DNA of 64,000 nt, from assembly GCA_050173015.1 (NCBI GenBank), contig JBFXLE010000011.1, positions 1 to 64,000 of the forward strand, in the 5' to 3' direction. Position 1 is the stretch's first letter. Each line of letters opens with the position of its first letter. The notes under the pieces are model-generated. The model was given only the letters and a program-made list of their open reading frames with translations. It made no database searches and was not told the DNA's origin. This stretch comes from Calditrichaceae bacterium (GTDB lineage: Bacteria; Calditrichota; Calditrichia; Calditrichales; JBFXGD01). Shown here piece by piece: positions 1 to 64,000 of the stretch. The translations under genes and the position numbers were made by a program.

Positions 1-277
1 TCTCCTTTTCGGGATCAATGCCCCATGCTAATGATACAGCCTTAAGCCTTTTTCCACTCTACCCAGATAGTTAATAATCTGAGCGGTGAATTTCAACCGA
101 CTATATATTCATGTCGTCTCCTTTTTGTTATGTGACTTCCTTTATGGATAAACCGGACGATGCCGGGAAAAACACCTATCACATTATTAAAGGATTAAAA
201 AAAGCTATTTTTGAGCAGTCAAAAAAGAATTTATATGTGAGATCAGAATAAAATTGTCAGAAAAATTTAAAAATTAC

Positions 278-519
278 CGGTAATATATGATTCCTTCGTG
301 GTCATATATCATCCCTTCACGGTAATATACCGTTCCTTCCCGGTCATATATCGTCCCTTCGTGGTCATATATCATCCCTTCGCAGTAATATACCGTTCCT
401 TCCCGGTCATATATTGTCCCTTCGCAGTAATATACCGTTCCTTCCCGGTCATATATCGTCCCTTCGCAGTAATATATCATCCCTTCACGGTAATATATGG
501 TTCCTTCCCGGCGATATAT
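278..519. repeat. Tandem array of 11 full and 1 partial degenerate 21-bp units (consensus YRGTMATATAYSRTYCCTTCV)
   Basis: Units read directly: cggtaatatatgattccttcg, tggtcatatatcatcccttca, cggtaatataccgttccttcc, cggtcatatatcgtcccttcg and so on. They translate as heptad repeats on both strands. Confidence 0.95.
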
Positions 520-728
520 TAAATTTTAACGATTAAATAATACTTCTTGCGTGTGTTTTGTAAAAAACTTGTGTTTAGATCATGCAAAATAAGACAAAAA
601 ATGTTTATAGCAGATTGCTTTTATTATTGTTCGGCGACCACGGGGAAATCTTGAGGGGATTTTTTCAAAGCAATCGAGATTTGATGGCTACAGATATATT
701 TATGGAATAACAATGCAGGAATTTAAAA

Positions 729-1478
729 TTATTTTGTGCTCTCTGAATTAAACTCGATTAACTTATCCCAATTTATGTTACCTGCATCATCACAAAAATC
801 TGAAATAAATTCTAATGTAAAAAGATTGATTTTTTGCGCATAAGATTTATTAAACGCATCATTCTTTTCTCTTGCCTTATGGCCTAATGGCTCAATTATA
901 GATTTATACAACTCTGAGTCCCCAGAAATAAATTCCCAAAACGCTTGTCCACATAGTTTATAATAATCACCTTTGGATTTGTACTTATTAGCCTTGGTAG
1001 TCCGGCCATAACAACAACCATTAACAGCTGTAACCATGACTTCAGAACCAGATGTTCGAAGAATTCTTCGTGCTGTATTAAAATTATCTACCATCTTCTT
1101 TACCTGGCTATCATTTCCCCAATTTGGTCCTGATTTAATTGAAACAATATATCGTGTGCCTGAATTTTCAAATTCTAAATCGACGCCAGTAGTACTAGAT
1201 TTTCTTCCGCCATATACTTTTTCATTAACAAAAATAGCAAGACCTTCAAGCCAATCACCAAATATGCCTTCTTCACTCGAAGATAAAAAAGCATCTACAA
1301 CAGCCTGAACTAAATCTTGTGCTTTTAATACATTTTTTGCACGGAATAGATAGGGGTTTTTTTTACGCAAAACTACATTCAATTTTAATGAATCTAATTT
1401 TTCAAGCCGCTTTTTGTGAAAATTACCAATATTCTTTTCAACGTATTGAAATACTTCTTCCTTTTGGAGGGGCTTCAT
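729..1478 (-). CDS. Type II restriction endonuclease, PmeII/EcoO109I-like PD-(D/E)XK family
   Basis: Motifs KNPYLFRAKN, SSEEGIFGDWLEGLA, GVDLEF...IVSIKSGPNWGN and LCGQAFWEFISGD. Overlaps the 3' end of the MTase. ATG at 1478 follows AAGGGA. Confidence 0.8.
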   Translation of the reverse strand: MKPLQKEEVFQYVEKNIGNFHKKRLEKLDSLKLNVVLRKKNPYLFRAKNVLKAQDLVQAVVDAFLSSSEEGIFGDWLEGLAIFVNEKVYGGRKSSTTGVDLEFENSGTRYIVSIKSGPNWGNDSQVKKMVDNFNTARRILRTSGSEVMVTAVNGCCYGRTTKANKYKSKGDYYKLCGQAFWEFISGDSELYKSIIEPLGHKAREKNDAFNKSYAQKINLFTLEFISDFCDDAGNINWDKLIEFNSESTK

Positions 1479-2316
1479 ATTTTCCCTTTTGTTCAATTAT
1501 CATTAGCTTGACCGGTACAGTATATTTCTTAACGAATTCATAATACTCAGGAACAATCTCGATTCCTATTGAATTTCTATTCATTCGTTGAGCTACGATA
1601 TTTGTTGTACCTGAACCCATAAATGGATCCAGCACTGTATCCCCCATTTGAGTAAAAAGTTTAATAAACCATTCTGGCAATTCTTCTGGAAAGGCTGCGC
1701 TGTGATTCTTATTATTACATTCCGTCGCCAAATGTAAAACATTTGTTGGATATGCTTTATCTCTATTTAGCCAATTTGATATATTTTTACCAAATCCACT
1801 TCCGACTTTGGATTCGTCTCTTTTTTTATCAGTAGCACTTAAGTTCTTTAGCCGAGTCTTGGCCCAATCGCCCATTGGAACCATTACTTCTTCTTGATAC
1901 ATATTGAATTTTTTATCTTTATTAAATTGAAGAAGTCTTTCCCAGGAATCTCGGAACCTATTTGGCCATTTCCCTGGGTAGCTATTTTTCTTGTGCCATA
2001 TGAATTCTTCCGTCCATAGCCAACCTTGCTTTTTCATAGCAAGTATCAATTCCATAACGTATGTACTTCGCTCACCATTAACTACTTTTTCCTTGATATT
2101 TAATACAAATGTACCCGTTGGTTTTAGTACTCTTAATAATTGCTCAGAAATAGGCATAAACCAATCGACATATTTATCTGGATGAATTCCACCATATGAT
2201 TTTTTTCTTTGGTCAGCATAAGGAGGGGATGTGAAAATTAAATCAATTGAATTGTCTTCAATATTTTGCAATTCAATTTTACTGTCACCTAGAATTAGGT
2301 TTGTTATAACTTCCAT
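1438..2316 (-). CDS. Site-specific DNA methyltransferase, beta class (probably N4-cytosine)
   Basis: Catalytic motif IV FTSPPY precedes SAM-binding motif I VLDPFMGSGTT; HSAAFPEELP present. The start could alternatively be the TTG at 2343. Confidence 0.92.
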   Translation of the reverse strand: MEVITNLILGDSKIELQNIEDNSIDLIFTSPPYADQRKKSYGGIHPDKYVDWFMPISEQLLRVLKPTGTFVLNIKEKVVNGERSTYVMELILAMKKQGWLWTEEFIWHKKNSYPGKWPNRFRDSWERLLQFNKDKKFNMYQEEVMVPMGDWAKTRLKNLSATDKKRDESKVGSGFGKNISNWLNRDKAYPTNVLHLATECNNKNHSAAFPEELPEWFIKLFTQMGDTVLDPFMGSGTTNIVAQRMNRNSIGIEIVPEYYEFVKKYTVPVKLMIIEQKGKYEAPPKGRSISIR

Positions 2317-2646
2317 AGCAGAATACTTTAATTTTGGTCTCAATTTTTTATTTTAATATAAAAGAATTTCTGCTTTATCAAAAGGGAATTTTTGTCTGAG
2401 TTTTATACACGATGAACTGATTACTAATCAAAGCTAGGTTTGGTAAAAAAAATATGGCAAATTTTATTTATAATATGGCAAAATGCTTAGAACCATATCA
2501 AAAACTAACAAAGATTGTTTCTGCTCCACATACGCATCATCAGAATAAATTTATGTACTCAGCTATCCAGTTCTTAAAATTAAAATTTGAAGATGTTCTT
2601 TGTCGCGTCGGGGAATGTATGCCGGGCGATGTTGGTTGGGCTCGAC

Positions 2647-2830
2647 TTCATACTTTCCGCTCTTCAATTCTTACTTCGCAATTCCTACTTCTTACTTCCT
2701 ACTTCGCTCTCGGAACAACCCCCTTAGTCCTCCTTTGCCAAGGGCGAAACAGCCGGCTCATAACGCTTACACTCTTAACTCTTAACGCTCTTTAGTTCTT
2801 ACTCTTTTATCTTATCATCTTTCTTTCATC
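2647..2830. repeat. Pyrimidine-rich degenerate heptamer runs interrupted by a CCCCCTT...AAGGG element
   Basis: Nine 7-mers at 2647-2709 (ttcatac tttccgc tcttcaa ttcttac ttcgcaa ttcctac ttcttac ttcctac ttcgctc). A second ctcttaa-like run lies at about 2757-2830. Confidence 0.75.
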
Positions 2831-2941
2831 CTGGAAGGCTGTTATATTAGCCGTTAGGAATAGTTCGATTTGCAAAATTTGCTTCTGTGTGTATTAAACA
2901 GGCCGGGGGAAAATATTCATTTCCATAATTCGGAGGTAATG

Positions 2942-3505
2942 ATGATCTATGAAACAAAGGATTACGGACATCTTGTGGGCATGGACGGATTCAGCGGCGA
3001 ACTGATAAACGATCATTTTACGCTGTACAAGGGGTATGTCGCCAATACCAATAAAAATCTTGAACTCATCTCCAAACTGCCTTCCGGGTCCTACGAAGCG
3101 GCGGAGGTCAGACGCCGTCTGGGGTGGGAATTTAACGGGATGCGCCTTCACGAATACTACTTCGGAAATCTCGGCGGTACAGGAAAGCTGAAAGACGGCT
3201 CCCGTCTGATGAAATTTATCAATGACAGTTTTGGCGGTTTTGACAACTGGGAAAAAGATTTCCGCGCGGCGGCAGCCATGCGTGGTATCGGCTGGGTTGT
3301 TTTATATCATGATACCATGGCAAAGAAGCTGATCAATTTCTGGATCAACGAACATGATGTCGCTCATCCCGCGGGCTGTCAGCCCATCCTGGTGATGGAT
3401 GTTTTTGAGCACGCGTTTATCCGCGATTACGGTCTGGCGCGCGGCGGGTATATCGACGCGTTTTTTAAGAATATCGACTGGGAAGCCGCGGAAGTAAGGT
3501 TATAA
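2942..3505 (+). CDS. Fe/Mn superoxide dismutase family protein (ChrC-like subtype)
   Basis: Metal-ligand motifs HFTLYKGYV, RRLGWEFNGMRLHEYYF and MDVFEHAF; GGAGG RBS at 2932-2936. Confidence 0.9.
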   Translation: MIYETKDYGHLVGMDGFSGELINDHFTLYKGYVANTNKNLELISKLPSGSYEAAEVRRRLGWEFNGMRLHEYYFGNLGGTGKLKDGSRLMKFINDSFGGFDNWEKDFRAAAAMRGIGWVVLYHDTMAKKLINFWINEHDVAHPAGCQPILVMDVFEHAFIRDYGLARGGYIDAFFKNIDWEAAEVRL

Positions 3506-3507
3506 TC

Positions 3508-3535
3508 AAAAAAGGCGCCGTGAAACGCGGCGCCT
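3508..3535. terminator. Intrinsic terminator between the convergent SOD and amidase genes
   Basis: aggcgccg-tgaaacg-cggcgcct stem with an A-tract on the left (U-tract on the minus strand). Confidence 0.8.
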
Positions 3536-3551
3536 GTATCTTTCATCAATC

Positions 3552-5222
3552 CTATTCAAGCGGTGGATGTTTCAGATGATAATCCGTAGCCGACTGATAC
3601 GCTTTTGCCGCCGAAATAAGTTCGCCCTCTCTGAATAAATTACCGGTGATGGTGATGCTCGTTGGCGTCCCGTCTTTTGAAAATCCGTCTGGCATAACGA
3701 TGGCCGGATGCCCGGTCAGATTAGTCAACAACAGATTGTCACCCTCCCAGGAGGGCGCGAGATAAATATCCACAGTTTTCATTATTTCGCTCATTTCCTG
3801 AATCAGCTGATAGCGGATGCGGTTGGCGTTGATATATTCAACGGCGGGGATAAATCGCGAAGCTCTGAAAACATTCGGCCAGGCGTTCTTTACCTGCCTG
3901 ACAAGAAGATCATCTTTGCCGCTCCGTGTGAGATCGTCAAACGCCGCGCCCGCTTCCGCCGAGAGAATGATGCCGAGATCGGCCACCGGCAGTTTGGGCA
4001 ATTTGATTGGAATCAGCTCAAGGCCCATGTTTCTGAAAATACCGAGTGCCAGCGAATCATTTGTTTTAAAATCGTAGTCTTTTTTGAAATCATCTTCAAC
4101 ATACCCGACTCTTAACTTCCGGATATCATATGTGGCATCATAATTAAACGGCAAGTCGTAAACCGTTTGATCCTTTCCGTCAGGCCCGTTAATCGCGTTG
4201 AGGACGATGGCGCAGTCTTCAGCATTGCGGCAGATAGGTCCAATTTTATCCATGCTCCAGCTCAATGCCATGGCGCCTGACCGGCTGACCCGGCCGTAGG
4301 TGGGACGCAAACCGGTGACCCCGCAGACGGTGGATGGCGAAACGATTGATCCCCAGGTTTCCGTCCCGATGGCAAACGGCACAAGCCCGGCTGATGTCGC
4401 GGCCGCCGATCCGGCGGATGAACCGCTTGAGCCCTGGGTGATATTCCACGGATTGCGTGTCATTCCGCCGTACCAGTATTCACCCCAGGCAAGCGCCCCC
4501 ATGGTTAGTTTCGCGACAAGAATGGCGCCCGCCGTTTCCAGTTTTTGGATAACCGCGGCATTTTCATCGATGATCTGATCTTTATACGGCGTGGCTCCCC
4601 ACGTTGTTTTGTAGCCCTTTACGGCGAGCAGGTCCTTGGCGCCGTATGGAATACCGTGCAGGGGGCCGCGGTATTTACCCGAAGCGATTTCGGAATCAGC
4701 CCGGCGCGCCTGCTCAAGGGCGAGGTCTTCAGTAAGCGTGATCACGCATTCCAGTTTTGGGCCGTATTTTTTTAGTCGGTCAAGATACAGTTGGGTCAAC
4801 TCCAGCGATGTGATTTTTTTCGTTCGGATCATTTCGGCGAGCTGACCGATCGAATAAAAGGCGAGTGTATCGGAATTTTCCGGCGCTTTTGTTCCGGAAT
4901 AATCACTTACTCTGAAGTATTTTTCTTTGATGTCTATTTTTGTCTCCATGGGGATGGGATTGAATAGAATCGCCGGCGGGACATTGTTATTCAGTCGCGA
5001 CTTACGGATGTTGTCGTAATTTCCCAATTGCTCATTGAGCGCGTCGAGCATGGAATCTCTTTTAACGTCATTAAAGGTGAGCCCGATTATTTCTTCCGCC
5101 GACTGAATTTTTTTGACGGTGATGGTTTGACCGGTCCACGGGTCTCTGTAAAATAAACCGATCAGAAATCCAATATAAGCCGCCGCGAGAAAAAACGCCG
5201 CGCCCCGAAGAATATTTCGCAT
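3552..5222 (-). CDS. Amidase signature family protein with N-terminal signal/TM segment
   Basis: GPLHGIPYGAKDL, GSSGSSAGSAAA and AIGTETWGSIVSPS (Ser-cisSer-Lys triad). ATG at 5222 follows GGAGG. Confidence 0.9.
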   Translation of the reverse strand: MRNILRGAAFFLAAAYIGFLIGLFYRDPWTGQTITVKKIQSAEEIIGLTFNDVKRDSMLDALNEQLGNYDNIRKSRLNNNVPPAILFNPIPMETKIDIKEKYFRVSDYSGTKAPENSDTLAFYSIGQLAEMIRTKKITSLELTQLYLDRLKKYGPKLECVITLTEDLALEQARRADSEIASGKYRGPLHGIPYGAKDLLAVKGYKTTWGATPYKDQIIDENAAVIQKLETAGAILVAKLTMGALAWGEYWYGGMTRNPWNITQGSSGSSAGSAAATSAGLVPFAIGTETWGSIVSPSTVCGVTGLRPTYGRVSRSGAMALSWSMDKIGPICRNAEDCAIVLNAINGPDGKDQTVYDLPFNYDATYDIRKLRVGYVEDDFKKDYDFKTNDSLALGIFRNMGLELIPIKLPKLPVADLGIILSAEAGAAFDDLTRSGKDDLLVRQVKNAWPNVFRASRFIPAVEYINANRIRYQLIQEMSEIMKTVDIYLAPSWEGDNLLLTNLTGHPAIVMPDGFSKDGTPTSITITGNLFREGELISAAKAYQSATDYHLKHPPLE

Positions 5223-5505
5223 AAAATCCTCCCCCGGTAAAATGAAATTGTCTGAACGCCTTTCGGATATTTTGAAACGCAACGGAGAATACATTAAAGA
5301 TAATATAATTTTTGCAGCATTACCGCATGAAAAATTATACGGGGAAACCCTGCACCGGGATAATCGATAGATGGACATTTTGATCAGGTTTCTCCAATAA
5401 GAAAAATTCGTTAAAATTTAAAAATGATCTTTTTGATATCATTCAAATTTCATATTCCGGATTTCTTTTGCTAAATTATAGCGCTTTAATGGAACAGAGG
5501 AATAA

Positions 5506-5889
5506 ATGAAAAATAAAAAAGAATTAATCGTTGTCGGCGACCGCGTTCTGATTAAACCGGATCAGACAAAAGAAAAAACAAATTTCGGCTTGTATCTTCC
5601 GCAGGGGGTGGAGAGCAAAGAAAAAGTCCAGGGCGGATTTATTTTTCGTGTGGGACCGGGTTATCCGCTGCCGGATCCGGGTTCGCTTTCTGATGAACCG
5701 TGGGATGGATCACATGCCGAGCCGAAATATCTTCCCTTGCAGGCCCAGGAGGGTGATTATGCCCTGTTTTTACGAAAATCTTCCATTGAAATTGAATTCG
5801 AAAAGGAAACCTATCTGATTGTGCCGCAGGCGGCCATCCTTCTTTTAATACGCGAAAATATACTGGATCAGATACATCCGGAAGAATAA
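5506..5889 (+). CDS. Stand-alone co-chaperonin GroES (Cpn10) family protein
   Basis: VVGDRVLIKP...GLYLP...VGPG fold motifs with a YPLP..DEPW insert; no adjacent groEL. Confidence 0.85.
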   Translation: MKNKKELIVVGDRVLIKPDQTKEKTNFGLYLPQGVESKEKVQGGFIFRVGPGYPLPDPGSLSDEPWDGSHAEPKYLPLQAQEGDYALFLRKSSIEIEFEKETYLIVPQAAILLLIRENILDQIHPEE

Positions 5890-6038
5890 GAATAATTTTA
5901 TTCTGTCGCGAATGATCAATTCTGACCTGTCCCCACCATCCGAAACAAGAATCACCGGAACTTTTGGACCGGATTTACGAAATAATTAAAACGATCTGCC
6001 GGTTATCAAAAATGAGTCTGAACTACAATAGGAAATGA

Positions 6039-7232
6039 ATGATGAGAATGTATATATTCTTTTTTACCGTTTTAACTTTATTTACAGGCCTGACTTATCT
6101 GGCGGGCAGGCTGTTGAGAAATACAAACAAAAAAATCTGGAGAATCAGCGCACTTGACCGTACGGGTAAATTGCTGCCGTTCGTCATGGTCATCATGCTG
6201 GTGGTCTGGAGCGCGGGATCGGGTTTTGGACAGCATACCGTCCGTTTTGCCGGGGCCACAGGCAGCGCGGTCATCATGATTTTTAGTCTGATCCTTTTGC
6301 TTACGCTCCCGTTTTCGCTGTTTACAAACCGCATCAGCGGCTGGATCAAATATTTTGGCGCGAAGCAGATAAAATCAGAAGAGGCGCATGCGCAAAGACG
6401 TTTATTCCTGAAATCGACAGCGGCGGTTATCCCCGTCCTGGCGCTCGGTACCAGCGGCAGCGCGTTGGCGGCCTCCTTTGAGAATGTCCGTTTTCCAAAA
6501 GTCAAAATGAAATACGCAAATCTTCCGGAAGAGCTGGACGGATTTAAAATTCTGCATTTAAGCGATCTCCATCTTGGGTACTATTTTAATCTTGATGATC
6601 TTGAAAACACCTTGATCCGGGCGGAGGCATTAAAACCGGATATGATACTTGTAACGGGTGATGTGGCCGATGATCTCACGCAGCTTGGCGGAGCGATGAA
6701 TTTAATCGATCAGCTCAAAACCCCCTTCTCCAAATTTGTTTCGCTTGGGAATCATGAGTATCACCGGGGGATCCGTGAAGTAAAAAAAATACTGGATGCC
6801 GGACCGGTTCCGTTGCTGCAAAATGATTCTGCTCTGCTGGAAGTCGGCAATTCAAAGCTATACATCGGCGGCGCGGATGATCCGGTGATGTTAAGATCGG
6901 AGATGACTGAATTTCTGGATAAAACGGTGCAGGCGGCTATGTATAAAGCCCCGGCTGAGGCGTTTAAGGTATTGATGAGTCATCGCCCGCGGGCGCTGGA
7001 TGTGGCGGATGCGCATTCAGTGGATCTGGTGCTGTCCGGACATACACACGGCGGGCAGGTCGGATTTAACGGCCGCAGCGCGTTCGAAAGTTTCGCGAAG
7101 GAAAGTTATCTTTGGGGAAAATATCAGCAAGGAAGGACACAACTCTACACCTCAGCGGGAATGGGGCAATGGTTTCCTTTCCGGTTAGGTTGTCCGGCGG
7201 AAGCGCCTTTAATCATTTTGAAAAAAGCATGA
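6039..7232 (+). CDS. Membrane-anchored metallophosphoesterase (YkuE-like)
   Basis: Motifs DLHLG, TGDVAD, LGNHE, SHRP and GHTHGGQ; N-terminal hydrophobic helices; internal RRLFLK. Confidence 0.9.
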   Translation: MMRMYIFFFTVLTLFTGLTYLAGRLLRNTNKKIWRISALDRTGKLLPFVMVIMLVVWSAGSGFGQHTVRFAGATGSAVIMIFSLILLLTLPFSLFTNRISGWIKYFGAKQIKSEEAHAQRRLFLKSTAAVIPVLALGTSGSALAASFENVRFPKVKMKYANLPEELDGFKILHLSDLHLGYYFNLDDLENTLIRAEALKPDMILVTGDVADDLTQLGGAMNLIDQLKTPFSKFVSLGNHEYHRGIREVKKILDAGPVPLLQNDSALLEVGNSKLYIGGADDPVMLRSEMTEFLDKTVQAAMYKAPAEAFKVLMSHRPRALDVADAHSVDLVLSGHTHGGQVGFNGRSAFESFAKESYLWGKYQQGRTQLYTSAGMGQWFPFRLGCPAEAPLIILKKA

Positions 7233-7419
7233 CCGGAAAATTATATATCGTTCACGCGCGGGTGATCAGGTCTCCGGATATCCTGAAGGATTAACCGAAG
7301 TATTAGAGTGAATGAAAAAACCACCTTCTATGATTGAATTTTGTCACTTCTGTTTATTCGTATCATAAAATTATATATATTAAGACAGCCCGACCGGCGT
7401 TTGATATGAAAGGTGATGA

Positions 7420-8442
7420 ATGGACAACCGCGATACGAATCTGAAATCAAATTTGATTACCGTTACGATCGGTTTTTCTATGCTCTTGTCAATTGGTGTC
7501 GGCGGATATATGATGATAGAGGGCTGGGGCTGGCTTGACGCGCTTTATATGACGATAATTTCATTCTCGACTGTCGGTTTTCAGGAAGTCTCCAGTCTTG
7601 GGAAATTCGGTCGGATTTTTACCATGTTCATTATATTATTCGGTATGATATTTATCGCCATGCTTTCCGCGAGTGTTACAAGTTTGTTTGTCCGAAATGA
7701 GTTACTATCTGTCAGGAAAAAACAGAAAATGCAAAAATCCATTCAGAACTTAAAAGGTCACACCATTTTATGCGGCGCCGGCGATACCGGTTCTGCTATC
7801 ATCAAAGAATATCAGGAATCAAAAAAACCACTGGTGGTTATTGATACAAAATCAGAAATTCTGGAATACCTGAAGGAGCAGTACCCCGGTATATTGTTCA
7901 TTGACGGTGACGCCACCAAAGATGAAGTGCTTATAGAAGCAAATATCAAAAACGCCAGAGGACTGATCACCGCTCTCTCCCTCGACGCGGACAATTTGTT
8001 TGTAGTGATCTCAGCGAAAGCGCTCAATCCCGCCATGAAGATTATTTCAAGAGCGGTTGATCCTCATACGGAGAGCAAACTCTACAAATCGGGCGCGAAC
8101 TATGTGATATCACCGAACCTGGTGGAAGGTATGCGGATGGCGTCCGTGATGCTGCGGCCCACGGTAGTGAGTTTCCTGGATGTGATGATGCGGGGGGATG
8201 AATTCTCATTCAGGCTTGAAGAAATAAACGTACCAAAAGGAGCCAGTCTGCATGGCAAAGCTCTGATAGATGCCCGTATTCCACAGCTCACCGGGTTAAT
8301 AGTGATTGCCGTTAAAAAAAATGATAACTCAGGTATTATTTTTAATCCAAGTTCAGCCACGGTTCTCCACGAACATGACACACTGATCGTATTGGGCGAT
8401 TTTGAAAAAATTCAGAAGCTCGAAACTTTATTAAAAGCATAA
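7420..8442 (+). CDS. Two-TM potassium channel protein with TrkA-N/TrkA-C (RCK) domains
   Basis: Pore region DALYMTIISFSTVGFQEV; Rossmann motif ILCGAGDTG; C-terminal RCK-C. Confidence 0.9.
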   Translation: MDNRDTNLKSNLITVTIGFSMLLSIGVGGYMMIEGWGWLDALYMTIISFSTVGFQEVSSLGKFGRIFTMFIILFGMIFIAMLSASVTSLFVRNELLSVRKKQKMQKSIQNLKGHTILCGAGDTGSAIIKEYQESKKPLVVIDTKSEILEYLKEQYPGILFIDGDATKDEVLIEANIKNARGLITALSLDADNLFVVISAKALNPAMKIISRAVDPHTESKLYKSGANYVISPNLVEGMRMASVMLRPTVVSFLDVMMRGDEFSFRLEEINVPKGASLHGKALIDARIPQLTGLIVIAVKKNDNSGIIFNPSSATVLHEHDTLIVLGDFEKIQKLETLLKA

Positions 8443-8564
8443 CGTGAAATAACTGTTCTTTCCCCGAAATATCCATGGTTCTAAAATAGTTGACAGGTAA
8501 TTCCCACAGGGATAAGTGATAATAAATTGAATTGAATCCATAAATTCAAAAGAACGGAGGCATC

Positions 8565-10169
8565 ATGATTTCGCAACAGGAAATCAAAGGTCAGCATGAT
8601 CTCAGCTACCTGAACATCAAAAATTTAAACAACGCGTACTGGAATCTGACGACCCCCGCTCTATACGAGCAGATCATCCGCAGGCGTGAGGGATTGCTCG
8701 CGCATCTTGGCCCGCTTGTTGTCCGAACCGGCAGTATCACAGGACGTTCACCAAACGATAAGTTTATCGTAAAGGAATCTGTATCCGGAGATAAAATATG
8801 GTGGGGCAAGGTGAACACACCATTTGAAGAATCAAAATTCAAAAGCATCTGGCATCGTCTGCTGGCTTATCTCCAGGGGAACGATATTTTTATTCAGGAT
8901 TGTTATGCCGGCGCGGATAAAAATTTCAGGCTGCCTATTCGCGTGATTACAGAATACGCCTGGCACTCTCTGTTTGCCCGTAATATGTTTATCCGCATCC
9001 GTGATGAAAAAGATTTAAAAAATCATCAGCCGGAATATACGATCATCGATCTACCGAAATTTCATGCCGTCCCGGAACTTGACGGAACAAATTCCGAAGC
9101 GTTTATCCTGATAAATTTTGCTCAAAAACTGGTTTTAATCGGGGGAACAAGTTACGCGGGCGAGATCAAAAAGTCCGTATTCACTCTGTTGAATTATTTG
9201 CTTCCTCAGAAAGATGTTCTTCCCATGCATTGCAGCGCCAATGTGGACAGCAATGGCGAATCCGCTATCTTTTTTGGGTTGTCAGGTACCGGAAAAACCA
9301 CCCTTTCAGCGGTTAAGGATCGTCCGCTGGTCGGAGACGATGAACACGGCTGGAGCAAGGAAGGTATCTTTAATTTTGAAGGCGGATGTTACGCCAAGGT
9401 CATACGTCTTTCTCAAGAAGCGGAGCCTGAAATTTTTGAAACTACCCGGAAGTTCGGCACCATTCTTGAAAATGTTCAAATTGATTCCTACTGGCGTATT
9501 CCTGATCTGGATGACCTCACCTTCACTGAGAATACCCGCGCCGCTTATCCGATCACACATTTGAGTAATATTGTTGATGACGGAAAAGCGGGTCATCCCA
9601 AAAATATCGTTTTACTTACCGCTGACGCGTTCGGTGTGCTTCCGCCGCTCTCTAAACTGACACCAGAACAGACCATGTATCATTTCCTTCTGGGATACAC
9701 AGCAAAGGTAGCGGGTACGGAGAAAGGAGTCACCGAGCCTCAGGCGACATTCAGCACTTGTTTCGGAGCGCCGTTTATGCCGATGCATCCAAGTGTGTAC
9801 GCGAAACTGCTCGGCGAGAAAATTCAGCAGCACAACGCGCAGTGCTGGCTGGTGAATACCGGCTGGACCGGCGGACCCCATGGAGTCGGACACCGTATGT
9901 CCATCAAATACACCAGAGCCCTGCTAAATGCGGCATTGGAAGGAAAAATTGATAATGTTGAATACACAAAAGATCCGGTTTTCGGTCTGGCTGTCCCGAA
10001 ATCCTGTCCGGATGTGCCGTCAGAAATTCTGATGCCCAAAAACACCTGGGCGGATAAATCGGCCTACGACAAAAAAGCCGCGGAACTTGCCAGGCGATTT
10101 AAGGACAATTTTAAACAGTATGAAGAATTTGTTTCAAAGGATGTGGCCGGAGCGGGGCCTCTTGTTTAA
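8565..10169 (+). CDS. pckA: Phosphoenolpyruvate carboxykinase (ATP)
   Basis: TGRSPNDKF, GLSGTGKTTLS, GDDEHGW, FNFEGGCYAK and ENTRAAYP. Confidence 0.98.
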   Translation: MISQQEIKGQHDLSYLNIKNLNNAYWNLTTPALYEQIIRRREGLLAHLGPLVVRTGSITGRSPNDKFIVKESVSGDKIWWGKVNTPFEESKFKSIWHRLLAYLQGNDIFIQDCYAGADKNFRLPIRVITEYAWHSLFARNMFIRIRDEKDLKNHQPEYTIIDLPKFHAVPELDGTNSEAFILINFAQKLVLIGGTSYAGEIKKSVFTLLNYLLPQKDVLPMHCSANVDSNGESAIFFGLSGTGKTTLSAVKDRPLVGDDEHGWSKEGIFNFEGGCYAKVIRLSQEAEPEIFETTRKFGTILENVQIDSYWRIPDLDDLTFTENTRAAYPITHLSNIVDDGKAGHPKNIVLLTADAFGVLPPLSKLTPEQTMYHFLLGYTAKVAGTEKGVTEPQATFSTCFGAPFMPMHPSVYAKLLGEKIQQHNAQCWLVNTGWTGGPHGVGHRMSIKYTRALLNAALEGKIDNVEYTKDPVFGLAVPKSCPDVPSEILMPKNTWADKSAYDKKAAELARRFKDNFKQYEEFVSKDVAGAGPLV

Positions 10170-10184
10170 CAGAATGACAGTAGT

Positions 10185-10216
10185 AAAAAAAAGCCGGTTT
10201 ATGCCGGCTTTTTTTT
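10185..10216. terminator. Bidirectional intrinsic terminator
   Basis: aaaaaaaagccgg-tttatg-ccggctttttttt between convergent genes. Confidence 0.9.
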
Positions 10217-10221
10217 ATTGA

Positions 10222-10854
10222 TTAAGAATGTATTACACGTCTGTACCAGTCCGGACCTTTTTCATCGTAAGGCTGGAAACCTATTTTCATCAAATAGTTA
10301 ATATGCGTCTGAACGTCAGTCTGTATAATAAAGCATTTATGGTTTTGATCCTTAAAAACAGGATGCTCTTTGTAAAAAAGATAATGAGCGTTCTTTGAGT
10401 CCCGGTAATCGGGAATCACATAGTCAATTTTTATTTCGAGTTCATTTTCTTTTCCCTTTTCGCAAATAAACAAACCTACAGGCAGCATATTCCGCAAAAT
10501 GAACACAATAATCGGGTTTTGAAGTTCTTTAACCTCGAATTTTGGAAAGAACTTACTGATATCATTTTCATGAAATTTTAAAAACCGCAGTAAAAAAGGA
10601 CTTTGCAGCGTATCAATCTGAAATAACTCAAAATAATCGGCGCTCTTGTTCATCTGTATCAAATAATAAATATCCACCAACGTAATAAACCCGTTCAACG
10701 CGAATACAGGATACGCGTTTACCAATAAGCCATAGGTGGCGAATATGGCCGCGCCGATCATGTTAATCCAGCGAAGGCGCACAATGGAACTCATCATTAA
10801 TGAAACGGCTACCAGAACCGATCCGGTATAACCGACAATCTCAATCCAATTCAT
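10222..10854 (-). CDS. Membrane protein, YgjV-like N-terminus plus soluble C-terminal domain
   Basis: EIVGYTGSVLVAVSLMMSSIVRLRWINMIGA hydrophobic repeats; DYVIPDYRD C-terminal motif. Confidence 0.7.
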   Translation of the reverse strand: MNWIEIVGYTGSVLVAVSLMMSSIVRLRWINMIGAAIFATYGLLVNAYPVFALNGFITLVDIYYLIQMNKSADYFELFQIDTLQSPFLLRFLKFHENDISKFFPKFEVKELQNPIIVFILRNMLPVGLFICEKGKENELEIKIDYVIPDYRDSKNAHYLFYKEHPVFKDQNHKCFIIQTDVQTHINYLMKIGFQPYDEKGPDWYRRVIHS

Positions 10855-10908
10855 TTATCTTCATTTTCTCCCATTGGGGGAATGTGTTGTTTCCGTTTGT
10901 AAACTTAA

Positions 10909-11988
10909 TTAAACATTAAATCGAATATTCAAAATATCTCCGTCTTTCACAGGATATTCCTTGCCTTCAAGCCGCAGAAGTCCCTTATCTTTGCAGGCAT
11001 TTAAGCTTCCCTGGGCGATCAGTTCATCGTAATGTACTGTTTCCGCCCGGATAAAGCCTTTTTCCAGATCGGAGTGAATCACTCCCGCTGCCTGCTGAGC
11101 TTTTGTTCCTTTCTTGATCGTCCAGGCGCGGCATTCGTCTTCACCCACCGTAAAAAAGGAAATGAGTCCGAGCAATTCATAGGAGGTGCGGATCAATTTT
11201 GACAGGGCGGGTTCTTTGATACCCAAATCCTCCATGAACACCGCGGCGTCCTCTTCACCGAGTTCTGAGATCTCCTTCTCAATTTCCGCGCTAAGGGAAG
11301 TTACCGCGCAATTCGGAGTCACGTATTTTTGAAGACGCTGTTCAATCTCCGCTGCCTTTGTGATATTTTCCTCGGCGATATTGATGACATAGAGCAGGGA
11401 TTTGGCTGTCAGAAACTGGTACCCTTTGAGCATCCTTTTTTCGTCTTCGCTAAGCTCCATTTCCCGAATGGGTTTTTCCAGTTCAAGCTGCTCTTTTAGA
11501 CGATTCATGAGCGCCAGTTCCCGGATATCTTTTTCATTCTTGATTTTCATAACCATCTTTTCCAGCTTTTCCACACGGGATTCGACGATGAGAAGATCGC
11601 TCAGAAGGAATTCTCCGTAGATAAATTCAATATCGCGTTCCGGAGACACACTGTCAAAAGGATGCGGATAGAACTCATTTTCAAAATCCCGGACCATTAC
11701 CAGAATGGCCTCGACGGTTTTTAGATTGGCGATGAACTGAGCCGGTAAACCCTGGGGTTTATCACCGTCACTTTCAAGGCCGGGTACTTTTATATATTCA
11801 ATGACGGAATTGACTTTTTTCTTCGGATTGAACATTCCGGTCAGCTTGTCAAGACGCGCGTCAGGTACTTTTACGACACCGCGCTCGGTGCTTTGTTTCG
11901 CTCCGGGATCGGCAGATTTATGCTTTAGCAAGGTCGAAAAGAGCGTTGTTTTTCCGGAATAGGGCAATCCTACGATACCGATTTCCAT
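10909..11988 (-). CDS. ychF: Redox-regulated ATPase YchF
   Basis: GIVGLPYSGKTTLF, VPDARLD, FFTVGEDECRAW, HSDLEKGFIRAE and RLEGKEY. Confidence 0.97.
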   Translation of the reverse strand: MEIGIVGLPYSGKTTLFSTLLKHKSADPGAKQSTERGVVKVPDARLDKLTGMFNPKKKVNSVIEYIKVPGLESDGDKPQGLPAQFIANLKTVEAILVMVRDFENEFYPHPFDSVSPERDIEFIYGEFLLSDLLIVESRVEKLEKMVMKIKNEKDIRELALMNRLKEQLELEKPIREMELSEDEKRMLKGYQFLTAKSLLYVINIAEENITKAAEIEQRLQKYVTPNCAVTSLSAEIEKEISELGEEDAAVFMEDLGIKEPALSKLIRTSYELLGLISFFTVGEDECRAWTIKKGTKAQQAAGVIHSDLEKGFIRAETVHYDELIAQGSLNACKDKGLLRLEGKEYPVKDGDILNIRFNV

Positions 11989-12152
11989 TTTATCTCCTCA
12001 ATGTTTTTCTTTTAAAATGACGCGCAAATTTAAACAAAATTGACGTTATTGCCAAAAAATCATTCATTAAATGCCAGATAGTCTTCAATAAGGAATAATT
12101 TGGATTTCATAATCGTCAAAGCTAAATTTAACCGCAAATTTAAAGGAATGCT

Positions 12153-12524
12153 ATGAAACTGATAATTATAGGATTTGGCGGATTTATCGGAGCGGTGTTG
12201 CGGTATGAATTATCCGGCTGGACTTACCGCTTAATGGGCAGCCGCCTTCCTTACGGGACACTGGCGGTCAATGTGATCGGCAGCTTTATTCTGGGGTTTT
12301 TTCTCGTACTTGCCGAGGGACGTTTTGCGATTTCACCGCAGATAAGGAATTTTGTCGCGGTGGGAATTCTGGGCGCCTTTACCACTTTTTCAACATTTTC
12401 TTTTGAAACTATGGCACTTCTGCAGCAGAATTTATTTAAACAAGCTTTGCTTAACATTCTTTTAAATGTAATACTCGCTTTGACAGCGGTGTGGATGGGA
12501 ATGGTATCCGCAAAATTAGTATAA
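12153..12524 (+). CDS. crcB: Fluoride efflux channel CrcB/Fluc
   Basis: GGFIGAVLRY, PYGTLAVNVIGSF and GILGAFTTFSTFS. Confidence 0.97.
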   Translation: MKLIIIGFGGFIGAVLRYELSGWTYRLMGSRLPYGTLAVNVIGSFILGFFLVLAEGRFAISPQIRNFVAVGILGAFTTFSTFSFETMALLQQNLFKQALLNILLNVILALTAVWMGMVSAKLV

Positions 12525-12544
12525 TTAAACTGTAAGGGGCTGAA

Positions 12545-12889
12545 ATGAAAATCGAAGGTTTGGGAAAATTGCTTCGAATTTACATCGGTGAGCAGGATAA
12601 GCTGCACAATCAGTCACTTTATGAAGCCATTGTTTACAAGGCGCGGGAAATGGGAATGGCGGGTGCGACGGTCATCCGCGCCATCGAAGGATTCGGCGCC
12701 GCCAGCAGAATCATTCATACGGCAAAATTACTGCGGTTGTCGGAGGATCTGCCCATTCTGATTGAGATTGTAGATACGGAAGATCGGATCCGAAATGCGG
12801 TTTCGGAATTTGAAAAAATGATCGACGCCAGCGGAGCGGGAGTTCTCATGACCATGGAGCAGGTAGATATTCTGCGGTATCATCAATAA
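12545..12889 (+). CDS. DUF190 (PII-like) protein
   Basis: LLRIYIGEQD...GMAGATVIRAIEGFG...LSEDLPILIEIVD; a typical crcB neighbour. Confidence 0.92.
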   Translation: MKIEGLGKLLRIYIGEQDKLHNQSLYEAIVYKAREMGMAGATVIRAIEGFGAASRIIHTAKLLRLSEDLPILIEIVDTEDRIRNAVSEFEKMIDASGAGVLMTMEQVDILRYHQ

Positions 12890-12921
12890 TAAGAGATATG
12901 AAAAAAGAAAGAACAGAATGA

Positions 12922-13674
12922 ATGAAAAATGAACAAGAAAAACTGCATATTTTTGGCAGGCAACCCGTACTGGAGGCTTTGCGTTCGGGGCATAAGGTGG
13001 AAGAAATATGGCTTGCTGACGGTCTTGAGGGAAAGTGGATCGCTTTTCTGGAAAGAGCGGCCGGGCAGAAAAATGTATCAATAAAATCTGTTTCAAAAAA
13101 TGATATCCAAAAATTAGTCGGACCGGTTGTACATCAGGGTGTGGCGGCGGTAATTAACGGATTTTCCTACATGAACGAGGACGGAGTTTTTAAGTATCTG
13201 GAGACCATTGAAATGCCCTTTATTCTCCTGCTCGATCAGGTTCAGGATCCGCATAATCTGGGCGCCATCATGAGAACGGCGGAAGTGGCCGGGGTAAATT
13301 TGATAATTATTCCCGAGAAAGGTTCACCGGATCTCAATGCCACGATCGCGAAAACATCCGCCGGGGCCATGTTTCACATTCCAGTCTGCAAAGCGCCGAC
13401 GGTTGAGAAGATTCTGGAAGATCTCACAAAATCCGGAATTACATCCGTAGCGGCCATCGCCCACTCGGAGAAGAACCTGTATGATGTGGATTTTACCGGC
13501 GGTACCGTGATTGTCATTGGCAGTGAAGGCCGGGGCGTCCGAAAAAATATAGCCGGGTTATGTTCTGAGCAGATCGCCATTCCTCAATACGGTAAAATCA
13601 ATTCATTAAACGCCTCTGTCGCCTCCGCGGTGATTATGTATGAAGTGGTGAGACAGCGGCATCATCAGTCGTAA
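12922..13674 (+). CDS. rlmB: 23S rRNA (Gm2251) 2'-O-methyltransferase, SpoU/TrmH family
   Basis: HQGVAA, LDQVQDPHNLGAIMRTA, IGSEGRG and SLNASVA. Confidence 0.93.
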   Translation: MKNEQEKLHIFGRQPVLEALRSGHKVEEIWLADGLEGKWIAFLERAAGQKNVSIKSVSKNDIQKLVGPVVHQGVAAVINGFSYMNEDGVFKYLETIEMPFILLLDQVQDPHNLGAIMRTAEVAGVNLIIIPEKGSPDLNATIAKTSAGAMFHIPVCKAPTVEKILEDLTKSGITSVAAIAHSEKNLYDVDFTGGTVIVIGSEGRGVRKNIAGLCSEQIAIPQYGKINSLNASVASAVIMYEVVRQRHHQS

Positions 13675-13832
13675 TTGGTTCATGAACGCGTGGAGAACAT
13701 TTTACTCTGATCGAAGTATAAGAAAGAATTCGTACCGATCAGGTTGATACTTTCAAATTAATCTTCAAATCAGTATGGCCGGTCAGATCAATCCTATCAA
13801 CACAGAAAAATTACCGGAAGGATCATTTTACA

Positions 13833-15383
13833 ATGAAGAAAATTCTTTGGGCCGATGATGAAATAGATATGCTGCAGGCGCATGTTATCTTTTTACGTGA
13901 AAAAGGTTATGATGTGATGACAGTGACCAATGGCGATGACGCGATCTATCAGGTTCGTCATTTTGACTACGACCTTGTTCTGCTGGATGAGATGATGATG
14001 GGAAAGGACGGATTGACGACACTGAATGAGATAAAGGATTATTCACCACATCTTCCCGTTATTATGATCACGAAGAGCGAAGAAGAAAGTCTCATGGAAG
14101 ACGCGATCGGCAAACGCATCGATGACTATCTTACCAAGCCGGTTAATCCGAGTCAGATTTTGATGGCCTGTAAAAAGATCCTTGAGAAAAAGGATATTAT
14201 GAATGAAAAGATGAGTCAGCAGTATGCCATCGATGTATCACAGCTTTCCATGTCACTGATGAAAAATATGGACGCGAAGGACTGGATTGAGCAGGCTCTG
14301 AAGATTTTTCGCATGGATTTGAATCTTGATACATCCTCCGGTCAGGCATTCCGGCAGGTACTGTATGATCAAAGAAAAGAGAGTAATGTAGAATTTGGTA
14401 AATATGTGGAAAAAAACTATCAGGGCTGGCTCAGGAATAGCGATAATCGTCCTGATTTGTCGGTGGATTTAGTAAAAAAATATGTCATTCCGAATCTTAA
14501 AAAGAACAAGAAAGTTGTTTTTATAGTCATTGACTGCATGCGTCTTGATCAATGGCTTACGCTCGAACCGTTTTTCTACGAATTGTTTAAAATTGATAAG
14601 GAATATTATTATTCAATTTTGCCGACAGCGACGCCGTTTTCAAGAAATGCCCTGTTCAGCGGACTTTTTCCGGAGGAAATTGAGAAAATGTATCCGCAGC
14701 TTTGGTCCATGAATGAAGATGATGAAAGCCTGAACCGGTATGAAAAGGAACTGCTTGATCTTCAGCTCAAACGTAGTGGAATTCATATCGGAAATGATCT
14801 GAAATATGTGAAGGTAATGAATACCGAAGATATGAGAAATCTTGAAAAAGATATGCATAATTATCTTGAAGCGTCCATGCTGGCCATTGTTGTGAATTTT
14901 GTGGATATTCTCGCGCACAGCCGGTCAGATCTGCCGATTCTTAAGGATATCGCGCCCGATGAAGCCGCGTACCGCTCCCTCACACGCTCTTGGTTTGAGC
15001 ATTCGCCAATGATGGGTATCCTGAGAAAAATCGCGCAGTCCGACGCGACTGTTTTTTTGACTTCCGATCATGGCAGTGTCCGCGGTCTCCATGCGACAAA
15101 AGTAATAGGCGACCGTGAAACTTCCACAAATCTGCGTTATAAATATGGGCGGAGTCTGAAAGTGGATAAAAAGCATGCCGCGATCGTTCCCAACCCGTCA
15201 GACTGGAAACTGCCGAAACGCGGGATCAATACTCAGTACATTATTGCGAAGGAAGATTACTATTTTGTTTATCCCACCAATTACAATAAATATCTGAATC
15301 ACTACAAAGATAGTTTTCAGCATGGCGGTATCTCTATAGAGGAAATGATCCTCCCGATTGTCAAGCTCGAGGGAAAACAATAA
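13833..15383 (+). CDS. porX: PorX-type response regulator with PglZ/alkaline-phosphatase domain
   Basis: Receiver ILWADDEID...LLDEMM; PglZ motifs IDCMRLDQW, SILPTATPFSRNALFSG, NFVDILAH, TSDHG and FQHGGIS. Confidence 0.9.
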   Translation: MKKILWADDEIDMLQAHVIFLREKGYDVMTVTNGDDAIYQVRHFDYDLVLLDEMMMGKDGLTTLNEIKDYSPHLPVIMITKSEEESLMEDAIGKRIDDYLTKPVNPSQILMACKKILEKKDIMNEKMSQQYAIDVSQLSMSLMKNMDAKDWIEQALKIFRMDLNLDTSSGQAFRQVLYDQRKESNVEFGKYVEKNYQGWLRNSDNRPDLSVDLVKKYVIPNLKKNKKVVFIVIDCMRLDQWLTLEPFFYELFKIDKEYYYSILPTATPFSRNALFSGLFPEEIEKMYPQLWSMNEDDESLNRYEKELLDLQLKRSGIHIGNDLKYVKVMNTEDMRNLEKDMHNYLEASMLAIVVNFVDILAHSRSDLPILKDIAPDEAAYRSLTRSWFEHSPMMGILRKIAQSDATVFLTSDHGSVRGLHATKVIGDRETSTNLRYKYGRSLKVDKKHAAIVPNPSDWKLPKRGINTQYIIAKEDYYFVYPTNYNKYLNHYKDSFQHGGISIEEMILPIVKLEGKQ

Positions 15384-15436
15384 CAGTACAAACGCAGAGC
15401 GGGATGTGACCTGTTTTTTAAAAATGAATATTTCCT

Positions 15437-15461
15437 CCCGGCTTGTTTTAGCCGGGTTTTT
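15437..15461 (+). terminator. Intrinsic terminator after porX
   Basis: cccggct-tgtttt-agccggg followed by ttttt. Confidence 0.7.
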
Positions 15462-15511
15462 CCATTAATTTCCTGTCTCTATATTAATAAAAGGATAAAA
15501 TCCATTCAGAT

Positions 15512-15931
15512 ATGAGGGATATAAGCACCTATTCATCAGACACAATTGAAGAGTCAAGAGCGGTCGCGCGTGAGCTGGCAAGCATATTAAAGCCTTCGGA
15601 TATCGTCCTTCTGGAGGGAAATCTGGGGAGCGGAAAAACATTTCTGGTAAAAGAAATCTGTAATATTTGGGAAACAGAGGAGGAAGCCACCAGCCCGTCA
15701 TTCGCGATTATTCAAATTTACTCCGGCGCGATTTCGGTGAATCATTTTGATTTTTACCGGATCGAAGATATATCTGAACTGGACAATCTCGGATGGGAAG
15801 AACTGTTATATACAGACGCGGTTTCATTTATTGAATGGCCGCAAATGATTGAAAACCAATTGGATGATTATTATAAAATAACTATCGAACTGAATGGAGA
15901 ACGGAGACTGTTTAAACTCAGTCATTCATAA
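15512..15931 (+). CDS. tsaE: t6A biosynthesis ATPase TsaE
   Basis: LEGNLGSGKT, SPSFAII, HFDFYRI and FIEWP. Confidence 0.95.
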   Translation: MRDISTYSSDTIEESRAVARELASILKPSDIVLLEGNLGSGKTFLVKEICNIWETEEEATSPSFAIIQIYSGAISVNHFDFYRIEDISELDNLGWEELLYTDAVSFIEWPQMIENQLDDYYKITIELNGERRLFKLSHS

Positions 15932-15978
15932 ATGATCAATCGGTTTACACCGTTTCTATTAAAAAATAAATGAGATAA

Positions 15979-16665
15979 ATGATTTTAGCTATCGAGACAT
16001 CTGATGTTTTATGCAGCGTCGCTTTTTGGGATGAAGGCAAAATTCTGGCGGAATATAATCATGAACTTCCCATGCAGCACGCCACACTGGTTGGCTATCT
16101 GGTAAATAACGGACTGGAATTTCTGGGCGGCAAACTGCGGGCCCGTAAATATTTGATCGATGATATCAGCGCTGTTGCGGTGGGTATCGGTCCCGGTTCA
16201 TTTACAGGTTTACGGATCGGTTTGAGTTACGCTCAGGGATTTTGTTTCGGGAATGAGATCCCGATTGTCGGCGTTTCCAATCATCAGGTGCTGGCGGTAC
16301 AAAGAATTCCGTCGATACGACGTGTTTTTACAATCATTGAAGCGCGACGTGAAGAGGTTTATCTTGCAGAGCATGCATTTTTGGAAGATAAGTATCCTGA
16401 AATTAAGACACATCAAATTGTAAAAAAAGCAAATCTGAACGCGGTCATTCCCACCGGATCGCAGGTAATTTGCAATAGAACTCTAAAGTTGGATCAGGCA
16501 ATTATTGACCAGGCGGAAAAGCGAAAAATTGAACTGATCTCCCATGGCAGTTATTCCGCTTCAATATTAGCGGAAATTGGCCTGCATAAGTTCGGATTAA
16601 AGGGCAGTGATAGCCTAACGGAACTCGAACCAATGTATATCAGACCTTTTGCCGGGGTAAAATGA
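15979..16665 (+). CDS. tsaB: t6A biosynthesis protein TsaB
   Basis: ILAIETS, GPGSFTGLRIG and C-terminal LEPMYIR. Confidence 0.95.
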   Translation: MILAIETSDVLCSVAFWDEGKILAEYNHELPMQHATLVGYLVNNGLEFLGGKLRARKYLIDDISAVAVGIGPGSFTGLRIGLSYAQGFCFGNEIPIVGVSNHQVLAVQRIPSIRRVFTIIEARREEVYLAEHAFLEDKYPEIKTHQIVKKANLNAVIPTGSQVICNRTLKLDQAIIDQAEKRKIELISHGSYSASILAEIGLHKFGLKGSDSLTELEPMYIRPFAGVK

Positions 16666-17117
16666 AAATTGCCTTTCGCAGGATGGAACCGGGCGATGCA
16701 GACCGGGTTCATGAACTGGAAGAACAAATATTTAAAGACGCCTGGAGCAGAGAAAGTTTTATAAAGGATATCAACAATAGGGAAATCTCATATCCTTTTG
16801 TGGTTGTTGACGAATCGAAAATCGCGGGATACGCGGTCATCTGGTATTTTGCGGATGAGCTTCATATCGGAAATATAGCAATCGCGCCTGAATATCGGCG
16901 AAAAGGGCTCGCAAGCCGGTTGTTGGAATATGTTCTGGACAATTTTGATCATTACATCGCGGCGTATCTTGAAGTAAGAAAATCAAACATAGCCGCGATT
17001 AATCTATACCGGAAATTTGGTTTCTCGGAATATTATACGAGGCCGTCCTATTACCGCGACGGTGAAGACGCTCTTGTCATGGTAAAACAAAATATCGCAC
17101 AAAAGGTAAAGGAGTGA
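16662..17117 (+). CDS. rimI: Ribosomal protein S18-alanine N-acetyltransferase
   Basis: IGNIAIAPEYRRKG, YLEVRKSN, YYRDGEDA; follows tsaB. Confidence 0.92.
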   Translation: MKIAFRRMEPGDADRVHELEEQIFKDAWSRESFIKDINNREISYPFVVVDESKIAGYAVIWYFADELHIGNIAIAPEYRRKGLASRLLEYVLDNFDHYIAAYLEVRKSNIAAINLYRKFGFSEYYTRPSYYRDGEDALVMVKQNIAQKVKE

Positions 17118-17118
17118 T

Positions 17119-17970
17119 ATGGATTGGTTTAAACGTAAAAAAGAAGTGCTTAAGCCAATAGAGAAAAAAGAAATGCCTGACGGTCTTTGGGTTAAGTGTG
17201 AAAAATGCGGAGAAATCATTTATAAAAAGGAGCTGGAAAAAAAGCTATATGTCTGCCCAAAATGCGAATTTCATTTCCGAATTGATGCCGATATGTACAT
17301 TTCTCTCCTTTTTGATGATAAAACCTTTAAGGAATTTAACCAGCATATAAAATCGGTTGACCCGTTGAATTTTAAAGATTTTAAGAAATACAGTTCCAAG
17401 TACAAAGCCACGGTAGAAAAAACAGGAATCAATGAAGCCGTCATCACCGGTAAGGGAGAAATAAATTCTCATAAAGTCGTTATGGCATTGATGGAATTTC
17501 GCTTTCTGGGAGGAAGTATGGGTTCGGTGGTCGGCGAGAAAATTTCCAGGGCGATTGATGTTGCCCTGGAAGAAAACTGTCCAATGCTGATTTTATCTTC
17601 ATCGGGTGGCGCGCGAATGCATGAAGGAATATTAAGTCTGATGCAGATGGCGAAAACAAGCGCCAAACTGGCAAGACTCGCGAAAAAGGGGCTGCCCTAT
17701 ATTTCGATATTAACAAATCCGACTACCGGCGGAACCACTGCAAGTTATGCGATGCTGGGTGATATTCATATCGCTGAGCCCGGAGCATTGATCGGTTTTG
17801 CCGGTCCGAGGGTAATCAAACAGACCATCGGTCAGGATTTACCGCCGGGATTTCAACGGTCTGAATTTGTTCAGTCACACGGATTTATCGATATGATCGT
17901 ACACCGCCATGAACTAAAGCGCAGGATTGCCGGAGTTCTGGACTTTTTTGCCCATGAAAACAAGAACTGA
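17119..17970 (+). CDS. accD: Acetyl-CoA carboxylase carboxyltransferase beta subunit
   Basis: Zn finger WVKCEKC...CPKC, GGSMGSVVGEK, SGGARMHEG and GFAGPRVI. Confidence 0.97.
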   Translation: MDWFKRKKEVLKPIEKKEMPDGLWVKCEKCGEIIYKKELEKKLYVCPKCEFHFRIDADMYISLLFDDKTFKEFNQHIKSVDPLNFKDFKKYSSKYKATVEKTGINEAVITGKGEINSHKVVMALMEFRFLGGSMGSVVGEKISRAIDVALEENCPMLILSSSGGARMHEGILSLMQMAKTSAKLARLAKKGLPYISILTNPTTGGTTASYAMLGDIHIAEPGALIGFAGPRVIKQTIGQDLPPGFQRSEFVQSHGFIDMIVHRHELKRRIAGVLDFFAHENKN

Positions 17971-17987
17971 GAAAACCAAAAGGAAGT

Positions 17988-18755
17988 ATGAGGAAATTAT
18001 CTATACTCGTTACAAATGATGACGGTATTTACGCGCCGGGAATCTATCACTTGAAAAAGGCAATGGAAGGTTTGGGTGATATTACGGTTGTGGCGCCAAT
18101 CAGTGAGAAAAGCGCGGTGGGTCATGCCATTACCGTCTCTGATCCGCTGCGTGTGGTGGAAGCTGAAAGAAACGGTGGATTTTTTGGTTACGGAGTCAAC
18201 GGCACACCGGCTGATTGTGTAAAGTTGGGTGTCAGGTGTCTTTTGGCTGAGCCGCCCGATCTGGTAGTGAGCGGTATTAATTTGGGCTCGAATACGGCGA
18301 CAAACGTCATATACTCCGGAACTGTTTCCGCGGCTGCCGAGGGAACCATCATGGGGATTCCGTCCATGGCTGTCTCACTCACATCATTTACAAAGCTGGA
18401 ATTTGGTTACGCGAAAAAGGTGGCCCGTCAAATCGCGTCACAAATACTCGAACGGGGACTGCCCGAAGGAACTTTGATTAATATAAATGTTCCGGCTCTT
18501 CACGAAGATGAAATTAAAGATGTGGTGATCACGCGACAGGGAAAGGGCCGATACGAAGAGATGTTTGATAAGAGAATTGATCCCAACAACCGCACATATT
18601 ACTGGCTGGCCGGAAAACGGATGCTGCTCGATACGGATGAAGATGTGGATGATGTAGCGGTGATGCAGGATAAAGTGTCCATTACTCCAATTCATTACGA
18701 GCTGACAAATTTTGCTTTTTTAGAGGAATTATCTAAATGGAAAATCAAACCCTGA
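17988..18755 (+). CDS. surE: 5'/3'-nucleotidase SurE
   Basis: [21 protein letters not shown] and YSGTVSAA. Confidence 0.97.
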
Positions 18756-20302
18756 TAAGCGATACAACACATGAAACGATACTTATTCTGGATTTTGGAT
18801 CACAGTATACACAATTAATTGCAAGAAGGATTCGGGAAAAGGGTGTTTTCTCAGAGATCCAGCCATATAATTATGATCTTTCAAAAACCGGAAATAAAAA
18901 AATAAAGGGAATTATCCTTTCAGGAGGTCCTTCCTCGGTATATGAAATTGACGCTCCTCACATCGGGAAGGAAATATTCGATTTTGGAGTGCCGGTACTC
19001 GGGATTTGCTACGGTTTACAGCTCATTACCCATTTACTGGGAGGAAAGGTTGTAAAATCTGAAAAGAAAGAGTATGGTTCGGCGCTGTTGAAAATCTCCG
19101 AACACGGCTATTTACTAAATGATATTCCTGATAACAGCAAAGTATGGATGAGCCACGGCGACAAAGTACTTGGGCTGCCGAAAGGTTTTCTGTCGGTGGC
19201 TTCAACGGAAAATTCGCCCTACGCGGCGATCCGTCATGAACAAAAAGAAATTTTTGGACTACAGTTTCATCCCGAGGTAATGCATACCGAATACGGAAGC
19301 CGGTTGCTAGGTAATTTCATTTTTTCCGTTTGCTCCTGCGCGGGCGACTGGTCACCAAAATCATTTGTGGAAGAGAGTATCCGCCGGATCCGCGATGAAG
19401 TTGGAGACAGTAAAGTACTTTGCGGTCTTAGCGGCGGTGTGGATTCCAGTGTGGTGGCCGTATTGCTTCATAAAGCGATAGGCGATCAGCTGCACTGTAT
19501 TTTCATCGACACGGGGCTTTTACGTCATAATGAAGCAGAAGAGGTCGAAAAGGTTTTTAAAAATAATTTTGACATTAAATTGACCTGCGTCAACAGTTCA
19601 GCATCTTTCCTTCATATATTAAACGGTATAATTGACCCGGAAGAAAAGCGAAAAAGAATAGGTCATGAATTTATCCGTGTTTTTGAGGAGGAATCCAAAA
19701 AACTGGGTAAGTTCGATTATCTGGCTCAGGGCACGCTATATCCTGATATAATAGAAAGCGTTTCCTTTAAAGGCCCTTCGGCGACTATCAAGTCACATCA
19801 CAATGTCGGCGGGTTACCGGAGAAATTAAATTTCAAATTACTGGAACCTCTGAGGGAGCTGTTCAAGGATGAAGTCCGTAAGGTGGGAGCAGAACTCGGA
19901 GTACCGGATTTAATTTTGGGAAGACATCCGTTTCCGGGGCCGGGACTGGCGGTGCGGATAATCGGAAAAATCACAGAAGAGCATGTACGGCTGCTGCAGA
20001 AAGCGGACGCGATTTATATTGAAGAACTAAAAAGTTCTGGTTTGTATGATGAAATCTGGCAGGCGTTTGCTGTATTGCTTCCAGTCAATACCGTTGGGGT
20101 AATGGGTGATGAGAGGACATATGAACGGGTTGTCGCGCTTAGGGCGGTGACCAGCACGGATGGAATGACGGCTGACTGGTATGAAATGCCGCGTCAGGTG
20201 CTTGCAAAAATTTCAAACCGGATTATCAATGAAGTGAAAGGTATAAACCGGGTTGTATATGATATCAGTTCGAAACCACCGGCAACAATAGAGTGGGAAT
20301 GA
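18737..20302 (+). CDS. guaA: GMP synthase (glutamine-hydrolysing)
   Basis: [27 protein letters not shown] and KPPATIEWE. Confidence 0.98.
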
Positions 20303-20321
20303 TTTAAACCAGGAGGACATT

Positions 20322-22148
20322 ATGTGCGGAATTGTCGGCTACCTCGGTAGTAATATGGCTGCTCCGATTTTAATAAATGGATTGAAAAGACTCGAATACC
20401 GCGGATATGATTCCGCCGGTATCGCCATTATGAACGGTAAGGGGATTGAAATAATTAAAGAGGCCGGAAAAATCCGCAATCTGGATGGCGCCCTGCGGTT
20501 AAAATCGCCAAAAGGAACCATTGGAATAGGCCATACCCGGTGGGCGACACACGGTGAGCCCAATCAAAAGAACGCCCATCCGCATATTGACGGATCCGGT
20601 AATATTGCCCTCATTCATAACGGTATCATTGAAAACTACGCGATACTCAAACAGGTTCTCAAGGAAAAAGGGCATGAGTTCAGAACCGATACAGACACGG
20701 AAGTTATCGCGCATATGATTGAAGAATTTTACCATGGAGATTTTGAAGAAGCTTTCCGCGAATCTCTTCTGGAATTAAAAGGCACTTACGGAATTGCCGT
20801 CATCACAAGGCATGAACCGGACAAAATTTTTGTCGCCCGCAAGGGAAGTCCGATTGTCATTGGTGTCGGTGATGATGAATATTTTGTAGCTTCTGATGTC
20901 ACTCCTCTTGTCGCTCATACAAGGGATGTATTTTATCTTGAAGATCATGAAATGGCTATTTTATCCGCGAACGGTGTGATCACAAAAACAATTCAAAACG
21001 AAATGATCGAAAAAAAGGTCGAGAGAATTACATTTGATCTTGGAGCAATAGAAAAAAGCGGTTTTGATCATTTTATGCTAAAGGAAATTTTTGAGCAGCC
21101 CAACACAATTATGGATGCCATGCGTGGCCGGGTTATTAAAGAAGAAGGACTTGTTAAACTCGGTGGTCTTGCTGATGTGGAAGAAAAACTGCTTAACGCA
21201 AAGAAGATACACTTTACGGCCTCCGGAACCTCATGGCATGCCGCACTATTAGGGGAGTATCTGATCGAAGAGTTTTGCAGAATTCCCGTTGAAGTGGAAT
21301 ACGCGTCAGAATTTCGGTACAGAGATCCTATTATCGGTAAAGATGAAGTAGTGATCGCAATTTCCCAATCCGGCGAGACAGCGGATACGCTCGCGGCGCT
21401 GCGGGAAGGCAAAAGAAAGGGCGCGCTTGTTCTTGGTATAGTTAACGCGGTCGGTTCAACTATCGCGAGGGAAACCGATGCCGGTGTTTATATTCATGCC
21501 GGTCCTGAAATCGGCGTGGCGAGTACAAAAGCTTTTACATCACAGGTCACCGTTCTGGCGCTGATTACCATAATGCTTGCCCGCAGAAAAAATATGTCAT
21601 CGGCTCAGGGTAGGCAGATGGTGCAGGATCTTCTGGAAATCCCAAATAAGGTTCAAAGGATCCTGGATCAGAATGATACCATAAGGAAGCTGGCCGAAAG
21701 TTATCATGATAATCGTAATTTCCTCTATCTCGGACGCGGGTATAATTTTCCGGTCGCGCTTGAGGGCGCTCTCAAGTTAAAGGAAATCTCCTATATTCAT
21801 GCAGAGGGATATCCCGCGGCAGAGATGAAGCATGGTCCGATCGCGCTGATTGATAAAGATATGCCGGTCGTTTTTCTGGCCACAAAGGATGTCATTTATG
21901 ATAAGGTCATCAGCAATATCGAAGAAGTTCGCGCCCGAAAAGGAAAAGTGATCTGTATCGCAACTGAAGGAGATATAAAAATCCGGAATTATTCAGATCA
22001 TGTCATATACATTCCTGAAACGAGTCAGGCGTTAATGCCGCTGCTGTCGGTAATACCATTGCAGCTACTGGCTTATCATATCGCCGTTCAACGGGGATGC
22101 GATGTGGATCAGCCTCGAAATCTTGCAAAAAGCGTAACCGTGGAATAG
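20322..22148 (+). CDS. glmS: Glutamine-fructose-6-phosphate transaminase
   Basis: MCGIVG, RLEYRGYDSAG, GHTRWATHG and PRNLAKSVTVE. Confidence 0.98.
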   Translation: MCGIVGYLGSNMAAPILINGLKRLEYRGYDSAGIAIMNGKGIEIIKEAGKIRNLDGALRLKSPKGTIGIGHTRWATHGEPNQKNAHPHIDGSGNIALIHNGIIENYAILKQVLKEKGHEFRTDTDTEVIAHMIEEFYHGDFEEAFRESLLELKGTYGIAVITRHEPDKIFVARKGSPIVIGVGDDEYFVASDVTPLVAHTRDVFYLEDHEMAILSANGVITKTIQNEMIEKKVERITFDLGAIEKSGFDHFMLKEIFEQPNTIMDAMRGRVIKEEGLVKLGGLADVEEKLLNAKKIHFTASGTSWHAALLGEYLIEEFCRIPVEVEYASEFRYRDPIIGKDEVVIAISQSGETADTLAALREGKRKGALVLGIVNAVGSTIARETDAGVYIHAGPEIGVASTKAFTSQVTVLALITIMLARRKNMSSAQGRQMVQDLLEIPNKVQRILDQNDTIRKLAESYHDNRNFLYLGRGYNFPVALEGALKLKEISYIHAEGYPAAEMKHGPIALIDKDMPVVFLATKDVIYDKVISNIEEVRARKGKVICIATEGDIKIRNYSDHVIYIPETSQALMPLLSVIPLQLLAYHIAVQRGCDVDQPRNLAKSVTVE

Positions 22149-22185
22149 CTTGCGCGCAAGAGACGAAAAAATTAAATATTTTAAT

Positions 22186-22221
22186 GAACCAAAGCCCTAA
22201 TCCCGCTTTGGTTCTTTTTTT
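22186..22221 (+). terminator. Intrinsic terminator after glmS
   Basis: gaaccaaagc-loop-gctttggttc followed by ttttttt. Confidence 0.85.
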
Positions 22222-22319
22222 ATATCTGATTCAGTCTTATATTGACAATAACCTTGATTAATAAAATTTTTCTGATCAAATTATTTTTCTATTTATATAA
22301 ATATTGTAAGAGGTATCGA

Positions 22320-24170
22320 ATGAGATTCTTGTTGGTTGTATTTGTATTTACGGTTCTGTTCGGGACAGGGTTTGCGCAAAAAGCGTCAAATCGTGAATGG
22401 GCGATATTTCAAAGGGGCGTGGAACAATACAAATCCGGTGAATATGAAGCTGCTGAAAAAAACTTCAGTCTGGTTATTTCAAAATTGCCGGATAATCAGC
22501 TTCTTACGGCTAATTATCTGATGCTTGCGAAAACTCAATACAAACAGGACGACTATACCGCGTCACTTAATTTATGCGAAACTTTCCTGCAGAATTTTCC
22601 GGGCAGTGCCTATACAGATGATTTTTACTATTTAATGGGTAACAATTATTACCGTTTAAACCGGTTTCAGACAGCCGTATCGGCATGGCTGGCCGCGGCG
22701 GAAAATGCAAATAACACCTTAAAAGAGAAATCATTAATACTGATAAAACAGACCATTAAACACAAGCTTGACAAACGGGCGCTTCTTGATCTTAAGGATG
22801 AAACAAATACTCCATTCAGCCGGCACGCGCTACTCTACTATCTTGCAGAGCGCCAGTATGAAGAGGGAGATGTGATTTCCGCATCCTACTCACTGGAGGA
22901 AATACTTAAATCAGCCCAACAGGATGAGTTTACCCTGAGAGCCAGGGAATTATATGACACTATCAAAAACCAAAAAAGCAACACGGTCAGGATAGCGGCG
23001 CTGCTTCCTGTAAGCGGATCAAATTCTGATATCGGTAAGGCGCTTTTAGATGGCCTCAATCTGGCGGTAGTCGATTTCAATCGGTCCCACCAGGGTAAAA
23101 CGGTTGATATTGTTGTCTATGATTATGAAACCAAATTGCCTGTCGCCATGCAGAAAATGAAAGAAATTGCGCGGGATCCCTCCGTTTACGCGATATTCGG
23201 ACCGGTAGAAAACGATATTACCGCCGCCTGTGCCGGTATTGCCGATTATGAGGGGCTGACATTAATTACACCGACTGCTTCATCGAATGATCTATCGTAT
23301 ATTTCAGACAGACTAATCCAACTTGCTCCGACGGTTGACGCGCTCGCAAACCGTCTGGTGCGGTTTGCCGAGGATTCTCTGAAAATCAAAAGAATTGCCA
23401 CACTTTCACCGGTTGAAGATTATTTTGTTAATTTTACCGATTCATTTGTGGAAAGACACGAAGAAAACGGCGGAACCGTAGTGGCGCAGCAATGGTATTA
23501 TCCGGGAGATCAGGATTTCTCAAAGCAATTTAAAGCGATCAAGAGGATAGGTCTTAAGCTGACCTTTCAGGACTCCGTCATGGGGAAAACTCCATCTTTG
23601 GAACTGATAAAGATCGATTCTCTCTATGCCGCGTACAGAAAAGTAAAGATGGAAAAAATTGAAGAAAATAAAACAAATATTGACTCAGCCGACATTCCCG
23701 TTACATCAATCGACGCTCTTGTAATTCCCGTATATAAGGATGATATTGGATTAATCGCCCCGCAGCTGGCATATGCGAATTTCAAAACGCATCTACTTGG
23801 AAATGGTGACTGGTATAATAGCGACGCGCTGCGAAAAAATAAAAATTATATCAACGGTATCATATTTGTTTCCGATGGCTACCTCAATGAGGAGAGCTGG
23901 GATTATAAACAGTTCCGAAATAACTTCAGAACTCAGTTCAGCAGATCGCCTGAACGATTTGAATTGATTGGGTATGACAGCTTTAATTTTATTCTAAAGG
24001 CGATCTCCCGGGAAGGAGTATTTCTGAGCCGGTCAAATTTTTATGAGGCGGTTATGCAGGAGCCCCCGTATCAGGGTGTTTACAGAAATTTTGATGTCGG
24101 TTCCAAACATTACAACAGCGCGGTCCGGGTCATCAAATATATTTACGGGCAATTCATACCGCTCAACTAA
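22320..24170 (+). CDS. Exported TPR plus periplasmic-binding-protein domain protein (LpoA-like PBP activator candidate)
   Basis: Signal peptide, N-terminal TPR-like helices, and RIAALLPVSG...IFGP...GYDSF type I PBP fold. Confidence 0.7.
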   Translation: MRFLLVVFVFTVLFGTGFAQKASNREWAIFQRGVEQYKSGEYEAAEKNFSLVISKLPDNQLLTANYLMLAKTQYKQDDYTASLNLCETFLQNFPGSAYTDDFYYLMGNNYYRLNRFQTAVSAWLAAAENANNTLKEKSLILIKQTIKHKLDKRALLDLKDETNTPFSRHALLYYLAERQYEEGDVISASYSLEEILKSAQQDEFTLRARELYDTIKNQKSNTVRIAALLPVSGSNSDIGKALLDGLNLAVVDFNRSHQGKTVDIVVYDYETKLPVAMQKMKEIARDPSVYAIFGPVENDITAACAGIADYEGLTLITPTASSNDLSYISDRLIQLAPTVDALANRLVRFAEDSLKIKRIATLSPVEDYFVNFTDSFVERHEENGGTVVAQQWYYPGDQDFSKQFKAIKRIGLKLTFQDSVMGKTPSLELIKIDSLYAAYRKVKMEKIEENKTNIDSADIPVTSIDALVIPVYKDDIGLIAPQLAYANFKTHLLGNGDWYNSDALRKNKNYINGIIFVSDGYLNEESWDYKQFRNNFRTQFSRSPERFELIGYDSFNFILKAISREGVFLSRSNFYEAVMQEPPYQGVYRNFDVGSKHYNSAVRVIKYIYGQFIPLN

Positions 24171-24173
24171 ATT

Positions 24174-24950
24174 ATGCTAAATCATACTCAAAATATATCT
24201 TCCGATCAGGGAATTGAACGGTTTAACATATTTAAGCAATACCCTTCGCTGGTTCACGGATTCTCGACACGGAAAGGCGGGGAAAGCAAAGCGCCGTTTG
24301 ACCAATTAAATCTGGGTTTAAATACCCCTGATAACCGCGCGACAGTCCAAAAAAACCGCCTGTTGTTTTTTAACGCTCTTGGAGTTTCTGAAAACAGTCT
24401 GGCCTTCCCGGAACAGGTCCATTCATCAAATATACAAATAGCGCGCAAACCGGGAGTATTGAAGAAAACAGATGCTCTGATTACAAATATTGAAAATTTA
24501 TTTCTTACCGTTCAGACCGCGGACTGTTTTCCCGTTTTTGTTTTTGATCCTGTAAATAGGGCAGTCGGACTTGTTCATTCCGGCTGGAGAGGAACCGCTC
24601 AGAATATTACCGGTAAAACCATTGATCTGATGAAAGCGGAATATAATTCCAGACCGGAAGATTTGCTGATTGCTATTGGGCCCGGAGTTCAGCAGGACTG
24701 TTATCAGGTTGATGACGATACCGCGGGCAACTTTTCATCCGAATTTTTAATCCCTGACGGACCGGGGCATCATAAGCTCGATGTCCAAAAAACTATTATC
24801 AGTCAGATTACCCGAAAAGGGGTTTTGTCTAAAAACCTGGAAATCAATACATCCTGCACTCATTGCGCGCTGGACAGATACTTTTCATACAGAAGGGATA
24901 AAGAAAAAAGCGGCAGAATGATGGGGGTAATCGGCCTTAAAAATCAGTAA
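24174..24950 (+). CDS. pgeF: Peptidoglycan editing factor PgeF (YfiH)
   Basis: FSTRKGG, QVHS, TADCFPV, HSGWRG and FSYRR. Confidence 0.93.
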   Translation: MLNHTQNISSDQGIERFNIFKQYPSLVHGFSTRKGGESKAPFDQLNLGLNTPDNRATVQKNRLLFFNALGVSENSLAFPEQVHSSNIQIARKPGVLKKTDALITNIENLFLTVQTADCFPVFVFDPVNRAVGLVHSGWRGTAQNITGKTIDLMKAEYNSRPEDLLIAIGPGVQQDCYQVDDDTAGNFSSEFLIPDGPGHHKLDVQKTIISQITRKGVLSKNLEINTSCTHCALDRYFSYRRDKEKSGRMMGVIGLKNQ

Positions 24951-25008
24951 AAAAACTCCCTTTCCTTCCGCCATGTTCTGACATAAAAAATAATGACACA
25001 GGTATCAG

Positions 25009-26028
25009 ATGCAAATTGATATAAAAAAAATACGTCTGTTTTTGAAAAATCCCTGGACAATTTCCAGAAATTCCAGCAGTTATAAAGACAATGTTTTTGT
25101 CCAAATCGAAAAAGACGGGATCACCGGATATGGGGAAGCGGCGCCTAATATTCGCTACGGTGAAAATCCTGACCTGACTGTCAGTAAAATGGAGGACGCT
25201 GTTTCAGTTTTGGAAACGGTTGATTTTTTTCACTATACAGAGGCAGGCCAACTCCTTGATCATTCAATAAGCGGACAAAGCTGCGCAAAGGCCGCGTTGG
25301 ATATGGCGCTGATGGATTGGATAGGAAAATCGGCAGGTTTACCATTGTATAAATTTTTCGGGCTGAATCCGGACCGTATTCCCGCAACTTCATTCTCAAT
25401 AGGAATTGATTCGAAAGAGAATGTCATCAAAAAAGTAGAGAGCGCGAAGGATTTCCCGGTGTTAAAAATTAAGGTTGGTTATGACGGCGATGAGGAAATG
25501 GTTACATGGGTAAGAAGTGTAACCGATAAGCCAATCCGTGTGGACGCGAATGAGGGGTGGAAGAGCAAAGAAATAGCGCTGGAAAAAATACTATGGCTTC
25601 AATCTCAGGGAGTTGAGCTCATTGAGCAACCGCTTCCGTATCAGATGATAGATGAAACAGCCTGGCTGAGAGAGAGAATTTCTATTCCGGTCGTCGCTGA
25701 TGAAGCGGTCAAAAAAGCGTCAGATGTCGCGAAGTTGATTGGGGCATATGATGGCATTAATATAAAACTGATGAAATCAGGGGGCATTCAGGAAGCGCTG
25801 CGGACGATACATGTGGCAAAGACACTCAATTTAAAAGTCATGATTGGATGTATGATTGAAAGCTCTGTGGCTATTTCAGCGGCGGCGCACATAGCCGCTC
25901 ACGCTGACTGGGTCGATCTGGACGGAAATCTGTTGATAAATAACGATCCGTTCTCCGGAATAGGGATAGATAAGGGAAAGCTGATACTTAGTGAAGAACC
26001 CGGTCTTGGAGTCCGGCCGGTCCTGTAA
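25009..26028 (+). CDS. Dipeptide (L-Ala-D/L-Glu) epimerase, enolase superfamily
   Basis: LKIKVG, RVDANEGW, IEQP, ADEA, NIKLMKSGG, GCMIES and DLDG. Confidence 0.9.
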   Translation: MQIDIKKIRLFLKNPWTISRNSSSYKDNVFVQIEKDGITGYGEAAPNIRYGENPDLTVSKMEDAVSVLETVDFFHYTEAGQLLDHSISGQSCAKAALDMALMDWIGKSAGLPLYKFFGLNPDRIPATSFSIGIDSKENVIKKVESAKDFPVLKIKVGYDGDEEMVTWVRSVTDKPIRVDANEGWKSKEIALEKILWLQSQGVELIEQPLPYQMIDETAWLRERISIPVVADEAVKKASDVAKLIGAYDGINIKLMKSGGIQEALRTIHVAKTLNLKVMIGCMIESSVAISAAAHIAAHADWVDLDGNLLINNDPFSGIGIDKGKLILSEEPGLGVRPVL

Positions 26029-26033
26029 AAAGA

Positions 26034-26059
26034 AAAGCCGCGTCGATTGACGCGGCTTT
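26034..26059. terminator. Bidirectional intrinsic terminator
   Basis: aaagccgcgtc-gatt-gacgcggcttt between convergent genes. Confidence 0.85.
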
Positions 26060-26066
26060 ATGAATG

Positions 26067-26987
26067 TTAGATATAACTTAGCCAACTGTCAGGAATCTCA
26101 ATCCCGCCTTTGAATATATTAAAGTAATCATCCTGAATCGTTTTTGTTATCGGTCCGATTTTACCGGCTCCGATGGTAATCCTGTCAACACTGCGTATGG
26201 GTGTTATTTCCGCCGCTGTTCCCGTGAAGAAGAGTTCATCGGCCGTGTAAAGGGTTTCTCTGGGGATTGTCTCTTCAATTACAGTGAAACCTCTTTTTTT
26301 CAAGAGTTCGATTGCTGTAAATCGTGTGATCCCCGGCAGGATGGAACTGCATAGAGGCGGCGTATAAATTTTTCCGTCGCGTATGATAAAAATATTCTCC
26401 CCGCTGCCTTCGGCTACAAAACCATTTTGATCGAGAGCAATACCTTCATCAAAACCGTTGTTGATAGCTTCCATTTTGATCAATTGTGAATTCATATAAT
26501 TCGCTCCGGCTTTAGCGAGTGCCGGCATAGTGTTTGGGGCAAGTCGATTCCAGGAGGAAACACAGACATCCACACCGTTTTCTAACGCTTCAGGACCTAA
26601 ATATTTACCCCATTCCCAAATGGCAATATAAGACTCTATGGGATTTTTGAGCGGATTCACACCGAATGGTCCGAACCCCCTGAATATGAATGGTCTGATA
26701 TAACATGATTTAAATTTATTGATTCTGATGGTTTCAAGGGCAGCTTCAACTAATTGATCTGCACTGTATTCAGGCTCCATGCGATAAATTTTAGCAGAAT
26801 TAATAAGCCTTTTCATATGATCATTTAATCTGAAAACAGCGGCTCCCTTATTCGTTTCATAACTACGGATGCCCTCAAATACGCAGGTGCCATACTGAAC
26901 CACGTGTGAAAGTACATGAATATTCGCGTCATCCCAGTTGATAAACTTTCCATTTTTCCAAACCATTTGTCCAATGTTATTTGCCAT
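26067..26987 (-). CDS. ilvE: Branched-chain amino acid aminotransferase
   Basis: YGTCVFEGIR, AKAGANY, EGSGENIF, ILPGITR and GTAAEITPI. Confidence 0.96.
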   Translation of the reverse strand: MANNIGQMVWKNGKFINWDDANIHVLSHVVQYGTCVFEGIRSYETNKGAAVFRLNDHMKRLINSAKIYRMEPEYSADQLVEAALETIRINKFKSCYIRPFIFRGFGPFGVNPLKNPIESYIAIWEWGKYLGPEALENGVDVCVSSWNRLAPNTMPALAKAGANYMNSQLIKMEAINNGFDEGIALDQNGFVAEGSGENIFIIRDGKIYTPPLCSSILPGITRFTAIELLKKRGFTVIEETIPRETLYTADELFFTGTAAEITPIRSVDRITIGAGKIGPITKTIQDDYFNIFKGGIEIPDSWLSYI

Positions 26988-27319
26988 TTTAAACTCCTAT
27001 ATCTTTGGATTTTATGTTTCATCTGAAATCATGAAATGCAGCTTCAGAAACCTGATCATTATGAAAAAGGTTATACCTCATTTAGAAAAAATCGGTTATT
27101 CCATATTTATGATTATTTAATTTTTTGGATGACTGAAATTGATTATTGAAAAATTGATAACCGGCAGGCAGCGAAAAATGAGTAATATTAAAAAAAGAGT
27201 AAATAAAATAGACGTTAAAAGCCTGTAAAATCAACGTCCTGTTGAAATACGGAATTACTTTGATACCAATTGGTTTCACACCTTAGGGTTCCCTTTTCAG
27301 ACTGACAATAAGATATAAG

Positions 27320-27348
27320 ATATTAACATTATTGAACATTTTAGTCAA
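27320..27348 (-). promoter_or_regulatory. Candidate sigma70 promoter upstream of the ilvE leader
   Basis: Minus strand TTGACT-17 nt-TAATAT, with TG just upstream of the -10 box. Confidence 0.45.
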
Positions 27349-27438
27349 GTTTTTTTAGGAATAGTTCCTTTGACTTAATGAATAAGTTTTGAAGAAAAAG
27401 TCAGGCGGATACAGTCAGGAAATAATTTAAATTAATAT

Positions 27439-27472
27439 AAAAAAAGAGTCAATCAACCTTGATTAACTCTTT
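27439..27472 (-). terminator. Intrinsic terminator of the YtxH-DUF948 operon
   Basis: Minus strand aaagagttaatcaa-gg-ttgattgactctttttt. Confidence 0.8.
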
Positions 27473-27554
27473 AATTTATCATTCCCACAGCGGCCATATT
27501 TTTAGAGTGAAACTCAGGCATGCAGGAGGAAGTGAGTTCAAAACAGAATTATTA

Positions 27555-27893
27555 CTATTTCCCTTTGCGCGCGAACAGCTTATTGGCCAGCTGCAGTAAA
27601 ATTGAGATTGCTTGCGCTATGTGTTGCAGCGGGATCTTGATTTCTTTTACTACCATTTCTTCAATTTCTGCAAGATCATTCACAGCAGTCTCTACTTTTC
27701 CGGATGCCGCGCTTAATGATTTGGCAATTTCAGATACACTGGACATCACATCGGGTAGATCCTTATTTACCACATCAAGCGTCTCATTGATCTTTTTTAA
27801 GGATTGTCTCAATTGAATAATTGTCGGGATCAGCAAAATCACTAAAACGGTTAAAGAAAGCAATAATATAACGAGGGCTATTTCCCAAACCAT
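27555..27893 (-). CDS. DUF948 (YoxC-like) membrane-anchored coiled-coil protein
   Basis: N-terminal TM followed by an amphipathic helix; paired with YtxH. Confidence 0.8.
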   Translation of the reverse strand: MVWEIALVILLLSLTVLVILLIPTIIQLRQSLKKINETLDVVNKDLPDVMSSVSEIAKSLSAASGKVETAVNDLAEIEEMVVKEIKIPLQHIAQAISILLQLANKLFARKGK

Positions 27894-27981
27894 ATTTATC
27901 TCCAGAATATTTAAATTCGGTTGTCAAATAATAAACTCAACCGGGGAACGAATTCGTTTTGATATCGGCTTTGATTAACTT

Positions 27982-28329
27982 TTACTTCTTTGTCTTTTTC
28001 GTCGTTTTGCTCGGAGCTTTTTCTTCCTCTTGATCCTCATCAATCGAGTTGACTTCAGAGTCAAAATCCCTTTCTTCGATGGTCTCCGACTGTTCCAATT
28101 TCGCCTTGCCTTTTTTGATGGTGTCCGAGATTTTGTCTTTCAGATCATTGAGTTCATTTTTGATCTTATCAAGCTCGCTCTGCGCTTTTTCGAGCAGATC
28201 ATCACTTTCGTGTTTGAGATCGTCCCTAGTGTCTTTCCCGCTTTTGGGTGCAAATAAAACTCCGGCGATCATTCCGAATGCGCCTCCCAAAAGAAAACCC
28301 TTCAAAAATTTGCTCTCATTTGATGACAT
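27982..28329 (-). CDS. YtxH domain protein
   Basis: FLKGFLLGGAFGMIAGVLFAPKSGKDTR signature. Confidence 0.92.
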   Translation of the reverse strand: MSSNESKFLKGFLLGGAFGMIAGVLFAPKSGKDTRDDLKHESDDLLEKAQSELDKIKNELNDLKDKISDTIKKGKAKLEQSETIEERDFDSEVNSIDEDQEEEKAPSKTTKKTKK

Positions 28330-28601
28330 AAAAACCTCCCATATAAAAAGATCTATAGTGTTTTATACACCGTGCAATTATGTATGCATCTTAACTTATC
28401 AATGGACAGAATAGATTAAAAGTAGTGTATTTATTTATAAATTAATGAATAAATTCTCTATTATCAATGAGTAAAGTCATAAGTTTTGCCAGGTTTACGT
28501 GACTGATACAAGATACGATACAAATTTTTTATAAATAAGTTCATTTATAATTTGATAAATTCGTTGAATCCTGACTTTTTAATTATCTTTGTAAAATATG
28601 T

Positions 28602-28630
28602 TTGACATCGTTTTAAGGAAGCATTATATT
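28602..28630 (+). promoter_or_regulatory. sigma70 promoter of rpoZ
   Basis: TTGACA-17 nt-TATATT, ending 33 nt upstream of the start codon. Confidence 0.8.
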
Positions 28631-28663
28631 TAATGGTTTAGTCTATTTATAACGGAGGCATTG

Positions 28664-28969
28664 ATGGCAATTCAAACTCTCGATATGAGGCTGTTGCGTG
28701 AGCAAAAGCTCAATGTATATGAGATGTGTTTATTAATAGCCGCGCGTGCAAGACAAATCAACGCGGAAAGAATTCAGCATAAAAAAGAAAATGACATGAT
28801 GGATGACGTGGATCTTTATGATGAAGCGGATATCTACGATCGTGAGCTCATGGAGGATATGAAATTTGAGCGTGAAATAAATCCTACCGTCATCGCTCAG
28901 GATGAATTCTTTAACAGCAAGCTGAAAGCATATTATGCTCTTAAGGAAGACGAATCATTAGAAAAGTAA
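28664..28969 (+). CDS. rpoZ: RNA polymerase omega subunit (FCB-type)
   Basis: NVYEMCLLIAARARQIN core and PTVIAQDEF C-terminus; GGAGG RBS. Confidence 0.85.
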   Translation: MAIQTLDMRLLREQKLNVYEMCLLIAARARQINAERIQHKKENDMMDDVDLYDEADIYDRELMEDMKFEREINPTVIAQDEFFNSKLKAYYALKEDESLEK

Positions 28970-28995
28970 AACCCTCATTTTGAGGGTTTTTTTTT
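28968..28995 (+). terminator. Intrinsic terminator after rpoZ
   Basis: aaaaccctca-ttt-tgagggttttttttt. Confidence 0.85.
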
Positions 28996-29028
28996 ACCCC
29001 TTTCCCCTTAATTTGTTATCTTATCCAT

Positions 29029-30615
29029 ATGAAATTCAAACTTTTTTACAATGCGGTAATCTACAGCCTGGATAGCGACCGGATTTTTGACTGGATGCTT
29101 GTCTTTGGTGACAGGATAGCTGCTCTGGGGCAAACCGGTGATCTACCAGATTTGCCCGATTCTCTGATGGAAAAAATTGATCTGGACGGAAGGACGGTAA
29201 TTCCGTCTTTTACTGACGCGCACACTCATTTTGCCTCAACCGCTTTGTATGAAGGACAAATTTCACTCCATAATGCTGAATCGCTCGATGACGCGATCAA
29301 AATATTGACTGATAAAAAAAATAAATTTTTGCCGGGGGAATGGGTAACCGGAGGCGGATACGACCGCAATTTGTGGGAAGACGGTCAGCCGCACAGAAAG
29401 TATCTTGATAAAATCTTTCCGGTCAATCCCGTTGCCCTTGATTCAAAAGACGGGCACGCGCTCTGGGTAAATACAGAAGCGTTGAAGCGCGCGGGTATCG
29501 GACCCCATACATCCGATCAGGATGGCGGAAAGATTGTACGTGATCAGGACGGCCGCCTGACAGGTGTTTTGTATGAATCGGCAATGCTACCTGTTAAAAA
29601 ACTTTATGATGAAACAATTCGGGAAAAATTGAGCGGGTATATTGAAAATTTGTATCCAAAATTTTACCGGTTGGGCATCACATCGGTGCATACCATGGAA
29701 ACCTGGCAGGATTTTAATTCTTTCCAGATGCTGTACAAATCCGGACAATTAAAAATGCGGATTAATATGTATCTGCCTCAGGAAGATATGGAAAAACTGA
29801 TTTCAGCCAGAATCAGATCCGGCTTCGGGAATGAATGGATTCGTGTGGCCGGAGTTAAGTTTTTTGTTGACGGATCCCTGGGATCTCAGACTGCTGAGAT
29901 GACGCAGCCCTATGAAAATTCTGAAAATTATTTTGGAATAGGGGTGATGTCCGAAAAAGATCTGACAGAAAGAATTCAGCTTGCTTTGCGGAACGGTCTG
30001 GCCTGCGCCGTTCACGCGATCGGAGACAGAGCGGTAAACAAAGCCGTGAATGCTTTTGAAAAGGGGCATTCATGGCAGGAACAATTCAAGCTTACAAATC
30101 GTATCGAACATGCACAACTCATTTTGCCGACTGATATAGTAAGGTTGGCAAAACTAAATATCATCGCTTCCATGCAGCCGCTTCATATTGCCGACGATGT
30201 TGAAATAGCAGAGCTACATTGGGGCGTGAGAAGCGGGTTTGCCTATCCGATGAGAGCGCTGGCCGACGCGGGTGTCGTTCTGGCATTTGGTAGTGATGTT
30301 CCCGTTGCCGATCCTGACCCGTTTAAGGGAATATATACCGCGGTTTTGAGGAAATACCGTGTTAACCCTAACGCGAAAAGCTGGCATCCGGAGCGCGCCG
30401 TAACTTTGAGAGAGGCTCTTTCTGCCTACACGACCGGGGGGGCGCTGGCCTCCGATGAGATTAAAAACAAGGGCACGCTTTTGCCCGGGAAACTAGCTGA
30501 TTTTATTGTACTTAGTAAAGATGTTTTTAAAATACCGGTTGAAGAAATTCTTGATTTGATGGTTGAGTTGACGGTGCTGGGAGGGGAAGTTGTCTTTGAT
30601 AAGCGCAACCTCTGA
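29029..30615 (+). CDS. Amidohydrolase 3 family (YtcJ-like)
   Basis: PSFTDAHTH, KFFVDGSLGS, HAIGDRA, RIEHAQ, GSDVP and GKLADF. Confidence 0.92.
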   Translation: MKFKLFYNAVIYSLDSDRIFDWMLVFGDRIAALGQTGDLPDLPDSLMEKIDLDGRTVIPSFTDAHTHFASTALYEGQISLHNAESLDDAIKILTDKKNKFLPGEWVTGGGYDRNLWEDGQPHRKYLDKIFPVNPVALDSKDGHALWVNTEALKRAGIGPHTSDQDGGKIVRDQDGRLTGVLYESAMLPVKKLYDETIREKLSGYIENLYPKFYRLGITSVHTMETWQDFNSFQMLYKSGQLKMRINMYLPQEDMEKLISARIRSGFGNEWIRVAGVKFFVDGSLGSQTAEMTQPYENSENYFGIGVMSEKDLTERIQLALRNGLACAVHAIGDRAVNKAVNAFEKGHSWQEQFKLTNRIEHAQLILPTDIVRLAKLNIIASMQPLHIADDVEIAELHWGVRSGFAYPMRALADAGVVLAFGSDVPVADPDPFKGIYTAVLRKYRVNPNAKSWHPERAVTLREALSAYTTGGALASDEIKNKGTLLPGKLADFIVLSKDVFKIPVEEILDLMVELTVLGGEVVFDKRNL

Positions 30616-30747
30616 TGCGTCTATCCTCTTTGGATTATATAAATGCACTGAACAAATCAAAATACTGTTGACTCATAACTATTTATATTTTAACTTGTTA
30701 CTTAAAGTTCTTTAATTGTCCAACCTATTTATTTGAGGGCCAATTCA

Positions 30748-31089
30748 ATGAAAATTAAAGAAAAAATAGAAAATCATGTCGCGGTTTTAACCCTTTCAGG
30801 TAAAATGATGGGCGGACCAGAGACAACAGCTGTCCATGAACATGTCCGCGGTTTACTTGCTGATGGCGTTAAAAATGTGGTAATTGACCTTGGCGAAGTT
30901 AAATGGATGAACAGTTCCGGGATGGGTGTTTTGATGGCCTGTACGACTACGCTGTCTAATGCGGATGGAAAGCTGGTATTGGCGCGTGTTACAGAAAAAG
31001 TAAAAAGTTTGTTGATAATTACCCAATTGATTAAAATTTTCGAAACGTTTGAGACGGTAGAACGAGCTGTATCTTCATTCACTAATTAG
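30748..31089 (+). CDS. STAS domain anti-sigma factor antagonist
   Basis: VVIDLGEVKWMNSSGMGVL phospho-Ser motif. Confidence 0.92.
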   Translation: MKIKEKIENHVAVLTLSGKMMGGPETTAVHEHVRGLLADGVKNVVIDLGEVKWMNSSGMGVLMACTTTLSNADGKLVLARVTEKVKSLLIITQLIKIFETFETVERAVSSFTN

Positions 31090-31123
31090 TTCTATCCGAT
31101 AAAATACATCTGTTTAAAGTGTC

Positions 31124-31162
31124 GGGACTGGCAGTTTAATGCTGCTCAGTCTCTTTTTTTTT
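31124..31162 (+). terminator. Intrinsic terminator after the STAS gene
   Basis: gggactggcag...ctgctcagtctc followed by a T-tract. Confidence 0.7.
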
Positions 31163-31289
31163 ATAAAGAACGATTTAACCTCTTCCTTTACAGACTGCTG
31201 CCCGCCTTAGCATATATTTCCGGCTTGATTTATTCATTGGCCGGCATCTATATTACAAAATCCGATTAAACTTTTGAACAGGAGTCATC

Positions 31290-33044
31290 GTGAAATTCAA
31301 CGAAGATGAAGTACTTGAAAAACTAGCTCTTCAGGAAAAACAACTTCAAAGAAAAACCACAGAATTGGATTCCATGCGCCGAATAGGTATAGCTCTGAGT
31401 TCGGAGCTCAATATTGAAAGGCTTCTGGTGATTGTGATGGATGTGGTAAACGAATTGATGAATTCTGAGCGGAGCAGTTTTTATATTGTTGATGAAGAAC
31501 GGGGCGAGTTATGGTCGAAGATCGCGCAAAAGGCGGAAGTTAAAGAAATCCGGTTGAAAATCGGTACGGGCATAGCCGGTCACGTGGCTAAAACCGGTGA
31601 AGTGATCAATATTCCCGATGCGTATAAAGACAGCCGGTTTGATCCCAGTACTGATAAAAGAACCGGCTATCGGACACATAGTATATTATGTATGCCGATC
31701 TTTGAATCTTTAAAAGATGAGACCAGGAAGCCCAAAATAGTTGGCGTGCTTCAGATTTTAAACAAAAAAGAAGGGGTGTTTGATTCATCCGATGAGGATC
31801 TTCTTGCCGGTCTCGCGTCGCAAATCGCTATTTCCATCAATAATTCCCGCCTTTATAATATTCTTGAGAAAAAAGTAAATGAACTCAATCTGCTCTACGA
31901 CATTGAGATGGAAGTCGGTAAGGCGTATAATCTTGATGAATTGTTGATCAAACTTATAACTAAGATTACAGGTACATTAAAAGTTGAAGCGGCCTTACTG
32001 ACTATGTATGATCATCAAACCCGCGAATTTTCAAACCGGGTCGGAAAAAATATCGATATTCAAAAACTGGAGGATGCGGGAATTTCACCGGACGCGTCCA
32101 TTGCGGGTGAAGTCATCCGGAGCGGCACAGCCTATTTTACCAATAACGCGTTAAGTGATAAGTTCTTCGATCAGGGGTTTAGTAAATTGACAGGAATACA
32201 AATTGTTCAGGCGGCATGTACACCTCTTAAAATCGGCAATGACGTTATCGGCGTCATTGAAGTATTTAATAAAACGGAGCGGGATGATTTTTTTCGCGCT
32301 GAAGATATAGTCATGATTAATTCGCTCGCAAGCCAGATTTCCAGAATAATAGAAACCTACCGGTTGCGGGAGGAAAAGATGAAGGAAGACCGACTGGCTG
32401 CCATCGGGAATATGATGAGCACCATCGTTCATGATCTCAGAACTCCAATGAATAATATTTATGGCTTTGTGGATTTGATGGTTGATGAAAATGGACCGGA
32501 TGTAAGAAAAGAATACGCGGAGATAGTGATTCAGCAAATCAAAAGTTTGAACAATATGACTACGGATGTTCTTGATTTTGCAAAAGGAAAAACTACAATT
32601 TTGCCGGTCAAATGCCCTGTCAATAAGCTGCTGGATGAATTCGTCCGTGTTTTTGCGGAAGATGTCAAGAAAAAGGGGTATCATTTCCAGTCCGAATGCA
32701 AAACAGCCAGTATGATTTATGTGGATAAAGAAAAAATATCCCGTGTATTTATGAATATCATGAAAAACGCGATTGAAGCGATGGAACCCGGGGGGACATT
32801 TTCAATCGTCGCGGACGAGTTAAACGGAGAAGTGAAATTTTCTCTTTCAGATACGGGAAAAGGAATTCCCGTGGAGATTCAGGATAAGTTGTTTGATTCG
32901 TTTGTTACTAGCGGTAAGGAAGGCGGGACCGGTCTGGGTCTCGCAATTGTAAAAAAAATGGTGGATCAGCACCATGGGAGGATAGAGGTGGAGTCCAAAC
33001 CGGGACGTGGAACGACTTTCAATATTTATCTGAAAAGATTATAG
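31290..33044 (+). CDS. Cytoplasmic sensor histidine kinase with two GAF domains
   Basis: GAF motifs (GIAGHVA, DAYKDSRF, LNKKEG); H-box VHDLRTP, N-box NAIEAM, DTGKGI and GTGLGL. Confidence 0.93.
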   Translation: MKFNEDEVLEKLALQEKQLQRKTTELDSMRRIGIALSSELNIERLLVIVMDVVNELMNSERSSFYIVDEERGELWSKIAQKAEVKEIRLKIGTGIAGHVAKTGEVINIPDAYKDSRFDPSTDKRTGYRTHSILCMPIFESLKDETRKPKIVGVLQILNKKEGVFDSSDEDLLAGLASQIAISINNSRLYNILEKKVNELNLLYDIEMEVGKAYNLDELLIKLITKITGTLKVEAALLTMYDHQTREFSNRVGKNIDIQKLEDAGISPDASIAGEVIRSGTAYFTNNALSDKFFDQGFSKLTGIQIVQAACTPLKIGNDVIGVIEVFNKTERDDFFRAEDIVMINSLASQISRIIETYRLREEKMKEDRLAAIGNMMSTIVHDLRTPMNNIYGFVDLMVDENGPDVRKEYAEIVIQQIKSLNNMTTDVLDFAKGKTTILPVKCPVNKLLDEFVRVFAEDVKKKGYHFQSECKTASMIYVDKEKISRVFMNIMKNAIEAMEPGGTFSIVADELNGEVKFSLSDTGKGIPVEIQDKLFDSFVTSGKEGGTGLGLAIVKKMVDQHHGRIEVESKPGRGTTFNIYLKRL

Positions 33045-33047
33045 GTT

Positions 33048-33995
33048 ATGAGCAAACTCGCGTATTTGTACAATCCTATATTTCTAAACCACCAGCCGGG
33101 GATCTATCATCCGGAAAGCCCTGAGCGTTTATCGGGGATGCATTCCTATCTTCAAAAGAGAAATTTGTTCAGTAATGTCGATATCCTGCAGCCGGGACAG
33201 GCGCCGGTTGAATACATTGAACTGGTGCATGATCGATCGTACATTGATACTATTTTGAAATTCCGTGGCACCGGGAGACAGGTGCTTGATTCGGGCGATA
33301 CCGTTCTGAGTAAAGACTCGGTTGACGCGGCATTGACGGCGGCGGGATCTGCGGTTATGGCGGTGGATTTGATATTCGACAGTAAAAAATATGAAAAAGT
33401 GTTTTGCGCGGTCCGACCGCCGGGACACCATGCGGAGCGCGATCAGGCGAAGGGATTTTGCATATTTAATAATGTCGCCATTGCCGCGAAGTATGCGCAA
33501 AAATTAGAGTTTGTCAAAAATATATTGATCATTGACTGGGATGTTCATCATGGGAATGGTACTCAGAATTCATTCTATGAGGATAATACCGTTTTTTATT
33601 TTAGCATGCATCAGCACCCGCATTTCCCCGGAACAGGTCATGCTTTTGAAATCGGAGAGAGAGAGGGAAAAGGATTTAATTTAAATATTCCTCTGCCCGG
33701 AGGACAAAATGATGATGAATATCTGAAAATTTTCGAAAATGGACTCAAGGAGGTCGAAAACAGATTCCGGCCTGAATTGATTTTAATTTCTGCCGGATTT
33801 GATGGGCACTATTCTGATCCACTGGCAGGAATGAAGTTAACTGCTGAAGGATTCTATAAATTAACCGAGCTGACGGCGCGTTTTGCGCGGAAATATTGTA
33901 ATAGCCGTATAATTTCATTTCTGGAAGGCGGTTATAATTCCGAAGGTCTTGGGCAAAGTGTGTTTCGTCATCTTCAATGTTTATTGAAACATTGA
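33048..33995 (+). CDS. Histone deacetylase family (AcuC/AphA-like) deacetylase
   Basis: HPESPERL, RPPGHHA, DWDVHHGNGTQ, SAGFD and LEGGY. Confidence 0.95.
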   Translation: MSKLAYLYNPIFLNHQPGIYHPESPERLSGMHSYLQKRNLFSNVDILQPGQAPVEYIELVHDRSYIDTILKFRGTGRQVLDSGDTVLSKDSVDAALTAAGSAVMAVDLIFDSKKYEKVFCAVRPPGHHAERDQAKGFCIFNNVAIAAKYAQKLEFVKNILIIDWDVHHGNGTQNSFYEDNTVFYFSMHQHPHFPGTGHAFEIGEREGKGFNLNIPLPGGQNDDEYLKIFENGLKEVENRFRPELILISAGFDGHYSDPLAGMKLTAEGFYKLTELTARFARKYCNSRIISFLEGGYNSEGLGQSVFRHLQCLLKH

Positions 33996-34044
33996 TCATA
34001 ATTGATTAATTTTAAATATCCGGAAACATTGGCGGAGTGAGGCA

Positions 34045-34818
34045 ATGAACAAAGGCAAATTTGAAAAAATGTATTCGGTTTCAAAATCTTTTGTTTGTAT
34101 TCTGATGGTATTGTTCGCCGCTTTGCTGATATGTTCATGTAAGCAGGATAATGTTATGGAAAAGTCCGCGGATGAATTTACCGAATTGCGGGAAACCATG
34201 ATACGCCGACAGATTGCCGCGAGGGGGATAAAAGATTCGCTTGTACTAAGAGCGATGTCCACTGTTCCGCGTCATCTGTTTGTGCCGGCTGACAAAATGG
34301 CCCAGGCTTATAAAGATGAGCCCCTCCCGATCGGTGAGGATCAGACAATAAGCCAGCCCTATGTTGTGGCTTTCATGACAGAACAATTAAGGGTAAAGCC
34401 GGGAGACCGGGTGCTGGAAATTGGAACGGGCTCAGGATATCAGGCCGCAATTCTTGGTCAGATTGTCGACTCTGTGTTTACAATCGAAATTATTGACGTC
34501 CTGACAAAAAAGGCCGGGATTGTTCTAAAAGATCTGAAATACAATAATGTGGTTGTGAAAACAGGGGATGGTTATCTTGGCTGGCCTGAAAAGGCTCCTT
34601 TTGATGCGATCATCGTGACCGCGGCGCCGCCGACAATTCCTCCTCTGCTGATCGAACAATTAAAAGTCGGCGGAAAAATGGTGCTCCCGGTGGGTGAGTA
34701 CGTGCAGGAACTGGTAGTGGTAAGCAAGAACGACAGCGGGTTATCCATGGAGAATGTTTTGCCGGTTCGTTTTGTCCCCATGACCGGAAAAATTCAGGAA
34801 TTGAAGGGCAAAAAATAA
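34045..34818 (+). CDS. pcm: Protein-L-isoaspartate O-methyltransferase with N-terminal lipoprotein-like signal
   Basis: VPRHLFV, QTISQPY, LEIGTGSGYQAA, APFDAIIVTAA and VRFVPM. Confidence 0.95.
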   Translation: MNKGKFEKMYSVSKSFVCILMVLFAALLICSCKQDNVMEKSADEFTELRETMIRRQIAARGIKDSLVLRAMSTVPRHLFVPADKMAQAYKDEPLPIGEDQTISQPYVVAFMTEQLRVKPGDRVLEIGTGSGYQAAILGQIVDSVFTIEIIDVLTKKAGIVLKDLKYNNVVVKTGDGYLGWPEKAPFDAIIVTAAPPTIPPLLIEQLKVGGKMVLPVGEYVQELVVVSKNDSGLSMENVLPVRFVPMTGKIQELKGKK

Positions 34819-34910
34819 TTTGGACCCGAAATTACATAAATAACAGCGGGAGTTCGTAGTTTGCAATCTCTGCCGGTTGTAAATACATATACTTACAGGA
34901 CGGAAAAGAG

Positions 34911-36041
34911 TTGAGTATTAAAGAATTAATCATTCAGTCTGAAAAAATAATTTCCGGCAGAATGCGGCTTGACTGGTTCAGTCGATTTTACGGCGTACCG
35001 GTTTATAAACAATATCGTGATAAAATATCCGAAGAAGAAGTGCGCCTGATCCAGGATGAATTGCTCAATGACGGCATCTTCTCGGAAGCGGAAATGTCCG
35101 CAAAAAAATATTATCTCCGATTGTTGCAGGGCCGCAGGATAGAGCGGAAAAATAAATATTTTTTACATATCTTCCTTTTTTTGCTGACAATCATTACTAC
35201 TTCCATGACGGGCGCTCTGCTGCGCGGGAAGGATCCGTTTGTATCCTGGGAAAATTTCTCTTACGGTTTTGCTTATTCATTCGCGCTGTTGGCAATATTA
35301 TTTGCTCATGAGATGGGGCACTACCTGTATTCACGCTATTATAAGGTCGATGTGACGCTCCCGTATTTTATTCCGTTTTTTATTCCCGGTTTTCACCCGG
35401 GGACACTTGGCGCGTTTATAAAAATGCGTTCACCCATACCGGATAAAAAAGCGCTTTTTGATATTGGAATCGCAGGACCGCTGGCCGGATTTATATTAAG
35501 TGTAATCTTCCTGATAGCGGGCTTTTCGATGCTTCCGGATGAAGCCGGGATATATAATTATATCGCTCAGATCCATCCGCTCGATTCGCCGGACGGGGTC
35601 GCTCTGACGCTTGGGAATACGCTTTTGTATGATTTTATCGGATCATTTTTTGGAGGTCAGCGTCTTCCCATGAGTGAAATGTATCATTTCCCTTTTATAT
35701 TCGCCGGTTGGTTTGGGCTTTTGGTTACGGCGATTAATCTGATGCCGATCGGACAGTTAGACGGCGGTCATATCACATTTGCGATGTTTGGGCATCGGGC
35801 GCGGTTTGTAGCCATGGGGGCTTTTGTCTTGCTGATTCTGCTAAACGTATATTTGATATCAAATTATAATTCATATATCTGGGTGCTTTGGTCCGTTCTG
35901 ATTCTTGTTTTTGTCCGATTCAAACATCCGCCGACGCTCAATGACAGGGCCGGGTTGGGAAGTGCCCGGATTGTTCTCGGGTGGATATCTTATGTTATAT
36001 TTATCGCGTGCTTTTCGCCAATGCCGATCTATTTGTCTTGA
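34911..36041 (+). CDS. Site-2 protease (M50) family membrane metalloprotease
   Basis: AHEMGH, AGPLAG and NLMPIGQLDGGH. Confidence 0.93.
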   Translation: MSIKELIIQSEKIISGRMRLDWFSRFYGVPVYKQYRDKISEEEVRLIQDELLNDGIFSEAEMSAKKYYLRLLQGRRIERKNKYFLHIFLFLLTIITTSMTGALLRGKDPFVSWENFSYGFAYSFALLAILFAHEMGHYLYSRYYKVDVTLPYFIPFFIPGFHPGTLGAFIKMRSPIPDKKALFDIGIAGPLAGFILSVIFLIAGFSMLPDEAGIYNYIAQIHPLDSPDGVALTLGNTLLYDFIGSFFGGQRLPMSEMYHFPFIFAGWFGLLVTAINLMPIGQLDGGHITFAMFGHRARFVAMGAFVLLILLNVYLISNYNSYIWVLWSVLILVFVRFKHPPTLNDRAGLGSARIVLGWISYVIFIACFSPMPIYLS

Positions 36042-36187
36042 TCGAAGACTTGTGAAAAAGATAAACGAAGAGATGGTGGAAATAGTTTTATGTTTATCAA
36101 ACAAGCCGGCTATCCGCCGGGCTTAACCCAGAATTTTATAACAGAATTACAGTTTTATATGAAAAGTTCCGGTATTGAAAGGAAAAG

Positions 36188-36778
36188 ATGTTTTTTACGA
36201 TTTTAATGATATTGATCAGCATTTTTGTTGTTTGGGGAGTGTTGGTTTGGCTGCGCAAAACATCCTGGGACGCGGTTCACCGAAATTTGCTGGATCTTGA
36301 GGATAATTATGAAGGCCGCGTAATTCGCAGAGGATTTGCTTCCAGACCTATTTTCCACGGGAAATATAATAACTTCGGTTTAACGGTTAATTTTAGTACG
36401 GCAAAATCTACCGACGGCCGACTGACGTATATTGATATCAGTTATGAAAAAAGCGGTTCGCTTTCCTTGTCGATTTCGGACAGAAAATGGCTGGAATCAC
36501 AAGAGGCGGGGGAATTACAGGATTATAAATCAATTATAACCGATTCCGGCGCCGAGCTGATCGTCCGGCCTGTTTCGGTGGAAGCTGTACAACGCTTGCT
36601 GAATAAAAAATCATTTCTGGATTTATTGAACAATTTTGACAATCTGGCATATATTTTTATCGGAAAAAGCGGCGTAATATCTGAATTTATTACGCGGGAA
36701 GTGATCAAAGAGACGGAATTTTTAAAAATGAATGAAAGAATAATTTTAATCGATAAACTTATTAAGGCGGTCGGGTAA
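36188..36778 (+). CDS. Hypothetical membrane-anchored protein
   Basis: N-terminal TM; RBS; stop overlaps the era start (TAATG). Confidence 0.75.
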   Translation: MFFTILMILISIFVVWGVLVWLRKTSWDAVHRNLLDLEDNYEGRVIRRGFASRPIFHGKYNNFGLTVNFSTAKSTDGRLTYIDISYEKSGSLSLSISDRKWLESQEAGELQDYKSIITDSGAELIVRPVSVEAVQRLLNKKSFLDLLNNFDNLAYIFIGKSGVISEFITREVIKETEFLKMNERIILIDKLIKAVG

Positions 36779-37671
36779 TGGAAACAATTTCGTCGGAATT
36801 CAAAGCCGGTTACGTGACAATAATCGGTTTGCCGAATGCGGGAAAATCAACATTGATGAATTCCCTGCTTGATATCAAATTGTCAATTATATCATCAAAG
36901 CCGCAAACTACCCGAAGGAGAGTTCTGGGGATCCTAAACAAAAAAGAACTTCAGGCGATTTTTATTGATACACCGGGGATTCTGGAACCAAAATACAATT
37001 TACAAAAACGCATGATGCAAAATGTGGGCAGCGCCCTTGATGACGCGGACATGATACTGATGATTGTTGACGCGAAACAAAAAACGCATCCTGTGAGACT
37101 TGATATTAACGCCTTGAACCCAAAACAAAAACCGGTAGTTTTGGTTCTGAATAAAGTGGACATTATACCTAAAGCCGATTTGCTTCCAATTATTGAAAAA
37201 TACAGCACACATTATCCTTTCAAATCGATTATTCCCATATCCGCCCTAAAGAAAGACGGATTGGCGGAACTTGAGAAGGAAATGGCTGCTCTGCTGCCGC
37301 TCAGTCCGCCATATTACCCGCCGGATACATTAACGGATCGTCCGGAGCGTTTTTTTGTGGCTGAAATTATCAGAGAGAAAATATTTGAAAAATTCTGGCA
37401 GGAAATCCCATATTCGACTGAAGTGGAAATTGAGACTTTTACTGAAAGAGAAAACAGTAAGGATTATATTTCAGCAGTGATTTATGTGGAAAGAAAATCT
37501 CAGAAGGGTATTCTGATCGGCAGTAAAGGAGAGGCGCTCAAGTCTATCGGTTCTGAAGCTCGTAAGGAAATCGAAACTTTTTTAGATCGGGGAATTTTTC
37601 TTGATTTAAGAGTTAAAGTGAATGAAGACTGGCGAAAAGATGACAAGAAATTAAATCGGCTCGGATACTGA
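36778..37671 (+). CDS. era: GTPase Era
   Basis: GLPNAGKSTL, KPQTTR, DTPG, NKVD and a KH domain (EIPY, SQKGILIG). Confidence 0.97.
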   Translation: METISSEFKAGYVTIIGLPNAGKSTLMNSLLDIKLSIISSKPQTTRRRVLGILNKKELQAIFIDTPGILEPKYNLQKRMMQNVGSALDDADMILMIVDAKQKTHPVRLDINALNPKQKPVVLVLNKVDIIPKADLLPIIEKYSTHYPFKSIIPISALKKDGLAELEKEMAALLPLSPPYYPPDTLTDRPERFFVAEIIREKIFEKFWQEIPYSTEVEIETFTERENSKDYISAVIYVERKSQKGILIGSKGEALKSIGSEARKEIETFLDRGIFLDLRVKVNEDWRKDDKKLNRLGY

Positions 37672-37730
37672 TCAATTAAAATTTAATGTTTAACTCATCC
37701 GGCAGCAAACGAGAAAGTATAAAGACGACT

Positions 37731-38435
37731 ATGCGCAAGAAACTCTTACTCTTTGATATAGACGGCACACTGCTTTTAGGACGCGGTATTCCTAAAAAAG
37801 TATTTTTGGAGGTGGTGCGTCATCGTTTTCCTGATTATCAAAATGGAGAAACACTGAGGTTTTCCGGGATGACAGATCCAAAAATTGTGCATGATCTGCT
37901 GATGGCGAATGGATTTAAAGAAAAGGTTACGCCTGAACTGGAAACAGAGATACTGGATGAGTTTGTCAGGGTTCTGGAAGAAAGAATTACACCCGAAAAT
38001 CCCCCGCTTGTCCTCCCGGGTGTCGTGGAGCTGCTTGATCGCTGTACCAGGGAGGAGAACATTTTTCTTGGTTTGGTTACCGGCAACATTATGCAGGGGG
38101 CAAGAATTAAGTTAACGGCGGCAGGTTTATATCATTATTTTGCGGTCGGCGCGTTTGGGAGCGACCACATTGACAGAGCGTTTTTGCCGCCACTTGCCAT
38201 ATCCCGGTCAGAAAAATATTTTGGACAGACTTTTGCCCCTGAGGATGTCTGGATAATTGGAGACAGCATCCATGATGTAACATGCGCGAAAGCAAATAAA
38301 TTGAAATGTCTGGCGGTATACACGGGATTTACGTCAAAGGATGAATTACTCGATGAGAATCCGGAATACTTACTTGAAAATTTTCTGGATACGAATAATG
38401 TAATGTCTATTTTTGAAGATAAACTAAAAAAATGA
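37731..38435 (+). CDS. HAD-superfamily hydrolase (phosphoglycolate phosphatase-like)
   Basis: LFDIDGTL, GMTD, VTGN, GAFGSD and IGDSIHDV. Confidence 0.9.
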   Translation: MRKKLLLFDIDGTLLLGRGIPKKVFLEVVRHRFPDYQNGETLRFSGMTDPKIVHDLLMANGFKEKVTPELETEILDEFVRVLEERITPENPPLVLPGVVELLDRCTREENIFLGLVTGNIMQGARIKLTAAGLYHYFAVGAFGSDHIDRAFLPPLAISRSEKYFGQTFAPEDVWIIGDSIHDVTCAKANKLKCLAVYTGFTSKDELLDENPEYLLENFLDTNNVMSIFEDKLKK

Positions 38436-38512
38436 TTTGCTATTAAATGAATGCCAAATATATCAAATAACAAGTAAGCTTACGATAAAACCGGATTCAC
38501 AGGAGCGGGGCA

Positions 38513-38956
38513 ATGAACGGACATTCTTATCTCTTTACGGAAGGAAAATGGAAAGCGACCGGCATATATACCGATGGCGATGGAATATCCTATAATGCAA
38601 CGGGAGAAGTAATTGTTAAACACAGTACCGGGTTGTGGATGAGCGACGGAATTATGAATGTGAAGGGATTGAACGACGCCGAATTTCAAAATAATTACAA
38701 AATAATTCCGTTTACAGAAGGCAAGGATTTCACTACATGGAAATCGATCAATCCGGTTTTCGGATTACTGACCGGTCGTTTTGTGGTGATCGCGGATTCA
38801 ATTCTTTCTGTTTACGGCTCAGAAAACGGAATAATCAGTGGTTCGGAAAGCCTGCTTCAAATTAATAATCGTCTGTACAGAAATTGGGGCTTTGTGTTCA
38901 AAGGTACCGATAAATTATCATCCTGGGCAATGGATTTAGAAAAACAAGATCTGTGA
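38513..38956 (+). CDS. Hypothetical beta-rich protein
   Basis: 147-aa ORF with AGGAG upstream; no recognised motif. Confidence 0.65.
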   Translation: MNGHSYLFTEGKWKATGIYTDGDGISYNATGEVIVKHSTGLWMSDGIMNVKGLNDAEFQNNYKIIPFTEGKDFTTWKSINPVFGLLTGRFVVIADSILSVYGSENGIISGSESLLQINNRLYRNWGFVFKGTDKLSSWAMDLEKQDL

Positions 38957-39182
38957 GATAAAGACTTAATATAGAAAGGCAAAACAATTTAATTAAACTG
39001 GGATTTATTCCGAAGCCCAAACTTGTTAGCTCAAGTTAGTTTTGATCACAAAAACACAAAAGGCATTTTGATTACGCTTCAAAATTATTTATATTTTTAT
39101 CTTTTGTGTAAAAAAATAGTTGAATTTAGGTGATCATAATTGAAATAAAAATATATACATTTGACAAAACAGAGGAGAATTC

Positions 39183-40469
39183 ATGCTCAAAAATCATCCT
39201 AAAGGGTTGATGACCCTGTTTTTTACAGAGATGTGGGAACGGTTCGGATTTTATACCATGCTTGCTGTTTTTGTGCTTTACATGGATGAGTCCTTCGGCT
39301 GGACGGATTCGCAGAAGGGTGATGTTTACGGGATATTCCTGGCCTTTGTGTATTTTACTCCGATTGCAGGTGGATGGATTGCAGACCGTCTTTTGGGTTA
39401 CAGAAAAACCATCATGTTGGGCGCTGTGATTCTGGGTATCGGATACGCCATGCTTGCCTATTCCGGTCTGGAAAAACTGTGGCTTTTTTATAGCGCGCTC
39501 ACGGTCATGGTTATAGGTAACGGATTATTCAAAGCGAATATATCGGTTTTGGTTGGCAATTTATATGAACCCGGCAGTCAATTTAAAGATGTCGGTTACA
39601 ATATTTTCTATATGGGAATTAATCTCGGGGCTTTCATCGCTCCGCTTGCCGCCACTTGGTTGCATGATTATTTCGGTACTTATAACGCTGCTTTTGGGGC
39701 TGCGGCTGTCGGAATGGTTATGTCGTTGCTTGTATTCGAAGTATTTAAAAAGAATTATATCCATGCTGATAACAAAAATGTCGCGGGCGCTGCAAACCAG
39801 AAATTGCAGGAAGGCGAACAATTGAGCCCGGAAGTAGAAAAAGAGCGAATATTTGCACTGGTCACGGTATTTGCCATTGTTGTTTTCTTTTGGATGTCAT
39901 TTCATCAGAACGGTTTCGCGTTAACTCTGTTTGCTCAACGTTCAACAGTAAAACTTGATTGGCTGAAACCTGAAACCTATGCTACATTTAACCCGTTATT
40001 TATACTTATTCTCACTCCGGTAGTGGTTGCATTTTTTAATTGGTTGAAGAAAAAAGGAAAAGAACCCTCAACACCGGCAAAAATGGGATTTGGTATGATG
40101 ATATCCGGAGCGGCCATGCTGGTAATGGTCATTGCCTCTCTGATGGGTGGAAACGCGGATGCAAACGATATGTCACCAAACTGGCTGATCTCAACATATT
40201 TTGTGATCACTTTCGGTGAATTGTTTTTGAGTCCGATGGGTCTTTCATTTGTGTCAAAGGTAGCGCCGGCGCGTATGCGCGGGTTAATGATGGGTGGCTG
40301 GTTTGCCGCCACCGCCATCGGTAATTATCTATCGGGTTTTATCGGCAAATTTTATAACACCTTAACCCATGATCAGTTCTACGGAATATTGGTTGTCCTG
40401 CTGCTTCTTTCAGCTTTAATGATCAGGATCAGACTGAATAAATTAAAACATGCTGTCAGGGGTACCTGA
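39183..40469 (+). CDS. Proton-dependent oligopeptide transporter (POT/PTR, MFS)
   Basis: ExxERFxY motif (TEMWERFGFY), GGWIADRLLG and FYMGINLG. Confidence 0.95.
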   Translation: MLKNHPKGLMTLFFTEMWERFGFYTMLAVFVLYMDESFGWTDSQKGDVYGIFLAFVYFTPIAGGWIADRLLGYRKTIMLGAVILGIGYAMLAYSGLEKLWLFYSALTVMVIGNGLFKANISVLVGNLYEPGSQFKDVGYNIFYMGINLGAFIAPLAATWLHDYFGTYNAAFGAAAVGMVMSLLVFEVFKKNYIHADNKNVAGAANQKLQEGEQLSPEVEKERIFALVTVFAIVVFFWMSFHQNGFALTLFAQRSTVKLDWLKPETYATFNPLFILILTPVVVAFFNWLKKKGKEPSTPAKMGFGMMISGAAMLVMVIASLMGGNADANDMSPNWLISTYFVITFGELFLSPMGLSFVSKVAPARMRGLMMGGWFAATAIGNYLSGFIGKFYNTLTHDQFYGILVVLLLLSALMIRIRLNKLKHAVRGT

Positions 40470-40485
40470 TCACATAGTTTTTTAT

Positions 40486-40523
40486 AAAAGAGGTATTCGA
40501 ATGTTCGGATACCTCTTTTTTTT
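40486..40523 (+). terminator. Intrinsic terminator after the POT transporter
   Basis: aaaagaggtattcgaa-tg-ttcggatacctctttttttt. Confidence 0.85.
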
Positions 40524-40645
40524 GTCTTTCTAATTACATTGAATTAAACAGATTATGGCATTATCTTATCAAAACGATGTAATACTCTTTTTCTTTTGAA
40601 TGATGTTGGATAGTAGAAAAATGAATCGATATAAGAGGTCTCCGA

Positions 40646-42481
40646 GTGGGGTATAAAAGCACAGCGGAATGTGTGAATGATCTGGAAAAACATGGTCATC
40701 TTATAAAAATAAAAGAAGAAACAGATCCATATCTGGAGATGGCGGAAATTCAGAGAAGGGTTTATGAAGCGGACGGGCCCGCAATATATTTTGAGCGGGT
40801 AAAAGGGAGTCCTTTTCCTGCCGTGTCAAATCTGTTTGGATCCTTAGCCAGAGCAAAATTTATCTTTAGGGATACTCTTGATGCTGTAGAGAAATTAGTC
40901 GCTCTTAAAGGTGATCCCTCCCTGGCGGTAAGAAATCCATCAAAATGGAGCGCCATTTCAAAAACTTTGTATCATTCATGGCCGAAAAGAGTCTTCGGGG
41001 GCCCGGTACTTTCCCAACAAACAACGATCGATCAATTGCCGCAGATCCAATCCTGGCCCGGGGATGGGGGTGCGTTTATCACCCTTCCTCAGGTGTACAC
41101 TGAGCATCCCGAATTTCCGGGTATTATGAAATCTAACCTTGGAATGTATCGAATTCAGCTTGCCGGTAACCGTTATGAATTGAATCATGAAGTGGGGCTG
41201 CATTATCAGATCCACCGGGGAATTGGAACCCACCATGCCGCCGCGTTACGTAGAGGTGAGCCTCTTAAAGTCAGTGTCTTTGTCGGAGGCCCGCCCGCTA
41301 ATACTTTCGCGGCGGTGATGCCTTTACCCGAAGGACTGCCGGAGGTTGCTTTCTCGGGCGCTCTGAACGGCAGACGTTTCAGGTATTTACGCAGAAAAGG
41401 ATATACAATCGCGGCAGAAGCCGATTTTTGCATAACCGGTACGGTAACGCCGGGCGATCTGCTTCCCGAAGGGCCCTTTGGAGATCATCTTGGATATTAC
41501 AGCATGAAACATGATTTCCCGGTGCTTAAGATCGATAAAGTGTATCACAGAAGGGATGCGGTCTGGCCTTTTACGGTAGTCGGCAGGCCACCACAGGAGG
41601 ATACGGTTTTTGGACAGCTTGTTCATGATATCACCGGACCGGTAATTCCTGAAACCATTGCCGGGTTAAAGGCTGTCCACGCGGTTGACGCCGCCGGAGT
41701 CCATCCGCTATTGCTGGCCATCGGCAGCGAGCGTTATGTGCCCTATGAAAATGACCGTCAACCCCGCGAAATTCTGACAATCGCTAACGCCATCCTTGGA
41801 TTTGGACAATTGTCACTGGCGAAATATTTGTTTATTACCGCGCGGGAAGATAATCCCGGGTTGAATATCCACGAGATTGATGAATATCTAATGCATGTCT
41901 TTGAGCGGGTGGATTGGAAACGTGATCTTCATTTTCAGACAAATACCACCATTGATACTCTGGATTATTCCGGCACCGGATTAAATGAAGGGTCCAAGGT
42001 AATTATCGCGGCAGCAGGAAGAAAGCGCCGGACTCTTTTACAGAAATTACCGCTAAATTTGAAGCTCCCCGATGACTTTAACGATCCAAAGTTAGTCATG
42101 CCGGGGGTTATAACCATAAAAGGTCCAAAATTTGAAGAAACAAAATTCGGATATCAGGCTATGGAACAACTTAACGCATGGCTGGATACCCACAAGGGCG
42201 TGGGCGGAATCGCGATGATCGTGGTGGTCGATGACAGTAAATTTGTTTCTCAGAACCTGAAAAATTTCTTATGGGTGACATTTACAAGATCAAATCCGTC
42301 CCATGATATTTACGGAGTCGACAGCTTTTCTTCTCATAAACATTGGGGATGCGGCGGGCCGTTGATTATTGATGCCAGAATCAAGCCGCATCACGCGCCT
42401 CCGCTTGTCGAGAATCCGGAAATCACTAAAAGAGTGGATGCTCTCGGCGCCAGGGGCGGTAGTTTGCACGGAATAATTTAG
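40646..42481 (+). CDS. UbiD family prFMN-dependent decarboxylase
   Basis: DGGAFITLP, NLGMYRIQ, EGPFGDHLGYY and VVGRPPQED; GTG start. Confidence 0.93.
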   Translation: MGYKSTAECVNDLEKHGHLIKIKEETDPYLEMAEIQRRVYEADGPAIYFERVKGSPFPAVSNLFGSLARAKFIFRDTLDAVEKLVALKGDPSLAVRNPSKWSAISKTLYHSWPKRVFGGPVLSQQTTIDQLPQIQSWPGDGGAFITLPQVYTEHPEFPGIMKSNLGMYRIQLAGNRYELNHEVGLHYQIHRGIGTHHAAALRRGEPLKVSVFVGGPPANTFAAVMPLPEGLPEVAFSGALNGRRFRYLRRKGYTIAAEADFCITGTVTPGDLLPEGPFGDHLGYYSMKHDFPVLKIDKVYHRRDAVWPFTVVGRPPQEDTVFGQLVHDITGPVIPETIAGLKAVHAVDAAGVHPLLLAIGSERYVPYENDRQPREILTIANAILGFGQLSLAKYLFITAREDNPGLNIHEIDEYLMHVFERVDWKRDLHFQTNTTIDTLDYSGTGLNEGSKVIIAAAGRKRRTLLQKLPLNLKLPDDFNDPKLVMPGVITIKGPKFEETKFGYQAMEQLNAWLDTHKGVGGIAMIVVVDDSKFVSQNLKNFLWVTFTRSNPSHDIYGVDSFSSHKHWGCGGPLIIDARIKPHHAPPLVENPEITKRVDALGARGGSLHGII

Positions 42482-42526
42482 CGCCAATTTGAAAAATTAA
42501 ATTCTCTATCCAAAAAGGAGCGGGAA

Positions 42527-43885
42527 ATGAGCAGAAAAATAGTAGTCATCGGCGGTGTTGCCGCGGGTATGTCCGCTGCAAGCAGAGCCAGAAGAAATGA
42601 TCCTGATGCATCGATCATTGTCTTTCAGAAAGAAAACGCGGTTTCTTACGGATCCTGCGGTTTACCCTATTATATTGCTGACGATATCAAAGAAGCTGAA
42701 ACTCTGATTGCCATTTCAGCAGATGAATTCAGGCAGAAACGAAATATTGAAGTCCGTTTAAATCACGAGGGAATATCCTTTAATCCCAGGGAGAAGACGG
42801 TCGAAATACGAGATCTCGGGACAGGGATGATTCATGACTATCCTTATGATAAATTAATTATTGCCACCGGCGCGCGGGCGGCGTTACCTCCCATTCCCGG
42901 CAAAGAATTAAAAAATGTTTTTGTGGTCAGAAATCTGACCGACGGACAGAACATAAAATCACACATCGAGAATGATCGTCCGGCAACTGCGGTAGTTGTG
43001 GGCGGCGGCTATATCGGTCTGGAAATGGCCGAAGCTCTCTCAAGGCAGGGGCTTCGTGTTTCGGTTGTCGAGGCGCAGGAACGGGTTATGCTGAACATAG
43101 ACCCTGAATTATCTGAAAAAATTGAATCAGAAATGGAAGAAAAAGGGTGCAAAGTATATACTTCAAACGGTGTTCAGGCCATTCTCGGCTCCGATCGTGT
43201 AAATAGTGTGCGTTTAATGAACGGGGATGAGATTGCCGCTGACATGGTGATTTTATCGGTTGGAGTAAAGCCAAATGTTGAATTTGCAATTACCGGAGGC
43301 GTACGTACAGGAAAAACCGGCGCCATAGAGGTCAATCAGAAAATGGAAACAAATGTCCAGAGCGTATATGCCGCGGGTGATTGCGCGGAAGTAAAAAATC
43401 TGGTTACGAATAAAATGGATTATATCCCATTGGGGACAACAGCCAATAAACAGGGGCGGGTTGCGGGTGATAACGCCAGCGGCCGGTTTGCCAGATTTTC
43501 GGGTGTGGCAGGTACAGCGGTGGTGAAAATTTTTGATCTGGAGGTGGCGCGGACGGGAATCACAACCACACAAGCTCTAAATTTAAAGATGAATCCACGT
43601 TCCGTGATGATAACCGGTAAATCAAGGGCGGGATATTATCCCGGTAAAGAAGATATTACCCTGAAATTAATATTCCGTGGAGATAACGGCCGGTTACTCG
43701 GCGCTCACATGATGGGTAAAGAAGGGGTAGCAAAACGGATTGATGTTTTCGCGACAGCTTTACAGCAAAAAATGACAGTGATGGAAATCTCAGAACTGGA
43801 TTTGAGCTATGCTCCGCCGTATGCTCCGGTATGGGATCCGATACTGATCGCCGCAAATCAGGCAGCTAAGTCATTCGAAAAATAG
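42527..43885 (+). CDS. CoA-disulfide reductase / NADH oxidase family flavoprotein
   Basis: GGVAAGMSAA, SYGSCGLPY (single redox Cys), GGGYIGLE, YAAGD and YAPPY. Confidence 0.9.
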   Translation: MSRKIVVIGGVAAGMSAASRARRNDPDASIIVFQKENAVSYGSCGLPYYIADDIKEAETLIAISADEFRQKRNIEVRLNHEGISFNPREKTVEIRDLGTGMIHDYPYDKLIIATGARAALPPIPGKELKNVFVVRNLTDGQNIKSHIENDRPATAVVVGGGYIGLEMAEALSRQGLRVSVVEAQERVMLNIDPELSEKIESEMEEKGCKVYTSNGVQAILGSDRVNSVRLMNGDEIAADMVILSVGVKPNVEFAITGGVRTGKTGAIEVNQKMETNVQSVYAAGDCAEVKNLVTNKMDYIPLGTTANKQGRVAGDNASGRFARFSGVAGTAVVKIFDLEVARTGITTTQALNLKMNPRSVMITGKSRAGYYPGKEDITLKLIFRGDNGRLLGAHMMGKEGVAKRIDVFATALQQKMTVMEISELDLSYAPPYAPVWDPILIAANQAAKSFEK

Positions 43886-43892
43886 ACCGGTC

Positions 43893-44426
43893 TCATCGCT
43901 CAATATAATTTTTTAGCGAGGATAGATTCAAATTTATCAGCTCATTGAATGCGGGCCGGACAATTATAAAGTCCATTAGTTTTGACAGTACGGGAGGCGC
44001 CATATAAGTGATTTCCCAAATGGCTTCCGTGCTTCCGTCCGGTAGTGCTTCCAGTACAATGGACTGCCGGATATTATGAATTAACGATTTCCTTACCGTA
44101 TCGATCTGAGTAAAAGTGATCCGGTCAGATGACTCGTAAATTTCTATCCGTTCTTTAATTTTCAGCTCTCTTCCGATGATTGAATAATCTACAACACGCA
44201 GGGATTTATTAAGTGAGACTTCGGGATAAAATTCTATCTGCCGTATAGATTTATACCAATTCGAATATTCATTTGGTCCGGTAACCGCTGCCCAGACAAC
44301 CGTTTCGGGCGCCTCAATTGTAATCGATTTCCTTATACTGGTTTCGGGATTTAATATGATCCCGGTTACTAAAATGATAGAAAATAGTACGATAAGAATT
44401 GCTGAAACCACAGCTGAAGTTTTCAT
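43893..44426 (-). CDS. SRPBCC/START-like protein with N-terminal TM anchor
   Basis: SITIEAPETVVWAAV...W motif; ATGA overlap with the upstream gene's stop at 44423-44426. Confidence 0.75.
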   Translation of the reverse strand: MKTSAVVSAILIVLFSIILVTGIILNPETSIRKSITIEAPETVVWAAVTGPNEYSNWYKSIRQIEFYPEVSLNKSLRVVDYSIIGRELKIKERIEIYESSDRITFTQIDTVRKSLIHNIRQSIVLEALPDGSTEAIWEITYMAPPVLSKLMDFIIVRPAFNELINLNLSSLKNYIER

Positions 44427-45202
44427 CTGATTAAGAGCATCTTTTTGGTATGGATTTGTTTTTGTCCCGTCAGACGGTAATAATATAATCCTGACGCGGC
44501 CGGGATACCGTTTTCGGACTGTCCGTCCCATAGAACGGTGTGTCTGCCCGTATTGTATATTCCGTCTGCCAGGCTACGAACTAATCTACCCCGGCTGTCA
44601 AAAATTTGCAAACTAATTTTTTGAGGACGGTCCAGTGAGAATCTGATGGTGGTTTCGGGATTAAAGGGATTGGGAAAATTGTGATTCAGCACAAAACTGA
44701 TCGGATTTTCGGGACCGGAATCAACTGATGTTGCCAAAAGTCCGTCGATGGAAGCCCTGATATCGGAGATGTTTACGCCAAATCTTAAATATCTGATAAT
44801 TCCTTCCTGATCGACCACTACACTGTAATCATTAGCAACCTTATATGCAGCGCCGGTTTGTTGTCCGTTAAGCAGCAGAGGGTATTGAATCCCTGTACTG
44901 TTTTTAAAACTTTGGAGCTGTGAAGAGTTTCCGTTATAGTAATCAATTCCAACCGCCTGAAAAACGGTTTCACTATAATTATCCGCGATTTGGGTTTGCG
45001 TACTGCCGCCGGCAGCGAGACAAGACGGTCAATTGTATCCGACAAAAAATAGATAGATTACTTTGCCTTTATAATCACTGAGTTTAAATGTGCCTCCGTC
45101 CAGCCGGTTTAAAGTAAAATCGGGCGCCGGATCGCCTACCCCGGCAGTCAGTCCCGCTGAAAGGAGAAGTACCAATATTAACGGGAGAAACTTCGATTGC
45201 AT
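44423..45202 (-). CDS. Probable selenoprotein: signal peptide + AhpC/TSA-TlpA-like redoxin (UxxC) + Por/T9SS-type (FlgD-Ig) C-terminal domain, 259 aa
   Basis: Manual translation from ATG 45202 gives MQSKFLPLILVLLLSAGLTAGVGDPAPDFTLNRLDGGTFKLSDYKGKVIYLFFVGYN-TGA-PSCLAAGG..., continuing in frame into ORF 44423..44818 (NFPNPFNPETTIRF...TKKMLLIR). The only internal stop is at the catalytic Cys position. Confidence 0.85.
45002..45016 (-). promoter_or_regulatory. Candidate bacterial SECIS hairpin
   Basis: Minus strand GCTGCC-GGC-GGCAGT stem-loop; the G-starting loop begins 19 nt after the UGA. Confidence 0.6.
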
Positions 45203-45221
45203 TATATATCCTCATTGTATG

Positions 45222-46736
45222 TTAAAATAGACTATTTAAGCGAAATTCTAATCCTTCAAACGGCTGCACCTGATAACATATTCCGCCGGTACACGCATTA
45301 CCCCCGCGCCGTTTCCCATAGAATAAGGCGGTAGAATGATTCTGATTAATCTGATAATTCAGGCTGAATCCAAGCCATGATTTGTAAATATCATTTTGAA
45401 GCGGATTTAGGGTGTTGTTTTCTACCGGATCATTTGTCAGTTCAAACGCCAGACCACCCGCCAGATTCGGAGCGCGAGTGAACGACAAGCCAAGGTATCC
45501 GTTTTTTGTGGTGTGATTTTGCTCCTGATTAAATCGGTAGTTTCTGTCAAATTTTTGCGCCTGAATATCAACGGCAAGGCTCCAGATGCTGAGAAAATCA
45601 TGCTCCAGGGTGATTCCCGCTGTCATCCGCTCATAAACATCGATGATCGGATCCTCTGACCAGTTAATAAAAGGTCTGATCAGAAAGTAGTCATTCAGGT
45701 AATAATTGATGTCAGCATGATATTCCTGAAATGTGCGCTTAAAGCTGCCGAATTCATTAGTGGCTCTGGCGTGGTTTAGCGTTAATGTATTAAGTCCGTT
45801 GAGATTTATCAGGCTTTCGAGCTGAAAACCGCGTTCATCCTGCGGCTCGACCGAATGGGTGCTCCTGTTCAATAAAATGAAGGAATGCTCCCGGACAAGC
45901 TGCGGTGGATCATTAAAATTGAGAGTAAACTCATGATAATCCTTATATTCGGCTATTATGCTTATACGGTTATAACTAAAACTTACCGATGAATAGAAAG
46001 CATGCCGGCTTTCTGTGCCCAATCTAAAAGGATCATTCGCGTCATCCAAATCCTGGACATATTCCACGTAGTATTGACTTCCGGAGATACCGTTGCCACT
46101 CAGGTTGAACCCTCCGAATTCGGTGATCTCATTCTGGTAATCCTGACGGAGATACAACAGGCCGGGGGTCATTAAATTCCCTAAAGAAAAATTGATTTCA
46201 CCTGCCTGAAGCAGGTTTGGGCGTCGCAAATCACGGTCATTTGTCGGCGGGCGTGTTAAGTCAAGAGGTTTTCCGTATAATACTTTCGCCTGAAAAAAAT
46301 CTCCGGTATATCCCGCCGAAACTCCTTCTATATCCTTGAAGAAACCGTAATGTTGTCTTGTACCAATGTCTTCAAAAGTAACACCCGGTATCTCATAAGT
46401 GCGCAGCAGGAGACCGCGTCCGAGAATGTCAAAAAAGTTTCCAAGCCTGATCTGAAAATGGTTGTTTTGGAATTTTATATATTTTTGAGAGATTTGATTA
46501 TACCGGTGGTCATCATTGGTGACCTCGAACGATTCAGTACGCAGACCGGCACTGAAATTATTATACCGATAATCCAGATTCATCTGATTGTATAAATTGT
46601 AATGCGCGGGCTGGCCACTGTCCGGGATGTTTCCCAGTTGATATTCAAGACGGTTGGATACGGAGATTTGGCCTGATGTGATTGCGCCGGTGAATAGAAT
46701 CAGAACTAAAGGAAGCAAATAATACTTATTTTTCAA
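45222..46736 (-). CDS. DUF6029-like outer-membrane beta-barrel protein
   Basis: Signal peptide; GNFFDILGRGLLLR and EYKDY...FNDPPQLVREH; C-terminal YGKRRGGNACTGGIC...RLNSLF ending in Phe. Confidence 0.8.
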   Translation of the reverse strand: MKNKYYLLPLVLILFTGAITSGQISVSNRLEYQLGNIPDSGQPAHYNLYNQMNLDYRYNNFSAGLRTESFEVTNDDHRYNQISQKYIKFQNNHFQIRLGNFFDILGRGLLLRTYEIPGVTFEDIGTRQHYGFFKDIEGVSAGYTGDFFQAKVLYGKPLDLTRPPTNDRDLRRPNLLQAGEINFSLGNLMTPGLLYLRQDYQNEITEFGGFNLSGNGISGSQYYVEYVQDLDDANDPFRLGTESRHAFYSSVSFSYNRISIIAEYKDYHEFTLNFNDPPQLVREHSFILLNRSTHSVEPQDERGFQLESLINLNGLNTLTLNHARATNEFGSFKRTFQEYHADINYYLNDYFLIRPFINWSEDPIIDVYERMTAGITLEHDFLSIWSLAVDIQAQKFDRNYRFNQEQNHTTKNGYLGLSFTRAPNLAGGLAFELTNDPVENNTLNPLQNDIYKSWLGFSLNYQINQNHSTALFYGKRRGGNACTGGICYQVQPFEGLEFRLNSLF

Positions 46737-47232
46737 CTTTACTCTCCGGCGAATTTAATATTTTTAGGATTTCCTCTTCAATGATATTTTCATCTCCGGA
46801 ACGGTAGCCCTTGTGGATATAAATGATTTCACGATCACTGTTGATAATCAGCAGGGTTGGTATGTTGATGATGCCCAGTTCGGAGGCAAAGGAGCTGTTA
46901 GGGTCAAGAAGAATGGGATAACTTATTTTATAAGTCTTTGCGAAGGGTTTAATTTTGGCGGAATTACGCGGGCTGTCCACATTGATTCCGATAAACGCAA
47001 CGCCGCTATTTTTAAATTGTTCGGAAAGTTTGTTCAATTTTGGAAGCGCTTTCGCACAAGGTTTGCACCAGGTGGCCCAAAAATCAATAACAGTTACATT
47101 CCCGCCTTTCAGTTCAGAAAAATTTGTCCATTTATTGTCGATATTTTTTAATTTAAAATCAGGGATAGTTCTTCCGGCCAAGACGGTTTGCAACAGAATA
47201 AGAGTGAAATATATCATAAATCTGGAACGCAT
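46726..47232 (-). CDS. TlpA family disulfide reductase (exported thioredoxin)
   Basis: Signal peptide, PDFKL, IDFWATWCKPC, YPILLD and IPT. Confidence 0.93.
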   Translation of the reverse strand: MRSRFMIYFTLILLQTVLAGRTIPDFKLKNIDNKWTNFSELKGGNVTVIDFWATWCKPCAKALPKLNKLSEQFKNSGVAFIGINVDSPRNSAKIKPFAKTYKISYPILLDPNSSFASELGIINIPTLLIINSDREIIYIHKGYRSGDENIIEEEILKILNSPESKVEK

Positions 47233-47384
47233 ATTTGTTACCTCGTTCTATTTTATATATATTATTTACTAAAGAGTCTAAGAAAGACTAACGCAGGTTT
47301 TTCCCAAAACATTCTAATAACTTGAATTGTTCACGCTTATCATACTAATTTGATGAATCAAAGATATTTAACTTCAGATTGTTC

Positions 47385-47759
47385 ATGAAAAAAAAACTAA
47401 TCGAACTAAACGAAGGATTAGATAATCAGCATGTCAACCTGCTCTGTCTTGAAGTAGGAAGAGATATTCAGGTAATACTCAGCGGTGGTGCGTCCCATAT
47501 CGGCGCGATCGGATTGGGTGTGTGTTATGACAGTGATAAGGCAAACTCATCGGTAATTGCCGTTCACGGTCACAAAGAGGACGATCTTGTAAAAAAAGCG
47601 GCATACAGGTTAAGCAAGGCATTAAGAAGAAACGTAGCTGTTTCGGCCGGCATTCATTATGATGATTTAACCGGTAATGATATCTCTGCAATTCTCGCCA
47701 ATGCGGATCTATTGATTGACCGGTTAATAGAATTGCTCGAAAAAGACTCTAATCGTTAG
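47385..47759 (+). CDS. LpdD-like (prenylated-flavin chaperone / PAC-like) protein
   Basis: GRDIQVILSGG.SHIGA, GHKED and V.AGIHYD pattern. Confidence 0.7.
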   Translation: MKKKLIELNEGLDNQHVNLLCLEVGRDIQVILSGGASHIGAIGLGVCYDSDKANSSVIAVHGHKEDDLVKKAAYRLSKALRRNVAVSAGIHYDDLTGNDISAILANADLLIDRLIELLEKDSNR

Positions 47760-47842
47760 AAAAAATGAAACAAGATGCGTTTTTTTAAGTAAGAGGCTAC
47801 CACAAGCGCTAAGTCCGCTATAATATAAAATTAGGAGTAGTC

Positions 47843-47977
47843 ATGTCTGAAAAACAAACCAACAAAACATCGAAATCAAACAAAAAGAAGAACAGTCAGG
47901 TTGATGGAATCTGGATACTTGTTCTTTTTGCATTTCTTTTGATGGGTATCATCGCCATCGGTCTTTTTATTGAATAA
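47843..47977 (+). CDS. Small 44-aa single-TM protein not in the ORF track
   Basis: AGGAG RBS at 47833-47837; MSEKQTNKTSKSNKKKNSQVDGIWILVLFAFLLMGIIAIGLFIE. Confidence 0.7.
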   Translation: MSEKQTNKTSKSNKKKNSQVDGIWILVLFAFLLMGIIAIGLFIE

Positions 47978-48086
47978 AATAGCGCCGGAATATGTTCTAA
48001 AATGATCATGGACAGAATTCGTAAAATCACGCGTCGGATATTCAAATTATCATAGCGGGAATCCGCAAACTACCGGAAATATAGAT

Positions 48087-50051
48087 ATGGAAATACCGTT
48101 TCTTGTTGATATAGTTATAATTCTTGGATTATCAGTTCCCGTATCCTTTGTTTGCAGTAAGCTGAAAATACCCACTATTGTTGGATTTTTAATCACGGGA
48201 GTCCTCGCCGGACCGGCAGGGCTTTCGCTTGTGAGCGCGATGCATCAAGTGGAAGTTATGGCGGAGATAGGTGTTATTCTCCTGTTATTTTCCATCGGTC
48301 TTGAATTTTCGTTTAAACATCTCTTTGAGTTAAGACGCACGGTTTTGGTTGGTGGCGCGATACAAGTCGGTTTAACAATTTTGCTGACAGCGATGATCGC
48401 GCAATTATTTGAATTCAGCTGGGAAAAATCAATTTTTTTCGGATTTCTGGTTGCCTTGAGCAGTACAGCGATTGTATTAAATCAGCTGCAGGCTTCTTCG
48501 GCGATTGACGCGCCTCATGGCCGGACATCTTTGAGCATACTCATTTTTCAGGATATCGTGATTGTTCCGATGATGATATTGACACCTCTCTTATCCGGCA
48601 ATAGTCAGCTTAATATTAGCTATGTTGCATTGCTTCTTGGTAAAGCCACCTTGCTGGTCGTGTTTGTTTTTGTGGGAACCCGCTGGCTGATCCCGAAAAT
48701 ATTTTTTCAGATTGCAAAAACTCAGCTTCGCGAACTCTTTTTATTAAGCATTGTATTTCTTGCTTTTGCCATTGCATGGCTGACTTCAATGATTGGACTG
48801 TCATTGGCACTGGGAGCTTTTTTAGCCGGTCTGATGATTTCAGAATCAGAATACAGTCATAATGCTATTTCACATATATTGCCGTTTCGTGATATATTTC
48901 TGAGTTTCTTCTTTGTATCCGTAGGAATGCTGCTCGATATCAGGACGATTCTCAATCATTATGAAATTATAATATTTGTCCTTTTTGCCCTTATCATGTT
49001 AAAAATATTTACATCGGGAGCGGCCGCCTTAATTTTGGGCTATCCCTTGCGAACGGCTGTCTTTGTGGCCCTGGCGCTTGCCCAGATTGGCGAATTTTCG
49101 TTTGTACTGGCAAAAGAAGGCTACAGTCAGGCATTGATGACCGGGGAATTTTATCAGATATTCTTATCGGTTACGATACTGACCATGATATTCACGCCGT
49201 TTCTCATTTCAATAGGTGAATATTCAGACAGAATCGCGAATTTCCTACCCCTTCCTTCCGGAATTAAAAACAGAAGATTTTCAGAATATAACGCGACGAA
49301 AACAATTGAGAAACATCTCATAATCGCCGGATTCGGATTAAGCGGAAGAAATCTGGCTCATACAGCCCGGTCGGCGCAAATTCCATATATCATACTCGAA
49401 ATGAATCCTGAAACGGTAAGAACGGAAAGATTTAAAGGTGAGCCGATATATTTTGGGGATGCCTGCCAGATATCTGTTCTGAAGCAGGCGGGAATACATT
49501 CCGCCAGGGTAATAGTTGTCGCGGTGTCAGATATTGCTGCCCTAAGAAGAATTGTATTCCTGGCGAAGCTCGAAAATCCTGAAATTTACGTCATCGCGAG
49601 AACCCGTTTTGTCAAGGAGATCGAACCGCTCCGGGAGCTTGGAGCCGATGAAATTGTGGCTGAAGAATTCGAATCATCCATTGAAATTTTTACACGCGTT
49701 CTAAAACGATTTTTGATTTCGGATGAACTGATAGACGCGCTTAATTCTGAAGTTCGAGCTGACGGGTATAGCCAACTAAGAAAACCGGATTGGTCAGTTC
49801 ACGCTCTGGATGATTTAAAACTGCCCGATGTCCGGGTGAGTCGGATGACGGTGACCGCGGTTTCCGGGCTTGCGGATAAAACTCTCTCAGAGATCGGGCT
49901 TCGCAAAAAATACGGTGTAACCCTGCTGGCTATCATTCGGGCGAAAAATGTGATTTCCAATCCTTCATCCGAAGAGCGAATTGTTGCAAATGATCAACTT
50001 ATTGTGCTTGGCCACCCGGATCAGATAAGTGTATTGTTGACAAAGATCTGA
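48087..50051 (+). CDS. CPA2 monovalent cation:proton antiporter (Kef-like) with TrkA-N and TrkA-C domains
   Basis: AEIGVILLLFSIGLEFS, LSSTAIV, LIFQD, LAQIGEFSFV and IAGFGLSG. Confidence 0.93.
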   Translation: MEIPFLVDIVIILGLSVPVSFVCSKLKIPTIVGFLITGVLAGPAGLSLVSAMHQVEVMAEIGVILLLFSIGLEFSFKHLFELRRTVLVGGAIQVGLTILLTAMIAQLFEFSWEKSIFFGFLVALSSTAIVLNQLQASSAIDAPHGRTSLSILIFQDIVIVPMMILTPLLSGNSQLNISYVALLLGKATLLVVFVFVGTRWLIPKIFFQIAKTQLRELFLLSIVFLAFAIAWLTSMIGLSLALGAFLAGLMISESEYSHNAISHILPFRDIFLSFFFVSVGMLLDIRTILNHYEIIIFVLFALIMLKIFTSGAAALILGYPLRTAVFVALALAQIGEFSFVLAKEGYSQALMTGEFYQIFLSVTILTMIFTPFLISIGEYSDRIANFLPLPSGIKNRRFSEYNATKTIEKHLIIAGFGLSGRNLAHTARSAQIPYIILEMNPETVRTERFKGEPIYFGDACQISVLKQAGIHSARVIVVAVSDIAALRRIVFLAKLENPEIYVIARTRFVKEIEPLRELGADEIVAEEFESSIEIFTRVLKRFLISDELIDALNSEVRADGYSQLRKPDWSVHALDDLKLPDVRVSRMTVTAVSGLADKTLSEIGLRKKYGVTLLAIIRAKNVISNPSSEERIVANDQLIVLGHPDQISVLLTKI

Positions 50052-50310
50052 TGTTGTATCAAATTCTCCCGCCATTTTTAATAAGCCCTAGTCCACTTTC
50101 AAACGCATGACAATTTTTTGTACCTGGCCGGTGATACGTTTAAATTGAACCCTATTTTCTTTGTAATGCGGTTAAAATGGCTGATGGGATAGATTGAAAA
50201 CAGAAAAAATGGCTTTAAAATCGGTGTTGAGTCCTTGTATTTATAACTGTTTAGGTTTATATTTTTAGATTAAGTTATGGAATCGATTATCTTTTGACGG
50301 GAGGTTTTTC

Positions 50311-51663
50311 TTGTCCACGCTTATGGTTTCGATATCGGGCGTACGAGGAGAGATAGGAAGTACCCTTACACCTGAAATTATACAGAAATATACCCTTGCG
50401 TACGGAACATATTTAAACGGCGGTACAGTTATTGTCGGCCGTGATTCAAGAGTATCGGGACCCTTCGTCCTGTCAATCGTGAAGGGCTGTCTTATGGCAA
50501 CAGGATGCAAAGTGATTGATATAGGGATTGTACCGACGCCAACTGTGCAGATGTCCATTGAGCATTACAAAGCGGATGGCGGCATCGCCATCACCGCCAG
50601 TCACAATCCGGTTCAATGGAACGGATTGAAATTTATGGATTCAAACGGCCGGTTTTTAAGCCCGGAGAAAGCCGGACAGGTTTATGAAATGGCCGATAAG
50701 GGTGAATTCAGTCTAAAGGAATGGCAGTATCTTGGTGATGAAGTAAGTGATGAACGGGCAAATGAACGGCATATCGAAGCAGTGCTTAATCTTCCGTATA
50801 TTGATTTGCAGAAACTGCGTGAACGCGGATTCCGGGTTGTGGTAGATACGGTAAACGGCGCGGGCGGACTCATCATCCCTCAGCTGCTGCGCAAAATGGG
50901 TTGTGAAGTAATCGCCATAAATGATGAAGCAACGGGGCAGTTTTCTCACACCCCTGAACCGCTGCCTGAGAATCTTACCCAGTTGAGCCGGGCGGTAAAA
51001 GAAGCGGGAGCGGATCTCGGTTTTGCCGTCGATCCGGATGTGGATCGTTGCGCCATAGTGGACGAGAACGGTAATCCGATCGGGGAAGAATATACTCTGG
51101 CGTTGGCTGTAAAATTAATACTTTCAAAAAAAATGGGCCGTGTTGTGGTAAATATGTCCACATCGATGGCCTCGGAAGATATCGCGAAATATTACAATTG
51201 CATGTTCCTCCGCAGCAAAGTCGGGGAGATTAATGTTGCTGAAATGATGGCAGAGTATGACGCGATTATCGGCGGAGAAGGAAACGGAGGGGTCATCCTG
51301 CCGGAACTTCATCTTGGGCGTGACGCGCCTCTGGCGGTGGTTTTGACCCTGCAGCATCTGCTTGAATTTGGAGGGACTTTATCGGAACTGCATCAATCAC
51401 TGCCGCAATATACCATCGTGAAAATGAAAGTGGATATTGAAGGTATGAATCCCGAAACGGTTCTTGAGAAGTTAGCTAAAAAATATGCCAGTGAAGATAT
51501 CAATTTACTGGACGGAGTCAAAATTGATTTTGACAAAAGTTGGGTGCACCTTCGCAAGTCCAATACCGAGCCAATCGTGCGGGTGATGGCGGAGGCACCG
51601 ACGGATGATGACGCAAAGGCACTGGCAAATCGATTTATGGATGAAATTAAACAATTAATGTGA
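50311..51663 (+). CDS. Alpha-D-phosphohexomutase (phosphoglucosamine/phosphomannomutase-like)
   Basis: TASHNP, DPDVDR, KVGE, GGEGNGG and HLRKSNTEP; TTG start with GGGAGG. Confidence 0.9.
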   Translation: MSTLMVSISGVRGEIGSTLTPEIIQKYTLAYGTYLNGGTVIVGRDSRVSGPFVLSIVKGCLMATGCKVIDIGIVPTPTVQMSIEHYKADGGIAITASHNPVQWNGLKFMDSNGRFLSPEKAGQVYEMADKGEFSLKEWQYLGDEVSDERANERHIEAVLNLPYIDLQKLRERGFRVVVDTVNGAGGLIIPQLLRKMGCEVIAINDEATGQFSHTPEPLPENLTQLSRAVKEAGADLGFAVDPDVDRCAIVDENGNPIGEEYTLALAVKLILSKKMGRVVVNMSTSMASEDIAKYYNCMFLRSKVGEINVAEMMAEYDAIIGGEGNGGVILPELHLGRDAPLAVVLTLQHLLEFGGTLSELHQSLPQYTIVKMKVDIEGMNPETVLEKLAKKYASEDINLLDGVKIDFDKSWVHLRKSNTEPIVRVMAEAPTDDDAKALANRFMDEIKQLM

Positions 51664-51675
51664 TATTGGGAATTT

Positions 51676-51951
51676 ATGATTATCTGCAGAGTGCTCGGTG
51701 ATATCGTATCTACCGTAAAAAACAGCCACTTCGAAGGTAAAAAACTGATGATTGTCCAGCCTTTGGATTTGTCTGATCAGGCGGAAGGCAAAGCCTTCAT
51801 AGCGCTGGATACCGTTCAGGCGGGCATGGGTGATAAGGTGCTTGTAATGAGAGAGGGCGGCTCGGCGAGGATCATTTTTAACGATAATGAAATTCCCGTA
51901 CAGGCGGTAATTGTGGGTGTGGTGGACAATGTGGATATCGTTGAATCCTGA
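51676..51951 (+). CDS. EutN/CcmL family bacterial microcompartment vertex (pentamer) protein
   Basis: RVLGDIVSTVK, KLMIVQP, ALDTVQAGMGDKVLV, GGSAR and AVIVGVVD. Confidence 0.93.
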   Translation: MIICRVLGDIVSTVKNSHFEGKKLMIVQPLDLSDQAEGKAFIALDTVQAGMGDKVLVMREGGSARIIFNDNEIPVQAVIVGVVDNVDIVES

Positions 51952-52029
51952 TCCGGGTGAATAATTTGTGTGTGAAGAGAATTTAATATATAATAAAATT
52001 AATGGAATCATTTAAAATCAGGCTGAATT

Positions 52030-52887
52030 ATGTCAAGTATAACATCTGAAATCATCGAAAGTATTATATCTCAGGTCATTAGCGAATCGAATCTGGAGAG
52101 TTGCAGCAATTGCGAAGAATGTCCAAAAAGCTGCAAGCCATTCACTTATGAAGGAGCGAATGATCTGGTTTCATTTGGAGCGAGCCGTGTAGGTACCGTG
52201 GCGCCAAGTTGTCCTCCCAAATATGAGATGGCCAAATGGATTGATCACACGTTTCTAAAGCCCGACTCCACTAGGGACGACATCGAAAAAATTTGTGACG
52301 AAGCGCTTGAAAATAATTTTGCTTCTGTATGTATCAATCCTTTTTGGGTATCGCTGGCAAGCAGAAAACTCCGGAATTCAAAGGTTAAGGTATGCACGGT
52401 GGTCGGTTTTCCTCTTGGGGCGACTTTTCCCGAAATTAAAGCGGCGGAAACTCAGGCGGCGGTGGATCGCGGAGCCGAAGAGATTGATATGGTGATTAAT
52501 GTCGGCGCCCTGAAATCTGGTGATTATGACACGGTTGAACGTGATATCCGCGCGGTTGTAAGAGCAGCGGGACGGCGTGTTGTAAAAGTGATCATCGAAG
52601 CCTGTCTTCTTACCGACGAAGAAAAAGTGACCGCCTGCGTGATATCCCAAAGAGCTGGAGCAAACTTTGTTAAAACTTCGACCGGATTCAGTAGCGGCGG
52701 CGCGACCGTTAAGGATGTAGCGTTGATGCGTCAGGTGGTCGGTCCGCGGATGGGTGTTAAGGCAAGCGGTGGTGTTCGTACCTACGATGAGGCCTGCAAA
52801 ATGGTTGAAGCCGGAGCCACAAGGATCGGCGCTAGCGCGAGTGTGGCAATCGTAAGCAATGGTCAGGCGAAATCTACAGATTACTGA
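52030..52887 (+). CDS. deoC: Deoxyribose-phosphate aldolase with an N-terminal extension of about 65 aa
   Basis: [35 protein letters not shown] and RIGAS. Confidence 0.96.
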
Positions 52888-52994
52888 TCAATCCTCAAGG
52901 CGTGATTTATTAAGTTACTCCGGCATATGACCGGGCCGGGAATCCTATTCATCAATCAGACGACGAATATTTATAAAGGAAAGAATTATAGACT

Positions 52995-54311
52995 ATGACG
53001 GCATACGAGATTATCAGCAGGAAACGGGACGGGGGAGAATTGACAGATCAGGAAATCACTTATATGATCGACGGTTATACACGGGGCTCCATTCCCGATT
53101 ATCAGGTTGCTGCCTGGCTCATGGCTATTTTCTTTCAGGGAATGAATACAAGGGAAACGCTGGCTATAACAAATACGATGCTTCATTCCGGTGAATCAGC
53201 CGATTTAAGTCAGGTACCGGGTATTAAGGTTGACAAGCACAGCACCGGCGGAGTGGGTGATAAGGTCTCCATCATTCTTGCTCCAATAGTAGCGGCGGCA
53301 GGCGTGCCGGTACCGATGATATCGGGTAGAGGGCTTGGGCACACCGGAGGTACTTTGGATAAACTCCAAAGCATCCCGGGTTTCCGTGTGGATTATTCCA
53401 TTGATGAGTACCGTAAAAAGATTAAAAAAACCGGAGTGTGTCTGATCGGTCAGACAGCCTCTCTTGCCCCGGCAGATAAAAAGATTTATGCTTTGCGTGA
53501 CGTGACCGCGACCATTCAGTCCATTCCGCTGATTTCGGCAAGTATTATGAGCAAAAAACTGGCCGAAGGGATTGACGCGCTGGTACTGGATGTGAAAACC
53601 GGAAACGGCGCATTTATGCAGTCGTATGAGAAGTCGGTTGAACTGGCGAAAAGCCTGATCGCCATAGGTGAGAAAGCGGGTAAACCGACGGTTGCTTATA
53701 TCACTAACATGGACGAACCATTGGGTAAAACGGTCGGCAACTGGCTGGAGATGGTAGAGTGCTTTGAATGTATGCAGGGCGATGGTCCTGATGATCTGAT
53801 GGAAGTGACTCACTATCTTAGCGGAACAATGATTTATTTGGGTAAAAAAGCCGATTCCATTGAAGATGGCATAAAAATCTCACAGGAAATGATCAAATCC
53901 GGAAAAGCGTGGGAAAAGTTTCTGGAAATTGTTGAAGAACAAAATGGTGATGTATCTTTTGTGAAAAAACCGGAGCAATATCCGGCCGCAAGTTTTCAGA
54001 CCGATGTTCTTGCCGGGAGTGACGGATTTATTTCGGGGATCAACGCGTTGGAAGTAGGACTGACGGCAATCTCCCTGGGAGCGGGAAGAGAAAAATCAGA
54101 AGATGTTATCGATCCTAAAGCAGGGATTATACTGCATAAAAAAACGGGTGACAAGGTCATAAAAGGTGACAAATTAATGACGGTTTATACTGATAAAGAG
54201 CATGTGATTCAATCAGCTGTTGAGCGGCTTTCAGAGTCGGTATCCTATTCCGATACACCGGTTTCGAGGGAAAAGATGATACTTGATTATCTTGATAAAA
54301 AAGACTTATAA
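52995..54311 (+). CDS. pdp: Thymidine/pyrimidine-nucleoside phosphorylase
   Basis: DKHSTGGVGDK, SGRGLGHTGGTLDKL, LRDVTAT and SIMSKK. Confidence 0.95.
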   Translation: MTAYEIISRKRDGGELTDQEITYMIDGYTRGSIPDYQVAAWLMAIFFQGMNTRETLAITNTMLHSGESADLSQVPGIKVDKHSTGGVGDKVSIILAPIVAAAGVPVPMISGRGLGHTGGTLDKLQSIPGFRVDYSIDEYRKKIKKTGVCLIGQTASLAPADKKIYALRDVTATIQSIPLISASIMSKKLAEGIDALVLDVKTGNGAFMQSYEKSVELAKSLIAIGEKAGKPTVAYITNMDEPLGKTVGNWLEMVECFECMQGDGPDDLMEVTHYLSGTMIYLGKKADSIEDGIKISQEMIKSGKAWEKFLEIVEEQNGDVSFVKKPEQYPAASFQTDVLAGSDGFISGINALEVGLTAISLGAGREKSEDVIDPKAGIILHKKTGDKVIKGDKLMTVYTDKEHVIQSAVERLSESVSYSDTPVSREKMILDYLDKKDL

Positions 54312-54318
54312 TAGAAAC

Positions 54319-55110
54319 ATGAAAAATATTACAAAACGTCAGCAAAAGAAGATCAAGTATTATTTAAAGGAGAAACAGGACCGCAAAGAGAAAAAAGATA
54401 TCATCCACGGAAAAGACCTGCCGAAATATCTTGAAAAAAGGATACCTTATATCCGGCATCTGGCGCCAAATTTAGATAGAATTCTGATCGTTTCATCATT
54501 TGTGTCCCCTCCGTTTAAACCCGGCCTGATAGACCGCTTTCTTGTGCTTGCCGAGTTGGAAGAAGTAGAACCGATAATTTGTCTGAACAAGACTGATTTG
54601 CTTGAAGACAGGACGGAAATGGATTCTTTTGTCAGTTTGTACACAAAGATAGGCTATTCGACGATCGCGACATCCGCTGTGACCGGTGAGGGAATTGAAG
54701 AACTTCACGGCATGATGAAAGGGCATCGTTCGGCGTTTGCGGGGCATTCTGGTGTCGGGAAAAGCAGTCTGTTGAATAAAATCTCTCCGGACCTTCAAAT
54801 CGAAACCGGAGAAGTCAGCGGCCTGACCAATAAGGGGCGTCATACAACCACCAGCCTAAAAATTTATAAACTTGATACAGACACTGATGTGATCGATCTT
54901 CCCGGGATTAAGCTGATTGATTTTATTGATATTCACAGGGACGAAGCCCGCTTTTATTTCCGTGAATTCCGCGAATTGGATCAATACTGTAAATTTCGGG
55001 ATTGTCTTCATCTGACTGAATTCAAATGCGCTGTTAAACAAGCGGTAAAAGATGGAGAAATTTCCACAATTCGGTACGATTCCTATGTGAATTTTGTCGA
55101 TTCATTGTAA
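54319..55110 (+). CDS. rsgA: Ribosome small subunit-dependent GTPase A
   Basis: Circularly permuted G motifs NKTD, GHSGVGKSSL, GRHTT and DLPG; Zn finger CKFRDCLH...C. Confidence 0.92.
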   Translation: MKNITKRQQKKIKYYLKEKQDRKEKKDIIHGKDLPKYLEKRIPYIRHLAPNLDRILIVSSFVSPPFKPGLIDRFLVLAELEEVEPIICLNKTDLLEDRTEMDSFVSLYTKIGYSTIATSAVTGEGIEELHGMMKGHRSAFAGHSGVGKSSLLNKISPDLQIETGEVSGLTNKGRHTTTSLKIYKLDTDTDVIDLPGIKLIDFIDIHRDEARFYFREFRELDQYCKFRDCLHLTEFKCAVKQAVKDGEISTIRYDSYVNFVDSL

Positions 55111-55175
55111 TATATACCATGTATTTATAGAAGCGACAGTTTTAACTCGATTTTCCATTAACACGAGAATTACAA

Positions 55176-55856
55176 ATGGCGTATAAATATATCCTCTTCG
55201 ATTTAGACGGTACATTGTTTGACTACGATATGGCGGAAGCCAAAGCCCTGAAAGCGGCGTTTGTAAAATTTGGACTCGCATATAATTCGTCCTGTCTTCA
55301 AATTTACAGAAGACTGAACTCCGATCTTTGGCGTCAGTATGAAGCGGGTAATGTCACCCAGGATGCGCTTAAAGTGAAAAGGTTCGAACTTTTAGGGGCA
55401 GAAATGGGTATCCCCATTGACCCGGCAGGTTTCAGTGAGATTTATTTGAATTATCTTGCTCAGGGGACGGATTTGATTGATGGTTCTGAAAATGTATTAA
55501 AATATCTTTCTGCCAAATATCAGCTTTTTCTAATCACCAACGGTTTGAAAAATGTACAGAGACCGAGAATAGCGAATTCCTCGATTGGTCATTATTTTAA
55601 CGATGTGATCATTTCCGAAGAAGTCGGTTACGCTAAACCTGATAGACAAATTTTCGATATTACCTTTAAAATTATGAACTACCCGGGCCGGAAAGATGTT
55701 CTGCTGGTGGGCGACAGTCTGACCTCTGATATGGCCGGAGGGTCAAATTACGGCATCGATACCTGCTGGTTTAATCCTTCCGGTAACGAAAACAATTCAG
55801 GGAATTCGGTTAGTTTTGAAATCAGAAAACTGGATGAATTGATTTCATTGCTTTAA
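55176..55856 (+). CDS. YjjG-family noncanonical pyrimidine nucleotidase (HAD)
   Basis: FDLDGTLFD, ITNG, ISEEVGYAKPD, VGDSLTSD and TCWFNP. Confidence 0.9.
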   Translation: MAYKYILFDLDGTLFDYDMAEAKALKAAFVKFGLAYNSSCLQIYRRLNSDLWRQYEAGNVTQDALKVKRFELLGAEMGIPIDPAGFSEIYLNYLAQGTDLIDGSENVLKYLSAKYQLFLITNGLKNVQRPRIANSSIGHYFNDVIISEEVGYAKPDRQIFDITFKIMNYPGRKDVLLVGDSLTSDMAGGSNYGIDTCWFNPSGNENNSGNSVSFEIRKLDELISLL

Positions 55857-55902
55857 AATCATCGTTTAACCGCTGTAACAGTGACACATTAGATCTTAAA
55901 AT

Positions 55903-55932
55903 AAAAACGGCAATCTGAATGGATTGCCGTTT
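55903..55932. terminator. Bidirectional intrinsic terminator
   Basis: aaacggcaatct-gaat-ggattgccgttt between convergent genes. Confidence 0.8.
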
Positions 55933-55954
55933 GACATTTATATCAGGTCTCTAA

Positions 55955-58408
55955 TTACTTTATCAGCATCATTTTTCTAATCGAACTTTCGCGGTTATCA
56001 ACGGACAGTTTATAAAAATAAAGCCCGCTTGATAAATTTGAACCGTCAAATTTTACCTGATAGGTTCCGGTGGCCTGATTTCTATCGACCAGGCGCGCCA
56101 CAGTTTGACCAAGGATATTATAAACAAGCACACTTACATGGCCGGGTTTGGAGATAGAATATTTGATGGTCGTTTCCGGATTAAACGGATTCGGATAATT
56201 TTGATTTAATTTGAAATCCGCTATAATAAAGCCGTCATCATGAACCGCAGTGGGAATTCCAAATTCACTGGCGCCGATATCAATCCGGTTGCCGTAGATC
56301 CTGTCCACGCCATTTATCGCGTACTGATACAAATTTAAACCGGTTGTATCCGGGGTACCGGCATCGATGCACGCGGAACCCTCCGAAAGGTTGTATAGAA
56401 GGGAATCGGCGAATTCCGGGGCGACGTCCAGACAATTGGAATAAATCCCGCTGTACTCAATTCCGGCTCCGTCACCGCTGAAACCGGAGGAATCACCCTC
56501 GATGTCACAGTAATAAAAATCAGGATCACAGGTAGTTTCCAACCGGATCTGTGTGCTTTCATTGCCATAAATAATGTTATTGTACAACTCATTTACAGAA
56601 GTTGCCCGGAAACTAATTCCTCCGGATTGATTTTCTACTATCGTATTGTTAATAAAACGAGAATTGGACTGATAGCTGTATATACCATAACTGGAATTAT
56701 TGAAGATCAAATTGCTGACAAAATCCGCCTGATTGGAGTATCCGGTATAAACGCCGGATGATGAATTATTGAATATTTTATTGTTATAGATCCAGGGTTG
56801 AGAATCGCTCCCGCCAATCAACATACCGTAACCATAATTATCATGAATACCGCAGTTTTCGATCACAGGCGAACTATTATCAATATAAACGGCCGCATTG
56901 ATCCCGTGATTAAAACGAATATCTGAATGACGAATAAGCAATTTTGAAAATCCTGTGATGTAAAATGCCCCACCATCTTTGTTGATATTGTTGGGATCCC
57001 CGTAAGGATTTCCGTATTCTATAACGCAGTAGGAAAAAACCGATGTGTCGTTGGCCGCAGGAGTTTGATTAAATAAAATCCGGTTCCAGCCTTCTTGCTG
57101 ATCCGCGGCGGTGAACTTAATAGAATCACTCTCCGCGCCTTCCGCGATAAGAGTCCCCTGCACATCGATATAGAAAAATCCCTGGAATATTATTTCGACA
57201 CCGGGTTCGATAGTCAGTGTGGTCCCGTCTTTAATAATGATATTTCCATCGATCAGATAGGGTGAATTTTCTTTCCCCCACACCCCCGCAACGGTATCAG
57301 TTTTGACATAATATTCGTACGCGCCGATATCGATCAATCCATTGCTAAATCGTTGTTTACCGGATAGATCAAGAACAGGTAAGGAAGCGTCATAAATATC
57401 GTTATATCCCTTGTCCCGGCAGGGAGAAAGCTTCTGAAGGGCATAGGGGGCATCTCCGGTATTCATAAAGAGAGGATCACTATCAAGGCAATTGCTATAG
57501 ATTCCCGTAAATTCTGCGCCTGCGCCGTCTCCGTTAAAATATTCTTTTCCGCCCATGATATTGCAATTGTAAAAATTAGGATCACAGGTTGTTTCCAACT
57601 GAATTTGTGTCCCGGTATTAGCATAAATAGTATTATTGTACAAATTATTTACCGAATTCGCGCGGAAAAAAATTCCTCCGTTTTGATTTTCTACTATCGT
57701 ATTGTTAATAAAACGAGAATTGGACTGATAGCTGTATATACCATAATTGAAATTATTGAATATAAGATTATTGACAAAATCCGCCTGATTGGAGTATCCG
57801 GTATAAACGCCGGATGATGAATTGTTGAATATTTTATTATTAAAAATCCCGGGTTGAGAACCGCTCCCGCCAATCAACATACCGTAACCATAATTATCAT
57901 GAATACCGCAGTTTTCGATTACAGGCGAAGCGTTATCAATATAAACGGCCGCATTGGTGCCATGATTCTGACGAATATCGGAATGACGAATGCTCAGTTT
58001 TGAAAAGCCAGTGATGTAAAAAGCGCCGCCGTCCTGACTGTTTGAATAAGGTTTACCGTATTCAATAATACAGTAATCGAACAAGGAACTGTCATTCGTA
58101 GCGGGCGTCCCGGAGAAAAGAATCCGGTTCCACCCCTCCGTTATGTTGGATGCCGTAAACTTGATCGAGTCACCGGCGGTGCCCACTGCCTGAACGGAAC
58201 CCTTGACATCAATCATGTAAAATCCTTCTGCAATAACGGTTGTACCGGGATTGACCCGCAGATGAACACCGTCTTCAATTAAAATGTCACCTTTTACAAA
58301 AACCGTGTCCGCATCCCACGCTGAATCGGTTGAAATCGTTCCGGAAACATCGATAGATGAGGCCAGAGTAAAAGATGTCAGACATAATACCAGTAAAATT
58401 TTGTACAT
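55955..58408 (-). CDS. Secreted right-handed parallel beta-helix protein with two duplicated modules and a Por/T9SS-type C-terminal domain
   Basis: Signal peptide; Asn-rich beta-helix repeats; SPCRDKG...IDIGAYE module ends; LNQNYPNPFNPET...RKMMLIK. Confidence 0.88.
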   Translation of the reverse strand: MYKILLVLCLTSFTLASSIDVSGTISTDSAWDADTVFVKGDILIEDGVHLRVNPGTTVIAEGFYMIDVKGSVQAVGTAGDSIKFTASNITEGWNRILFSGTPATNDSSLFDYCIIEYGKPYSNSQDGGAFYITGFSKLSIRHSDIRQNHGTNAAVYIDNASPVIENCGIHDNYGYGMLIGGSGSQPGIFNNKIFNNSSSGVYTGYSNQADFVNNLIFNNFNYGIYSYQSNSRFINNTIVENQNGGIFFRANSVNNLYNNTIYANTGTQIQLETTCDPNFYNCNIMGGKEYFNGDGAGAEFTGIYSNCLDSDPLFMNTGDAPYALQKLSPCRDKGYNDIYDASLPVLDLSGKQRFSNGLIDIGAYEYYVKTDTVAGVWGKENSPYLIDGNIIIKDGTTLTIEPGVEIIFQGFFYIDVQGTLIAEGAESDSIKFTAADQQEGWNRILFNQTPAANDTSVFSYCVIEYGNPYGDPNNINKDGGAFYITGFSKLLIRHSDIRFNHGINAAVYIDNSSPVIENCGIHDNYGYGMLIGGSDSQPWIYNNKIFNNSSSGVYTGYSNQADFVSNLIFNNSSYGIYSYQSNSRFINNTIVENQSGGISFRATSVNELYNNIIYGNESTQIRLETTCDPDFYYCDIEGDSSGFSGDGAGIEYSGIYSNCLDVAPEFADSLLYNLSEGSACIDAGTPDTTGLNLYQYAINGVDRIYGNRIDIGASEFGIPTAVHDDGFIIADFKLNQNYPNPFNPETTIKYSISKPGHVSVLVYNILGQTVARLVDRNQATGTYQVKFDGSNLSSGLYFYKLSVDNRESSIRKMMLIK

Positions 58409-58835
58409 GCACTTCTCCTCGTGATTAAATAGTTCTGCCTTATTTATTTGTATGAATCTATATTAACGATACAACCTTGGTGTCTGGCGTTGATATTGCG
58501 CACGATTTCAATTCGGGTACTGATTTAATTAAATCGGGTTAGGGTCATAAACTTTTTTTTAAACTCGACTTTTAATGAATGAATCTTTAAAAAAAAAACA
58601 TATTAGTGAAAAAATGATCAATTGATGAGAAAAAATAGGATTGTGAAGTTTCGAAAGATGGATTGAAGGAGTGTCGATGATTGAAGAATTCGATCCGGCC
58701 ATACTGGTTGGGTAAATTTTCTGCTTTGTATTTAAGATGTGTAATAGTATATTTCTCAATAGCCTGCTATTTTTTCAATATGCTTATACTCAAAAGATAA
58801 AATAAATGAACAGCGCTTTTTAGTGAGGATAAAAA

Positions 58836-59291
58836 ATGAACTGTAATTTTAAGAAATTGCTTACAGGGAAAGCATTGCTGATTAGTCTGACGATATTCAT
58901 TTTAATAGTTTCCTGTGACAATGATTCTGCGGGGCCATGTGCGCATATCTATGAAGAGCCAATTCTCAGTGTGATTTCCGCTAGTGCTGTCGATACTCAG
59001 CAGGGAATTGACAGGATTGAGCTTAAATCAATAAAAATTGACGGCATAGACGCTGAACTCAATATTCTATTGGACCAGTCATCAAATATTAATCGGCTGG
59101 ACAGTACGCTGATCTGCAATATTCCCTGTGCCTTCGGCACTCAAACGGGGGAATACAGTTTTATGGTCTCCGCGGAAGGCTACAGGGATTCCCTCTATAC
59201 ACTGGATGTGCAATATAAGTACTCTGAGGGGGGCTGTCCATCCCGGTCATGGGGGAGTCAGGAGATGATGATAGAGTTAGCGCTTCAATAA
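58836..59291 (+). CDS. Hypothetical lipoprotein
   Basis: Basic N-terminus, hydrophobic stretch and lipobox LIVSC; additional Cys residues. Confidence 0.75.
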   Translation: MNCNFKKLLTGKALLISLTIFILIVSCDNDSAGPCAHIYEEPILSVISASAVDTQQGIDRIELKSIKIDGIDAELNILLDQSSNINRLDSTLICNIPCAFGTQTGEYSFMVSAEGYRDSLYTLDVQYKYSEGGCPSRSWGSQEMMIELALQ

Positions 59292-59341
59292 AAGGACATT
59301 GATATAATGAGATAAAATAAAATTCCATAAACATATTATGA

Positions 59342-59566
59342 TGGGTAAAATTCAATGTTAGCAAGGATGGTTTATTTGCGGGCGCGGCGCTTGGTCCTGG
59401 AATTGGCGGGCTTGTGGGATACATTATGGATTCAGATAGTGAGGACCCTTCTCCCATAGAAGTGCTCGTTGTGTTTCACTCTTTTGCGGGGGGTCTTTTA
59501 GGAGGGCTCATTGGTACTCCCATAGGTATTATCATCGGTAAACGAGACATCTATTATTTCAAATAG
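59342..59566 (+). pseudogene. Start-less glycine-zipper membrane protein fragment
   Basis: Open frame WVKFNVSKDGLFAGAALGPGIGGLVGYIM...GGLLGGLIGTPIGIIIGKRDIYYFK*, preceded by an in-frame TGA. Confidence 0.45.
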
Positions 59567-59772
59567 CAAAATCAACTGAAAACTCTGATTACAATAAACG
59601 ATGAATCATGAACTCCTTAAATCAGATGAAGATGGTTCAGATAAATTAAAAATGGGGAATTCACCGGAATTATAATAAAAGTCATGAAAAAAACATGACC
59701 CTTATCAGCAAGATATTATCCCGGTTTCTTCTCTCCTAAAAGACAGTGTGCAAGGCAGACCCGCCTCCCCGA

Positions 59773-60243
59773 TTATATCTCCGGTCCGAAAGATCCGGTC
59801 TGGATTTTGTACTTCTTCTCGATGTTTTTGTGATGATTAACCTCTTCTTCGGCCAGATTTTTAAAGAGGGTAATCAATTCTGTGTCTTTTGCCGCCTTGG
59901 ATGCAGCAACAAAGATCTGGTTCGCCCTGTATTCGCGTTTAAGCGCTAAATTTAGTATTTCTTCTATCGTCCAGTCCTCCTTGAAAGGCTCGTCCTGAAC
60001 ATCATGAGAAGATTTTCCACTTTGAAAAATGGTGTCATCCTTAACGACCACATCCAGATCGTACAAACCGGTTTCCTTTATATTATAAAGCATTTTTTCG
60101 TGCTCTTCTTCTTCCTTAACCAATTCTTTCAGAAATTTTTGGCTTTCGGGATCTTTAATGACTTTTAATCCTTTTCTGTAAAGATCCTGTGAATTGATCT
60201 CCTGCTGGATGGCTACATCGAGTAAATCTCTTAAGGTTTTCAT
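59773..60243 (-). CDS. Ferritin-like (rubrerythrin-type) di-iron protein
   Basis: AIQQEINSQDLY...EEEEH and ALKREY...EEVNH paired ExxH motifs. Confidence 0.88.
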   Translation of the reverse strand: MKTLRDLLDVAIQQEINSQDLYRKGLKVIKDPESQKFLKELVKEEEEHEKMLYNIKETGLYDLDVVVKDDTIFQSGKSSHDVQDEPFKEDWTIEEILNLALKREYRANQIFVAASKAAKDTELITLFKNLAEEEVNHHKNIEKKYKIQTGSFGPEI

Positions 60244-60264
60244 GACTTTTACCCCGTAATTTGA

Positions 60265-61293
60265 TTATTTTAAATTTTCCAGTGATTGAAATATTCGCTC
60301 ATGAATCGAATCCACAAGCGGGGATGAATCGAGCGCGACTTGTCGAATGCCCAGATATTCGGTTAACGGTTTGAGAAGTTGAAAAATTTCCGGTTTGACA
60401 GATTGAATTTCTTCAGGAATCCGCGTTCTTTTTTCAATCAGTTCCAGTATTTGTTTTGGTAAAATAGAAAAGTACTCGTCATCTTTAAATGTAAATGAAT
60501 CAATAAGCATCGAATTATGAGCATTCGCCAGGATGAAGATTTTTGTAAAGTAAGGCCGCTCGTCATCATCTTTAACAGGAATCGGTGAAAAAAAGTAGTC
60601 AAGAATCCATTTCTCATCGGTATGGTGAACAGAGTGTTTGAAGAGTGATAATCGGTCGAAATCGAGTTTAATTTCTGGAACCGGTAATTCGTCGGATTGG
60701 GGCACAGAAATCCAGCGGTCGATCCAATTCAGGTTGGTTTCATTTTTTACAGGCACTTTTACAAAATATTCATCTTCAAACGCAGAGAGAATCGCATCCA
60801 CGCCGTTTATATGATGAATAGCTATTTTTGCCGCCTGTGTGAGGCAAACAGTTATAAATTGCGCCTGTGATTCATTTTCCAGATACCAGGGATAATATCC
60901 CGGTAGATAATTTCTGAACAACGGCCACGCGTTTCTGCCCCTGAACTTTAACCCGAGTGAATTTATAATTTCTTTATCCGGGGCGGTGATCAGTTGGCTG
61001 TTTTCAAAAGAGGTCATAAGACATTTCTGGGAATAATAGAGGTCCCTAAAATATGAACCCCGGTTTTGTGAGAGATCTAAAAAACTTTTTAATCCTTCGA
61101 CTCCCGGATATACGGCAAGCGCGAAATGTTCACCTTTATTGCCAAGGATTGAGCAAAATCCAATCTGATGATCCAGGGGATTCTGAACACCAAAGATATG
61201 TTTTTCCGTAAACCACTTCCAGGGCGCGAGTTTTTTAAATTCCACAGCCGCCTGATATAATTTTTTCCAGATAATCAAATTAATACCGGGCAT
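60265..61293 (-). CDS. Conserved hypothetical protein
   Basis: 342-aa ORF (WKKLYQAAVEFKKLAPW...GLKFRGRNAWPLFR...PGYYPW); no function assigned. Confidence 0.75.
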   Translation of the reverse strand: MPGINLIIWKKLYQAAVEFKKLAPWKWFTEKHIFGVQNPLDHQIGFCSILGNKGEHFALAVYPGVEGLKSFLDLSQNRGSYFRDLYYSQKCLMTSFENSQLITAPDKEIINSLGLKFRGRNAWPLFRNYLPGYYPWYLENESQAQFITVCLTQAAKIAIHHINGVDAILSAFEDEYFVKVPVKNETNLNWIDRWISVPQSDELPVPEIKLDFDRLSLFKHSVHHTDEKWILDYFFSPIPVKDDDERPYFTKIFILANAHNSMLIDSFTFKDDEYFSILPKQILELIEKRTRIPEEIQSVKPEIFQLLKPLTEYLGIRQVALDSSPLVDSIHERIFQSLENLK

Positions 61294-61422
61294 AATACGA
61301 TCCTTTAAATTACCATAACAAATATATTTAATAATGAAATAAAGAGCAATTGCCGTTTTAATTGCGTAAAATAAAAAAAATACCTATAATTCTGGTTTGA
61401 ATAAACAAAAACGGAAGATGAT

Positions 61423-61971
61423 ATGAAAATATTAATCGGAGTAACTTCATCCATTGCCGCTTACAGAATTCCAAACCTTATTTCATCGTTAAAAAAGGAA
61501 GACCATGAGATCAAGGTGATAGTAAGCGAACACGCAAAAGCCTTTGTGGCGCCGCAGGCGATTGCCGTTATGAGTCAGAATCCATGTTTCACGGACCATG
61601 ATGAGTGGAATAACACCAATCGTGTACTGCATATTGAACTGGCGAAATGGTGTGATGTTTTTCTGATAGCGCCCCTCTCAGCAAACACTCTGGCAAAAAT
61701 ATCAAATGGTCTGTGTGATAATTTGCTGACTTCCGCGGTTAGGGCGTTGGGCGATAAAAAACTGGTCATCGCTCCGGCGATGAATACAAGAATGTGGGAA
61801 AACGGGTTCACAAAAATTCATATCGATCTGCTCGGGCGGATTTACAATTTGGATATCATCGAACCGGTAAGCAAACGACTTGCCGACGGTGACGAGGGCA
61901 TTGGCGGACTCGCGGAAGATGAAACAATCATTCAGGCGATTCGTTTATTGAGTAATTCAGCTAAACAGTAA
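61423..61971 (+). CDS. Stand-alone HFCD flavoprotein, phosphopantothenoylcysteine decarboxylase (CoaC)-like
   Basis: GVTSSIAAY, LHIELAKW, APLSANTLAK...DNLL and PAMNTRMW. Confidence 0.85.
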   Translation: MKILIGVTSSIAAYRIPNLISSLKKEDHEIKVIVSEHAKAFVAPQAIAVMSQNPCFTDHDEWNNTNRVLHIELAKWCDVFLIAPLSANTLAKISNGLCDNLLTSAVRALGDKKLVIAPAMNTRMWENGFTKIHIDLLGRIYNLDIIEPVSKRLADGDEGIGGLAEDETIIQAIRLLSNSAKQ

Positions 61972-62068
61972 ATTTTGCAAATCAATTGCATTTTGAGACT
62001 TCGAAATATTTGATTCTAAAATCGACTTTTATGGTCTAAAAGAAATCAGGAAATCAGAAAGGGTACAG

Positions 62069-63622
62069 ATGAGACCGGTTTGTTTAATTGTTAGAGACGG
62101 TTGGGGGTATAATGAAAATCCCAAAGGCAATGCGGTGATGGCCGCTCATACTCCCAACATTGATTCATATAAAAAGAATTATCCCTGGATGTTGATTAAA
62201 ACATCCGGCGAAGCGGTAGGGTTACCGGAAGGTTTTCAGGGTTCCAGTGAAGTCGGACATCTTAATATGGGCGCCGGGAGGATAGTTGTTCAGGAGCTAA
62301 AAAGAATCGACGAGGGATTTAGAGACGGTTCGATTTTCAGAACCGAAAAATGGACGGCGCTGATCGGGCAGTGGAAAGAGAATAAATCACAACTTCATTT
62401 AATGGGACTGCTGCAGGATGAAGGAGTCCATGCCCATATGGATCATCTATTTAAGATTATCCGGCAGGCCCGTAGTGAGTACGCGGAAGGGAAAATCGTT
62501 ATACATCCTTTTCTCGATGGCAGGGATACCCCGCCAAGAAGCACGCTCGAGTATATCGCCAAACTGAAATTGGTAATGCAGGAGGCGGGAGGCTGCAAAA
62601 TCGGTACCGTGATGGGACGATACTACAGTATGGACCGTTCCAGGGACTGGAAACTGACGGATAAAGCCTATAACTGTATTGTCAATCTCGATGGCCGCGG
62701 GACGGAGACGGCTGAAGACGCGGTGAGAGCCTCTTATGAAAATGATAAAACTCCGGATAATGTGGATATGTTTGATGAGTATATCCCACCTTATGTTGTC
62801 GCCGGATATGAAGGCGTGAAGGACGGAGATTGTGTTTTTCATACAAATTACCGTCAGGACCGCGCCATACAGCTTACCATGGCTTTCGTTGATGAGCGTT
62901 ATCCCGGGAAACTGCAAAAAAAGGTCCGTGTCCGTTATCTTGGATTTACCCGTTATTATGATGAGTTTAAGGAATATCTCATGGGAGCGATGGGATCCGG
63001 CGGGGCCATGAATAAACTTCTTGGGGAAGTGATTTCAGAAGCTGGTCTTAAACAGCTGCGCTTGTCCGAGACACAAAAATTTCGACATGTCACAAGCTTC
63101 TTTAACGGTAAGTTGACAACACCTTATCCGGATGAAGACCAGGTTGAGATTAAAAGCGATATTGATCCCGCGGCATTTGCAAGTCACCCGCAGATGGAAG
63201 CGGCTGCTATTACCGATGAGCTATTAAAAAGAGTTGAAAATAATCCATATGGTTTCATTCTGATCAATTATCCGAACGGCGATATGGTTGGCCATACAGG
63301 CGATTTTAACGCTGCAAAAAAAGCTGTTGAAATAGTAGATGAAAATATCGGTAAAGTAGTGAAAAGACTTCTGCAACTGGACGCCCATATTCTTATCACA
63401 GCCGATCACGGCAATTCGGAGCAGATGTTGGATTATGAAACCGGCATGATAAAAACAAGTCACACCACTTTTCCGGTGGAATTGATCTATATTGCCAAAG
63501 ACGCGAATGTGTGGAAGCTCAAGGATGACGGAAAACTCGCGGATATAGCGCCAACTATTTTGACGTTGCTTGGTCTACCGATCCCAAAAGAAATGACAGC
63601 AGACGTGTTGATAAAAAAATAG
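62069..63622 (+). CDS. gpmI: 2,3-bisphosphoglycerate-independent phosphoglycerate mutase
   Basis: DGWG, GSSEVGH, DGRD, GRYYSMDR, DMVGHTG, TADHGN and HT. Confidence 0.96.
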   Translation: MRPVCLIVRDGWGYNENPKGNAVMAAHTPNIDSYKKNYPWMLIKTSGEAVGLPEGFQGSSEVGHLNMGAGRIVVQELKRIDEGFRDGSIFRTEKWTALIGQWKENKSQLHLMGLLQDEGVHAHMDHLFKIIRQARSEYAEGKIVIHPFLDGRDTPPRSTLEYIAKLKLVMQEAGGCKIGTVMGRYYSMDRSRDWKLTDKAYNCIVNLDGRGTETAEDAVRASYENDKTPDNVDMFDEYIPPYVVAGYEGVKDGDCVFHTNYRQDRAIQLTMAFVDERYPGKLQKKVRVRYLGFTRYYDEFKEYLMGAMGSGGAMNKLLGEVISEAGLKQLRLSETQKFRHVTSFFNGKLTTPYPDEDQVEIKSDIDPAAFASHPQMEAAAITDELLKRVENNPYGFILINYPNGDMVGHTGDFNAAKKAVEIVDENIGKVVKRLLQLDAHILITADHGNSEQMLDYETGMIKTSHTTFPVELIYIAKDANVWKLKDDGKLADIAPTILTLLGLPIPKEMTADVLIKK

Positions 63623-63647
63623 CCCGGTCGATGGTTTGGGAAAAATT

Positions 63648-64000
63648 GTCCACTGATTTCACGGATTACACAGATTACTTAGAAAAAAAATATATCAATT
63701 TAATTCTAATCCGTGAAAATTAGTGAAATCCGTGGACCATCTTGAAAGGCCATCGAAAAAGAAACAAGCCCGCGAATTACACGAATTACCACTAAAATGA
63801 AAAAAAGTAATTATTAATTGGTGAAAATTAGTGAAATTAGTGGGCCATCTTAAAAAACCGCAAGAGAAGAAGAATTGTCCACAGATTGCACAGATTATTT
63901 AGAAAAATAACTATATAAATTTAATTCTAATCCGTGAAAATCGGTGAAATCCGTGGACCATCTTGAAAGGCCATCGAAAAAGAAACAAGCCCGCGAATTA
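63648..64000. repeat. Array of alternating imperfect palindromic elements (A 63648-63737, B 63768-63845, A' 63877-63958, B' from 63989, truncated), period about 221 bp
   Basis: Arms are built from 9-10 nt subunits (cacggatta / cacgaatta and their complements). The block from aatttaattctaatccgtg to gcccgcgaatta recurs almost identically 221 bp later. Confidence 0.9.

Follow-up and report, generated by a model that had tools for sequence, protein, structure and literature searches.

Four tightly coupled genes lie on the minus strand of a 64,000-nucleotide stretch of DNA from a Calditrichaceae bacterium (the window, meaning the whole stretch that was analysed), in the order T, DUF6029 barrel, R and SRPBCC, and are overlapping or closely spaced throughout. 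This layout, with its overlaps, gap and motifs, had been read from the sequence in an earlier note and was recovered unchanged; the convergent neighbour, which that note had likened to CoA-disulfide reductases, also passed the cut-off of the corresponding model.

46726-47232, minus strand: T, a TlpA/ResA-like thiol-disulfide oxidoreductase; 168 aa, stop codon included in the coordinates, Sec-type signal peptide of about 20 residues
47056-47070, minus strand: T active site WCKPC (W55-C59); C56 and C59 are the sole Cys of T
46726-46736, minus strand: overlap of the T stop with the barrel start
45222-46736, minus strand: DUF6029 outer-membrane barrel gene; 504 aa, stop codon included in the coordinates, signal peptide 1-22, ends LNSLF
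45276-45293, minus strand: CTGGIC with C482 and C487, the sole Cys of the barrel
45203-45221, minus strand: 19-nt gap between the barrel gene and the R gene
44423-45202, minus strand: R, a UxxC redoxin with a signal peptide; TGA stop at 44423-44425
about 44765-45139, minus strand: Trx-fold domain of R, ResA-like
45029-45031, minus strand: in-frame TGA, taken as selenocysteine (U58 in UPSC), frame conserved on both sides
45002-45016, minus strand: candidate bacterial SECIS hairpin GCTGCC-GGC-GGCAGT, 12 nt past the TGA
about 44426-44677, minus strand: T9SS type-A C-terminal domain of R
44423-44426, minus strand: ATGA overlap of the R stop with the SRPBCC start
43893-44426, minus strand: SRPBCC protein with an N-terminal membrane helix; Polyketide_cyc2 1.9e-9, 38.4 bits against a cut-off of 27.4
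42527-43885, plus strand: convergent CoA-disulfide reductase-like flavoprotein without signal peptide; NF007123 471.4 bits against a cut-off of 458

The three redox proteins

T has a hydrophobic N-terminus and combines the Trx fold, WCxxC site and export signal of TlpA/ResA/CcmG-type proteins. It matched AhpC-TSA (6.5e-27), Redoxin (8.7e-26) and Thioredoxin_8 in Pfam, and its profile matched 2m72 (3.4e-34) and ResA (1.2e-29) in the PDB. The top NCBIfam match was the ResA subfamily, at 97.5 bits under a cut-off of 170, and the TlpA equivalog model gave 48.5 bits where 230 are required; T thus falls short of the curated NCBIfam cut-offs that define orthologs of Bradyrhizobium TlpA and Bacillus ResA. 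Judged by its sequence, T forms a clade of its own that is tightly conserved: mean column identity was 54% across 73 orthologs, in all of which C56, P58 and C59 were invariant.

The barrel gene starts with TTG, preceded by GGAG 8 nt upstream. Its product fell in PF19494 (DUF6029) with 84.9 bits against a cut-off of 27 (E 6.7e-24, in three stretches). The same family was present in 120/120 of the near-length barrel relatives listed, which span 403-555 aa and include no T-barrel fusion; among longer proteins (883-2520 aa) no fused form was found at E <= 0.001, which is weak evidence. DUF6029 was the only Pfam match of the barrel, and neither Pfam nor NCBIfam gave a DsbD/CcdA domain in it. The AlphaFold2 model (pLDDT 95.0, pTM 0.90) formed a barrel, as the earlier note had supposed, with about 24 wall strands, and its best PDB fold matches were the 24-strand ushers FimD and PapC (TMq 0.53-0.55). 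Besides this fold and the signal peptide, the protein has a C-terminal aromatic residue, a Phe in the window and in 72/104 representatives. In the model, the last long beta-hairpin turns at G484-G485 with C482 and C487 on either side, and its strands comprise residues 479-483 and 486-490.

R contains a single Cys, C61, and matched AhpC-TSA in Pfam (8.2e-16). The T9SS sorting domain TIGR04183 was recognised with 37.3 bits against a cut-off of 23, and Pfam Por_Secre_tail, at 25.8 bits, stayed slightly below its cut-off of 27. A profile of 94 R domains found 2ls5 as its best PDB match (9.2e-26); a primary reading of R as a peroxiredoxin was rejected, ResA scoring 8.1e-19 and peroxiredoxins no better than about 2e-9. 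Elsewhere in the window lie genes for PorX (710.6 bits, cut-off 300) and for a second protein with a T9SS tail; this organism may have a T9SS, whose translocon genes do not lie in the window. In the window each protein thus carries one redox pair and nothing else: C56/C59 in T, C482/C487 in the barrel and U58/C61 in R.

The U58 column held TGA in 15 R genes, that of the window and those of 14 further loci, and 92 R domains had Cys there, with conservation on both flanks, as in a selenoprotein. Judged by eye, a stem-loop with a loop of 3-5 nt lay 11-16 nt past the UGA in 11/15 TGA genes. The next 48 nt folded with a mean energy of -13.2 kcal/mol in the TGA genes and -7.2 in the 92 Cys forms, but G+C content was also higher in the former (0.58 against 0.46), and the window's R alone had a folding z-score of 0.57, no better than shuffles. 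An Rfam scan of the window gave no hits, hence no curated SECIS or other RNA; no tRNA genes were found in the window, and no selA, selB or selD among the 52 further window ORFs scanned.

Conservation of the module and sorting of R

Gene neighbourhoods were surveyed in the best 80 of 253 genome relatives from a species-representative genome set. T lay upstream of the barrel on the same strand in 79/80 loci, its orthologs directly adjoining the barrel, and the one exception (L057) was a locus cut at the barrel start. The T orthologs beside the barrel matched at E <= 4e-37, against >= 3e-13 for other TlpA-like genes in the same loci. An R-type redoxin was present in 78/80 loci, in tandem in 9; the two exceptions (L046 and L060) were cut contigs. 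DUF6029 homologs therefore have, with hardly an exception, the thioredoxin-fold neighbours that the earlier note had anticipated, and because T adjoins the barrel in nearly every one of these independent genome loci, the arrangement is far beyond chance. The loci belonged to Bacteroidota (35), Balneolota (19), Calditrichota (14), Rhodothermota (3) and Gemmatimonadota (1), with 8 unassigned. T, the DUF6029 barrel and R thus form a core conserved across the FCB group.

The genes around this core were not constant. In the 7 loci examined, flanking genes differed between phyla, different regulators (AraC, two-component, Crp) stood beside the module, and no conserved signalling partner was found. 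The 53 flanking ORFs of these loci included no DsbD or CcdA gene, nor did the 52 further ORFs of the window; OPX, Wzx and Wzy were likewise absent from the 53 flanking ORFs and from the vicinity of the window's module. SRPBCC occurred in 7/81 loci (window counted) and the CoA-disulfide reductase in 5/81, all of them in Calditrichota. Both are Calditrichota-only companions outside the conserved core; of the four-gene operon proposed earlier, T, barrel and R held as a widely conserved unit and SRPBCC did not.

The barrel Cys pair was retained in 47/47 relatives, in 103/104 distant representatives (23-50% identity) and in 80/80 genome loci. Its conservation had been set beforehand as a test of the relay idea, and the pair passed it. 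In the 80 loci the surrounding RRGGxAC..G.CY motif was strictly kept as well, and 88/104 representatives had no further Cys beyond residue 25. The single representative lacking the pair (P0161) carried Tyr and Phe at those positions. Covariation between the T CxxC dipeptide and the barrel hairpin sequence, sought in the 80 loci, revealed only clade structure.

The sorting signals of R are predicted to bring it to the cell surface by two different means. A T9SS tail was found on R in 45/80 loci, and in 21 further loci R was a lipoprotein with two or more Asp/Glu between +2 and +7. This acidic motif after the lipobox resembles the Bacteroidetes lipoprotein export signal as described in PMC5080379. 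Among tail-less R of Bacteroidota, 23/29 had a lipobox, and 21 of these 23 carried the acidic signal when judged by eye (19/23 by script, with 3 rows mis-parsed). The signal was rare in other lipoprotein R, at 0/15 in Balneolota and 1/6 in Calditrichota. In the R tree, rows clustered by phylum and tail and lipoprotein forms were intermixed, indicating that the type of anchor was switched repeatedly. The surface-directed redoxin of the earlier note is thus backed by predicted sorting signals well beyond the window.

The predicted T-barrel complex and what it may do

Complex prediction was run with barrel residues 23-504 and T residues 20-168, together with 3 controls. T was predicted inside the barrel lumen with ipSAE values of 0.92, 0.90 and 0.90 (median 0.90), against 0.02 for the best control. 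The ipSAE mark was reached by 116/157 solved complexes and 2/215 mismatched pairs, counts that are only rough here because our own alignments were used. The runs shared at least 94% of their contacts, the pLDDT of each partner was at least 86, and 155-165 T-barrel contacts were predicted. On the barrel side these involved both termini, every short turn, loops 102-118 and 276-285 and the hairpin tip 484-486; on the T side they included residues 53, 55-57, 60-61 and 64, and with them the WCK site. The prediction proposed in the earlier note therefore placed the T active site and the hairpin tip in one interface, and the residues predicted to touch T there, 484-486, are exactly those between the barrel Cys. 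We know of no solved complex of a Trx protein in a barrel that could explain the prediction as memory. Conserved residues were not enriched in the interface, either in T (11/53 against 19/96 others, p = 1.0) or in the barrel (7/78 against 24/404, p = 0.32), a result that neither helps nor hurts the relay reading.

If the active site of T points into the lumen in the predicted complex, it would be unreachable from the periplasm in that state. T is modelled as a plug lodged in the barrel, not as a free periplasmic donor, which raises the question of how it would be recharged. The trans-outer-membrane relay of the earlier note drew support from Cys conservation, the barrel fold, synteny, sorting signals and the predicted complex. 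The three outcomes by which that note would have given it up (Cys pair not conserved or purely structural, no barrel, no thioredoxin-fold neighbours) were each put to the test, and none of them refuted it.

Taken together, T, barrel and R are probably a route by which thiol-based reducing power crosses the outer membrane. Once exported to the periplasm, T would enter the barrel from that side and lodge active-site-first in its lumen, in the manner of LptE in LptD and MtrA in MtrB. The last barrel hairpin, with the only two Cys at its tip, would contact T, and R would be tethered on the outer face by its T9SS tail in the window, or by a surface-export lipoprotein signal elsewhere, with selenocysteine as the putative attacking residue of the window's R. 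Exchange would then run from the T CxxC to barrel C482/C487, on to the R UxxC and finally to extracellular or surface substrates, so that the barrel would be sheath and middle carrier at once. In this scheme we infer a redox-active hairpin pair, reductive outward flow and docking of R on the barrel. We give an even chance to the relay in this specific form, from T in the barrel through the Cys hairpin to surface R, reductive and outward. Slightly more tentatively, the module may be a porin-thioredoxin conduit, the first thiol/selenol route across a bacterial outer membrane, built of a plugged T, a Cys hairpin and a lipid- or LPS-anchored R and ancestral in much of the FCB group. The relay interpretation is partly supported. 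The support is only partial because a static structural disulfide keeps some probability, P0161 having Tyr and Phe in place of the pair, because T is predicted as a lodged plug, and because SRPBCC and the CoA-disulfide reductase are confined to Calditrichota.

If C482-C487 were such a static staple or cap, the barrel would be a sheath only, and T in the lumen would exchange directly with surface R via the outer mouth. The synteny and sorting evidence fits this equally well, T is predicted to reach loops from the far barrel end, and a cross-strand Cys pair next to a two-residue turn is a textbook structural disulfide, for which Tyr and Phe would be an expected replacement. We nevertheless hold it unlikely, since retention of the Cys in 103/104 representatives and 80/80 loci is unusually strict for a loop staple, the motif around them is strictly kept too, and the residues between them are predicted to touch T.

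A relay or sensor running the other way is doubtful. Here surface R, of the CPHC/CPSC type, would oxidise or sense extracellular thiols or oxidants and its state would pass inward via the hairpin to T, whose docking or release would gate the wide channel or signal to the periplasm. The R dipeptides are of the CPxC type, with CPHC, the DsbA motif, in Balneolota; the CPxC and UPxC dipeptides leave the direction of flow unfixed. The extensive predicted contacts with which T plugs the lumen, and the regulators (AraC, two-component, Crp) adjoining the module in different phyla, would also suit this proposal. However, T is nearest to the reductive ResA/TlpA proteins, no conserved signalling partner was found in the 7 loci, and selenocysteine occupies the attacking position in 15 R genes, window included, which is typical of reductases and peroxidases.

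It is very improbable that the barrel is a transport pore, an exporter of polysaccharide or another polymer, with T and R only servicing folding or cargo. PMC9603273 reports 28 barrel-only Wzi homologues near OPX genes, many of which matched DUF6029 in HHpred, and suggests a role in polysaccharide secretion. The barrel of the module, with about 24 strands, is also wide. Yet the module's neighbourhoods, lacking OPX, Wzx and Wzy in the 53 flanking ORFs and near the window's module, do not support polysaccharide export; Pfam at E <= 0.01 gave DUF6029 only and no Wzi model, Wzi was absent among the top 50 fold matches listed, and the two redoxins are the only conserved neighbours of the barrel.

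TlpA-like genes are numerous in the phyla carrying the module, and some loci hold extra, unrelated copies, but a reading without functional link, in which a TlpA paralog and a redoxin stand by chance next to an unrelated porin, with the TGA as the sign of a broken gene, is hardly credible and already contradicted by synteny (79/80 and 78/80 loci, five named phyla, unrelated flanks, overlapping or closely spaced genes), by the alignment of TGA to Cys with the frame conserved on both sides in 15 genes, and by the complex score (0.90 against 0.02 for the control).

Relation to known systems

No description of the T/DUF6029 barrel/R module was found in the literature. To our knowledge, thiol-disulfide relays are known only as far as the periplasm (DsbD, CcdA), and the outer-membrane electron conduits described to date use haems (Mtr-type). 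If the relay reading is true, thiol/selenol redox chemistry would pass through an outer-membrane barrel, the module would represent an envelope machine of a new class, and DUF6029 would gain a function. The module would then account for how surface thiol enzymes, surface-exposed thioredoxin-like proteins and T9SS cargo, including cysteine-dependent cargo, stay reduced in the oxidising exterior of Bacteroidota and their relatives. With only three genes, a single redox pair in each product and 253 relatives, the module is compact and common enough for genetic and biochemical tests to be straightforward.

The proposed chain recalls the inner-membrane DsbD/CcdA-ResA-TlpA pathways, in which Cys pairs likewise relay reducing equivalents via a membrane protein to Trx-fold partners beyond it, and T and R are themselves ResA/TlpA-like. 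DsbD-alpha is a non-Trx carrier with its Cys pair on neighbouring strands, which the barrel pair brings to mind. However, the membrane part of the module is an outer-membrane beta-barrel without a DsbD/CcdA domain, so the likeness is functional only; further, the donor T is predicted inside the membrane protein and the acceptor R outside the cell.

In predicted architecture, T within a barrel and R at the surface match the porin-cytochrome conduit MtrCAB of Shewanella, in which a wide barrel sheathes a periplasmic redox protein and faces a lipid-anchored surface redox protein. The chemistry would be thiol/selenol-disulfide exchange here and is haem electron hopping there, and there is no sequence relation. 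In LptD-LptE, likewise, a large Cys-bearing outer-membrane barrel holds a protein of soluble fold in its lumen, comparable to T, which touches every turn around the barrel in the predicted complex. By contrast, LptE is a lipoprotein without a redox site and LptD moves LPS, whereas T carries a CxxC site and an ordinary signal peptide.

DUF6029 is without an assigned function, and the only paper found to name it was PMC9603273, with its proposal of polysaccharide export for Wzi-like barrels. HBP35 of Porphyromonas gingivalis differs from the module in that it binds hemin, and the abstract of PMC2907840 mentions no barrel or TlpA partner. By the same abstract HBP35 is a surface thioredoxin-motif protein with a conserved C-terminal domain and thioredoxin activity in vitro, and in this description it resembles R.

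Organization and conservation of the gene module

Four tightly spaced genes were located on the minus strand of the window, with the coordinates and junctions that the earlier note had given:

46726-47232, minus strand: T, a TlpA/ResA-like protein of 168 aa; WCKPC at 47056-47070
45222-46736, minus strand: the barrel, a DUF6029 protein of 504 aa with C-terminal LNSLF; TTG start with GGAG before it
44423-45202, minus strand: R, the second redoxin; TGA in frame at 45029-45031
43893-44426, minus strand: SRPBCC gene; its start overlaps the R stop (ATGA)

The T and barrel genes overlapped by 11 nt, a gap of 19 nt separated the barrel from R, and R and the SRPBCC gene shared ATGA. The longest SRPBCC reading frame (43893-44531, minus strand, start at 44531) would overlap R by approximately 105 nt; homolog matches started at the ATG of 44426 (e.g., 2870-3400 in genome locus L001, 177 aa), supporting the shorter gene, whose start overlaps R by ATGA. 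The only Cys residues of T were C56 and C59, the only redox residues of R were U58 and C61, and the SRPBCC protein had no Cys. A Cys count confirmed that the barrel has two Cys only, C482 and C487, in the CTGGIC (45276-45293) noticed earlier.

T matched AhpC-TSA (6.5e-27) and Redoxin (8.7e-26), with ResA-type models nearest, and scored under every NCBIfam equivalog cut-off. The barrel matched DUF6029 at 84.9 bits (cut-off 27), with no match besides DUF6029 and no NCBIfam model. R combined a Redoxin/AhpC-TSA domain with a T9SS type-A sorting domain (TIGR04183, 37.3 bits, cut-off 23). These matches bore out the TlpA, the barrel-like protein and the redoxin with a Por-type C-terminal domain proposed from the sequence. 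The T-family and R-family profiles matched best to PDB 2m72 (3.4e-34) and 2ls5 (9.2e-26), both uncharacterised thioredoxin-like entries, and ResA came next in each case, indicating from sequence that T and R are ResA/TlpA-like oxidoreductases rather than peroxiredoxins.

A scan of species-representative genomes gave 253 barrel relatives, and the best 80 of the 253 loci (Bacteroidota 35, Balneolota 19, Calditrichota 14, Rhodothermota 3, Gemmatimonadota 1, unassigned 8) were analysed by phmmer with the window proteins as queries against six-frame translations. Thioredoxin-fold neighbours, on which the proposed operon depends, were near-constant. An ortholog of T (E <= 4e-37, with TWCKPC in most cases) lay immediately 5' of the barrel on the same strand in 79/80 loci, with gaps of 661 nt in L049 and 191 nt in L012; the contig of the remaining locus, L057, was cut at the barrel start. 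An R-type redoxin, either 3' of the barrel or 5' of T, was found in 78/80, and the other two (L046, L060) were cut at its expected position. R was often doubled, as two genes or, in nine loci (L040, L041, L043, L050, L053, L054, L055, L058, L069), as a tandem two-domain lipoprotein of approximately 323-335 aa with one CPxC per domain. Outside the module, gene content varied by phylum (53 ORFs, 7 loci). With the window counted, SRPBCC occurred in 7/81 loci and the CoA-disulfide reductase-like flavoprotein gene, a neighbour in the window as noted earlier, in only 5/81, both in Calditrichota only. The conserved unit is thus T, barrel and R; the core of the four-gene operon held, but the SRPBCC gene was not a shared part of it.

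Other neighbours were more local. A proteasome-assembly-chaperone-like gene (PAC_bac, 2e-28; 47379-47759, plus strand), divergent from T, recurred in L005 alone (2/81 loci in total). Genes for a GlmM-like mutase, DeoC and pyrimidine-nucleoside phosphorylase (50311-54308, plus strand) adjoined the module in the window and likewise in the Calditrichia locus L009, indicating local synteny inside the class. In one Bacteroidales clade (L034, L039, L047, L048, L051), a signal-less redoxin with FTCNHCP (Pfam Redoxin 1.6e-26 in L034) lay convergent, on the opposite strand to the module and approximately 1-2.4 kb 3' of the barrel; it is possibly a partner in the cytoplasm, or its position is coincidental.

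The barrel and its predicted complex with T

Barrel relatives numbered 132 in a word-indexed search, with the nearest in Calditrichaceae, and 641 cluster representatives in an exhaustive search (E <= 0.001). C482 and C487 were invariant in 47/47 relatives and both retained in 103/104 full-length representatives (23-50% identity), 88 of which had no further Cys beyond residue 25; the motif RRGGxAC..G.CY was retained in all 80 genome loci. The AlphaFold2 model from the 104-row alignment had a pLDDT of 95.0, a pTM of 0.90 and approximately 24 wall strands; its last long hairpin turned at G484-G485, with one Cys of the pair on either side. Foldseek returned generic barrel matches only, headed by the 24-strand ushers FimD and PapC (TMq 0.53-0.55). 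Together, model, matches and Cys counts indicate a wide barrel with a conserved pair; the earlier reading had called the protein barrel-like.

When the barrel (23-504) and T (20-168) were predicted together, with one alignment each, ipSAE was 0.92, 0.90 and 0.90 (median 0.90), and the highest of three controls reached 0.02. The benchmark mark was reached by 116/157 solved complexes and 2/215 mismatched pairs, counts that are only rough here because our own alignments were used. Contact agreement between runs was at least 94% and partner pLDDT at least 86, which supports binding of T by the barrel at the level of modelling. The predicted interface of 155-165 contacts involved the barrel termini (23-29, 501-504), every short inter-strand turn, the two loops 102-118 and 276-285, and the stretch 484-486, three residues lying between the two Cys. 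On the T side it included 53, 55-57, 60-61 and 64 (the WCK site with its helix), as well as 85-102, 111-123 and 138-150, and excluded 65-84 and 151-168. In this model T would lie within the lumen, having entered at the periplasmic mouth with its active site leading, and its back and C-terminal helix would point to the periplasm.

Sorting of the redoxins and the candidate selenocysteine

T carried a plain signal peptide throughout. R carried a T9SS tail in 45/80 loci, including 19/19 Balneolota and 13/14 Calditrichota, and tail-less copies were mostly lipoproteins. In Bacteroidota, 23/29 tail-less R had a lipobox, and at least two Asp/Glu stood at +2 to +7 in 19/23 of these by script and in 21/23 with three rows read by hand (typically C-SKDEED or C-SGDESD). 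This acidic motif resembles in sequence the signal that exports lipoproteins to the cell surface in Bacteroidetes, given as K-(D/E)2, Q-A-(D/E)2, SDDDD and SDDFE in an excerpt of PMC5080379. It was found in 0/15 lipoprotein R of Balneolota and 1/6 of Calditrichota. In loci of these two phyla, an extra lipoprotein R with a Ser/Thr/Gly-rich linker and no acidic motif adjoined the tail-bearing R (e.g., L021 6583-7017 and L006 2473-2907); possibly periplasm-facing, such a copy might supply the missing donor to T.

The tree of 94 R domains grouped by phylum, with tail and lipoprotein forms mixed within phyla, indicating that the anchor type switched repeatedly; the starred branches forced at least five changes, with support limited by the 148 columns available. 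The window also encoded the T9SS response regulator PorX (13833-15380, plus strand; NF052313, 710.6 bits, cut-off 300), showing that the organism has T9SS regulation, and a second T9SS cargo, a parallel beta-helix protein of 817 aa that carries a type-A tail as well as a choice-of-anchor Q domain (55958-58408, minus strand).

The TGA column of R corresponded to the first Cys of CxxC in 92 R domains. TGA stood there in 15 genes, the window's among them, from Calditrichota, KSB1, Cytophagia, Gemmatimonadota and unassigned MAGs. By manual reading, a stem-loop (loop 3-5 nt) began 11-16 nt past the UGA in 11/15, and in the window at 45002-45016. The 48 nt past TGA folded at a mean of -13.2 kcal/mol compared with -7.2 in Cys forms, with G+C also higher, and the window hairpin was no better than shuffles (z = 0.57).

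Proposed thiol exchange across the outer membrane

The best-supported reading of the module is thiol/selenol-disulfide exchange spanning the outer membrane. T would be the donor, lodged in the barrel; the barrel would be the sheath and probably also, by way of C482/C487, the middle carrier; and the acceptor would be surface R, acting on outside substrates. We infer the redox activity of the hairpin, the direction of flow, the docking of R and the substrate. Candidates for the substrate are secreted proteins, proteins of the cell surface, extracellular disulfides and oxidants, and the data fit all of these alike. The R motifs CPxC and UPxC are compatible with either direction.

If the barrel were a sheath only, its conserved Cys pair could be a structural staple. 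This fits P0161, the sole exception among the 104 representatives, in which both Cys were jointly replaced by Tyr and Phe. Conserved residues were not enriched at the predicted T-barrel interface, and an active site that faces inward would not by itself explain how T is recharged. Neither DsbD nor CcdA was found in the flanking ORFs of 7 loci and the window. Polysaccharide export, suggested for DUF6029 from its likeness to the Wzi barrel in an excerpt of PMC9603273, the sole paper retrieved that mentions the family by name, had no support from the neighbourhoods at the analysed loci.

DsbD/CcdA relays are nearest to exchange by this module in function; they are alpha-helical and of the inner membrane, and the Pfam search gave the barrel no homology to them. 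In architecture, MtrCAB and LptDE are nearest. The earlier note knew of no functional description of such a system, and the literature searches gave nothing relevant on a thiol route over the outer membrane or on a thioredoxin in a barrel; within the reach of those searches, the module is unpublished. HBP35 of P. gingivalis, described in an excerpt of PMC2907840, shows that a thioredoxin bearing a T9SS tail can occur on the cell surface.

Follow-up and report, generated by a model that had tools for sequence, protein, structure and literature searches.

We found that a gene appearing as separate pieces in a mechanical list of open reading frames of a Calditrichaceae bacterium is in fact one gene of 259 codons followed by a terminal TGA, and we confirm that an in-frame TGA takes the place of the first Cys in its CxxC motif. 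[quoted passage not shown] The gene occupies positions 44423..45202 of the window, i.e. the whole stretch of 64,000 nucleotides that was analyzed, and lies on the minus strand, as do all the features given below. It was delimited by translation, by Pfam/NCBIfam matches and by orthologs carrying either TGA or a Cys codon. Its product begins with a putative signal peptide, continues with a UxxC redoxin domain and a linker, and ends in a sorting domain of T9SS type A.

The in-frame UGA codon and its decoding

The ATG start codon is located at 45202-45200 and is preceded, at a distance of 7 nt, by a GAGG resembling a ribosome-binding site (45210..45213, read from sequence), both in agreement with the original prediction. 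Translation from this ATG to the terminal TGA (44425-44423) encounters a single in-frame stop, the TGA at 45031-45029. This UGA (45029..45031), which we read as selenocysteine (Sec), is codon 58 and falls, as proposed, at the first position of the redox motif U-P-S-C, within the residues ...LFFVGYN-U-PSC-LAAGG.... In an alignment with solved thioredoxin-fold proteins, U58 pairs with the first Cys of WCPPC (3kcm) and of WCGVC (2ls5). The mechanical list of open reading frames gives only the pieces 45029..45202 (57 aa) and 44423..44818 (131 aa), so that the gene was rightly described as broken in it. The expectation that annotation pipelines would split the gene was also borne out, as public protein collections hold fragments of 151-208 aa that begin just past the CxxC. 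When 1.84 billion proteins were searched, truncated look-alikes accounted for 16 and two-domain proteins for 89 (a count read from the table) of the best 150 cluster representatives.

The two fragments of the list speak for an explanation without a selenoprotein, in which the TGA would have arisen by nonsense mutation or assembly error or would be read as another residue. We give this explanation almost no credence. The TGA is unchanged in the contigs of 4/4 other public runs, which come from four studies, and it recurs in this column in 22 of the phylum's genomes, which argues against the sequencing error that had been considered earlier. Orthologs, defined by E ≤ 1e-35, were present in 33 of the 86 genomes of the phylum; 22 have TGA at this column and 11 have Cys and are without any stop. 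The TGA forms in 22/86 genomes, together with the look-alikes among the best 150 representatives, indicate that gene callers systematically hide such proteins. One same-order relative, whose TGA form reads FGYS-U-PFC, has a closed genome of 4,978,541 bp. The ortholog of genome G026 carries extra stops and appears broken, a second point on the side of a nonsense mutation or error. However, TGA co-occurs with selA. In the set of the 41 nearest genomes, 13/14 of those with the TGA form and 0/10 of those from the Cys-only family have a detected selA, the counts overstating independence because the compared genomes are relatives of one another. Codon 58 is Cys or TGA, and never Trp, in 17/17 aligned full-length homologs, and the second Cys is likewise invariant (17/17). 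The 19 invariant columns of this 17-sequence alignment are spread over the whole length, so that conservation persists on both sides of the TGA, as anticipated for a gene that is read through. Cys stands at this column in six full-length database homologs. Finally, TGA does not generally act as a sense codon, because the selenoprotein gene itself terminates at TGA and 14 of the 17 PF00578 matches of the genome lack an internal stop; both facts count against the decoding of the TGA as another residue.

The Sec machinery that the original prediction proposed to look for is present in the genome. It comprises a tRNA-Sec with anticodon tca (69.2 bits vs a cut-off of 47), selA (516 bits) and selB (362 bits), each above its curated cut-off, and two copies of selD above the curated cut-off, one of which itself contains a TGA.

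A SECIS-like hairpin, GCUGCC-GGC-GGCAGU (45002..45016), is found 12 nt downstream of the UGA, at +15..+29 from its U. The loop GGC at 45010-45008 corresponds to +21..+23 counted from the U and begins at the 19th base after the TGA, where the loop had been placed. The hairpin thus has a G in a small apical loop just 3′ of the UGA, the feature by which the bacterial SECIS is defined in the accessible text of PMC1088965. The energy of the single sequence is unremarkable, since its fold over 57 nt (−11.9 kcal/mol, z = 0.46) was equaled by 134/200 dinucleotide shuffles, and this is the third point in favor of a TGA without Sec. Because this energy is not significant against dinucleotide shuffles, comparative tests were used. 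The hairpin was present in 19/19 Sec forms examined, with a GG loop about 21 nt from the U, and was weak or absent in 7 Cys forms; the loop GG doubles as a conserved Gly codon, and coding therefore explains part of its conservation. The mean energy of nucleotides +12 to +35 was −7.1 kcal/mol in the 19 Sec forms vs −2.4 in the 7 Cys forms. At most 5% of the synonymous-codon shuffles matched the observed energy in 8/19 Sec forms and in 0/7 Cys forms, the other 11 of the 19 Sec forms failing to beat 95% of the shuffles. Among 12 Sec forms of the same register, 88.9% of the cells pair and compensatory changes occur in 4/6 pairs; the observed percentage paired was equaled by 0/500 shuffles and the covariation score by 1/500. 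The genome also carries a TxxU Prx selenoprotein gene and another UxxC redoxin. Both of these and SelD have GGU/GGUC loops at +20..+24. An Rfam scan of 44850-45150 with E ≤ 10 returned only a chance match, BTH_s1, at 10.5 bits vs a gathering score of 74; as no curated family reached threshold, the scan is neither for nor against a SECIS.

The redoxin domain and its known relatives

Residues 22-158 (44729..45139) form a ResA/TlpA-like thioredoxin-fold redoxin domain, as defined by Pfam, AF2, Foldseek and PDB profile searches. The folded domain begins at about residue 22 in the model, with pLDDT values of about 87-96 over the domain and a helix at 59-71 directly after U58. In Pfam, AhpC-TSA (PF00578) matches residues 22-138 across the TGA (8.3e-16, 58.5 bits) and FlgD_ig matches residues 184-247, which upholds the proposed thioredoxin-fold start and FlgD-Ig C-terminus. 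PF08534 (1.1e-12, 48.4 bits) is, like PF00578, above its cut-off. The top Foldseek match is ResA (1su9; TM 0.86 on target, rmsd 2.0 Å, 135 columns), and the profile of the family matches 2ls5 (1.6e-23), ResA 4nmu (1.1e-18) and Etrx2 (1.9e-12) in the PDB. The cis-Pro position of the thioredoxin fold is occupied by Asp in the alignments, which is atypical.

Our protein would share its working mode, that of a thiol-disulfide oxidoreductase, with the ResA/TlpA family. It resembles Bacillus subtilis ResA (1su9/1st9), TlpA and CcmG in its fold and the place of its CxxC and, by prediction, in its signal peptide and extracytoplasmic location. It differs from ResA by Sec instead of the first Cys, by a dipeptide P-x (UPSC; CP[FY]C in many Cys forms) instead of x-P, by the Asp at the cis-Pro position and by the added C-terminal sorting domain. 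Despite the common fold, it does not count as a member of the NCBIfam ResA subfamily (NF002854), for which it scores 40.1 bits against a cut-off of 170. Among solved proteins, the nearest in sequence is the solution structure 2ls5, which represents a putative protein disulfide isomerase from Bacteroides thetaiotaomicron and in which the aligned cis-Pro position is not Pro either. It differs in being a Cys form (WCGVC), and its solved chain of 159 residues includes no sorting domain. Etrx2, a surface-exposed thioredoxin of Streptococcus pneumoniae (4hqz/2yp6; TM 0.79 on target), is another redoxin located outside the cytoplasmic membrane, where it serves in the repair of oxidized surface proteins. 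It is, however, a Cys-containing lipoprotein of a Gram-positive bacterium, with no outer membrane, T9SS or barrel partner.

As an alternative to a thiol-disulfide oxidoreductase, the protein might be a Sec peroxidase of the peroxiredoxin type, clearing peroxides at the envelope. AhpC-TSA is its best Pfam family, weak matches to thiol peroxidase and PrxU models were obtained, Bcp-type peroxiredoxins are among the fold matches, and Sec peroxiredoxins exist, one of the TxxU type in this very genome. This function is nevertheless improbable, because the motif is a UxxC at the thioredoxin position and not the TxxU/TxxC of peroxiredoxins, the alignment contains no invariant Arg, the PrxU model (NF040737) gave 17.7 bits vs a cut-off of 270, and the best fold and sequence matches are ResA-type proteins.

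We favor a thiol-disulfide oxidoreductase, and UxxC Prx-like redoxins are an already known selenoprotein family. ‘Prx-like’ selenoprotein families appear in the available text of PMC1088965 and PMC2398784, and that of a 2026 review (PMC13188914) lists Prx-like thiol:disulfide oxidoreductase selenoproteins (PF00578, UxxC/UxxU) as ‘predicted with high confidence’. Our protein combines a PF00578/PF08534 domain with a UxxC (G-Y-N-U-P-S-C) and is without TxxC/TxxU. As far as the accessible portions of these sources describe the family, it shares with it the AhpC/TSA-Redoxin domain, a Sec that opens a thioredoxin-like UxxC in place of the TxxU of peroxiredoxins, the frequent occurrence of Cys homologs and a bacterial SECIS whose small apical loop contains a G. 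Compared by description, the T9SS sorting domain, the predicted surface location and the putative DUF6029 partner set it apart, as they are unmentioned in those portions; the words ‘sorting’, ‘T9SS’, ‘FlgD’ and ‘secret’ are absent from the text of PMC13188914. The original prediction had overlooked the known status of this family, as well as the conserved operon with the DUF6029 barrel described below.

The operon and the DUF6029 barrel

The first gene of the operon (46726..47232) encodes a TlpA/ResA-like thioredoxin of 168 aa with a WCKPC motif and a signal-like N-terminus (PF00578, 6.5e-27; 97.5 bits for the ResA subfamily, under the cut-off of 170). It overlaps by 11 nt the start of the gene for a DUF6029 outer-membrane beta-barrel of 504 aa (45222..46736; PF19494, 6.7e-24), which ends in ...RLNSLF and is the upstream neighbor of the selenoprotein gene at a distance of 19 nt. 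The barrel carries a C-terminal motif ACTGGIC, of which the Cys pair (C482, C487) is invariant in 12/12 and 28/28 aligned homologs. Downstream, a gene for a 177-aa SRPBCC (Polyketide_cyc2) protein (43893..44426; PF10604, 1.9e-09) has an ATG that overlaps the terminal TGA of the selenoprotein gene (ATGA); a segment in the N-terminal part of this protein is hydrophobic. The order TlpA-DUF6029-redoxin was found in 13/19 extended loci of relatives and the SRPBCC gene downstream in 10/19, while 6/19 have the redoxin-CTD gene and no DUF6029 within about 3.6 kb upstream. The same order TlpA-DUF6029-redoxin occurs in another phylum, in Balneola sp. EhC07. A contig scan with the redoxin alignment gave three relevant loci among the 80 listed, including Balneola and a Latescibacterota MAG, the rest being mostly distant generic redoxins.

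The interaction between the redoxin and the barrel was modeled on a Cys-form ortholog pair (P0150 + P0003) of another organism, about 46% identical to the proteins of the window and judged cognate solely from both sitting on 19,640-bp contigs; the partner alignment comprised 8 rows. The complex reached a score of 0.80, compared with 0.02 for the best of three controls, and this mark is attained by 58/80 solved complexes and 2/110 mismatched pairs. At least 86% of the contacts agreed between runs, and the partner pLDDT was at least 89. Among the residues of the modeled interface are those flanking the CxxC and, on the barrel, 474-475 and 484, which flank C477/C482 (ortholog numbering). The barrel segments of this interface are all on the face opposite the C-terminus. 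The ortholog barrel model has a pLDDT of 88.1 and a DSSP string of 25 strand elements; as this count is odd, the assignment of the face as extracellular, made with the C-terminus-anchored topology only, is tentative. A fold search with the barrel returned porins, ushers and AlgE at low similarity only (TM ≤ 0.56), and no solved complex of a barrel with a thioredoxin. The model supports binding in this pair, and the DUF6029 barrel of the window is the partner on which the redoxin is predicted to dock.

Predicted export and site of action

By inspection, codons 1-21 (45140..45202) encode a putative Sec-type signal peptide, MQSKFLPLILVLLLSAGLTAG, with a charged start, a hydrophobic run and the ending ...LTAG, residues 1-20 being of low confidence in the model. 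The redoxin domain is followed by a low-confidence linker (residues 159-179, pLDDT < 50; 44666..44728) and by a C-terminal beta-sandwich sorting domain of the T9SS type A/FlgD_ig type (residues 176-259; 44426..44677). This tail scores 37.3 bits vs a cut-off of 23 with the NCBIfam model of the T9SS type A sorting domain (TIGR04183). The genome encodes PorU (833.3 bits), PorV (270.6) and SprA (868.2 summed), all above cut-off, these being the three components that the search for a T9SS covered. Moreover, 54 of the 64 matches of the whole protein in its own genome are in the tail alone, in other open frames. The export proposed originally is supported by this signal-like N-terminus, the sorting domain above cut-off and the PorU/PorV/SprA genes, and the selenoprotein appears to be exported to the cell surface. 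[quoted passage not shown] The likeness is one of architecture; in those parts HBP35 is Cys-based, described as hemin-binding and mentioned with no link to DUF6029.

Alternatively, the selenoprotein could reside in the periplasm and behave as a ResA/TlpA-like enzyme, for example to form or reduce the Cys pair of DUF6029 while the barrel is assembled, and the Ig-like C-terminus would be a module for binding or anchoring and not a signal for export. The ResA/TlpA relatives are extracytoplasmic and not surface proteins. The Pfam models of T9SS tails are narrowly under their cut-off of 27 (PF18962 Por_Secre_tail, 25.7; CHU_C, 26.4), and FlgD_ig (PF13860, 1e-09) is the best Pfam match of the tail. 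In addition, the cluster of family f2 relatives also contains a paralog of 170-180 aa that has no tail, and the Balneola version is tail-less as well (175 aa). We nevertheless find this location unlikely, given the match to TIGR04183 above its curated cut-off, the 54 other open frames with a similar tail, the PorU, PorV and SprA genes, and a modeled barrel interface situated entirely opposite the C-terminus.

Returning to the surface-exported selenoprotein, SelB and tRNA-Sec would decode UGA 58 as selenocysteine with the downstream hairpin as guide. The resulting ResA/TlpA-like thiol-disulfide oxidoreductase, of the ‘Prx-like’ redoxin type, would have U-P-S-C as its active site. The product would cross the inner membrane via its signal peptide, and its type A tail would then direct it through the T9SS to the surface. 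There, the co-encoded barrel would most likely receive the redoxin on its extracellular face, bringing the selenol/thiol active site of the redoxin close to the invariant Cys-x4-Cys hairpin of the barrel. Selenylsulfide/disulfide exchange would follow with the Cys pair of the barrel or with a substrate passing the barrel. The computations show the Sec/Cys pairing, the SECIS hairpin, the decoding genes, the arrangement of the domains, the synteny and the T9SS genes; for the host organism we infer selenium insertion, export and docking, together with the direction of the electrons and the substrate.

A T9SS-tailed selenoprotein and a DUF6029 barrel module were not found in print, and supplementary selenoproteome tables may list such proteins. 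Searches joining Calditrichaeota with selenocysteine, or Calditrich- with type IX secretion, returned no literature, and those joining selenoprotein or selenocysteine with type IX secretion or T9SS nothing relevant among records that were in part titles in a listing.

Known bacterial selenoproteins are cytoplasmic or periplasmic redox enzymes. The type IX tail would put a selenol catalyst on the surface or outside the cell, a site to which the high reactivity of Sec and its resistance to irreversible oxidation would be suited. A more far-reaching proposal, which we regard as doubtful, sees the seleno-redoxin as an extracellular cap that the T9SS delivers to the DUF6029 barrel. Its partners in an undescribed thiol/selenol relay across the outer membrane would be the invariant Cys-x4-Cys hairpin of the barrel, the membrane-anchored SRPBCC protein and the periplasmic TlpA-like thioredoxin, the last of these fed by a membrane protein of the CcdA/DsbD type that is encoded at another place in the genome. 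The relay would belong to a module existing with Cys, lipoprotein or T9SS variants in Calditrichota, Balneola and probably other FCB-group bacteria. If true, this relay would provide the first function for DUF6029, and its selenoenzyme would be the first known from bacteria with a site of action at the cell surface. DUF6029, an uncharacterized family of outer-membrane barrels, is tied to thiol-disulfide chemistry by its place in the conserved operon, its invariant Cys pair and the strong docking score.

Decoding of codon 58

The selenoprotein gene starts at ATG 45202 on the minus strand, behind a GAGG at 45213-45210 that was read from the sequence, and runs for 259 sense codons to a terminal TGA at 44425-44423. 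Its sole interruption is the TGA at 45031-45029 (codon 58), and in a mechanical ORF list the gene appears only as pieces of 57 and 131 residues. The original prediction of a single frame broken in the ORF track was confirmed by translation and by two Pfam matches that span the TGA, AhpC-TSA (residues 22-138, 8.3e-16) and Redoxin (residues 22-146); a FlgD_ig match covers residues 184-247. As had also been proposed, the TGA is the first position of the CxxC motif, in the context FFVGYN-U-PSC-LAAGG. Ten of the 12 listed orthologs with TGA at this column (loci L035-L047) also terminate in TGA, and the three listed full-length two-domain Cys forms (L041, L043, L046) terminate in TAA. In at least six loci this last TGA falls at the start of the SRPBCC gene that follows (in the window the two overlap as ATGA), and this may account for the choice of stop codon.

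The selenocysteine machinery, for which a search had been suggested, is all present in the own assembly (4.34 Mb, 54 contigs, 97.5% complete): tRNA-Sec (Rfam 69.2 bits, cut-off 47; ARAGORN anticodon tca), selA (516.1 bits), selB (362.1 bits) and two selD genes, one itself TGA-containing. This selD (G000:C2:247845-248780, locus L020) has its TGA in the context SCAG-U-ASK; the second (C27:38679-39602) lies inside a 738-aa open frame, suggestive of a fusion. Six full-length database homologs carry Cys at the codon 58 column (CPTC, CPHC, CGSC or CPFC). In an alignment of 10 TGA and 7 Cys forms, this column, always TGA or Cys, and the second Cys were invariant, and conservation extended on either side of the TGA through both domains.

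Within the phylum sample (86 genomes of one class, ortholog threshold E <= 1e-35), 33 genomes have orthologs; a TGA lies within the match in 22 of these and the match is stop-free in 11. One of the 22 copies (genome G026) has additional stops and is apparently broken. In the set of the 41 nearest genomes, selA was found in 13 of the 14 with TGA forms, the exception (G037) being 81% complete, and in none of the ten genomes of family f2, all of which have stop-free homologs only. This is the pattern that Sec/Cys replacement predicts; since the genomes are kin, it represents few evolutionary events and not 24 independent ones. A sequencing error at the TGA was also considered: four other public runs, each of a different study, have contigs with the same codon at 45029-45031, without any difference, one of these runs (coded X2) being near-identical and possibly related to the source of the window. 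We conclude that codon 58 is a selenocysteine codon. Genome-wide recoding of TGA was rejected, because the gene's own stop is TGA and 14 of the 17 PF00578 matches in the genome are stop-free.

At window position 45214, one base is absent from the contigs of all four other runs. It lies immediately 5' of the GAGG, within the 19 nt that separate the end of the DUF6029 gene from the start of the selenoprotein gene. The difference affects no frame; either the strains differ here or this assembly has one base too many. A TGA also occurs in the tail-less upstream paralog of one relative (G020:C46:4095-4487, 179-aa frame) and, in another relative, in a related redoxin domain within a 664-aa open frame (G008:C209:312-698); this redoxin family may therefore have acquired Sec repeatedly.

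Searched with a profile, 1.84 billion representatives yielded 521 proteins at E <= 1e-30. The best 150 of these include 89 that carry both domains in a single stretch of about 245-293 residues (read from the table) and 16 short proteins (151-208 aa) that start just past the CxxC. The short protein P0278 matches the C-terminal part of the TGA-form ortholog of genome G010, the start residue excepted. These findings indicate that gene callers shorten Sec forms, and they bear out the expectation of mis-annotated fragments. The redoxin-plus-tail architecture itself is common as a Cys form. The metagenomic relatives P0251 and P0262 carry two or three tandem copies of the redoxin domain, one form being of 388 aa with repeated CPYC/CPFC units and the other of 730 aa with two units split by Ig-like repeats.

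A hairpin downstream of the TGA

The SECIS-like stem-loop GCUGCC-GGC-GGCAGU is present at 45016-45002 (minus strand) as originally described, with a G-starting loop that begins 19 nt past the TGA. The 57-nt stretch of the window, taken alone, folds no better than its shuffles (z = 0.46; 134 of 200 equal it). The comparison was extended to 26 distinct sequences, after loci failing the motif filter and identical 96-nt contexts had been dropped. A hairpin was found within nt +12 to +35 in all 19 Sec forms, with a mean of -7.1 kcal/mol versus -2.4 kcal/mol in seven Cys forms (Mann-Whitney p = 0.0003, overstated because of relatedness). Synonymous-codon shuffles matched the observed energy in at most 5% of 1000 trials for 8/19 Sec forms and 0/7 Cys forms. 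Loop size and register vary among the Sec forms while the hairpin stays (GGC, AGGUA, GGUCC, GGUGGG). For the 12 Sec forms in the same register, 88.9% of cells pair, and four of the six pairs have changes on both sides; the percentage paired was equalled by 0 of 500 shuffles and the covariation score by 1 of 500, and every slid control was lower. The constancy of the loop GG comes partly from coding, since it is also a conserved Gly codon.

Downstream hairpins with GGU/GGUC loops at +20 to +24 also follow the TGA of selD and of two further TGA-containing genes of the own genome (each at locus L159 or L160), a TxxU peroxiredoxin (C3:167315-167713, FTFV-U-ATE) and a UxxC redoxin (C4:235035-235472, GGW-U-PYC). 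The shared loop type and distance fit the recognition of all four TGA-containing genes by one SelB.

Fold, family and export

The AlphaFold2 model, built from the 17-row alignment (mean pLDDT 81.8), predicts with confidence a thioredoxin-fold domain (residues 21-150, block pLDDT about 87-96), which is followed by a disordered linker (159-179) and a seven-strand beta-sandwich (184-257). Foldseek placed the N-terminal domain nearest to Bacillus ResA 1su9 (TM 0.86 on the target, rmsd 2.0 A), followed by the Bacteroides putative disulfide isomerase 2ls5 and the pneumococcal surface thioredoxin Etrx2; a sequence profile search of the PDB was concordant (2ls5, 1.6e-23; ResA 4nmu, 1.1e-18). Aligned to the solved thioredoxin-fold proteins 3kcm and 2ls5, the codon 58 column is the first Cys of WCPPC and WCGVC. 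The UxxC is at the thioredoxin position, whereas peroxiredoxins have TxxU, and no invariant Arg was found in the 17-row alignment. Unlike classical thioredoxin folds, the protein has Asp at the cis-Pro position. We describe it as working like ResA/TlpA and do not claim membership of the ResA subfamily, as the score of 40.1 is far under the NCBIfam cut-off of 170. The P-x dipeptide and CP[FY]C, the latter seen in 13 of 38 Cys forms retained by the motif filter from the best 150 of 521 database matches, are not of TlpA type. The selenoprotein is a redoxin of the 'Prx-like' type, and passages of three sources treat UxxC Prx-like redoxins as an already established predicted selenoprotein family (PMC13188914, PMC1088965, PMC2398784).

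The N-terminus, MQSKFLPLILVLLLSAGLTAG, resembles a Sec signal peptide by inspection, and NCBIfam identifies the tail as a T9SS type A sorting domain (TIGR04183, 37.3 bits, curated cut-off 23), with the Pfam tail models slightly under cut-off. The whole protein has 64 matches in its own genome, 54 of which involve only the tail and lie in other open frames; the genome also encodes PorU (833.3 bits), PorV (270.6) and SprA (868.2 summed), each above cut-off. The earlier claim of an exported enzyme is strengthened by the signal-like N-terminus, the tail and these secretion genes, and from these sequence features we infer export itself. HBP35 of Porphyromonas gingivalis, described in parts of two papers as a Por-secreted protein with a thioredoxin motif and a C-terminal domain (PMC2907840, PMC3120885), is a Cys precedent for thioredoxin-type T9SS cargo, whereas the present protein has Sec.

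Our literature search, with supplementary lists outside its scope, found no paper linking selenoproteins to type IX secretion and none on selenoproteins in Calditrichota; a 2026 review (PMC13188914) has no mention of sorting, T9SS, FlgD or secret. Other predicted secreted selenoproteins, which are serine proteases, have been described from ocean metagenomes (PMC2398784). UxxC Prx-like selenoproteins are known, while their joining with a T9SS tail and their occurrence in Calditrichota were not found in the literature.

The operon and its DUF6029 barrel

The selenoprotein gene belongs to a tight operon of four genes on the minus strand. First comes a TlpA/ResA-like thioredoxin with WCKPC (46726-47232), overlapped by 11 nt by the DUF6029 gene (45222-46736), whose 504-residue product ends in LNSLF; the selenoprotein (44423-45202) lies 19 nt beyond, and its stop is overlapped by the ATG of the last gene (43893-44426), which encodes an SRPBCC protein whose N-terminus is hydrophobic. 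The flanking genes, all on the plus strand, encode a convergent pyridine-nucleotide-disulfide oxidoreductase of 452 aa that ends 8 nt from the operon (42527-43885), a UbiD-family decarboxylase (40646-42481) and, divergent from the operon start, a PAC_bac proteasome-chaperone-like protein (47379-47759). The order TlpA-DUF6029-redoxin recurs in 13 of 19 extended loci from relatives, with SRPBCC next in 10/19 and DUF6029 absent nearby in 6/19, and the cassette accommodates both Sec and Cys redoxin forms. The same order is present in Balneola sp. EhC07, of another phylum (locus L055, 1968-4504), where the redoxin has 175 residues, CPHC and a lipobox-like FTLNC, without the T9SS tail. These sequences suggest alternative modes of anchoring, by lipobox or by T9SS tail, for the same partner.

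DUF6029 has been likened, in the part of PMC9603273 concerned, to Wzi-like polysaccharide porins on HHpred evidence. The C-terminal motif GGNACTGGICY, with its two Cys, is invariant in 12/12 Calditrichota orthologs and in 28/28 wider homologs, Bacteroidota-labelled ones included; the closest homolog is 83% identical. In an AF2 model of an ortholog of the barrel (pLDDT 88.1, pTM 0.83) the two Cys face each other across a beta-hairpin turn.

The complex was modeled on a Cys-form stand-in pair, barrel P0150 and residues 18-152 of redoxin P0003, whose genes are probably neighbours, as both lie on 19,640-bp contigs and are nearest the same relative. The pair scored 0.80 and the best of three controls 0.02; among solved complexes 58 of 80 attain this mark, and among mismatched pairs 2 of 110, a rough guide as custom alignments were used. 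Runs shared at least 86% of contacts, with partner pLDDT of at least 89. No similar complex was found among solved structures, the barrel fold matching porins, ushers and AlgE at TM <= 0.56, so that a score from a memorised structure is unlikely. The modeling supports binding of the redoxin to the barrel.

The interface comprises 92 contacts. On the redoxin it involves residues 54, 56-57, 59-61 and 63-64, which flank C55/C58, together with 85-101 and 110-122; on the barrel, 34, 36, 120-122, 157-162, 266-268, 289-294, 322-329, 359-361, 393-401, 432-440, 474-475 and 484, the last two segments flanking C477/C482. The C-terminus of outer-membrane barrels is periplasmic, and sides were assigned by counting strands back from it. 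All interface segments from 120 on belong to connections of extracellular parity (119-124, 154-170, 264-295, 325-326, 358-361, 394-402, 430-446, 479-480), and none to those of periplasmic parity. Tentatively, the redoxin would dock on the extracellular face, the odd strand count of the model (25) leaving the N-terminal part ambiguous; a redoxin delivered to the surface would fit this assignment.

Our computations show a UxxC redoxin that is Sec-decoded and bears a T9SS tail, and whose gene shares a conserved operon with that of a barrel carrying a conserved Cys pair. We propose that the selenoprotein, once exported, would cap the DUF6029 barrel, where its selenolate would attack a disulfide, either in the Cys hairpin of the barrel or in a substrate at the pore; the resulting selenylsulfide would be released by the resolving Cys61. 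The enzyme could act as a reductase, an isomerase or an oxidase. On the inner side, the periplasmic TlpA-like protein could serve as electron donor or acceptor, and could itself be fed by one of the two DsbD_TM proteins of the genome.
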